Shown here one piece after another: positions 1 through 64,000 of a DNA stretch of 64,000 nt; positions within the stretch are counted from its first letter, which is position 1; the number at the start of each line of letters is the position of its first letter. The notes beneath the pieces are model-generated. The model was not told the DNA's origin. It saw only the letters and a program-made list of their open reading frames with translations, and made no database searches. Source of the stretch: Squalus acanthias (lineage: Eukaryota); assembly GCA_030390025.1 (NCBI GenBank), contig JASTWF010000034.1, positions 3,596,001-3,660,000 on the forward strand, given 5' to 3'. The position numbers and the translations under genes were made by a program.

Positions 1-1150
1 CATTGCTGGGTCCGCAACTCTTTACAATCCATATTAACGATTTGGAGGAGGGGACCGAGTGTAACATATCAAAGTTTGCAGATGATACTAAGATGGGAGG
101 GAAAGTAGTGAGTGAGGAGGACATAAAAAAATCTGCAAGGGGACATAGACAGGCTAAGTAAGTGGGCAGAGATTTGGAAGATGGAATACAATACTGGAAA
201 GTGTTAGGTTATGCACTTTGGCAGGAAAAATAGTAGAGCAAGTTATTATCTAAATGGCAAGAAACTGGAAAGTACTGAAGTACAAAGGGATCTGGGGGTC
301 CTGGTGCACGAAACTCAAAAGGTTAGTATGCAGGTGCAGCAAGTGATTAAGAAGGCCAATGGAATGTTGGCTTTCATTGCTAAGGGGATAGAATATAAAA
401 ATAGGGAGGTATTGGTTCAGTTGTACATGGTATTGGTGAGACCGCACCTGGAATACTGCGTACAGTTTTGGTGTCCATACTTAAGAAAAGACATACTTGC
501 TCTCGAGTCAGTACAAAGAAGGTTCACTCGGGTAATCCCGGGGATGAGGGGTTGGACATATGAGGAGAGGTTGGGTAGATTGGGACTCCAGTCATTGGAG
601 TTCAGAAGAATGAGAGGCGATCTTATTGAAACATATAAGATTGTGAAGGGGTTGGATTGGGTGGATGCGGGGAGGATGTTCAGAATGATGGGTGAAACTA
701 GAACTAGGGGGCATAGTCTTAGAATAAGGGGCTGCTCTTTCAAAACTGAGATGAGAAGGAACTACTTCACTCAGAGGGTGGTAGGTCCATGGAATATGCT
801 GCCCCAAAAAGCAGTAGAAGCTAAATCATTACATAAATTTAAAACAGAAATAGACAGTTTCCTAGAAGTAAAGGGAATTAAGGGTTACGGGGAGCGGGCA
901 GGAATTTGGACATGAGTCTAGGTTTGGATCGGTCATGGCCCTGTGGATAGCGTAGCGGGCCAAGGGGCCATGTAGCCTGGTTCTGCTCCTATTTCTTGTG
1001 TCCAATTCTGTTTGGTTCAGGAGATGGTTCTGTGATAGTAGATTGGCGGTTAGGATCAGATCAGCCATGATCTTATTGAATGGCGGAGCAGGCTCGTGGG
1101 GCCAGTTGGCCTACTCCTGCTCCTATTTCTTATGTTCTTATGTTCTTATG
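1..1150 (+). mobile_element. CR1-clade LINE, 3' part (RT C-terminus plus 3' UTR), truncated by the window edge
   Basis: [15 protein letters not shown] at 1-90; ORF 211-915 with [11 protein letters not shown] and RRMRGDLIETYKI; ends in a (ttcttatg)n tail at about 1128-1150. Confidence 0.95.
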
Positions 1151-2405
1151 ACAGTCAGCATGGCAATGTTAAGGGAAGGTCGTGTCTAACTAAATTGATT
1201 TAATTTTTGAGGAGGTAATGAGGAGGGTCGATGAGGGGAGTGCATTTGAGAAAGTCCACGTAGATATTAGCAAGGCCTTTGACAAGTTCCCACATGACAG
1301 GTTGGTCATTGGATCCAAGGGAAAGTGGCAAATTGGATCCAAAATTGGCTCAGTGGCAGGAAGCAAAGGTCGTAATGGTCAACGGGTGTTTTCGTGAGTG
1401 GAAGGTTGTTTCCAGTGGGGTTCCACAGGGCTCAGTACTAGGCCTCCTGCTATTTGTGGTATACATCAATGATTTAGACTTCAATGTTGGGGACATAATG
1501 AAGAAGTTTGCACATGATACCAAAATTGGCTGTGTGGTTGATAGTGAGGAAGAAAGCTGTAGACTGCAAAAAGATATCACTGGACTGCTCAGGTGGGCAG
1601 AACAGTGGCAAATGGTTTCATTTCGGAGACGTGTGAGGTAATGCTTTTGTGGCGGGCTAAAAAGAAAAGGCAATACACAATAAATGGTAGGATACTGAGA
1701 AGTGCAGTGGAACAGAGGGACCTTGGAGTACATTTCCACATATCTCTAAAACTATCAAGACATGTAGATAGGGTAGTTAAAAAGGCATGTGGGATACATT
1801 GCTTTATTAGCCGAAGCATTGAATATAAAAACAGGGAGGTTATGCTAGAACTGTATAAAACACCAATTAGGCCACAGCTAGAATACTGCCGACTATTTTG
1901 GTCAAAACATTACAGGAAAGATGTGATTGCATTTGAGACATTATAGAGGAGATTTACGTGGATGTTGCCAAGACTGGAGAATAGCCTGGGGTTCTTTACT
2001 TTGGAACAGAGGAGGCTGAGGGGAGATTTAATTCAGATGTATAAAATTATGAGGGGCCTAGATAGAGTGGATAGCAAGCACCTATTTCCCCTGGCAGAGA
2101 GGTCAATAACCAAGGAGAATAGATTTAAAGTAATTGGTAGAAGGATTAGACGGGAGATGAGAATTTGTTTTACCCAGAGGGTGGTGCGGGTCTGAAACTC
2201 AAGGCCTGAAAGGGTGGTAGAGGCAGAAACCCTCATCACGTTTAAAACGTACATGGATATGCACTTGAAGTGCCATAACCTACAGGGCTACGGACCAAGA
2301 GCTAGAAAGTGGGATTAAGCTGGATAGCTCTAACTCGACCGGCGCAGATGCAATGAGCCAAATGGCCTCCTTCTGTGCCGTAAATTTCTATGATTCTATG
2401 ATTCT
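1151..2405 (+). mobile_element. CR1 LINE 3' fragment, degenerate RT
   Basis: Frameshifted RT pieces (SGVPQGSVLG, YINDLD, RPQLEYC); (ttctatga)n tail at 2385-2405. Confidence 0.92.
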
Positions 2406-2965
2406 GTAATTCCAAACCTTCGCTGCTCTAAAAAGAACAATCCCAGCTTCTTCTGTCTCTCCACGTAATTGAAGTCCCAGATCCCTGGTACCATTCCGGT
2501 AAATCTCCTCTACACCTTCTCTAATCCTTGACATGCTTGCCAAAGTTTGGTGCTCAGAATTGGACACAATACTCCAGCTGGGGTCTAACCATTGATTTTT
2601 AAAAGGTTAGCATTTCTACCTGGATTTTGTTACTCTGTGTCTCTGTTTGTAAAGCCAAGGACTCCGTATGCTTTAACAGCAATCGCTACTTGTCCTGCCA
2701 CCTTCAAAGGTTTGTGTAAGTACACACCAGGTCTCTCTGATCATGCACCCGCTTTGAAATTGTACCGTTTAGTTTATATTGCCTCTGTTCATGCTTCCTA
2801 CCAACATGTATCACTTCACCCTTCTCTGTGTTAAATTGTATCTGCCATGTGTCTGCCCATTTCACCAGTCTGTCTGCATCCTCCGGAATTCTGTTACTAT
2901 CATTCTCACTGTTGAATAACATTTCCGAGTTTTCTGTCATTTTCAAACTTTGTAATTATGCGCTG
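2406..2965 (-). mobile_element. CR1 LINE RT fragment
   Basis: Minus-strand LVKWADTWQIQFN, CEVIH-like and QRDL motifs. Confidence 0.85.
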
Positions 2966-5900
2966 TCATAGAGTCATCGATAGTCATAGTTATAGAGCAC
3001 AGAAAGAGGCCCTTCGGCCCATTTTGTCCGCTCCTGCCATCAAGCCCTATTCCCATTGTCCTGCACTTGGTCCGTAGCCTTGTATGCTGTGGCGTTTCAG
3101 GTGCTCATCTAAATGCTTATTGAATGCTGTGAAGGTTCCTGCCTCTACCACCGTTTCAGGCAGTGCGTTCCAGATTCCAACCACACTCTGGATGAAAAAG
3201 TTTTTCTTCAAATCCCCTCCAAACCTCCTGCCCCTTACCTTGAAACTATGCGCCCTGGTTATTGAACCCTCTACTAAGGGGAAAATTCCTTTCTATCTAC
3301 CCTATCTATGCCCCTCATAATTTTGTACACCTCAATCAGGTCCCCCCTCAGTCTTCTCTGCTCTAAGGAAAACAACCCCAGCCTGTCCGGTCTCTCTTCA
3401 TAGCTGAAGCGCTCCAGCCAAGGTAACATCCTGGTGAATCTGCTCTGCACCATCTAGAATGCAATCACATCATTCCTAAAGTGTGGCGACCAGAACTGCA
3501 CACAGTATTCCAGCTGTGGCCTAACTAGCATTTTGTACATCTCCATCATAACCTCCCTGCTCTTATATTCTTTGCCTTGGCTAATGAAGGCAAGTATCCC
3601 CCATGCCTTTTTTAACCACCTTATCTACCTGTCCTGCACCCTTCAGTGATGTATGTACCTGCACATCAAGATCCTCTGAAATAACTAGGGTCCTACCATT
3701 CATTGTGTATTCCCTTGCCCTGTTAGTCCTCCCGAAATGTATCACCTCACACTTTCCAAGGTTAAATTCCATTTGCCTCAGTTCTGCCCATCGAACCAAC
3801 CCGTCTATATCGTCCTGTAGCCTGAGGCTTCCCTCCTCGCTATTTACCACTCCAGCAATTTTCGTGTCATCTGCGAACTTACTGATCATACCTCCTACAT
3901 TCATATCTAAATCATTAATATATAATATAAACAGCAAAAGTCCCAGCACCGATCCCTGCGGTACACCACTGAATATAGGCTTCAAGTCACAAAAACAACC
4001 TTCGACCATCACCATCTGCCTCCTTCCACTAAGCCAATTTTGGATCCAATGTGCCAAATTGCCCTGGATCCCATGGTCTCTTGCCTTCTTCACCAGTCTC
4101 CCATGTGGGACGTTGTCAAAAGCCTTACTGAAGTCCATGTAGACTACATCAACTGCACTGCCCTCATCCACAAACCGAGTCACCCCCTCGAAAAATTCAA
4201 TCAATTTTGTTAGAAATGATCTCCCCCTTAAAGAGCCATTCTTACTATTCTTGGTTAACCCTTGCCTCTCCAAGTGTCGACTAATTCTGTCCCTCGGAAA
4301 TTTTTCCAATAATTTCCCTACCACTGATGTCAGGCTCACTGGCCTGTAATTCCCTGGTTTATCCCTACTACCCATCATGAATAATGGTACTACGTTAGCT
4401 GTTCACCAGTCCTCTGGCTCCTCCCCTGTGACCAGAGAGGCTCTGAAAATTTATGTCAGAGCCCCTGCAATCTCCTCCCTTGCCTCACACAGCAGCCTGG
4501 GATACATCTCGTCTTGGCCTGGGGATTTATTCACTTTAAAGCCCGCTAAAACCGCTAGAACCTCCTCCCTCTCAATACTAATTTGTTCAAGTATATCACA
4601 ATCGCCCTGCCTGATTTCTATGCCTACCACGTCCTTCACCATAGTGAACACAGTTGCAAAATATTCATTTAAAACCTCACTCACATCTTCTGGCTCTACA
4701 TACAGTTTACCACTTTGGCCCCCAATTGGCCCTACTCTTTCCCTGGTTATCCTCTTGCCCTTAATATACTTAAAAAACAGCTTGGGATTTTCCTTTCTGT
4801 TACCCGCCAGTGTTTTTTTTCATGCCACCTCTTCGCTTTCCTAATTTCTTTTTTAAGTACCCCCGTGTACATTTAATACTCCACTAGGGCTTCCACTGTT
4901 TTTACTCCTTTGTATCTGCCAAAAACCTCTCTTTTTTTCCTAATCCATTCTTGTATATCACTTGATATCCAGGGTTCCCAGGGCTTGTTGATCCCACCCT
5001 TGACCTTTACGGGAACTTGTTGGCGTTATACTCTCTCTATTTACTTTGTGAAAGACTCCCACTGCTCTAAAGTGGATTTTCCTACAATGAGCTGATCCAA
5101 ATCCACTTTGGCCGGATCCTGCCTTATCATATTAAAATTGACCTTCCCCCAATTTAGAACCTTTATTTCCTGTCCATCTTTGGCCTTTTCCATGACTACA
5201 TTAAATCTCAACGAATTATCGTCACTGTCACCAAAATGCTCTCTTTATGACACTTCCACCAATTGCCCAGCTACATTCCCTAGAATTAGGTCCAGTACCG
5301 CCCCCTCTCTTGTAGAACATTCTACATGCTGGCTCAAAAAGCTCTGCTGGATCCACTTTAAGAATTCTGCACCCTCTAAGCCTTTCACACTCTGACTATC
5401 TCACTTAATATTGGGGAAGTTGAAATCCCCTACTATTATTACCCTATTATTTCGACACTTCTCTGAGATTTGCCTACATATCTGTTCCTCTAACTCCCAC
5501 TGACTGTTTGCGGCCCTATAGTACACTCCCAGCAAAGTGCTTGCCCACTTTTTGTTTTTAAGTTCTACCCATATGGCCTCCTTAGAGGAACCTGCTACGA
5601 TATTATCCCTCCTTAAAGCAGTAATTGACTCCTTGATTAATATTGCGACACCCTCTCCGCTTTTACACCCCCTCTGTCTCGACTGAAGATTCCATACCCC
5701 GGAATATTGAACTGCCAGTCCTGCCCCTCCCTCAACCATGTCTCCGTGATAGCAAAAATATCATACTCCCATGTGTTCATCAACACCTTCAATTCATCTG
5801 CCTTACACGCAAGACTCCTTGAATTAAAATAAATGCCATCCAGCCTTGCCATACAACCTTGTGCCGTTGCATATTTGCTCTGACTTCCAGGCTGACTTGT

Positions 5901-6999
5901 TCTTTCCTCTATATTTGGCTGTGCATCACCCCCTACTATAGCTCCACTCCGTATCACATCCCCCTGCCAAGTTAGTTTAAACCCTCCTCCCAACAGTACT
6001 AGCAAACCTCCACGCAAATATGGTGGTCCCGTTCCGTTTCAGGTGCAACCCGTCCGACTTGTACAGGTCCCACCTTCCCCAGAAGCAGACCCAGTGATCC
6101 AGGAAACTAAAGCCCTCCCTCCTGCACCAACTTGTTAGCCACGCATTCATCTGCTCTATGCTCCTATTCCTGCACTCACTAGCACGTGGCAACGGGAGTA
6201 ATCCAGAGATTACAAGCTTTGTGTCCTGCTTTTTAATCTGCTACCTAGCTCCCTAAATTCTTGTTGCAGGACCTCATCCCTGTTTCTACCCATGTCGTTG
6301 GTACGAATGTGAACCACGACCTGTGACTGACCGCCCTTCCCCTTCAGAATGCCCTGCAGCCGTTCAGTGACATCCTTGACCCTGGCACCAGGGAGGCAAC
6401 ATACCATCCTGGAGTCACGTCTGCGGCCACAGAAACATCTATCTGTTCCCCTTACGATTGAATCCCCAATCACTATCGGTCTCCCACACTTTTTCCTCCC
6501 CTCCTGTGCAGCTGAGCCACTTGTCGTGCCACGGACTTGGCTTTTGCTGCATTCCCCTGAGAAACCATCTCCCCCATCAGTATCCAAAACGGAAAATCTG
6601 TTGGAGAGAGAGATGGACCCAGGTGACTCCTGCAGTACCATCCTAGTTCTTTTACACTGTCTGGCGGTCACCCATTTCCTGTCTGCCCGTGCACTCTTTA
6701 CCTGCGGTGTGACCACCTTGTTAAACGTGCTATCCACGAAGATCTCAGCTTCGCAGAAGCTCCACAGTGACTCCAGACGCAACTGCAGCCGCAGCTCCAG
6801 CTCCGAAACGCGGATTTCGAGTAGCTGCAGCTGGAGACACTTGCTGAACATGTGTTCGCCCTGGACACCGAAATTGTCCCTGACTTCCCACATAGCACAG
6901 GAGGTGCACACTACGCTGCCGAGCTGCCCTGCCATGTCCTTCCGTTAATTTACTTCCTTTACTTCCTTTAAATTAAAGAATACAAAATACACCAGGGAC
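2966..6999 (-). mobile_element. Near full-length CR1 LINE (part of 5' UTR, ORF1 zinc-finger/SGNH esterase, ORF2 APE-RT), decayed
   Basis: ORF1 6210-6935 (CxxC, IGDSIVRG, CLPGARV, then DGLHL); APE motifs TETWL and GDFNFPNI; RT 3581-4378 with FADD; ctatga-type tail at 2966-2996. Confidence 0.95.
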
Positions 7000-9900
7000 A
7001 GATCGTAACAGAGTGTTAAACTGCGAGTTTGCTAAATGAGGGAGTAAATCTGAAAGGTTAATCTATTATTTTTTATATATTGTAGTCTTGTGTGCTTGCA
7101 ATTAGCAATTAAATTTACTGTTTCAGGTTTTAAGTTTCTTCCAGGCTTAGGCAGGGCTAAGCAAGCTCTGTGCTGGAGAGCAGGTGAGAGTAATTAAGTA
7201 ACGAAGTGGTCTAATCTGGTTCTGTAACTGCCAGAGAGCTTACTTATTTAAATCTCAGCAGCATAAATGGGGGAGGCTAGTGTACAGTTTGTCACGGAGT
7301 ATAGATCGGAAGAGAGTGTTAAACTGCGAGTTTGGTGAGTTCGGGAGTTCGGGGAGGGAGCTGTTCCTTTCTTTTTCCATCTTTGTCAGCTTCCAGGAGA
7401 GCAGGAGCTAAAAAGCTGCACAAGAGGGGACAGAGAACCAGCGGTCAGTATTTCTACAGTATTTCTACATTCTAGTCATTGAAGTAAAAGTAATGTCTCC
7501 AGTTTGGAGTAAGTAGTGTTTCAAGGGAAGTAAGGTCCCTAGTGTATTTAATATTCTTTAATTTAAAGGGAGTAAATTAAGGGTAGGACATTGCAGGGTT
7601 GCTCGGCAACGTGTAGTGCTCCTCCTGTGTAATGTTGGAAGTCAGGGACACTTTAGGTGTCCAGGGCGTACACATGTGCAGGAATTGTCTCCAGCTGCAG
7701 CTACTCGAAATCCGCGTTTCGGAGCTTGAGTAGCGGCTGGAGTCACTCTGGAGCATCCGCGAAGCTGAGATCTTCGTGGATAGCACGTTTATCAAGGAGG
7801 TCACACCGCAGGTAAAGAGTGTACAGGAAGACAGGGAATGGGTGATCACCAGACAGAGTAACAGAACTAGGAAGGTAGTGCAGAAGTCCCCTGGGTCCAT
7901 CTCCCTCTCTGACAGATTTTCCGTTTTGGATACTGATGGGGGAGAGGGTTTCTCAGGGGAATGCAGCAAGAGCCAAGTCCGTGGCACTACGACTGGCTCA
8001 GCTGAACAGGAGGGGAGGAAAGAGAGTGGGAGAGTAATAGTGATAGGGGATTCTATCGTAAGTGGAACAGATAGACGTTTCTGTGGCCGCAGACGTGACT
8101 CCAGGATGGTATGTTGTCTCCCTGGTGCCAGGGTCAAGGATGACACTGAACGGCTGCAGGGCATTCTGAAGGGGGAGGGTGAACAGTCAGAGGTCGTGGT
8201 TCACATTGGTATCAACGACATGGGTAGAAAGAGTGATGAGGTCCTGCAACAATAATTTAGGGAGCTAGGTAGCAGATTAAAATGCAGGACCTCAAAGGTT
8301 GTAATCTATTAATTACTCCTGGTGCCACGTGCTAGTGAGTATAGGAATAGAAGGATAGAGCAGATGAATGCGTGGCTAAAAAGATGGTGCAGGAGGGAGG
8401 GCTTTAGTTTCCTGGATCACTTGTTCTGCTTCTGGGGAAGGTGGGACCTGTACAAGTCGGACGGGTTGCACCTGAACCGGAACGGGACCAACATCCTTGC
8501 GGGGAGGTTTGCTGGTACTGTTGGGGGTGTGGGGGGGGGGGGGGGGTTTAAACTAACTTGGCAGGGGAATGGGATATGGAGTGGAGCTATAGTAGGGGAT
8601 GATGCACAGCCAAATATAGAGGTAAAAACAGTCAGCCTGGAAGGCAGAGCAAATATGTAACGGCACAAGAAACTATAGCAAGGCTGTATGACATTTATTT
8701 TAATGCAAGGAGTCTTGCGAGTAAGGCAGATGAATTGAAGGTGTTGATGAACACATGGGAGTATGATATTGTTGCTATCACAGAGATATGGTTGAGGGAG
8801 GGACAGGACTGGCAGCTCAATATTTCGGGGCATAGAATCTTCAGGCGAGACAGAGGGAGGAGTAAAAGAGGAGGAGGTGTCGAAATATTAATCAAGGAGT
8901 AAATTACTGGAGAAAGGAGGGATGGTATCTTAGCAGGTTCCTCTAATGACGCCATATGGGTAGAACTTAAAAACAAAAAGGGGGCAAGCACTTTGCTGGA
9001 GTGTACTATAGGCCCCCAAACAGTCAGTGGGAGATAGAGGAACAGATATGTAGGCAAATCTCACAGAAGTGTAGAAATAATAGGGTAATTATAGCAGGGG
9101 ATTTCAACTTCCCCAATATTAACTGGGATAGTCAGAGTGTGAAAGGCTTAGAGGGTGCAGAATTCTTAAAGTGCATCCAGGAGAGCTTTTTGAGCCAGCA
9201 TTTAGAATGTCCTACAAGAGAGGGGGCGGTACTGGACCTAATTCTAGGGAATGTAGCTAGGCAAGTGGTAGTAGTGTTATTAGGAGAGCATTTTGGTGAC
9301 AGTGACCATAATTCGGTGAGATCTAAGGTAGTCATGGAAAAGGACAAAGATGGACCGGAGATAAAGGTTCTAAATTGGGGTAAGGCCGATTTTAATATGA
9401 TAAGGCAGGATCTGGCCAAAGTGGACTGGGATCAGCTACTTGTAGGAAAATCCACATCAGAGCAGTGGGAGTCTTTCAGAAAGGAAATAGAGAGAGTACA
9501 ACGGCAACATGTTCCCGTAAAGGTCAAGGGTGGGACCAACAAGCCCAAGGAACCCTGGATGTCAAGCGATATTCGAGAATGGATTGGGAAAAAAAGAGAG
9601 GCTTTTGGCAGATACAAAGGACTAAAAACAGTGGAAGCCCTAGAGGAGTATAGAAAGTGCAGCGGGGTACTTAAAAAAGAAATTAGGAGAGTGAAGAGGG
9701 GTGTGAAATAACACTGGCGGGCAAAATAAAGAAAAATCCCAGGTGTTTGATCAGTATATTAAGAGCAAGAGGATAACTAGGGAAAGAGTAGGGCCCATTA
9801 GGGACCAAAGTTGCAATCTGTGTGTCGAGCAGACGATCTCGGTGAGGTTTTAAATGAATATTTTACATCTGTGTTCACGATGGAGAAGGACGATGTAGGC

Positions 9901-11578
9901 ATAGAAATCAGGCCGGGGGAATGTGATATACTTGAAAAAATTAGTATTGGGAGGGAGGAGGTACTAGCGCTTTTAGAACGCTTAAAAGTGAATAAATCTC
10001 CAGGCCCAGACGAGATGTATCCCAGGTTGCTGTGTGAGGCAAGGGAGGAGATTGCAGGTGCTCTGAAACAAATTTTCAGAACCTCTCTTGCCACAGGGGA
10101 GGTGCCAAAGGACTGGAGAACAGCTAACGTAGTACCATTATTCAAGAAGGATAGTAGGGATAAACCAAGGAATTACAGGCCAGTGAGCCTAACATCAGTG
10201 GTAGGGAAATTATTGGAAAAAATTCTGAGGGGCAGAATTAGTCTCCACTTGGATAGGCAAAAATTTAATCCAGGGTAGTCAGCATGGCTTTGTCAGGGGG
10301 AGATCATGTCTGACCAATTTGATTGCATTTTGATGAGGGGGTGACTAGGTGTGTGGATGAGGGCAGTGCAGTTGATGTGGCCTACATGGACTTCAGTAAG
10401 GCTTTTGACAAAGTCCTGCATGGAAGACTGGTCAAGAAGATAAAAGCCCATGGGATCCTGGGCAACTTGTCACATTGGATTCAAAATTGGCTTAGTCGCA
10501 GGAGGCAGAGGGTGATGGTCGAAGGTTGTTTTTTTGACTGGAAGCCTTTGTCCAGTGGTGTACCGCAGGGATCGGTGCTGGGTCCTTTGCTGTTTGTAGT
10601 GTACATTAATGATTTAGATATGAATGTAGGTGGGATGATCAGTAAGTTTGCAGATGACCCGAAAATTTGTGGGGTGGTAAATAGCGAGGAGGGAAGCCTC
10701 AGGCTACAGGACGATATAGACGGTTTGGTTAGATGGGCAGAACAGTGGCAAATTGAATTTAACCTGGAAAAGTGTGAGGTGATGCATTTTGGGAGGACTA
10801 ACAAGGCAAGGGAATACACAATGAATGGTAGGACCCTAGGAAGGATAGAGGATCAGAGGGACCTTGGCGTGCAGGTACATACATCCCTGAAGGCAGCAGG
10901 ACAGGTAGATAAGGAGGTTAAAAAGGCATAAGGTATACTTGCCTTCATTGGCCGAGGCATAGAATATAAGAGCAGGGAGGTTATGATGGAGCTGTACAAA
11001 ACGCTATTTAGGCCACAGCTGGAATACTGTGTGCAGTTCTGGTCGCCACACTATAGGAAGGTTGTGATTGCATTGGAGAGGATGCAGAGGAGATTCACCA
11101 GGATGTTACCTTGGCTGCAGCGCTTCAGCTATGAAGAGAGACTGGACAGGCTGGGGTTGTTTTCCTTCGAGCAGAGAAGGCCGAGGGGGGACCTGATTGA
11201 GGTGTACAAAATTATGAGGGGCATAGATAGGGTAGCTAGAAAGGAACTTTTCCCCTTAGTAGAGGGGTCAATAACCAGGGGGCAGAGTTACAAGGTAAGG
11301 GGCAGGAGGTTTAGACGAGATTTGACGAAAAACTTTTTCACCCAGAGGGTGGTTGGAATCTGTAACTCACTGCCTGAAAGGGTGGTAGAGGCAGGAAACC
11401 TCACAACTTTCAAGAAGCATTTAGATGAGCAGTTGAAACGCCATAGCATACAAGGCTACAGACCAAGTGCTGGAAAATGGGATTAAAATAGACAGGGCTT
11501 GACGGCCGGTGCGGACACGATGGGCCGAAGGGCCTCTTTCTGTGCTGTATAACTCTATGACTCTATGACTCTATGACT
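7000..11578 (+). mobile_element. Full-length CR1 LINE of the same family as 2966-6999, decayed
   Basis: 5' UTR; ORF1 about 7590-8660 (IGDSIVSG, DGLHLN); ORF2 pieces 9001-11486 ([26 protein letters not shown]); (ctatgact)n tail at 11553-11578. Confidence 0.95.
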
Positions 11579-11778
11579 TCCATATAAACACGACTTACTC
11601 TAAACTGGAGACCATACTTTTACTTTAACGACTGGACTGTAGAAATATTCACCAGGTCCTGGAAGCTGACAAAGATAGAAAAATAAAGGAACACCTCTCT
11701 CCCCGTACTCCCTCACTCACCAAACTTGCAGCTTAACATTCTGTTCCAAGCTTCACTCCGTGACAAACTGCACTCTAG

Positions 11779-12010
11779 CCAGTACTGAGGGAGTGCTGCA
11801 TTTTTGGAGTGGCAGTACTGAGGGAGTGCATCTCTGTCAGTGGGGCAGTACTGACGGAGCACTGCACTGTCAGAGGGGCATTATTGAGGGAGCACTGCAC
11901 TGTCAGTGCGGCAGTACTGAGGGAGCACTGCACTGTCAGAGGGGCAGTACTGAGGGAGCAATGCACTGTCAGTGTGGCAGTACTGAGGGAGCACTGCACT
12001 GTCAGAGGTG
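11779..12010 (+). repeat. 33-bp tandem repeat, about 7 copies
   Basis: Unit gcagtactgagggagcactgcactgtcagaggg; 11-aa periodicity (GSTEGALHCQR). Confidence 0.9.
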
Positions 12011-12330
12011 CCGTCTCTCAGGTGAGACGTTAAACCCATCTGTTCTCTAAGGTGGAGGTAAAAGATCACATGTAATTATATTGCAGAAGAGCAGCAGAAT
12101 TAACCCCGGTGTTCTGGCCAATATTTATCTCAATCAACATCACTAAAGCAGATTATCTGGTCATTATCACATTGCTGTTTGTGGGAGCTTGCTGTGCTGA
12201 AATTGGCTGCCACGTTTCCTACGGTACAACTGTGACTTCACTTCAAAAGGACTTCATTGGCTTGAAAGCGCTTTGGGACATCCCAAGATCGTGAAAAGCG
12301 CTATATAAATGCAATTCTTTCTTTCTTTCT
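11779..12330 (+). mobile_element. Deu-domain SINE (SacSINE1/AmnSINE-like), 5'-truncated, with an internal 33-bp tandem amplification
   Basis: Core tggccaatatttatc...attatcacattgctgtttgtgggagcttgctgtg...gcgctatataaatgca with (tttc)n tail; matches the minus-strand copies at 16033 and 23810. Family name from recall. Confidence 0.8.
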
Positions 12331-12449
12331 TAACTGTAACTTGCAAAAGGTAATTGGATGCAAACTTGAAAATGAGAATTTTTCAGGGCTATGGTGAAAC
12401 GGCTCAATTGTTTATTACCATTCACAACAGGATATAAAAGCTTTGAAAT

Positions 12450-13100
12450 AATTTGATGTGTTGGGATCGCTTGGCTCTGTCTAATGTCATTCCATTGATC
12501 ACCATGGTAGATGCACATGATATGATGGAGGGTGGCCTCAGGGTGAAGCTGAGATTTATTCTCCACACACATTGAGCGGTGGTCAGTCCTACCAATATCG
12601 TCATGGACAGTTGCATATGCGATAGCTAGATTGGTGAGGACGTGATCAAGCAGGCTTTTCTCTCATCTTGGGTCTCCCACCACCTGCCACAATCCCGGTC
12701 AGGCAGCTGTGTTCTTCAGGGCTCGGTTAATGATGGTAATTCCGAGCCACTCTTGGGGATGGACATTGAAGTCTCGCCCACCTGACCCACTGTATAATTT
12801 GCACCCTTTCTGCTCTCGGTGCTCCCATCAATTGGTGTTCGGCATGAAGATGGGCCGATTCATCAGCTGAGGGAGGGCGGTAGGTGATAATCGGCAGGAA
12901 GTTACCTTGCCCATGTCTGACTGGAAGCCATCAGACTTCATTATAAACTTAGGCAATGTTCAGCACTCGCAGGGTTTCTCTCTCCCGATTGTATATCCCT
13001 GTGCCCCCACCTCTGGTGGGTCTGTGCAGACCCTGGAATGGTGATGGAGGGTTTGAGAATGTTGACTGACAGGTATGGTTCTGTGAGTAAGATTATGCGA
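12450..13100 (-). mobile_element. Old non-LTR retrotransposon APE endonuclease fragment
   Basis: Reverse strand gives DFNVH..EWL and LLDxVLTNL-like degenerate motifs. Confidence 0.6.
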
Positions 13101-13329
13101 GAATTTAATGTTTCCAGAGAGTTTCATGGAGTATTGAGGTGCTTACAGCGTATTTATCTCATTGGTTAATATTTTAATTGTTTTTCTTTGATCCCTTCGT
13201 ATTAATCCTTTGCTCCTTTTCATTATTCTTCCCCTCGGTCAAACACGATGACATGTTTGTCTGGGTAAGGTCACTCTTCTTCTACTTCTTCTTCTTGTTC
13301 TATTTTCAGGCAAAAGAGAAATGAACTGA

Positions 13330-13830
13330 GAATGAAATTCCTGGACTGAGGTGGGAGCAGTGTAATCTAGGCCCCCCTGGGAATGAAATTCCTGGACTGA
13401 GGCGGGAGCAGTGTAATCTAGGCGGCCGTGGGAATGAAATTCCTAGATTGAGGCAGGAGCACTGTAATCTAGGCAGCCCTGGGAATGAAATTCCTGGATT
13501 GAGGTGGGAGCACTGTAATCTAGGCAGCCCTGGGAATGAAATTCCTGGATTGAGGTGGGTGCAGTCTAATCTAGGCGGCCCTGGGAATGAAATTCCTGAA
13601 TTGAGGTGGGAGCAATGTAATCTAGGCGGCCCTGGGAATGAAATTCCTGGATTGAGGTGGGAGCAATGTAATCTAGGCAGCCCTGGGAATGAAATTCCTG
13701 GAATGAGGTGGGAGCAATGTAAACTAGGAAGCCCTGGGAATTAAATTCCTGGACTGAGGTGGGAGCAATGTAATCTAGGCAGCCCTGGGAATGAAATTCC
13801 TGGATTGAGGTGGGAGCAGTGTAATCTAGT
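13330..13830 (+). repeat. 51-bp minisatellite, about 10 copies
   Basis: Unit gggaatgaaattcctggattgaggtgggagcagtgtaatctaggcagccct. Confidence 0.95.
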
Positions 13831-15250
13831 CGAGTCCCATCGTTCCACCACTGGGATATTCTCTCAGATCCTACCATTTAAGACCATTTATTTATTATTT
13901 TTTTAATCCTGATGGCCTGGTATGGAATAAATCAAAGAACTAGTGTGGGGAAATCCATTTTGTCAGTGATCTAAACAGAGAGCTAAGGTTGTGAATTTGG
14001 AAAGATTGTGAATTAGGAGCAGAGTAGGGAGGAGGAGAGAGCGAGAGGAGCGGCCGGAGATAAAGGTAGGCCAGAGAACCCAGAGCTGGGAGCGAGTGTT
14101 AGGGAGTGAGGTAAGTGACCTCAGCACAAGGGAAGACGCTGCAAAGAAAAACATTTATGTTGATTGTGATTTTTTGAAGTCTTGAGTTTAATTCCGTTAA
14201 GTTAGTTGGTAGTCTATTAAATAGAGGCATGGCAGGGCACCTCAGTGCAGTGGAATGCACACCTTGTGCCATGTGGGAATTCCAGGACACTTCCCACGGG
14301 TTTCGGAACTTGAGCAGCAGCTGGCGTCACTGTGGTGCATCCGTGAGGCTGAGAGCTCCGTGGATAGCACGTTTCAGGAGGTGGTCATCCCGCAGCATAA
14401 GAGTGTGCAGGCAGAGAGGGAATGTGTGACCGTCAGACAGACAAGGAGAACCACACATTTAGCGCAGGAGTCCCCTGAGTGCGTCTCACTCTCTCATTGG
14501 TATTCAATGGTTCCTCTGGGGAGTACAGCCGGAGCCAAGTCCACGGCACCACTGGTGGCTTAGCTGTAGGTGGGGGGAGGAGCAAGATTGGGAAAGCAAT
14601 AGTGATCAGAGATTCGATAGTTGGGGGAACAGACCGGCTTTTCTCCCACCACAGACGTGACTCCAGGATGGTATGTTGCCTCCCTGGTGCCAGGGTCAAG
14701 GATGTCACTGAGTGGTTGCAGGACATTCTGAGGGGGAAGGCTGAACAGACTGAGGTTGTGGTCCATATCGGTATCATCAACATAGGCAGAGAGAGGGATG
14801 TGATCCTGCAGGCAGATAATAGGGAGCTAGGAAAGAGATTACAAAGCAGGACATCGAAGGTAGTAATCTCCAGATTACTCCTGGTGCCACGAGCTAGTGA
14901 ATACAGAAATAGGAGGATATATAGCAGATGAATGCGTGGCTGGAGAGATGGTGCAGGAGGGAGGGCTTTAGATTCCTGGGATATAGGAACCTGTTCTGGG
15001 GGCGGTGTACAGGCCGGACGGGTTGCACCTCAACAGAGCCAGAACCAATATACTCACGGGGGGGCGGTGGTTGCTAGTATTGTTGGGGAACGTTTAAACT
15101 AATCTGCCAGTGCGATGGGCACCAGGATGTGGCATTAGAAGGAAGAAACAAGATGCACAAAGAATTGGGAGAGACAGATAACAGTAGAGTGTGAAGTAGT
15201 ACCGTATTAGCGGGGGTCAGTCTAAGAGAGAATCCAAGTAGGTCTAAGAT

Positions 15251-16021
15251 TGAAACAGAAAATGCTGAAAACACTCAGCATGTCAGGCAGCACCCTTGGA
15301 GAGAGAAACAGATTTAACGTTTCAGGTCGGTGACCCTTCGACAGAACTGGAAAAAGTTAGAGATGTAACAGGTTTTAAGCAGGTGCAGGGGCAGGGACAA
15401 GGGGGAGGCGGAGGAAATAACAAATGGGACGGTCTGTGATAGGGTGGAAGGCAGGAGTGGTTAAATGTTGCAAATGGGTATGGCAGAATCAACAACAGCT
15501 GCCGCCTGAGCTGCAGTCAGAGTGGGAGTGGAGCGGTAAATTAAGGTAACAAGCGTTCCATCCCACTCTGACGTCTCTGTCTTCGGCCTCTTACAACGTA
15601 AGCTCGAGGAACAGCACCTCCTCTTTCTATTAGGCACTATGCAGCCTTCTTGACTCAACACTGAGTTCAACAATTTCAACCATATCCTCTGCCCCTATTT
15701 TTTCAGGTGGCAGCTGTTGATAATTTTGTCATGCCCATTTGCAACATTTAACCACTCCTGCCTCCCACCTTATCACAGACCATCCCTTTTGTTCATTCCT
15801 CCTCTCCACCCCGCGCCCCCCCCCCCCCGCGCCTTACCCTGCCCCTACACCTGCTTACAACCTGTTGCATCTCTAACTTTTTCCAGTTCTGACGGAGGGT
15901 CACAGACTTGAAACGTTAACTCTGTTTCTCTCTCCACGGATGCTGCCTGACCTGCTGAGTGCTTCCAGCATTTTCTGTTGTTATTTCAGATTTCCAGCAA
16001 CCGCAGTATTTTGCTATTGTA
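15251..16021 (+). mobile_element. Penelope-like element remnant: inverted terminal arms around a GIY-YIG C-terminal fragment
   Basis: Arms 15253-15509 and 15703-15980 are reverse complements; the spacer encodes RKLEEQHLLFxLGTxQPxxLNxEF; flanked by aggtctaagat at 15240-15250 and 16022-16032. Confidence 0.8.
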
Positions 16022-16032
16022 AGGTCTAAGAT

Positions 16033-16465
16033 AAAAGAAAAAGAAACACTTACATTTATATAGCGCCTCTCACGGCCACCGGACGTCTCGAAGTGCTTTA
16101 CTTTTGGAGTGTAATCACTGTTGTAATGTGAGAAACGCGGCAGCCAATTCGTGCACAGCAAACTCCCACAAATAGCAATTTGATAATGATCAGATACACT
16201 GTTTTTGTTATGTTGATTGAGGGATAAATATTGGCCAGGTCACCCGGGATAACTCCACCACACTTCTTCGAACTAGTGCAATGGGATCTTTTACGTCCAC
16301 CTTAAAGAGGAGACAGGGCCTTGGTTTAACATCTCATTCAAAAGACGACACCTCAGCACTGCACCGGAGTGTCAGCCTAGATTTATGGGCCCAAATCGCT
16401 GGAGTGGAACCCACAACCTTCTGACTCAGAGGTGAGTGTTCCACCAGTTGAGCCACAGCTGACCC
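16033..16465 (-). mobile_element. Deu-domain SINE
   Basis: Reverse complement of the 11779-12330 core, plus a tRNA-like head (tcagctgtggctcaactggtgg...ggttgtgggttc). Confidence 0.85.
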
Positions 16466-17032
16466 TGTCATATAGGTTTACAGTGCGTGTGTATAAACGC
16501 ACCAAGCGTGGTAAATAGGTTGGTGAGCTGCAGGCACAAATAGCCACATAGGAAAATTATGTCGTGGCGGTAACAGAGACCTGGCTCAATAAGGGCAGGA
16601 TAGGGTATTAACTATTCCTGGATATAAGATGTTCAGGAAAGATAGGGAAGGAAAGAAAGGGGTTGGAGTAGCAGTATTGATTAAGGAGAATATTGCAGTG
16701 CTGGAGAGAGAGGATGTCTTGGAGGGGTGAAAGACAGAATCTATATGTTTAGTGTTAAAGAACAATAGAGGTACCATTACACTGCTGGGTGTGTTCTATA
16801 GGCCACCAACTAGTGGGAAGGATATAGAGGAGCAAATTTGCAGGGAAATTAGAGAGGTGGAAGAAATGTAGTGTAGTAATAATGGGGGACTTCAGTTATC
16901 CTAATATAGACTGGGATAGTAATAGTATAAAGGGCAGAGAGGGGGAAGAATTTCTGAAGTGAGTTCAAGAGAACTTTCTTGTTTGGTGCATTATCCGGCC
17001 CAACGAGGAAGGTGGTATTGCTGCATCTGGTT

Positions 17033-18998
17033 ACATACATAGATACATAGAAGATAGGAGCAGGAGTAGGCCATCCGGCCCTTCGAGCCTGCTCCGCCAT
17101 TTAATGAGATCATGGCTGATCCTCCAATTCAGTATCCCGTCCCCGCCTTCTCTCCGTAACCCTTAACCCCTTTTGCCTGTAGAAATACATCTAATTCCCT
17201 CTTAAATATATTTAATGAGCTGGCGTACACTGCCCTCTGTGGCAATGAGTTCCACAGGTTCACCACCCTCTGAGTGAAGAAATTCCCCCTCATTTCTGTC
17301 CTAAATGGTTTAGCCCTTATCCTTAAATTATGTCCTCTAGTTCTGTTCTCACCCGCCAAGGGAAACATTCCTTCTGCATCTAGTCTGTCTAGACCTGTCA
17401 GAATTTTATACACTTCTATGAGGTCCCCTCTCAATCTTCTAAACTCCAGTGTGTACATCCCTAAACTACATAGTCTCTCCTCATAGGTCAAATCCGCCAT
17501 TCCTGGTATCAGCCTGGTGAATCGCCGCTGCACCCCCTCCATGGCAAGAACATCTTTCCTCAGATGAGGCGACCAAAACTGTACACAGTACTCGAGGTGT
17601 GGTCTCACCAGTGCCCTATACAGCTGCAGCAAGGTATCCCTGTTCCTGTATTCCAACCCTTTTGCTATGAAGGCCAGCATACCGTTTGCCTTCTTGATCG
17701 CCTGTTGCACCTGCATGCTCGCCTTCAGTGACTGGTGTACAAGAACACCCAGGTCTCTCTGTACTTCCCCCTCTCCCAATTTATTGCCATTTAAATAATA
17801 ATTTGCCCTCCCGTTCCTGCACCCAAGGTGGATAACTTCGCACTTGTCCACATTATAGTGCATCTGCCATTTATCCGCCCAATCACCCAGTCTGTCCAAA
17901 TCGCTCTGGAGCTTCCTGGTCTCCTCCTTTGAGCCCACCCCCCCTCCTAGTTTAGTGTCGTCTGCAAATTTGGAAATGCTGCATCCGACTCCCTGATCCA
18001 GGTCATTAATGTAAATTGTGAACAGCTGGGGACCCAGGACAGATCCCTGTGGTACCCCACTTGTTACTGCCTGCCATTCAGAAAATGAGCCGTTTATTCC
18101 AACTCTCTGTTTTCTATCTGACAGCCAGTTCTCTATCCACGTCAATACTTTCCCCTTTATCCCATGAGCTTCAATTTTCCCTGCTAATCTTTTATGTGGG
18201 ACCTTATCGAAGGCCTTTTGGAAGTCCAGGTACACCACATCTACTGGCTCTCCCCCATCTATTTTACCAGTTACTCCCTCAAAAAATTCCAATAGATTAG
18301 TCAAGCACGATTTACCCTTTGTAAATCCATGTTGACTCTGTCCTATCCTGTCCCCATTTGCTAAGTGCTCCGCTATTTCATCCTTAATGATGGACTCCAG
18401 CATTTTGCCCACAACTGATGTAAGGCTTACAGGTCTGTAATTACCTGCTTTTTCCCTACCCCCCTTTTTTGAATAGTGGGGTAACGTTAGCTACCCTCCA
18501 ATCCATGGGCACTGTTCCCGAGTCTAATGAATTCTGAAAAATCATACTTAGTGCATCCGCTATCTCTAGGGCCACCTCCTTCAGCACCCTAGGATGCATG
18601 TTATCAGGCCCTGGGGATTTGTCCGCCTTCAATCCCTTTAGCTTCCTTAACACCATATCCTTAGAGATATTGACTTGCGTCAGTTCCTCCTTTGCAAATG
18701 TCCCTATTTTTCCCGATATCCCAGGGAGGTTTTTTGTGTCTTCCTTCGTAAAGACTGACCCAAAGTATGCATTTAGTTGGTCTGCCATTTCCTTATTTCC
18801 CGTTATATATTCCCCCGTATCTGACTGCAATGGGCCAACTTTGGTTTTCACCAGTCTTTTCCTCTTGATATACTTATAAAAGCTTTTGGAGTTAGTTTTT
18901 ATATTTTCCGCCAGCTTGCTTTCGTAAGCTATTTTGCCCCTCTTGATTAAGCCCTTTGTCCTCCTTTGCTCTATCTTAAACTGTTCCCAATCTTCCGC
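17033..18998 (-). mobile_element. 5'-truncated, young CR1 LINE with an uninterrupted 427-aa RT segment
   Basis: ORF 17129-18412 ([21 protein letters not shown]); tail at 17033-17050; tctggtt duplicated at 17026-17032 and 18999-19005. Confidence 0.95.
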
Positions 18999-20845
18999 TC
19001 TGGTTCTGGGGAATGAGCTAGGTGAAGTAGAGCAAGTGCCAGTAAAGGAACATTTAGGGAACAGTGATCATAGTATCATAATTTATAGATTAGCTATGTA
19101 AAAGGACAAGGAGCAATCTAGAGTAAAAATGCTTAATTTGGGGAGGGCCAATTTCAGTGGGTTGAGAACGGAGCTGTGCCAGGTAAATTGGAATCAAAGA
19201 TTGGCAGGCAAAACTGACATCGAAAAAGAGATGATTCGGGTACAATCGAGGTACATTTACACAAGGGGGTTAGGTAGCGCAAACAAAGTGATAGCTCCCT
19301 GGATGATGAAAGATATAGAGTAAGAGGAAGCAGGAAAATGGGGCGTATGACAGATGTCAAGTTGAAAATACAAGTGAGAACCAGGCTGAATATAGAACGT
19401 TCAGAGAGGAAGTGAAAAACGAAATCAGAGGGGCAAAGAGAGAGTCTGAGAATAGATTGGCAGATAACAATAAATGGAATCCAAACGTCTTCTATAGACA
19501 TATAAATAGTAAACGGGCAGTAAGAGAAGGGATGGGGCCGATTAAGGGACAAAAAGCAGACCTAAGAATGGAGGCAGAGGGCATGGCTGAGATACTAAAT
19601 TAATACCTGGTATCTGTCTTTACCAAGGAAGAAGCTGCTGCCAAATTCATAGTGAAAGAGGAGGTAGTTGAGAGACTGGATGGGCCAAAAATTGATAAAG
19701 ACGAGGTACTAGAAAGGCTGGCTGTGCTTAAATTAAATAAGTCACCAGGAGCAGATGGGAGGCAACCTCGGATTCTGAGGTACTGGCCATAATCTTCAAG
19801 TCCTCCTTAGATACGGTGTGGTGCCAGACGACTGGAGAATTTCAAATGTTACACCCTTGTTCAAAACGGGTGCAAGGATAAACCAGGCAACTGTAATCCA
19901 ACCAGTTTAACGTTGGTGATTGGGAAGCTTTTAGCAACAATAATCTGGGACAAAATTAACAGGCACTTGGAGAAGTGTGGATTAATTAAGGAAAGCCAGC
20001 ACGGATTTGTCAAAAGGAAATATGTTTAACTAATTTGATCATGTTCATTGATGATTAAACAGAGAGGGTTGATGAGCGCAATGCGGTTGATGTGGTTGAC
20101 ATGGACCTCAAAAAGACGTGGATAAAGTGCCACATAATTGACTTGACCGCAAAGTTGAAGCCCATGGAATAAAAGGGACAGTGGCAGCATGGATATGGAA
20201 TTGGCTAAGTGACAGGAAACAGAGAGTAGTGGTGAACGGTTGTTTTCCGGACTGGAAGAAGGTATACAGTGGTGTTCCCCAGGGGTCGGTACTAGGACCA
20301 CTGCTTTTCTTGACATATGTTAATGACTTGGACTTGGGGATACAGGGCAGAATTTCGAAATTTGCAGATGAGACAAAACTTGGAAGTATTGTGAACAGTG
20401 AGGCATATAGTGATAGACTTGAAGAGGACATAGACATGCTGGTGAAAAAGGTGGACACGTAGAGATGACATTTAACGCAGAAAAGTCTGAAATGATACAA
20501 TTTGTTAGGAAGAATGAGGAGAGACAATATAAAATAAAGTGTACAATTCCAGAAGGGGTGCATGAACAGAGAGACCTGGGGGTCTATGTGCACAAATCGT
20601 TGAAGGTGGCAGGGCAGCTTGAGAAAGCGGGTAAAAAATTATGCAGGTTCCTGGGCTTCATAAATAGAGGCATAGTGTACAGAAATAAGGAAGTTATGAT
20701 GAACCAGTATAAAACACCTGGTTCGGCCTCAACTGGAGTATTGTGTCCAATTCTGGGCACCGCACTTTAGGAAGGTTTTGAATGACTTAGAGAGGGTGCG
20801 TAAATGATTTACAAGAATTATTCAAGGGAGTAGGGACTTCAGATA

Positions 20846-23360
20846 CATAGAGTCATAGAGTCATAGAGTCATAAAGTTATACAGCACGGATAGAAGCCCT
20901 TCGGCCCATCGTGTCCGCGCCGGCCATCAAGCCCTGTCTAATCTAATCCAATATTCCAGCATTTGGTCCGTAGCCTTGTATGCTATGGCATTTCAAGTGC
21001 TCATCCAAATGCTTCTTGAATGTTGTGAGGGTTCCTGCCTCCACAACCCTTTCAGGCAGTGAGTTCCAGACTCCAACCACCCTCTGGGTGAAAAAGTTCT
21101 TTCTCAAATCCCTTCTAAACCTCCTGCCCTTTACCTTGAATCTATGCCCCCTTGTTATAGAACCCTCTAGTAAGGAAAAAAGCTCCTTCGTATCCATCCT
21201 ATCTATGCCCCGCACAATTTTGTACAACTCAATCATGTCCCCCCTCAGCCTTCTCTGCTCCAAGGAAAACAAACCCAATCTGCCCAGTCTCTCTTCATAG
21301 CTGAAGCACTCCAGCCCGGGTAACATTCTGGTGAATCTCCTCTGCACCCTCTCCAAAGCTGTCACATCCTTCCTGTAGTGTGGCGACCAGAACTGCACAC
21401 AGTATTCCAGATGTGGCCTAACCAGTGTTTTATACAGCTCCATCATAACCTCCTTGCTCTTATATTCTATGCCTCGGCTAATGAATGCAAGTATCCCATA
21501 TGCCTTTTTACCACCTTATCCACCTGTTCCGCCGCCTTCAGGGATCTGTGTACTTGCACACCAAGATCCCTCTGACCCTCCGTCTTGCCTAGGGTCTTAC
21601 CATTCATTGTGTATTCCCTTGCCTTGTTAGTCCCTCCAAAGTGCATCACCTCGCACCTTTCCGGATTAAATTCCATTTGCCACTGTTCCGCCCATCTGAC
21701 CAACCCATCTATATCGTCCTGCAGACTGAGGCTACCCTCCTCGCTATTTACCACCCTACCAATTTTTGTATCATCCGCGAACTTACTGATCATACCTTTT
21801 ACATTCATATCCAAGTCGTTAATGTAGACCACAAACAGCAAGGGACCCAGCACCGATCCCTGTGGTACCCCACTGGCCACAGGCTTCCAGTCACAAAAAC
21901 AACCTTCGACCATCACCCTCTGCCTTCTGCCACTGAGCCAATTTTGTATCCAATGTGCCAAGGCACCCTGGATTCCATGGTCTCTTACCTTCTAGACCAG
22001 TCTCCAGTGCGGGACTTTATCGAAGGCCTCACTGAAATCAATGTATACCACATCCACTGCGTTACCCTCATCCACACACCTAGTCACCCCCTCAAAAAAT
22101 TCAATCAAATTAGTCAGACATGATCTTCCCTTGACAAAGCCATGTTGGCTAACCCTGATTAATCCTTGCCTCTCCAAGTGGAGAGTAATTTTGTCCCTCA
22201 GAATTTTTTCCAAAAATTTTCCTACCACTGATGTTAGGCTCACTGGCCTGTAGTTCCCCGGTTTTTCCCTACTCCCTTTCTTGAATAATGGTACTACATT
22301 AGCGATTCTCCAGTCCTCTGGCACATCCCCTGTGGCCAGAGAGGTTCTGAATATATGTTTTAGAGCCCCCGCAATCTCCTCCTTTGCCTCCCACAGCAGC
22401 CTGGGATACATTTCGTCCGGACCTGGGGATTTTATCCATTTTGAGACCTGCTGAAACCGCCAATACCTCCTCCCTCTCGATGTTAAAATGTTCGAGTATA
22501 TCACAGTCCCCCTGCCCTAATTTTATGTCTGCATCGTCCTTCTCCATAGTGAAAACAAATGCAAAAAATTCATTTAGAACCCCACCTACATCTTCCGGCT
22601 CCACACACAGATTGCCACTTTTGTCCCTAATTGGCCCTATTTTTTCCCTAGTTATCCTCTTACCCTTAATATACTTATAAAACATCTTAGGATTTTCCTT
22701 TATTTTGCTCGCCAGTGTTATTTCATGGCCCCTCCTTGATCTCCTAATTTCTTTTTAAGTATCCCCCTGCACTTTTTGTACTCCTCTACGGCTTCCTCCG
22801 TCTTTAGCATTTTGTATCTGCCAAAAGCCCTCCTTTTTTTCCTGATCCATTGTCGTATATCCCCTGACATCCAAGGTTCCCTGGGGTTTTTGGAACCACC
22901 CTTGACCTTTACGGGAACATGCTGCCATTGTATGATCTCAATCTCCCTTCTGAAAGAATCCCATTGCTCCGATGCGGATTTTCCTACAAGCAGCTGATCC
23001 CAGTCCATTTTGGCCAGATCCTGCCTTATCTTATTAAAATCGGCCTTCCCCCAATTTAGAACCTTTATTTCCGGCCAATCCCTGTCCTTTTCCATGACCA
23101 CCTTAAATCTCACCGTATTATGGTCACTGTCACCAAAGTGCTCAACGACTAGCACTTCTTCCACTTGGCCGGCCACATTCCCTAGAATTAGGTCCAGTAC
23201 CGCCCCCGCCCTTGTAGGACTTTCTACATGCTGGCTCAAAAAGCTCTCCTGGATGCACTTTAAGAATTTTGAACCATCTAAGCCTTTCACACTCTGACTA
23301 TCCCAGTTAATATTGGGAAAGTTGAAATCCCCCATTATTATTACCCTATTATTTGCACCC
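20846..23360 (-). mobile_element. 5'-truncated CR1 LINE (same family as 2966-11578)
   Basis: APE GDFNFPNINW through RT to a (ctatgact)n tail at 20846-20875. Confidence 0.93.
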
Positions 23361-23809
23361 TATTATTACGTGGATAGACTGGAGAAGCTGGGGTTGTTAT
23401 CCTTAGAACAGAGGAGGTTGAGAGGAGATGTGATAGAGGTGTTCAAAATCATGAGGGGTCTGGACAGAGCAGATAGAGAGAAACTGATCCCATTGGTGGA
23501 AAGGTTGCGAATCAGAGGATACAGATTTAATGTGATTGGCAGAAGAAAAAAAGTGGACATAAGAAAAAACATTTTTACACAGCGACTGGTTAGGATCTGG
23601 AATGCACTGCCTTAAAGGGTGGTGAAGGCAGATTCAATCGTGGCTTTCAAAACGGAATTGGCGAAGTACCTAAAGGAAGAAATTGCAGGGTAACGGGGAA
23701 AGTGTGTGGGAGTGGGACTTGCTGAAGTGCTCTTGCAGAGAGCCGGCACGGGCTCGACGGGCAGAATGGCCTCCTTCTGCGTTATAACCGTTCTCTGATT
23801 CTATCTTTT

Positions 23810-24278
23810 AAGAAAGAAAGCCTTGCATTTATATAGCGCCTTTCACAACCACCGGACTTCTCGAACGCTTTACAGCCAATGAAGTGCTTTCGGAAGTGTA
23901 GTCACTGTTGTATTGTGGGAAACACGGCAGCCAATTTGCACAGCAAACTCCCACAAACAGCAATGTGATAATGACCAGGTATGCTGTTTCTGTTATGTTG
24001 ATTGAGGGATAAATATCGGCCAGTACACCGGGGATAACTCCCCTGCTCCTCTTAAAAATAGTGCCATGGGATATTTTACGTCCACATCAGAGCACAGATG
24101 GGGCCTCGGTTTAATGTCTAATATGAAAGACGACACCTCCGACAGTGCAGCACTTCCTCAGCACTGCACTGGAGTGTCAGCCTAGATTCATGTGCTGCAA
24201 ATACCTGCAGTGGGACTTAAACCCACAACCTTCTGTTTCAGAGGCGAGTGTGCTACCCACTGAGCCACAGCTAACACA
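23810..24278 (-). mobile_element. Deu-domain SINE, near complete
   Basis: Same core as the other two copies; head ttagctgtggctcagtgggtagcacactcgcctctga with A/B-box-like motifs. Confidence 0.87.
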
Positions 24279-24377
24279 GTATTCCTTCCTTTTTCTGTCA
24301 CCTCTCGTCTTTTGTTCTCAGCTTTAGATCAATACAGGGAGAGAAACTCCCTTCTCTCTATTCTATCCTCTGTATTT

Positions 24378-24530
24378 TTGGACACTTCAGGAATCAAGGG
24401 ATATGGGGATCGGGGAGGGGGTGGGGCGGAATGTGGATTGTAGGTCGAAGATCCGCCATTATCTTAGTCAATGAAGGGCTCGAAGGGCCATATGGCCTAC
24501 TCCTGCTCCTAATTCTTATATTCTTATGTT
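24378..24530 (+). mobile_element. CR1-type 3' tail fragment
   Basis: atcaagggatatgggga...ggcctactcctgctcctaattcttatattcttatg. Confidence 0.75.
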
Positions 24531-24690
24531 TATGGGCGGGTGAACTATTGCGTATTCGCTAAATTTTAATTTAAAACTGTGTACAATAAGGTGAGCTAGA
24601 TTGTGATGAAGTAAAGTTTTGTGATGACAATGGTTCAATGAGTCTGTTTGTTCAATGACTGTAATTAATGCCAGATACAGTGAGGCCTAA

Positions 24691-24712
24691 TGATGTCACT
24701 CGGGGATTTCCC
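24691..24712 (+). promoter_or_regulatory. Candidate CRE-like (TGATGTCA) and NF-kB (GGGGATTTCC) sites upstream of GPCR exon 1
   Basis: Motif matches 100-120 bp upstream of the ATG at 24811; function untested. Confidence 0.35.
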
Positions 24713-24810
24713 TCTGCTCTAAGTAAGGAGCTCCCTTCACTGTGTCACCTCACACAGTCAGCGCGCTGCCCCGAGCACAAAGACCACCAGACACTCACAG
24801 AAGGGAAGGA

Positions 24811-24901
24811 ATGGATTGGGATGAAGTGTTTAGGATATTAGGAATATGTTATGATATACAAAATATGTACTATCCCCTCCTCACTGCTGTTGGTGCTCCC
24901 A
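24811..24901 (+). CDS. GPR139/GPR142-like GPCR, coding exon 1
   Basis: MDWDEVFRILGICYDIQNMYYPLLTAVGAP followed by a|gtaagg (phase-1 donor); YYPxLxxVGxP is the first half of TM1 and is in phase with the acceptor at 36557. Confidence 0.8.
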
Positions 24902-25229
24902 GTAAGGATCTATGTCCAGTTATTAATTCTACAAACCATGTCACACTGTAACATTATTCTTGCTATTTACACTGGGATATTCAGTTATTAGTGGAATTCT
25001 GTGTTTCAAGTTGTTGCATCTTTGCTAACGCATGGGTTGTTGTTGAAAAATACTGGAACATCCTCGCTACTGTTGGTGTTCCTGGGAAGTCTCACTATCC
25101 AGCTATTAATTCTGTAAATCATGTTTAACAGCATTACTATTCTTGTAATTTACTCCCCCAAGACACCGCCTTGCTGCTGTTGGTGTTGCTGCAAAATCTC
25201 TATATCCATCTATTAATTCTGTAGACCAT
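24875..25229 (+). repeat. Three degenerate tandem copies of the GPCR exon-1 end plus intron start
   Basis: ctgctgttggtg...tattaattct...catg repeated at about 24880, 25060 and 25170. Confidence 0.75.
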
Positions 25230-25589
25230 GGGGGAAAATTGGGTATCGCCCATTTTGGGGCTCTAATATCCGCCGGGTGTGAAGTTTAGCGCCCAGCGCT
25301 AATTATTGCCTCAGACTGCAAAATTCGCCTCTATCGCTCCTGGAGGATTTTCGAGCGCTAAATCAGGTGCTGAACATCTCTCTTAAAGCACACACGTTGG
25401 GGAGCGAGGCGCTACGTCAGAGCACTACTGAAGCTCAGATGATGTCAGTGACCATGGAAGCCAGACAGCCTGGCGACATCCAGTTCTTCAAGGGTAGGGC
25501 CCAATTGCTGGCCAGCCGCACCCTGCTCATTGCAGTCTTGAATTGGGACCTCGACAGACTTGTGTTTAAAGTGTCTCTTAGAAGCAGTA

Positions 25590-28500
25590 ATGGAGACGCC
25601 CAAAGAAAGAGCTGGGTGGCTTCAGCGACGAGGCATTTGTGATTCTAGTTGGCGCTGTTGAACAGCGACTGGCAGTACTGTTCCAAGAGAGTGGCAGGAG
25701 GACCTTGCCCCAGGAGCTTAGAACGGTGTGGAGGGAGGTTGCTCAGCACGTCTCCTCGAGGAGGCTGGTGCCAAGGACTCACACCCAATTTCGGAAGAAG
25801 TTCAACGACCTCACTCGGGTGATCAGGGTGAGTACCTGCTTTTCAATACCTCTACACCCTCCATCTCAACTTCACTCTGTGCCCAGACGGTTTAAAAACC
25901 CAAATGCCCAACACTCACCCATCTCATAAAACACCCATGCACATCCCACACCTTGCACACAGTAACGTCTATTCAACTATGGTAGGCACATCTGCCAAAC
26001 ACATGTCTGCACACTCACTCACACGCTGTCCTTTTTCTTGCAGGAAAAGTTCTTTCCTAACAGTCGGGAGCAGCAACGCACAGGAGGAGGACCGGCGGAC
26101 CTACACCCACTGACTGAGTTGGAGGACAGAGTGCACAGAATCGTTGCCAGCCAGGTCATAGGTGCTGTGGCCTCTGGAGAGCTCGACCCCCTTGGGACTG
26201 CAATGGTACGTTCATCAGCTTTCTCTCCTCTCTCACACCACTTCACCCTCACAACACCAGCCGTTTAAACTTTCAATCCAACTAACTGCCTCCAGTCCTT
26301 GCTCCCTTCCTGCCCCCACGCTAAAGCCACTCGTTCAACTTCCTGCTTTCAGATGGTGAACCACCAGCTGACCAGCCTGTCCCTCAGCCTGCCAGTGGCA
26401 GCGACGCACCAGACGAGGATGAAGAGAAAGCCGGAGCCACACCGCCTGCGTCTCCCGAGTGTGACACATCAGATACTGGGGCCACGCCTTCCTTGGAGGG
26501 GAGCAGCCGCTAGGGACTGATGAGGGCGAAGCTCCTGGACCCAGCGGGCTGCAGCAATACCATGGGGGTAGGGAAGCTCGGGGGCCATCTTCCCGGAGGG
26601 TAAGTAGGCGCTCGAATTCTGCTGCACAGGACTCGAATGAGGACCTCAACATTGCGGCCTTGAATAAACTGGACTTGAGCATGCATACTGAGCTGATCGG
26701 TGCAATGGCAAGTGTGCCCGAAGGCATGGATGGACAGGCTAGGAGCGTGAAGGAGTCCGCCGCTAGCACAGCTGTCATCTGTGTGCAAACCCTTGAACCC
26801 ATCCTTGCCTCATTGCAGCGGATGGTGGAATTGCAGAGAGACCGTGGGGACCCAGAGTCGAGTTCAATGGATCCATTGCAGCACAGGCCGACGGAACGCA
26901 ATGCCTTGGTGCTGCAATTGAGACATTGGTTGGAGCCATCCAGTCTCTGACTGCTCTGATGCAGTCTCAGATTGATGTCACGCAATCAATGACTGCTACC
27001 ATCCTCGCTGGGTTGCCCACAGTCCCCTGGGAATCTCACAGTACCGCAGCAGGACAGCAATCTGTGCTCGAGCAGAATGATCCAGATGCTGAGTTTCTGC
27101 TCCGGCGGAGTGGCACTGTGTCGGTCGAGCAGGAAGGTGCTGTTCTCTCTCAGGATGAAAGCATTCCTGCTCCCACCACTGACATAGACATCCCAGCCCA
27201 ATGCGGGACCCGGTGGGCAGGGGAAGGCCAGCTCAAGGAGCAAGGCAGTGGTTAACCTTCTTCTGGGAAAGCAAACAAGAAGAAGAACGCCGCCTCCATG
27301 GGGTAGGCTTTGCCATAAACAAATGAGCTAATTGAACATCTCGGAGATTCCCCTTGTGGAATAAACGAACGCCTCATGACTCTACGACTCACCCTAGCCC
27401 AGAACCAGTGCGCTACGGTCATCAGACGAGACCAAAGAGGAATTCTACTCCAGCCTCGAACAATCTCTTTCCCGAGTCCCAACGGGCGAGAAGCTGATCC
27501 TCCTTGGCGACTTTAACGCCAGAATTGGAAAGGAAACAGACATCTGGGGAGGTGTGATCAGCAGTGATGGGGTCGGGAAAGCCACCTCGAACGGTACCCT
27601 CCTTGTCATAACCAACACCTTGTTCAGTCAGAGAGACAATTACAAGGCTTCATGGCAACACCCTCGCTCCAAGCACTGCCATCTGCTGGACTACGTCATC
27701 GCTCGAGCGAAGGTCTGCAAGGACATCTGCATCACACGTGCCATGAGAGGAGCTGACGACTGCTGGACAGACCACCGCCTAATCCGCGCTGTCATCTCTA
27801 TCAACGTAGCCCCAAAACAGCGGCGGCAACAGAAGCAATGCCACAGGGAAATCAGCGCTGGAGCACTCAAAGACCCCGCTAAGAAAGCCCTATTCAGCCT
27901 GTGCCTCACAACCAACCTGACGACTCCCAGTGATTCAGAGACACAGAGTGTCCACAGCACCTGGTCTGCACTCAAGGCCTCCATAATCAGCACCTGTGAA
28001 GAGACGCTCGGTCACTCGACCAGGAAACACCAAGACTGGTTCGACGAGTACGACCAGGAGATCCAGGAGCTAATAAGCCGCAAGTGCAAGGAGCTCCTGA
28101 TCTGGAAACACCAACCGAACTCGAGAGCAAGAAAGCAGCTCGACAGACGCCTGAAGGCCGAGGTCCAACAAAAAACTCGCGACCTAAGAACAGATGGTGG
28201 ATGGAGAAAGCGCAGGAGATCCAGCAGCTAGCCGACAACCATGATGTGCGTGGATTCTTTAGCGCAGTCAAGACCACCTATGGCCCAAGCACCCATGGTC
28301 CTACCCCACTTTGGGCCAAGAACGGAGAGGTACACATCAAGGACAGAGAGGCAGTCAGTGCCCGCTGGAAGGAGCACTTTGAAGATCTCCTTAATCAAGA
28401 CTCTGTCTTCGACGCGAATGTCTTCAACTCCATCCCGTAGCATGCTAAACGCAACCACCTCAGCACAAGGCCAGCCCGGCATGAGGTTGGAAAAGCTATC

Positions 28501-30540
28501 CGACAACTGATGAACAACAAGGCCTCAGGAGCAGATGGAATTCCCGCCGAGGATTTAAAACATGGCGGAGAAGCATTATTGGCGCGAATATATGAACTCA
28601 TTTCTCTTATTTGGAAGGAGGAGAGCATGCCAGGGGATCTCAGAGATGCCGTAATCATGACCATCTTCAAGAAAGGGGACGAGTCCGATTGCGGAAATTA
28701 AAGAGGAGTCTCCCTGCTGTCTGCTACATGGAAAATCATCGCAAGAATCCTCCTCAATCACCTACTCCCAATGGCTGAATAGCTCCTCCCAGAATCGCAA
28801 TGCAGATTCCGCCCACTAAGGGGCACAATGGACATGATCTTCACCTTGTGTCAACTACAAGAGAAAAGCAGGGAACAGCACCAACCGCTGTACATGGCCT
28901 TCTTTGACCTCAGAAAGGCATTTGACATCGTCAACTGTGAGGGATTATGGAGTGTACTCAAATTCGGCTGCCCTCAAAAGTTTGTCACCATCCTAGGCCT
29001 ACTCCATGATGACATGCAAGTCGTGCTCCTGACCAACGGATCCACCACAGACCCAATTCACGTACGGACCGGGGTCAAGCAAGGCTGTGTTATCGCACCA
29101 ATGCTCTTCTCGATCTTACTAGCTGCAATGCCCCATCTCACCCTCAGTAAGCTCCCCGCTGGAGTGGAGCTAATCTACAGAACAAACGGGAAACTGTTCA
29201 ACCTCCGTCATCTGCAGTCCAGATCCAAGGTCGTCCCATCCTCTGTCATCGAATTACAGTATGCAGACTATGCTTGCGTCTGCGCACACACTGAGGTCGA
29301 ACTCCAAACCATCGTCAACACCTTCACCGAATTGTACGAGAGCATGGGCCTTACACTAAACATCGGTACGAAAACGGTCCTCTACCAACCTGCCCCCACC
29401 ACACACTACCGCTCTCCGATTATCAAAATCCATGACGAGACCTTGGACAACGTGGACCACTTTCCATACCCTGGGAGCCTACTGTCAAACAGGGCAGACG
29501 TCGATGACGAAGTCCAACAACGCCTTCAGTGTGCCAGTGAAGCCTTCGGTCGCTTGAGGAAGAGAGTGTTTGAAGACCAGACCCTCAAACCCAGCACCAA
29601 GCTCATGGTCTACAGAGCAGTAGTGATACCCGCCATCCTGTATGCTTCAGAGACATGCACCATGTACAGTAGGCAACTCAAAGCACTGGAGAGGTACCAA
29701 CAGCACTGCCTCCGCAAGATCCTGCAAATCCATTGGCAGGAAAGGCGCACCAACGTCAGTGTTCTCGCTCAGGCCAACATCCCCAGCATCGAACCTTTGA
29801 CCATGCTCCATCAGCTCCGAAGGACGGGCCACATCGTCCGCATGCCCGATACGTGACTCCCAAAACAAGCGCTCTACTCGGAGCTCCGACACAGCAAGAG
29901 AGCCCCACGTGGGCAGAGGAAACGCTTCAAGGACGCCCTCAAAGCCTCCTTGAAAAAATGCAACATCCCCAGCGACACCTGGGAATTCCTGGTACAAGAC
30001 CGCACAAAGTGGAGGAGAAGCATCCGAGAAGGCGCCGAACACCCCGAGTCTCTTCGTCGGGACCAAGCGGAAGCCAAGCGCAAACAGCGGAAGGAGTGCA
30101 CGTCAACTGAAGCACCCCACCCACCTGCCCCTTCAACCACCGTCTGCCCCACCTGTGACAGAGTCTGTACGTCCCGCATTGGACTCATCAGTCACCTGAG
30201 AACTCAGTTTTAGTGTAGAAGCAAGTCATCCTTGGTTTCGAGGGACTGCCTAAGAAGAAGAAGTAGACTGCCACTTCCCCATGGCACTTTGCAAGGCCTG
30301 CAACACAGCCCAGACGGCTGCCGCCCATGCAGAGTCGGTGCAGTCTGCAGCCGGGCCCTCCAGGCCCAGAGCTGGCCGAGGGCGTCCTTCAAGGACATCT
30401 CCAATCTCTGGATCCAGCATTCAGCAGCCTTCTGACAGCTTTGCTGCAGCCACTGGGGCCACATTACGGAGGAGCAATAGGGTGGGGAGGGGGGAAGTGC
30501 GCAGGGGATGGAGATCACCCTCGAAGGCCCAACAGTAGAA
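25590..30540 (+). pseudogene. Harbinger Myb/SANT-like DNA-binding gene, spliced, interrupted by RTE
   Basis: WREVAQHVS..RTHTQFRKKFNDL ends at donor 25828 (gtgagt); exon 26044-26205 with RTGGGP; acidic exon from 26353; frameshifts present; AATAAA at about 30546. Confidence 0.8.
27178..30263 (+). mobile_element. RTE-clade LINE, nearly complete ORF, decayed
   Basis: TRWAGEGQLKE..FFW, GDFNARIG, TDHRL, FFDLRKAFD, GVKQGC, LQYAD, C-terminal CPTCDR..SRIGLISH; (aag)n tail at 30252-30263. Confidence 0.93.
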
Positions 30541-30789
30541 TCTGTAAATAAATGTTTGTTGGGAAAGTTCGAGGGTGTTGTCATTATATTTGTTTATTGT
30601 TTTGCAGTTATCTCCATGTTATGAGAACGAGTTTTTTTAGTTCATGAATTGTTGGTTTTGTTTCTAATTGTTTGTCCTGATTAAATGACCGAGAGTTTGT
30701 AACATAAATCATTTTTTTTATTGTTACTTTACATCTTTCCTGATTTGAATCATTGCAGCTTTGCCCGGCAATAGGGTGTGTGGGATGCA

Positions 30790-33700
30790 TTCAGTGATGT
30801 GCTTCTTCATCCCAGAAGCTATCTTCTCAGTAAGGGGTTAGAATCGGTGTCTTATCAGACATTCACGGACGGCCCTTGCAGTGGCAGCATTGAGCGCCTC
30901 CCTCCCACGTTGGTGCTGCTGATCCTCCTCTTCATCCTCCTCTCCCTCTTCCTCCTCCTACTCAGGTGGTGCACCAATCCCTGGTGGCGATGGCTGGGGC
31001 ATCATGATTGCAATGTTAAGAAGTATGAAGCACACAACAATGAAGAGGGAGACTCGCTCGGGAGAGTACTGCAGGGCTCCCCCTTTGTGGTCAAGACACC
31101 GGAACCGTTGTTTCAAGACACCGATCGTGTGCACAATGAGGTTCCTGGTGGCACTATGGCTCTCATTGTAGTGCTGCTCGGCAGGGGTGTTGGGTTTACG
31201 GATTGCTGTCATCAGCCAGGTGCAGAGTGGATAACCTTTGTCCCCGAGGAGTCACCCTCTGTCTCCCTGCTCAGGTTCCCAACCCCCTGCCACTTTAGTT
31301 TAAACCCTCCCCAACAGCACTAGCAAACACTCCCCCTAGGACATCGGTCCCGGCCCTGCCCAGGTGCAGACCGTCCCGTTTGTACTGGTCCCACCTCCCC
31401 CAGAACCGGTTCCAATGTCCAAGGAATTTGAATCCCTCCCCCTTGCACCATTCCTCTAGCCACGTATTCATTTGAAATATCCTCCTATTTCTACTCTGAC
31501 TAGCACGTGGCACTGGTAGCAATCCTGAGATTACTACCTTTGAGGTACTCTTTTTTAATTTACCTCCTAACTCCCTATATTCTGCTTTTAGGACCTCATC
31601 CCGTTTTTTACCTATATCATTGATGCCTATGTGCACCACGACAACTGGCTGTTCGCCCTCCCCCTCCAAAGTGTTCTGTAGCCGCTAACAAGGGAAATTA
31701 GGGATAGAATAAGATCCAAGGAGAGGGCATATAAATTGGCCAGAAAAAGCGGTAGCCCTGAGGATTGGGAGCAATTTAGGATTCAACAAAGGAGGACAAA
31801 GGGATTAATTAAGAAGGGGAAAATAGAATATGAAAGTAAGCTTGCTGGGAACATAAAAACTGACTGTAAGAGCTTTTATAGATATGTGAAGAGAAAAAGA
31901 TTAGTGAAATCAAGTGTAGGTCCCTTGCAGTCAGAAGCGGGGGAAGTTATAATGGGGAACAAAGAAATGGCAGCCCAATTAAATGCATATTTTGGTTCTG
32001 TATTCACAAAGGAGGACACAAATAACCTCCCAGAGATGTTGGAGAACATACGGTCTGATGAAAGGGAGGAACTGAAAGAAATCAGTATTTGCAGGGAAAT
32101 GATGTTAGGGAAATTGACGGTATTGAAGGCCGATAAATCCCCAGGGCCTGATAATCTACATCCTAGTGTACTTAAGGAAGTGGCCCTAGAAATAGTAGAT
32201 GCATTGCTGATCATCTTCCAACATTCGATGGAATCTGGAACTGTACCCATGGATTGGAGGGTAGCTAATGTTACCCCACTATTCAAAAAGGGTGGTAGAG
32301 AGAAAGCGGGGAATTACATCGGTAGTGGGGAAAATGCTAGAGTCCATTATAAAGGATGTAATAGCTGAGCATTTGAAAAACAGTGACAGGATCGGACAAA
32401 GTCAACATGGATTTACAAAAGGTAAATCGTGCTTGACTAATCTACTGGAATTTTTTGTGGATGTAACTGGGAAAATAGATAAGGGAGAACCAGTAGATGT
32501 AGTGTATTTGGACCTTCAAAAGGCTGTCGATAAGGTCCCGCATAAGAGATTAGCGGGTAAAGTTAAGGCACATGGGATTGGGGGCAAGGTATTGACTTGG
32601 ATAGAGAACTGGTTGGCGGACAGAAAGCAGAGAGTAGGAATTAATGGGTCTTTTTCCGAGTGGCAAGCAGTGACTAGTGGGGTACCGCAGGGATCGGTCC
32701 TTGGACCCCAGCTATTCACAATATACATTAATGATCTAGATAAGGGAATTAAATGTAATATCTCCAAGTTTGCAGATGACACAAAGCTGGGTGGGAGTGT
32801 GTGCAGCGAGGAGAATAGCGAGAAACTCCAGGATGATCTGGACAGGTTGGGTGAGTGGGCAGAAACGTGGCAGATGCAATATAACGTGGATAAATGCGAG
32901 GTTATCCACTTTGGTGTCAAAAACAGAAAGGCAGACTATTATCTGAATGGCAATAGATTGGGAGAAGGGGAAGTGCAACGAGTCCTGGGTGTCCTTGTGC
33001 ACCAGTCGCTGAAAGTAAGCATGCAGGTGCAGCAGGCGGTGAAGAAGGCAAATGGTATGTTGGCCTTCATAGCGAAAGGGTTTGAGTAAAGGAACAGGGA
33101 TGTCCTGCTGCAGTTGTACAGGGCCTTGGTGAGACCACACCTTGAGTACTGTGTGCAGTTTTGGTCGCCTTATCTGAGGAAGGATGTTCTTGCCATGGAA
33201 GGAGTTCAGCGAAGATTCACAAGGCTGATACCTGGGATGGCAGGAATGACATATGAGGAGAGATTGGGTCGATTGGGCTTATACTCACTGGAGTATAGAA
33301 GAATGAGAAGGGATCTCATCGAAACATATGAAATTCTGACAGGTCTGGACAAACTAGATGCAGGAAGAATGTTCCCGATGGTCGGAGAGTCCAGAACCAG
33401 GGGTCATAATCTACGGATAACGGGTAAACCATTTAGGACAGAAATGAGGAAGAATTTCTTCACCCAGAGAGTGGTGAACCTGTGGAATTCTCTACCACAG
33501 AAGGTAGTTGAGGCGAAGTCATTAAATATATTCAAGGATGAGTTAGATATATTTCTTAAAGCTAAAGGTATCAAGGGATATGGGGAGAAGGCAGGTACAG
33601 GGTACTGAGTTTAGATGATCAGCCATGATCTCATCGAATGGCGGAGCAGGCTCGAGGGGCCGAATGGCCTACTCCTGCTCCTATCTTCTATCCACTAGGT

Positions 33701-34388
33701 GGACGCGGTGTTTGGAAGAGGTCTGCGACACCGGTCTGGTGCAGGATGAAAGTATCGTGGCTACTGCCAGGATAGCGGGCTTTGACGGCGAGTATGAGCT
33801 GCCTGTGGTCACAGATCAACTGGAAATTCAGAGAGTGGAAGCCCTTGTGGTTTCCGAAGACGTCTGCATTCTCATGAAGTGCTTGCAATGCCACATGCCT
33901 GCAGTCAATGGCGCACTGAACCATGGGGAAGCCCACTATCCACGCTAAGCCATATGCGTGTTCGCGCTGTTTGTCCCGGGTCATGGAGAAAGATGTACTG
34001 GCGTCTCCTCTTCCACAAAGCCTTTGTCACCTCCCGGATGCAACAAAGAACAGCGAACTGCGAGATATTCGGAACCGCTGACTTAGAAATTCAGAGCCAC
34101 TGTCACCTTCTCTACCACCGACAGAGACGTCCTGGTCCTGAGCTGAGGCTGCAGATCTGATTGCAGGAGGTGGCAGAGCTCAGTGACCACCTCATTGCTG
34201 AAGCGCAGCCATTGGAAACACTGCTCCTCAGACGAATGTATACAGGAGGGTAATTGCTCCCGGAATACCCTGGGAGGGTATGGCCTCCTGTGCAGTGGCC
34301 TGTTAGCCCTCCTCCTTCTTGCCACGTTTGCCACACTCTCTGTGCCTCTGCTGCCTCCGAAGGTGATGCTGGACGACGACGACCCCAT
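30790..34388 (-). pseudogene. Harbinger transposase (HARBI1-like DDE nuclease), split by a CR1 insertion at 31251-33688
   Basis: 34388-33689 gives PPRVFR..LRFS..VALNF, AIDCxHV, NxKGFHSLNxQLICD and YPGSSHD; resumes at 31250 with [17 protein letters not shown] and [12 protein letters not shown]. Confidence 0.9.
31251..33688 (+). mobile_element. CR1 LINE with an inverted 5' segment (ORF1 piece on - at 31251-31685; ORF2 and tail on + at 31686-33688)
   Basis: Minus-strand ORF 31295-31669 is the esterase C-terminal half; plus-strand ORFs 31736-33608 are RT; the host transposase is contiguous across both ends. Confidence 0.88.
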
Positions 34389-35099
34389 GAGATAGTGCAG
34401 CCCCCAACGAAGCTTCTAAATATCGTTAGAAGGAAGGTGAAATACGAATGAATCTCGAAAGTGGTGCTCAGGATCCAAAGCTCCTTCGGTCAGTGTCGAA
34501 TCTCTCCAGATGTCTCTCTCGCTCTCAACCTGTGTGTACCAAAAATGTTACCGACCAGAAAAGGCAGGAAGTGGCCGCCTTTAAATAGCGCTCCCTTAGC
34601 CCCTTCCAGACTTGAAAACGTTTCCCTCTACCTGTCGTTCCTAGCGGCAGGCACTAAGGCAGGGGGCACTCAACATCCGGTCTGGGACGCTCAACTGACG
34701 TCACGATCTGCGGGCGCAGGAGATTGTGGCGGTAGTGTTTAGCGCCAGCGCAAAATGACATCAATTTTACGAGCAGCACTAAAAAGCCGCGCTCGGGCGC
34801 TAAGTTCCGAGCGATCATTAGCGCCCCTCGAAGGCGCTAAGGGGAGGCAATAACCCACTGACTTTTTCCCCGCATGTTTAACTGTGCTTCTCTCTTTGTT
34901 ATTCCCCATCCCATCCGCGCTGCTGTCAGCTATTGATTCTGAAGGTTATGTCGTGTTACCAAGATTCAAAGTGCTATATTCAACTCAAGCAAATTTATTG
35001 GAGGTGACACTTTATTTAACGAATTTCAGTCTGCTACCGACAGTGAACATGAGATCAGAAGAATGCTGTCTTGGTTTAGGAGACGTTTCACCTAATGGC

Positions 35100-35230
35100 G
35101 AAAGGCCATCGACCTGAAACGTTAACTCTGTTTCTCTCTTTCTCCACAGATGCTGTCTGATCCGCTGAGTATTTCCATCATTTTCTGTTTTCATTTCAGA
35201 TTTCTAGTATCCACAGTATTTTGCTTTAGT
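35100..35230. mobile_element. Short Penelope-associated terminal repeat (similar copies at about 42465-42565, 48040-48180, 53580-53680, 53985-54030)
   Basis: gaaacgttaactctgtttctctc..cacagatgctg..ctgctgagt matches the arms of 15251-16021. Confidence 0.7.
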
Positions 35231-36132
35231 TTTCACCTAATGCTCGGTATGGTTACTTACAGAGTCACAGGAACAAATCCTGGCAGATCACATCCACATC
35301 TTTAAATGTCTGAAATATCTGCTAATCATTCAGTTCCAGTCAATGTCTCCTTTCCCACCCTCTCCAGCTCTGCATTATTGCCACTGCTTCTGATGGTTCA
35401 AGTAGGATTACAAGTATAATTTTCATTCTCATAAAACGTTCATTCAGCCAGATTTCAATACATTTCTTTCTGATCATTGTTTTGAATTCACAATTGGATC
35501 CCATGCTCGTCTGGCACAGTTCAGTGGATCTGTCAGTGAGACCCAGAGTGATTCTCTATTGCCTCCTGCTGCACTTCAGGATAAACAATCCCAGCTGATT
35601 GTAACTGAAGTACTGAGGATAAGAAAATCCTTTGTTATCTTCTCGTCTAATATTCTCTGCACAAGTTGGAAACAACAGTTGAAAAAGTACAAGAATAAAT
35701 CTCTTCATTTTGTGTTCAGATACTTTACAATATCATTCGGCAGCACTTTGCCTGTGGAATAAATCGTCTGATTTCGATGCTGATAAATGCATTTAGTGGG
35801 ACATTACCTGGTCAATCATCACTATTTACTTTTATTCAGAGTCCATTATTTGCATTAGTACTTGGCAAATCTTCAGTTAATGAGCTACAATTCGTGTATT
35901 TCAAAAAAATGCAGAAAATTCAATCTTCAAAACATAACTGTTATCTTTATAACTGCAGTGCACTTGTATTTATTATCTTAGCATTGTCATATTTCATCCG
36001 TACATTTTACATACAATTGCCTGTAATTATTGCATGCCAAGCTTACAGCTTCTGTATTTTGCTGTTGCATTCCTTTTCAGTTCTAAATATAATGGATATT
36101 CTAATCAGGAGCAGGAATCCAAGTGGGATTTG

Positions 36133-36160
36133 CACACACACACACACACACACACACACC
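36133..36160. repeat. (CA)n microsatellite
   Basis: Direct observation. Confidence 0.95.
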
Positions 36161-36557
36161 CACCCCGCCTAACACAGGGGCACAGAAGCGAATTGCACCG
36201 CTCCAAATGCTAACTGGTCCCGGGACACAAAGTTTTCCTCAGAGGGTCTGGCCCTTTGTGTCCCTGGTACCTCGGCGGTGCTTTTGTCTGCTGGGCTAAA
36301 TATAGATAGATCATTTAAACTCTCCTTGATCAAACATCTGCTATTTATTGTATTATTCCCATTTCATTTATTGATTCCACAAGGTACTGCCGATTATTCT
36401 TACATTAAACCCTGTATTCAGCTCCACGGGTAATAGAATTAGATTATATCAATGAATGTCGCTCGTGAGTTGCAGATTTCATCCCGCATTCCATCAAGCT
36501 GCTGTTTTTGTTCCCAGCCTGATGATTAATTTCCCTGTTTATTTCCCTTCCTCACAG

Positions 36558-37459
36558 TGAACATAGTGACGATTGTGATCCTATCTCGGGGAAAGTGCGG
36601 ACTCTCCAAATGTGTCACTCGCTACCTGGTGGCCATGGCAGCGGCGGATCTACTGGTCGTTATCTTCGACCTGATATTGAGGCACATTCCGATTGTTTAT
36701 TGGGAACAGTTTGATTTCGTGTATTCCATCCGCGTGTGTAATATCCACGCCGTCTTGCTGTTCGCAGCCACAGACTGTTCTGTCTGGTTCACCGTCACTT
36801 TCACCTTTGATCGATTTGTGGCCATTTGTTGCCAGAAGCTGAAAACTAAATATTGCACCGAAAAAACGGCGGCTGTGGTTCTGGGAACAGTGACTGTGCT
36901 GAGCGGTTTAAAAAACATCACCTGGTATTTTATGTTCACAGATCGGTATTGGCTTACGAACAGCCCCTGGTTTTGTGAGGTCCCAATGGATGTTCGGTAT
37001 TCACGGGTCTGGGGAACAATCGAGTTCCTACATTTTATTCTCACCCCATGTGTCCCATTCGTGGTGATTCTGCTGCTCAATGCAGTCACCGTCAGATACA
37101 TTTTAGTGGCCAGCAGAGCCCGCAGGAGACTCCGGGGTCCCAGCAGTGGGGAGAGTCCCAGAGACCCAGAGATGGAGAGCCGCAGGAAATCCATCATTTT
37201 ACTGCTTGTTATCTCGGGCAATTTCATCCTGTTATGGGCAGTGTTTATGGTGTTTTCTATATGGAGCCGGATGTGGTGGTTGGGGTACAAGTCTGTATTT
37301 CTACCTGATTATGTAATGGAACTGGGATTCATGTTGCAGCTGCTGAGTTGCTGTACAAACACTGGGATTTACGGTCTGACCCAGACTCAGTTCAGAGAGC
37401 AGCTGAAAAATGTGGGGAAGTATCCCTTTACTGTCATTGTCAAATTAATTAAAGGATGA
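36558..37459 (+). CDS. GPR139/GPR142-like class A GPCR, coding exon 2 (TM1 end to TM7)
   Basis: Pyrimidine tract plus cag|tg aac; open 300-codon frame with NIVTIVIL, AMAAADL, FTFDRFVAIC, PFVVILLLN, FILLW and CCTNTGIY; spliced product about 330 aa. Confidence 0.92.
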
Positions 37460-37514
37460 GAAGAAGCGGAGACTTTGCAGCCTCAGAGTTGAGAGTTCAC
37501 TAGGCCTGAAATTG

Positions 37515-39186
37515 TGGCGCCCCGCACAAAGATGGCGGCTCCTGCGAAGCGCAAAAAGATGGCGGCTCTGGGGCCATGCACAAAGATTGCGGCTCTGGTG
37601 GTTCCGCAAAAAAGATGGAGGCTCTGGTGCCCTTCAAAAAGATGGCGGCTCCTGCGCCGCGCAAATAGATGGCGGCTCTGGTGCCACGCATAAAAATTGC
37701 GACTCCGGGGCCCCGCACAAATATGGCGGCTCCTGTGCCCCACGTAAGGATGGCAGCGCTGGGGCCCAGCACAATGCTGGCGGCTCCAGGGCCAGGCACA
37801 AAAATGGCGGCTTTGGCGGCCCGCACAAAAATGGCGGATCTGGGGCCTCGCACAAAGATGGAGGCTCCAGCATCCCGCTAAAATGGCGGCTCTGGGGACC
37901 AGCACAAAAAGAATCACCTCTGGGGGCTCCGCACAATGATAGCGGCTCCAGTGCCCCGCGTAAAGATGGCGGCTATCGGGCCCAGAACAAAGTTGGCGGC
38001 TCCGTGGATACGCACAAAGATGGAGGCTCTGGTGGACCCGCACAAAGATGGCGGCTCCTGCGCTACGCACAAAGATGGCGGCTCCTGCGCTGTGCACAAA
38101 GATGGTGGCTCTGGGGGCCCCGCACAAAGCTGGCACCACTGGGGTGCGCACAATGATGGCGTCTCTGGGGCCTCGCACAAAGATGGCGTCTCTGTTGGCC
38201 CGGCACAAAAATGCGGCTCCTCCGCCGCGCACAAATATGGCAGTTCTGGGGCCCCGCACAAAGATGGCGGCTCCGGCGCTCGCACAAAGATAGAGGCTCC
38301 GGAGCCCTTCACAAAGATTGCGTCTCCTGCGCCGTGCACAAAATGTCTGCTCTGGGGCCCCGCACAAAGATGGCAACTCTGGTACTTCGAACAAAGCTGG
38401 CGGCTCTGGGGGTCGCACAAAGATGGCGCCTCTGGGGCCTCGCACAAAGATGGCGGCTCTGGGGCCCCGCATAAAAATGGATACTCTGGCATCTCCGCAC
38501 AAAGAAGAAGCCTCCGGGGCTCCGCACAAAGATGGCTGCTCCTGCACCGCGCACAAAAATGGTGTCTCTGGGGCCACGGACAATGCTGGCGGCTCTGGGA
38601 CCCAGCAGAAATATTGTGGCTCTTGTGCCTTGCACACAGATGGCAGCTCTGTGGCCACGCACAAAGATGGCGGCACACGTTGCCCCACACAAAGATGGCG
38701 GCTCTGGTGCCCTGCACATAGATGGCGGCTCTGGGGACACGCAAAATGATGGCGGCTCCCGGGCCCCACACTAAGATTGTGGCTCTGGTGCCTTGCACAA
38801 AGATGGCGCCTCCGGGGCCCCACACAAAGTTGGCGGCTCTGTGGGCCCCACACAAAGATGGAGGCACTGGGGGCCCCGCACCTAGATGGCGGCTGCTGCA
38901 CTACGCACAAATATGGCGGCTCAGGGGCCCTGCACAACGATTGCGGCTCTGGGGCCCTGCACATTGATGGTGGCTCTGGCGCCCCGCCATACATGGCGAC
39001 TCCGTGGCGACGCACAAAGGTGGCTGCTCTGGGGATTCGCACAAAGATGGCGGCTCCGGTGCCCCGCACAAAAATGGCGGCTCCAGGGCCAGGCATAAAG
39101 ATGGCGGCTCCGGCGCCCCGCACAAAAATGGCGGCTCAGGAGCCCCGCTCAAAATGACGGCTCTGCGGCACCGCACAAAGATGGCT
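37515..39186. repeat. 26-28-bp GC-rich tandem array, about 60 units, with a YY1-consensus core
   Basis: Unit gccccgcacaAAGATGGCGGCtctggg with variants such as AAAATGGCGGC. Confidence 0.92.
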
Positions 39187-39480
39187 TCTCTCTCTCATTC
39201 GGGGTCTTTAACTGGCCCGCGGGAGGCCGCCATTGAGGTATTTCGTTCCCATGAGCGAGCCCGGGGAATGGCGGCGTGAGGCGAGCGTCCGGAGGGCAGC
39301 AGCGGGAGGCCCGGTTACCGTGGGGGCGAGCGATTGGCAGCAGCCCGGCCCGGGGAGGAGGAAGCCCGGCAACAGGCCGGGGGCCCGCCCGCCCGCAGCT
39401 CACTGTCTGCCGGCCTCGCTCCGCGTTAGCGCCACTCTGCCCGGAATGGGATGAGCAATGGCCTGTCCCTGTTTCAGTCC
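39187..39480 (+). promoter_or_regulatory. CpG-rich putative promoter/non-coding first exon of the downstream ZNF gene
   Basis: CpG-dense; GCCGCCATT followed by gag|gtattt (donor at 39238). Confidence 0.45.
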
Positions 39481-39494
39481 TGCAAATGTTTATG

Positions 39495-39818
39495 TACATA
39501 AGAACATAAGAAATAGAAGCAGGAGTAGGCCATTTGGCCCTTCGAGCCTGCTCCGCCATTCAATAAGATCATGGCTGATCTTCGACTTCATCTCCACTTT
39601 CCTGACCTATCCCCATATCCCTTGATTCCCTTAATACTCAAAAATCTATCGATCTCTGTCTTGAATATACTCAAAGACTGAGCCTCCCCAGCGTTCTGGA
39701 GTAGAGAATTCGAAAGATTCACTGCACTCTGAGTGAAGAAATGTCTCCTCATTTCAGTCCTAAATGGCCGACCCCTTATTCTGAGACTGTGACCCCTGGT
39801 TCTACATTCCCCAGCCAG
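39495..39818 (-). mobile_element. CR1 3' end fragment
   Basis: acataagaacataagaaatag tail and RT-terminal sequence. Confidence 0.85.
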
Positions 39819-39819
39819 C

Positions 39820-39985
39820 GTGATGTTGGGGTTTGGCCTCGGTCACTGTTTGCCCTCCAGTACCTTGTCAAGGGTAATTCTGAGCTGTGAGCCTATACTG
39901 AAGGTGCTGTGTGATGGTGGGGTTCGGCCCCAGACACTGTTTGCCCTCCAGTACCTTGTCAAGGGTAATTCTGAGCTGTGAGCCT
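39820..39985. repeat. Two-copy direct repeat, period about 91 bp
   Basis: cactgtttgccctccagtaccttgtcaagggtaattctgagctgtgagcct at about 39844 and 39935. Confidence 0.85.
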
Positions 39986-40084
39986 CTACAGCGAGCTGCC
40001 AGCATTTCGACCATGGGGAGCAGCACAGCCGCCGTCCATGGCTGATTCTGTCTAGCAAAGCTGAGCCAATGGTAGCACAGCAGC

Positions 40085-40320
40085 AACTACTGCCATTTCC
40101 ATCACGCCTTTAAAGTAGTAAAACTTCCCAAGGCGTTTCACAAGAGCATAATCAGTCAAAAATTGACACTGACCCAATGAAGGAGACATCGGACCCGCTG
40201 AACAAAACCGGTGATCAAAGATTTTAGGGCCTCGGCAACTGAAGGCACGGCCGCCAATGGTGGATCGAAGGGAGTGGGTGTTGCACAAGAGGCCAGAGTT
40301 GGAGGAGTGCAGAGTTCATA
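40085..40320 (-). mobile_element. L2-type LINE 3' fragment
   Basis: IGGRAFSC motif and a tail like that of 58660-58900. Confidence 0.65.
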
Positions 40321-40929
40321 GAATCCTAGAATGAAACAGCTGATCCACTTGGCACTGCAGTGTCTGAAACTCAGAATAGAAATTCCAGGAAAACCCAATA
40401 CTGACAAATGTTAAACTGTTTCATTGACAAAAGAAATATCGATTTAACTTTTAAAAGAGAAACCGTTTAACAGGGGTTCACAATGACTCACCTGACTGGC
40501 CGACTCAAGCACCGCGATTGGTTGAGGACCATGCTGCTCCCTTGGCTCTCCGGCCTCTGAACTCTCTTCCTGTTGGTTCCCAGGCCAATCGATCACCGCT
40601 CGCCAACATTACGCTGCCAGATGAGCTTTAGGGGCTCAGAGGAAGAAAGGAAATGAGACCTTGAATCTGAGTTGGGAAATACAATTAGAGAAACATGATC
40701 CAATGCACAAACTGAACTATTTTAAATCAATTCAATTGAATTGTTGCAATTAATATCTGCCTTTTGAGCCAAGTGGGAAACAAGTGATGTCTGGGTTGTG
40801 CAGGAGTGTTTGCGCCCGGTTACACTGCGTGTTCCTGAATCTACACCAAGTGTGCTTCTTTCAGCTCAAGTTCTCATTCACACACATCCAACTGATGGAT
40901 TAACCTCGACCTTCTAAACCCATTACAGA

Positions 40930-41400
40930 AAGTATCAGCTTTGGGTGTTTAGTTATGCTAAACATTTAAGAAACACTGGTTAAGCCTCAGCTGGAGAATT
41001 GTGTTGAATTCTGGGCGCCACACATTAGAGGGTGCAGAGGAGATTTACTAGAATGGTACCAGGGATGAGGGACTTTGGTTGTGTGGAGAGACTGGAGAAG
41101 CTGGTCTTGTTCTCCTTATGGCAGAGAAGGTAAAGAGGAGATTTAACAGAGGAGTAAATAAGGAGAAACGGTTTCCAGTGGCAGAAGGGTCGGTAACACG
41201 GATTTAAGGTGATTGGCAAAAGAACCAGAGGCGAGATGAGGAAGCATATTTTTGCACAGCATGTTATGATGATCTGGAATGCACTGTCTGAAAGGATGGT
41301 GGGAGCAGATTCAATAGAAGCTGCCAAAAGGGAATTGGATAAATACTTGAAGGGGGAAAAAAGATGGCTATGGGGACAGAGCAGGGGAGGAATTGGATAA
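40930..41400 (+). mobile_element. CR1 3' fragment
   Basis: TLVxPQLExCVxFW and WNALSERMV. Confidence 0.8.
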
Positions 41401-41414
41401 TTCTACCATAGAGG

Positions 41415-42210
41415 CGGACAGTGTAGAGCGAGCTTTACCCGGTACCTAATCCATGTTGTACCTGCCCTGGGAGAGTTTCATGGGACGGTGTAGAGGGAGC
41501 TTTACTCTGTATATAACCCGTGCTGTACCTGCCCGGGGAGTGTTTGATGGGACAGTGTAGAGGGAGCTTTACTTTGTATCTAACCCGTGCTGTACCTGCC
41601 CTGGGAGAGTTTGATGGGACGGTGTAGAGGGAGCTTTACTCTGTATCTTACCCGTGCTGTACCTGCCCTGGGAGTGTTTGATGGGACAGTGTACAGGGAG
41701 CTTTACTCTGTAGCTAACCCGTGCTGTACCTGCCCTGGGAGTGTTTGATGGTCATGATGCGGAGATGTATCTAACCTGTGCTGTACCTGCCCTGGGAGTG
41801 TTTGATGGGACAGTGTAGAGGGAGCTTTACTCTGTATCTAACCCGTGCTGTTCCTGCCCTGGGATTGTTTGATGGGACAGTGTAGAGGAAGCTTTACTCT
41901 CTATTAAACCCGTGCTGTACCTGCCCTGGGAGTGTTTGATGGGGACAGTGTTAAGGCAGCTTTACTCTGTATCTAGCCCTTGCTATACCAGCCCTGGGAG
42001 TGTTTGATGGGGACAGTGTAGAGGCAGCTTTACTCTGTATCTAGCCCGTGCTGTACCTGCCCTGCGAGTGTTTGATGGGTCAGTGTAGAGGGAGTTTTAC
42101 TTTGTATCTAACCCGTGCTGTAACTTCCCAGGAATGTTTGATGGGACAATTTCGAGGGAGCTTTACTCTGTATCTAACCCATGCTGTACCTGCCTTGGGA
42201 GTGTTTGATG
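41415..42210. repeat. 67-bp tandem repeat, about 12 copies
   Basis: Unit gtgtagagggagctttactctgtatctaacccgtgctgtacctgccctgggagtgtttgatgggaca. Confidence 0.95.
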
Positions 42211-42939
42211 TTACGGCCCCACGGTGAGCTCTTCTACCCAGCCGATCATCCTCGACCCCAACCCCCAATCCCTCTCTCCCTTCTCTATGCGGCCTAGTGC
42301 TGCAGCCTTTCCATCTGGCTGGCTGTGTGTGGGAACCAGAGCTTGGAAATGTTAATCAGGCCCTGCCATTAAATTCGGCAGGGCCTGCGGGACACCCGTT
42401 CTCCCTGGTTTCCCGAGCGCCCCCCGCCTTGCCCCCAACCCACCAATGTATTAAAATGCAGGCCTTTAACTCTGTTTCTCTCTCCACAGATACAGCCTGA
42501 CCTGCTGAGTTGATCCAGCAGTTTCTTTCCTTTTATTTCAGATTTCCAGCATCCGCAGTATTTGGGTTAGTTTTATTGCAGGCGTTGCTCACAGAACACA
42601 GTCTGGAATCACAGGCGGACCATTTAAGAGCTGATTTGCATCAGGGTGGGCGTTGGATGCAGAAGTCGCTCCCTGGCCTCCTGTGAAGGTCTTTTTTGTT
42701 GCAGCAGTTTAAGCTGGAGTGGAGATGGGGCAGAAGCTGCTGGGTTTAACCCCCAGTGCTTTTGAGCCCAGTAGGGCCCGACAATTTCCGTTGTGGGATT
42801 GTCAAGGGAGGTGGATTCTCGGGGAGATTAGGTTGCTGAACAAACACTGCCCATACAATGTGAAAGAATATTGTTTTAGGAACAAGTATTTCTGCAGAGG
42901 CTTTCAATCCATTTTACATGTACAGATTTTTAAATTAAT

Positions 42940-43200
42940 TCTTGGGATGTGGGCGTCGCTGGCAAGGCCAGCATTTATTGCCAATCCCTAATTGCCCTTG
43001 AGAAGGTGGTGCTGAGCCGCCTTCTTGAACCGCTGCAGTCCATGAGATGAATGTGCTCCCACAGTGCTGTTAGAGAGGGAGTTCCAGGATTTACACCCAG
43101 CGACGATGAAGGATCGACGATATACTTCAAAGTCGGGATGGTGTGTGACTTGGAGGGGAATTGGAGGTGATGGTTTTTCCATGTACACGCTGCCCTTGTC
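42940..43200 (-). mobile_element. LINE 3' end fragment (longer copy at 54385-54895)
   Basis: KSWNSL..GLQRFKKAAxHxLLKGN* followed by an AATAAA tail. Confidence 0.75.
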
Positions 43201-43525
43201 GCGGCTTTTGGAGCTTTTGTCAAAGTTCTGGTCGAGTTGCAGATGTACAAAGTCCTTCTCCTTCACCCCCTCCCACCTCTCTCTCTCTGCTCCCATAGAG
43301 GCCGGATCTTGTGTAGGCCCAGACCGGGTGACGCGTTCCCTACCCTGAGGGACACTTGTGAACTAGTTGGGTTTTTATGACAATCGGCAGCTTTCATGAT
43401 CACGTATTTCTAGTGTCGGCCCCACAAATTACCAGGCTCATTAAGCTCAATTTCACAACCTGCCTTTGTGTTTTTTTGAGTTCTCTCTCACGCTCGCTTT
43501 TTCCAGTTTTAAATTAATTTTACAG

Positions 43526-46225
<2,700 letters not shown>

Positions 46226-47032
46226 CTGCTGTTAATGACACCCAGGACTGAAGTATGTTCAGTCTGACAGTCGGGGTTTGTTTCTGCTGATGTTAGTAAA
46301 TCCTGTAACTGGGCTGGAGTTTAATATTCTGGACATTCGTCAAATAATTGAGCTTGGCTTTAAACACATTTTTGTAGATTTTCATCTTTCCCACCTAGGT
46401 GTTTAGCATCACCTGGCTGGAGCTCAGAAAGGACAATCTGGGGGGAGAATCGTTCGGCGGGAGCAGAACTTCAGCCTGGACACAGTCCTTCAGGGCCACA
46501 CAGAGAGGGGCAAACGGCACTTTGGTCTTTCTCGTCTCTCTTCACTGACTGCAAAGTCCCCGTGTGGTTTAATCTTGACGCCTGTAAGGAATGTGTCCCA
46601 GCCGCACTCTTCCAGGGTTCAGAGCTCCGAGGCACGGAACAGAAGGTTCCTTTACAGCTGTGTTTAGAGTCAGGAAGAACAACGGTGAATGCTGGGAATG
46701 TGCTGTTAAATCAGAGATTGGTGTAAAACTGCGATCTGTTCCTGACTGAAAGTGAAACGGCAGGGATAAGTTTCCCATCTAAAAATGATTGGTAATTATT
46801 CCACGCAGATTTAACGCGTTTGTGTGACAGTCCTGGGTCTAGCATTTTAAGGCAGGTATTAATGTATTTAAAATAAGCCGTTTAAAATAAATGGGTTACA
46901 GACTGCATTAAACTAGCAGACGGAGGAGTTCACAGGAGCCTGTTAACTGCTGGTACAATTATATGATAGACATTTGATCTCCAGATAAAGAATGACCTGC
47001 AGCGTATTTCCAGGAATTCCCTGTTTTATTGA

Positions 47033-48015
47033 TGTGTCCGTGTTAGACACCAGGATTACTAAAAATACACGACCCAGAACATCCACGGGGTGCGATCCCG
47101 ACAGTTACTTTGGAATCACTCCCGCTGCGGAACTCCACCACTGACCCTGCTGAAGGTTGTAGGCTCAGGGAGTGGAGCCTCCATGAGTGCGCTGTAAGAA
47201 AGCTGGGGTTTGTTTTCCTGGCAATTATATGGCAAGGAACCAGAGAAATCCTCACTCAGGAGCCGTCTGTAAGCTTTTTATTTCGACTGGCATTAAATTG
47301 ACAGCAAGACCAATTCCTTTCAAACAATTTGGAATAAGTTTATTAAACACACACAAACATGCACATCAAAACAATAGCCTACTGGTATTTATGGACTCTA
47401 CTCCATTACAACACGTAAGGTAATGGGTTAGATTTACAGAGACTTGTACTTCCCTGAGTCAAGCAATGCATGCGGCCTTTTTCCTTGCTTCTTGGTCTGG
47501 TCTGTAGAAGGAGGGCTTCTTATTTTTCCGCGTGGTCATCCAGAGAGAGAGCGAGAGAGAGACTCCTTTGGGTTCCTTGTTTTATATATTTTTAAGTCCA
47601 TTGTCTCTAGTCTAAATTGCTAAGACCCCAGGATTTAGTCTTAGTTTCATGGAAGTTCTTGATCGACTTTTCTTTGAGCATGTGTCTGTCTACAGTGGCT
47701 GGTGTCATTTCTTGCTTAAGTTAATTGTTTGTTAACTCCTCTTAATGGCTCTTGAGTTTCGATGGTGAGTTTCGATGCTGTATCTGTGGGGGGTTATCCT
47801 GTTATACAGGTTGCCTTTGTTAAGTTTCGCGCCGTTGCCTTGAGCAGGGGAGATCCATACACATCAAATTCATCTTTATTACATACATTTTACAATAATA
47901 GTCTCGAGTCCATCACACATACAAAACATATATTTTTATTATTACACATCTGGGGTTTTACCTGCCAGTGTAGGTCTAGGGGTGAATTATTCCTGACTCC
48001 CCGAACTGTCTTACA
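47033..48015 (-). mobile_element. Solo LTR (983 bp)
   Basis: TG...CA termini flanked by TTGA on both sides; minus-strand AATAAA at about 47340 and TATA-like tract at about 47585. Confidence 0.6.
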
Positions 48016-48184
48016 TTGAACCCAGTTCAGATCAAGTTTGAAACACAAAAGCAAAATACTGTGGATGCTGGAAAACTGAAATACGAATAGAATGCTGGAA
48101 ATATTCAGCAGGTCAGGCAGCATCTGTGGAGAGAGAAACAGAGTTAACGTTTCAGGTCGATGACCCTTCGTCAGTTCCAGTGCT

Positions 48185-48628
48185 TTGTTTGTTTTTTATG
48201 GCCCTATTATCCTCCATTACTACTTTTAGTGATTTGTGTATCTGTACTCCTAGATCCCTTTGCCCCTCTACCCCATTTAGACTCTTATTCTCCAAGGACT
48301 ATGTGGCCTCCTTATTCTTCCTACCTAAAGGCGCCACCTCACACTTATCTATATTGAAATTAATTTCCCAATTACATTCCCATTCTGCAAGTCCATTAGT
48401 GTCTTCTTGAAATTTGTCACAGTATTCATCAGTATTAACTGTACATCCCAATTTGGTGTCATCGACAAATTTTGAAATTGTGCTTCCGATTCCCGAGTCC
48501 AAACCGTTTATGTAAATTGTGAACAGCAGCGGTCCCAGCACCGATCCTTCTGGAACACCACTTCCCATCTTTTGCCAGTCTGAGTAGCTAATCCCTGTTT
48601 TTTGTTCTGTAACCAGCTTGTTATCCAT
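48185..48628 (-). mobile_element. CR1 RT fragment
   Basis: [28 protein letters not shown]. Confidence 0.88.
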
Positions 48629-48644
48629 AAAAGTATGTACATTC

Positions 48645-48822
48645 TACAAGATGACCAAGGTCAGGCCGTGTGTCAGTGAAGGGCCAGGCAGCAGGATGGA
48701 TGGAAAGATGGCTACTAAACATCAATCAGAGGGTTGGAGTTAAGGAAAGTTTGTAGCTATCCTTCAATTCATTCTGCGACCTGGCCTTTATCTCCACACG
48801 GCCTGACCTTGGGCACCTTGTA
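48645..48822. repeat. About 28-bp inverted repeat pair (MITE-like)
   Basis: tacaagatgaccaaggtcaggccgtgtg / cacacggcctgaccttgggcaccttgta. Confidence 0.6.
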
Positions 48823-49412
48823 AGACCTCACATACTGCAGACACAGTGCAACAGTGGTGAAAGGGGTGGATATTGAACCTGTGGCAGGGGGGCTGGTGAA
48901 GTTGATTTCTCTGTCCCAGGTGGTTAAGGCATCGCTAGTGGCGATTTTTACCTCTTTCTACCTTTAGAAAATCGTGTTGCCTGCTTATTAAAGCCATTAA
49001 CTGCCTCTTGGGTAGGACACACAAAATAATGAGGCTTCGAAAGTTCCCCTCAGAATTACAGCCCTGAACGCGAGCTGCAAAACATAGTAGAAAACATTTA
49101 GCAATTAAACCAGATTGGCCGGGGCCTGAGGTACGAGTTAGTAACGGAAAAGTGGCAGCCAGAGTGCTTCACACCAAGGCTGAGGACCCGGGAATTCAGG
49201 TCTCTCTATGATTTATTTATTAATTTTGTTTATTGCACAATCTGAATCGGACTGGCGGGTCATCTTGCCGTCCGGCGGAGGCGGGGGTCCCCAATGGAGT
49301 GCTCTCTCCGTGGGAGTATTTCCCTCCACCACTGGGAATCTGGGGTGGAGAGTGTTGCACGGAGCAGTCGTGTGCAACAGTTTGTAAGCACCTTTCCGGA
49401 CTCCAAGGCCAT

Positions 49413-52400
49413 GGCTGGAATTTTCTGGGGTGGTAGCGGGCGAGGTTGGAGGCGGGTCGCGTGGGAAATTTTTTATTTCTGGGATCGGGTCGAGAACCCG
49501 CTGTCATCCCGCTCCCACGTGCCTTTCCCCCAGGCTAGTCTATCAGCGGAGATCCGACCTGACCGGAAGAGGCGCACGACCCAATTTAAATTATTAGTTG
49601 CCAGTTGTCTGAACTTTAAGATTGATTTTAACCTTAACTTTTAAATTTTACTGGATGGCCATGGGAAACACACTGCTGGGGAACCACGTCAGTCAACCTG
49701 AGGCAGGGGTTCAATGGACATTGCTCCAGCTGATTACTTGACAGCATCAAATGCACAGCAAGAACTCCCACCTGACAGATGATCACTTTCCTCAGCAGAG
49801 GCTGTTTCTCACTGCATTCCCAGCACAGATTCTGCAGGCTACAGTCTTTTCAGCAAAGTCTCCATCCAGTGTCACCTCAGTGGAAGAACTTCTCTCACCA
49901 TTAACAGACTGCTTCTGTCATCTCTACTGCACCTGCCATCTATTCCATCAGCATGGGTGCCCTTTATACTGTCTCACCTTGGTCCTCAGAATCTGACCAC
50001 GATGAGCCCCAACACCAGCAGCGCCAGGCACACCAGCAGCACCAACAACAACACCAACCTTCTACGCAATCACTTGATGCTGCAGAGGACTGAGCACATC
50101 AACACCCGAGCACATTGCTGCCCGGCAAACCAGGGCTGACCTCACCATGGCCAGATTTACTTCACTTGACGCTGTACACCCTTGCAGCTGCCACATGATG
50201 CTCCAGGATGGCACCACCCCACAGCAACACCATAAAGCATCCCTGCAATGACCAAGCCATTCCTTTCACACGCACCACCATTGCTGGAGGTACCGTTATG
50301 TCTCACCATTCACCGCAACTCATTAATCCACGTGCAAAGGTGCACACAGATCTGTCCAAGACCAGAAAGTGTTGAAAATATGGATTTTTATATTTGACAG
50401 CACATTAATGGAAACTTTACATAAACATTCGATAAAACACCCAAGTGGCTACCCTTGTGAATTATACTTGTGTACAAAAGACTGATACTTAGATGTTTTT
50501 AGTAATAACATGTATAAGTGTGTTTGTAGAATAGTGAACTTCACATTAACAAAATATCTATATTCAGTATGACCTGTAATGACTTGTGCATAAATTGTTA
50601 AGGCTTGCTCAATATGTAACTGCAAAGACAGCTAGAACTAGTCAAGACTAGCTCTGATAACGGACAGTATCGCAGCTTACGCAGCTTATGAGGCCTTGTA
50701 CGGCCTGTACCAGGGAAGCTAGAAATGAGAGAGATAAGGTAAATTCCAATGGGGTGAAGAACTATAAATAAGATAACAATGAACAGGGTAAAGTTGTAGG
50801 AAAAATACTGGAAAGGAGAGGCCAAGATACTAAACTTAGTCTGAGTGACAATGGTGTTTTGACCATTAGAACCAATTTAAATAGGTGATTTTGCAAAAAA
50901 GACCATATATGGACAATGCCCTAAAGAATTTTTGATAAGATATGGGTTAAAACATTGATACTCGAAAAACAACTTTACACAGACCTACTGCAAGAACAAA
51001 GCAACAGACTGAAGACGACGTCATTTGTGTCCGAGAGGTTCCAGAGTCCAACGACTGCGAGCTACTCGTTAAACTATCGCCTGCTGTTCAGTCTATTATG
51101 CTGTAAGCTTAATAAATCTTGATCTATTGCTCAAACATACTGGCTGCTGCCTATTGGTGTCTTGTCCAAGAAGTCTGAGAGATCATAAATGTTTTACACT
51201 TGTGTGTCATCTTTCTCTTCTGCATGCATCTACGAGGTCAAGCCCTGTGGCTTCAGCAGTGGTAGAGGGAGCCTGCTCCATTCCCTGCTGGCAAGGAGGT
51301 GGAGAGCACCTTGCTGCACAGAAGTGAGGCCATGAGGACCCACGTCTATGCTGACATCCCTCCTAGAGAGGAGGTCTATGAGCCTCTGCCATCTATTCTC
51401 TATACATAGCCATCTATCCCCCATAAAGACCATGTGCTCCTCCGAATGGCCCATTAGCTGCTCCATGTAGCTGCCCATCCTAACCATGGAGTAGCCTTCA
51501 GTCACCATCGTCTGTGACACGGTGGTGGTCATGTTGGAGATGGACTCCTCCATTCTCTGAACATTTGCAGACTTCGCGCTCGCAAAACCTGTCAGAGCCC
51601 CCCTGCACTTCTTGCTGCACCTCCAGGATCGCTCTCTTTCTAGATGGCCCCCGAGGCTCAACGTCTGCATGCAGCTGAACGGAGCTGGGAGCGTCCTGCA
51701 CCCTCCAGCAAGGAGTCTCCACTGCTCTCCCTCTCTCCACCATCTGCTCTTGCACACTTGTGAGTTGTGAGACACCAGGTGCAACACTACTCTATCTCGT
51801 GTGGGACCCACCGAGGTGTGCGTGTCTGCCCTTGTGCTGATTTCGAACTTATGTCTGGTGATGGTGCACCCTCAGAGGGTGGAGGCTCCTCTGAGGAGTT
51901 CTCTTCCTCTTCCTCCTGGACAGTGGAGAGGAGCGGGAGCTCTTGATGGACCTGAAGGAGAGTGAAGATATGAGTTAGCTATGTCATGTTAAGAATGGGT
52001 ACATATACCATTATGCACATGGTGACCATTCAGTGAACTCAGTGCCCATATGAGTGACTGATGTATGCCATGTAGCTGTATGATATGTAATTCTGTCATT
52101 AGGCTGCTGAGATGTCCCCCTCGCTCCATCTCCCACCTCCAGCTGCTCGGCGACTCCAGATATTTCTAAAGCAGCCTCCGCTGCTTTTGTAAGGTTTGCA
52201 AATGATGGAATGCCACCGCCGGTTATCACCTTCTCCCTCTTATTGTGGACTCTCTTTTCCTGCAAGGAAGGAAAGAAGAGAAGTTTGAGTGAGCGTGATG
52301 GAATGAATGTAAGGAATGGATGGGGTAGATATTAGAGGGTGACTATGATGGAGTGGGGTGCCAAAGACAAGTGCCCTCCTTGTGCGTTGTTAGTTGGTAT

Positions 52401-53116
52401 GATTGCACTAGGATGAGGGTGAGTGTGAGGGAAGACTACTGAGATGGGGATGAGATAACGTAAATAGAAAGAGAGGGACGGGTTGACGTGCAAGATATGT
52501 TGGCGTGAGTAAGAATGTGCAGGGGTAGGGTTGGGAAGCCAGAGAGACGGGGATGTGATGAGAGGCACAGAAAGATGAAGGTGAGTGTGGCTTTGTACTC
52601 ACGTTTCCCGATCGAATTAGATCATTGAAACATTTGCGGCACTGCACCCAAGTCTTCCGAACAACATCCTCTGCAATCTCCAACCAGGCTGTTTTGGTGT
52701 CCTGGGGAGGTCTCTTCCGTCCATTGGAAGAGAAGATGACCATCCTGAATGCTTTGACTCCCTTCATAAACATATGGAGGGAGCCATCGGACAACCTGGG
52801 TGCAGCCCTCTGCCACTGTGCAGTCATAGTTAGTGTTTGCAGCACTCCAATGCTGTAGTGCACTGACAGCACCATGTTACATTGACATTCAATCCAATGT
52901 GGCCATGGCCCCTTTAAAGATCCCGGCTGAAAGCGCGTCATCGATAACGTCAACAGAACAGACGCGTCTATTTGGCCCGGGTAACGCACTGGCGGGCTCA
53001 ATAGGCCCCATTAAAGTAAAGTCATTTTCAGCAGCGAGCTGGAGCCAGCAGCCGGGTCAGGACCCGCCATGGCCACCTCCCCAACCGGACCTGCCCAGGT
53101 AGGCAAAATTCGGGCC
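49413..53116 (-). mobile_element. Second PIF/Harbinger derivative with a spliced Myb/SANT gene remnant and no recognisable nuclease
   Basis: TIR-like ends ggctggaatttt / aaaattcgggcc; minus-strand exons RAAPRLSD..AWLEIAE..TWVQCRKCFNDL|gtgagt (about 52830-52603), EKRVHNKRE..TGGG (52259-52100) and an acidic exon from about 51950. Confidence 0.78.
50471..51198 (+). mobile_element. Solo LTR (728 bp) nested in the Harbinger derivative
   Basis: TGTA...TACA termini; CTTG duplicated at 50467-50470 and 51199-51202; AATAAA at 51111. Confidence 0.75.

Positions 53117-64000: not shown

Follow-up and report, generated by a model that had tools for sequence, protein, structure and literature searches.

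The stretch of DNA analysed here, called the window throughout, spans 64,000 nucleotides of the shark Squalus acanthias and contains a tandem array whose YY1 words all point in one direction. The array lies between a GPR139-like receptor gene and a small CpG patch, within a cluster of receptor and zinc-finger genes. This arrangement raises the question of whether the array is a control element or a repeat in which YY1 words have simply been multiplied. An initial annotation of the DNA proposed that a promoter YY1 site had been amplified into a methylation-sensitive switch or boundary element. That proposal is not supported, as conservation in the unit is at most weakly shaped like a YY1 site, the unit is multi-copy, and the retention of CpG is equalled by control sequences. 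The array is best read as an old multi-copy minisatellite, probably a passenger that YY1 could bind if unmethylated and neither a switch nor a boundary.

A 27-bp minisatellite carrying YY1 words

The array occupies positions 37515 to 39190 on the forward strand and is made up of about 62 head-to-tail units of a degenerate 27-bp minisatellite, 1.7 kb in all. It begins 55 bp past the receptor stop codon, which ends at 37459, and this is the distance originally given. Minisatellites are arrays of head-to-tail units of 10 to 100 bp, and the unit size returned by Tandem Repeats Finder falls within this range (37515-39185, period 27, 61.8 copies, 70% matches, 2% indels). Splitting the array yields 61 full units and a last partial one. 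Forty-four of the full units are 27 bp long, seven are 26 bp, seven are 28 bp, two are 29 bp, and one is 25 bp. The consensus is identical to the unit at 38442-38468. Structurally, the unit consists of a conserved block in columns 1 to 18, which holds a YY1 12-mer at columns 5 to 16, followed by a spacer in columns 19 to 27 that comes in two to three types.

Identity is 82.6% between units and consensus and 71.2% between units compared in pairs. It stays level between units across lags 1 to 15 (0.704-0.724), no lag standing out, and exact repeats within the array do not exceed 26 bp. There is no gradient along the array (rho -0.006), and no duplicated block within it stands out from 300 shuffles (p=0.39). 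Mismatches per unit are Poisson-like (mean 2.16, variance 2.24), and 25 intact cores are observed where 25.7 would be expected under independent decay of the columns. On these measures the array is best described as old, with homogenising having ceased. A hypervariable VNTR was rejected as a description, since recent homogenisation or near-identical neighbouring units are not seen at an identity of 0.70-0.72. The 81-bp higher-order repeat that Tandem Repeats Finder gives as a period is supported neither by the lag identities nor by autocorrelation of the spacer types.

The array contains 68 C>A and G>T changes versus 69 transitions. A high share of such changes is common also to the 24-, 30- and 33-bp arrays of the window and is thus not special to the 27-bp array. 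Changes of the C>A and G>T kind roughly match or exceed transitions in the window's tandem arrays (11780, 37515, 55981 and 56520); transposon tails, in contrast, have 134 transitions and 49 C>A or G>T transversions. No canonical G-quadruplex pattern is present on either strand of the array, the array has no Rfam match to E=1, and no solitary full-length copy of the unit occurs elsewhere in the 64-kb window.

The word AANATGGCGGC is found 19 times in the window, where 0.08 occurrences are expected and a count this high is reached by none of 100 shuffles; 18 of these lie within the array, all on the forward strand. The exact words of the initial annotation, AA[GA]ATGGCGGC, are present in 16 of 61 units and AANATGGC in 25 of 61, while AANATGG is present in 32 and lost from 29. 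The published YY1 motif, as given in the part of its source available to us, is aanATGGcg or cgCCATntt, for which we allowed at most one mismatch in the lower-case positions (PMC2665242). By this definition the array holds 38 sites on the forward strand and none on the reverse, and the other 62 kb of the window hold 18. The unit does hold the vertebrate YY1 consensus, as had been proposed, and always in one orientation. The count of some 60 YY1-consensus units was right about the array, which is real and has about 62 units, but overstated the consensus, given 16 units with the exact words and 38 motif sites. About half of the units are predicted to be sequences that YY1 could still bind. Their single orientation is given automatically by head-to-tail tandem growth. 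A published rule defines a cluster by at least three cgCCATntt motifs per 500 bp, as stated in the same part of that source (PMC2665242), and the array, with 38 sites in 1.68 kb, lies far above this density. An ordinary CpG island at 53828-54311 reaches it as well, and so the rule is not specific.

Conservation of the unit and retention of CpG

The initial annotation proposed a comparison of core with spacer as a check, and at face value the core is indeed the better conserved. Across all 61 units the YY1 12-mer has 91/729 mismatches versus 147/541 in the spacer. When two spacer types are fitted to the 44 gap-free units, the figures are 67/528 (12.7%) for the 12-mer versus 89/396 (22.5%) for the spacer (p=1e-4), and the same comparison in G and C columns alone gives 45/308 versus 54/264 (p=0.08). 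However, the motif is kept no better than the non-motif columns that adjoin it. Outside the 12-mer, the remaining six columns of the block together carry 37/264 mismatches (14.0%), which does not differ from the 67/528 of the 12-mer (p=0.66), and the invariant ATGG has 22/243 versus 56/549 in block columns outside the 9-bp motif (p=0.70). On this evidence, the conserved portion appears to be the 18-bp block as a whole and not the YY1 motif.

The excess of mismatches in the spacer is not an artefact of alignment or anchoring, since neutral simulations from one ancestor never reach the observed spacer value of 27% (0/150). A neutral model with two spacer types reaches this value in 91 of 150 runs, the second type having been assigned to 32% of units in the simulation, versus 6 of 44 real units that fully fit that type. 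With three fitted types the spacer still stands at 19% versus 13% for the block. Mixed ancestral spacer types can, in such models, explain the spacer excess. There is also a weak tilt in the shape of YY1, suggested by two features of the block. Of the block columns, the free N position varies the most (15/59 versus 46/304 for other G, p=0.06), a result reached in 4 to 7 of 150 simulations, and ATGG is preserved as well in just 10 to 17 of 150. The variability of the N position could also be explained by extension of the A run.

The ratio of observed to expected CpG is 0.71 in the array, 0.87 at 39190-39470, and 0.50 in the window. The core CpG is retained in 40 of 61 units and has become TG or CA in 11. 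At the core CpG, transitions amount to 11/122, compared with 26/485 for the remaining C and G positions (p=0.14), and changes of C>A or G>T reach the same 11/122. This pattern fits an unmethylated germ-line state. Methylation bears on binding here, as YY1 needs CCATNTT and CpG methylation blocks its binding in vitro, according to the portion of PMC1904287 available, and vertebrate-type methylation is described for a cartilaginous fish in the available text of PMC5437953. Consensus CpGs in four transposon-tail families of the window served as a control, and these likewise have no excess of transitions (10/131 versus 134/1668). The control, which is consensus-based and non-coding, favours CpGs that have survived, and another two families were too low in copy number to be used. 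Given the absence of an excess in the tails together with this bias, CpG retention is not diagnostic of germ-line methylation. The remark that CpGs are largely retained needs qualifying for the core, where about two thirds of units keep the CpG, and the control tails match this retention. Pairwise decay of CpG in LINE coding copies was dropped as a methylated control because it is confounded by coding constraint.

Neighbouring genes and further copies of the unit

The receptor upstream is an intact two-exon gene. Its first coding exon lies at 24811-24901 on the forward strand (located by tblastn of homologues, donor GTAAGG) and its second, on the same strand, at 36558-37459 (a shark GPR139-like class A receptor; Pfam 7tm_1, E=2e-19); joined in frame, the two give 330 codons and one stop. 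Among 4,130 candidates, 2,598 homologues score at E<=1e-30, and the 120 homologues listed are without exception shark 'probable G-protein coupled receptor 139'. The statement that no AATAAA lies between the stop and the array is borne out, with none between 37300 and 43600. An ATTAAA on the forward strand at 37448-37453, a putative poly(A) signal, overlaps the last receptor codons, so that placing the array in the receptor 3' UTR is not forced; the following ATTAAA is located at 41903. At the start of the 11.6-kb intron, the end of exon 1 and its donor region recur by eye as two decayed copies (about 25060-25090 and 25170-25200, within 24900-25200).

On its other side the array adjoins a CpG-rich patch at 39190-39470 (281 bp, GC 0.705, CpG observed/expected 0.87), a candidate promoter that is near single-copy and has no second copy in the window. 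The patch contains GCCGCCATT at 39226-39234 and candidate donors at 39238 and 39276. Of the CpG-rich segment with an opposite-strand GCCGCCATT and a splice donor that was first described, the patch, the word and the GT are all present. The word, which is followed by GA, nevertheless fails the published YY1 motif (0 sites in 39190-39500), and the donor GAG/GTATTT, with its GT at 39238, is weak, being a poor match to the usual donor consensus. The name of CpG-island ZNF promoter likewise fits only in that a CpG-rich patch adjoins the array, as the zinc-finger acceptor (about 43526) is 4.3 kb off and its gene is damaged. The patch is truncated by a high-copy LINE 3' tail on the reverse strand (39497-39815), which we take to be of CR1 type and which has seven copies in the window, a depth in the millions and loose ends.

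Farther along, the reverse strand carries a multi-copy segment (40386-41000) that points towards the array and is also a candidate promoter; it contains CCAAT words and, at 40491, the strong donor CAG/GTGAGT. Its copies are about 85% alike, and a given place is covered by up to about 20 different contigs in sequencing runs X1, X6 and X9, which are described below. It has the look of a promoter plus first exon conserved in a gene family, no gene body being seen here. The C2H2 zinc-finger last exon at 43526-45160 on the forward strand is damaged. A stop at 44907-44909 falls inside finger DNA, a LINE insertion lies at the end, the initial finger repeats are out of frame, and a LINE piece is inserted at about 44060-44128. 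From 43635 to 44909 the reading is open for 424 codons from an ATG, and the inserted LINE piece restores the finger frame. A second C2H2 zinc-finger last exon, at about 55130 on the same strand, has several stops and frame changes. The CpG island before this second exon (53800-54350) served as a comparator. It has four YY1-motif sites on both strands and no array, and YY1 words are thus ordinary promoter parts here. The island is a better promoter candidate than the array-side patch. GC boxes and a GCGCATGCGC word, presumably of NRF1 type, also lie within it. Near the end of the window, 62304-63500 contains a CpG-rich repeat (observed/expected about 0.95, GC 0.66-0.68) that recurs at a spacing of 558 bp and is 93% identical over 300 nt; repeats of 57, 71 and 112 bp come after it, and there is no Rfam match at gathering score. 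The region is perhaps the edge of a young macrosatellite or of a tandem gene spacer.

Contigs from 4 of 24 sequencing runs were compared at 80% likeness, the best run sharing 0.35 of the words of the stretch. In X1, contigs matching the array locus have a depth of 104 for an array piece and 49 for the CpG patch (97.7%, record 6), and a 207-nt stretch of the array is collinear at 99.5% with one difference. Nine of the 15 joints shown for this run, out of 1,096, are contigs with units in a different order, at depths of 364 to 1,181. X6 has one joint of another order at a depth of 586, and X9 has, among the matches listed, an array-like contig at a depth of 1,188. Depth summed in 11 array bins, which is no copy number, is 3,620-191,809 in X1, 541-2,253 in X6, and 56-647 in X9; the bin of the CpG patch gives 734, 275 and 38, with about two contigs seen. 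These contigs indicate that further copies of the 27-bp unit family exist in three related organisms, at many loci or in one large array. The extra copies appear to be mostly unjoined to the CpG patch, which is itself near single-copy. The idea of a locus-specific element falls with the copies in other orders in X1 and X6 and the high-depth array contig in X9; the contigs of related organisms point to a multi-copy family and not to a single locus of the Peg3 type. Record 21 of X6 matches 39174-39553 at about 83%, taking in the last unit, the CpG patch and the junction between patch and LINE, and the arrangement is therefore old; 982 letters upstream are unaligned in the piece listed. Run X20, which we guess to be RNA, has paralogous receptor contigs and low-depth array-like contigs; among the contigs listed none runs across the stop and the array, and the listing says nothing on the receptor 3' UTR.

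Competing explanations and known systems

The history that we consider probable would begin with a 27-bp unit that already carried the YY1 consensus in two or three spacer variants. Slippage or unequal exchange would then have amplified it head to tail. Independent point changes have since altered the 18-bp block, about 12% at each site, and to a similar degree within the YY1 word and around it. In an unmethylated region YY1 would be expected to occupy some of the 32 to 38 sites that remain, going by the biochemistry of mammalian YY1, and such binding would be a by-product with little or no selected effect. Alternatively, the array may have been co-opted as a promoter-proximal platform. Here a region of about 2 kb would be unmethylated, with many YY1 molecules bound on both alleles, and would help to initiate or maintain transcription, either from the patch or from the 40.4-40.6 kb segment, selection acting on the total number of sites. 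The 38 qualifying sites set beside a rule of three per 500 bp would agree with such a role, as would a block kept better than a spacer whose types differ while the block does not, the lack of a CpG transition excess, and the junction with the CpG patch retained in X6. Selection on site number would also give a weak per-column signal, as is seen, and the Peg3 sites function as an activator in the experiments covered by our portion of PMC2615030. We nevertheless regard this role as unlikely, as clear conservation specific to YY1 is absent, AANATGG is lost in 29 of 61 units, the nearest zinc-finger gene is damaged, the patch is near single-copy when the unit is not, and the control transposon tails are likewise free of a CpG excess. 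A locus-specific, methylation-sensitive switch or boundary like the control regions of Peg3, Gnas and Xist, with allele-specific or bistable methylation, is very improbable. It would draw on the in vitro block of YY1 by CpG methylation (PMC1904287) and on vertebrate-type methylation in a cartilaginous fish (PMC5437953), in the parts of these sources noted above, and Peg3 too is placed within a zinc-finger cluster with its sites in tandem repeats by the available text of PMC4196374. The unit, however, is not locus-specific and lacks clear motif-specific conservation. In assays the YY1 sites of Peg3 behaved as an activator that depends on orientation and did not account for the enhancer blocking (PMC2615030, in part), which weakens the boundary idea, and imprinting in animals is reported only for therian mammals (PMC9937046, in part).

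The array could also have been carried as cargo, either as the central repeat of a Helentron/HINE-like non-autonomous DNA transposon or as LINE-1-like 5' UTR monomers, the rest having decayed; the YY1 sites would then serve the element. The multi-copy nature of the unit is in line with this, and an independent family with shared flanks, described below, has arrays of this word that also run one way. In oyster, Helentrons have dispersed arrays resembling satellites (PMC7492417, in part), and mammalian L1s start with CAAGATGGC, some with tandem monomers (PMC5381506, in part). Yet we think it quite unlikely, because none of the 25 longest inverted pairs, out of 42, encloses the array as a terminal inverted repeat would, no target-site duplication is seen by eye, the array is bordered by near single-copy DNA on the right and by the 3' end of the receptor on the left, and no open frame for a transposon protein lies downstream; the L1 source, in the portion available, has no shark data (PMC5381506). 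The marks of a HINE or MITE, namely shared flanks, inverted repeats and target-site duplication, are lacking among the pairs shown. Those of LINE-1 5' UTR monomers are lacking too, with no ORF1 or ORF2 frame of at least 120 aa following and the CpG patch present in few contigs. Finally, it is scarcely credible that the array works as RNA in the receptor 3' UTR or as a coding repeat of nine residues, even though AATAAA is absent from the stop to 43600, the period of 27 is divisible by three, and 44 of 61 units measure exactly 27 bp. The other 17 units differ in length, positions that would be third in a codon are among the best-kept columns, and the minus-strand frame has no related protein among the candidates scored (0/8,000). 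The plus-strand frame has one match among 1.84 billion, which is unrelated by eye; there is no Rfam match to E=1, and ATTAAA overlaps the last codons.

In layout the locus resembles the Peg3-DMR of placental mammals, with tandem-repeat YY1 consensus beside a CpG-rich region, a zinc-finger neighbourhood, and a density above the cluster rule (PMC4196374, PMC2615030 and PMC2665242, each in part). Peg3 has about 10 YY1 sites in tandem repeats within 2.5 kb of intron 1, according to the part of PMC4196374 at hand. The shark array has 38 in 1.7 kb, five times more per kb. Peg3 is a single imprinted locus with demonstrated binding and function, whereas the shark array is multi-copy, known from sequence alone, and keeps its motif no better than the flanks of that motif. 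The Cg_HINE Helentron arrays are similar in being short tandem arrays in more than one genomic copy (PMC7492417, in part). A sense-strand AAGATGGCG word heading a CpG-rich stretch, and tandem monomers, recall the LINE-1 5' UTR, but L1 monomers are 70-650 bp versus 27 bp here, no ORF1 or ORF2 lies downstream, and the CpG patch is near single-copy (PMC5381506, in part). Human HSat3 (PMC11526998) and YY1 on DXZ4 (PMC3287207) are, in the portions of these sources available, further cases in which tandem DNA multiplies the motif of a factor and may be bound when accessible. These are megabase arrays or arrays of 3-kb units with binding shown, in contrast to a decayed 1.7-kb minisatellite.

As a passenger minisatellite the array is of small importance, yet it is a caution for the reading of motifs, as tandem growth is enough to produce unidirectional YY1 words next to a CpG island, and such an array is no sign of an imprinting-like element. 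No description of the 27-bp shark repeat was found in the literature searched, with subscription journals and Repbase outside its scope, and the family may be undescribed. It is a long shot that this is an old shark YY1-minisatellite family under selection, with unmethylated platforms of 30 to 40 sites at CpG patches in receptor and zinc-finger clusters; such platforms may hold promoters open or tether the genes of a cluster. In this reading the 18-bp block may be a composite site, as ACAAAG within it resembles a SOX word. If this were true, Peg3-type arrays would have a forerunner outside mammals that is not imprinted, and together with the repeat family described next the platforms would suggest repeated selection for YY1-word arrays in the repeats of distant animals. 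If binding and function were shown, the locus would become a test of the role of tandem YY1 arrays in promoters or clusters before mammalian imprinting.

That family came from a scan of metagenome contigs for two YY1 words 14 to 18 bases apart, which was chosen by motif, had no shuffled-motif control, and returned at least 118 stretches. Viral contigs gave no match to the 18-bp block; the generic two-word pattern gave 13 loci there with one match each, none of them similar to the shark array by blastn. Of 130 loci fetched from the metagenome and viral scans, 66 are one dispersed repeat of about 0.4-1 kb with shared flanks and unique DNA beyond. These loci (L016-L128) hold one-way arrays of 2 to 20 alternating 28- and 32-bp units built on the YY1 word. 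They resemble the shark array in having the same 11-bp word in one orientation, two spacer types, and N as the least conserved core column (0.77). They differ from it, as do Helentrons, in that the shark array showed neither flanking modules shared between copies nor the ends of an element, and blastn at E<=1e-3 finds no similarity between it and any of the 130 loci. Being chosen by motif and lacking a control, the scan shows only that one-way arrays of YY1 words arise in ordinary repeats. One example is L046:4600-5600, which has a central one-way array, as do 65 further loci. A second repeat type, in L019, L045, L059 and L074, carries the YY1 word in palindromic pairs, which recur every 295 bp or so in L074.
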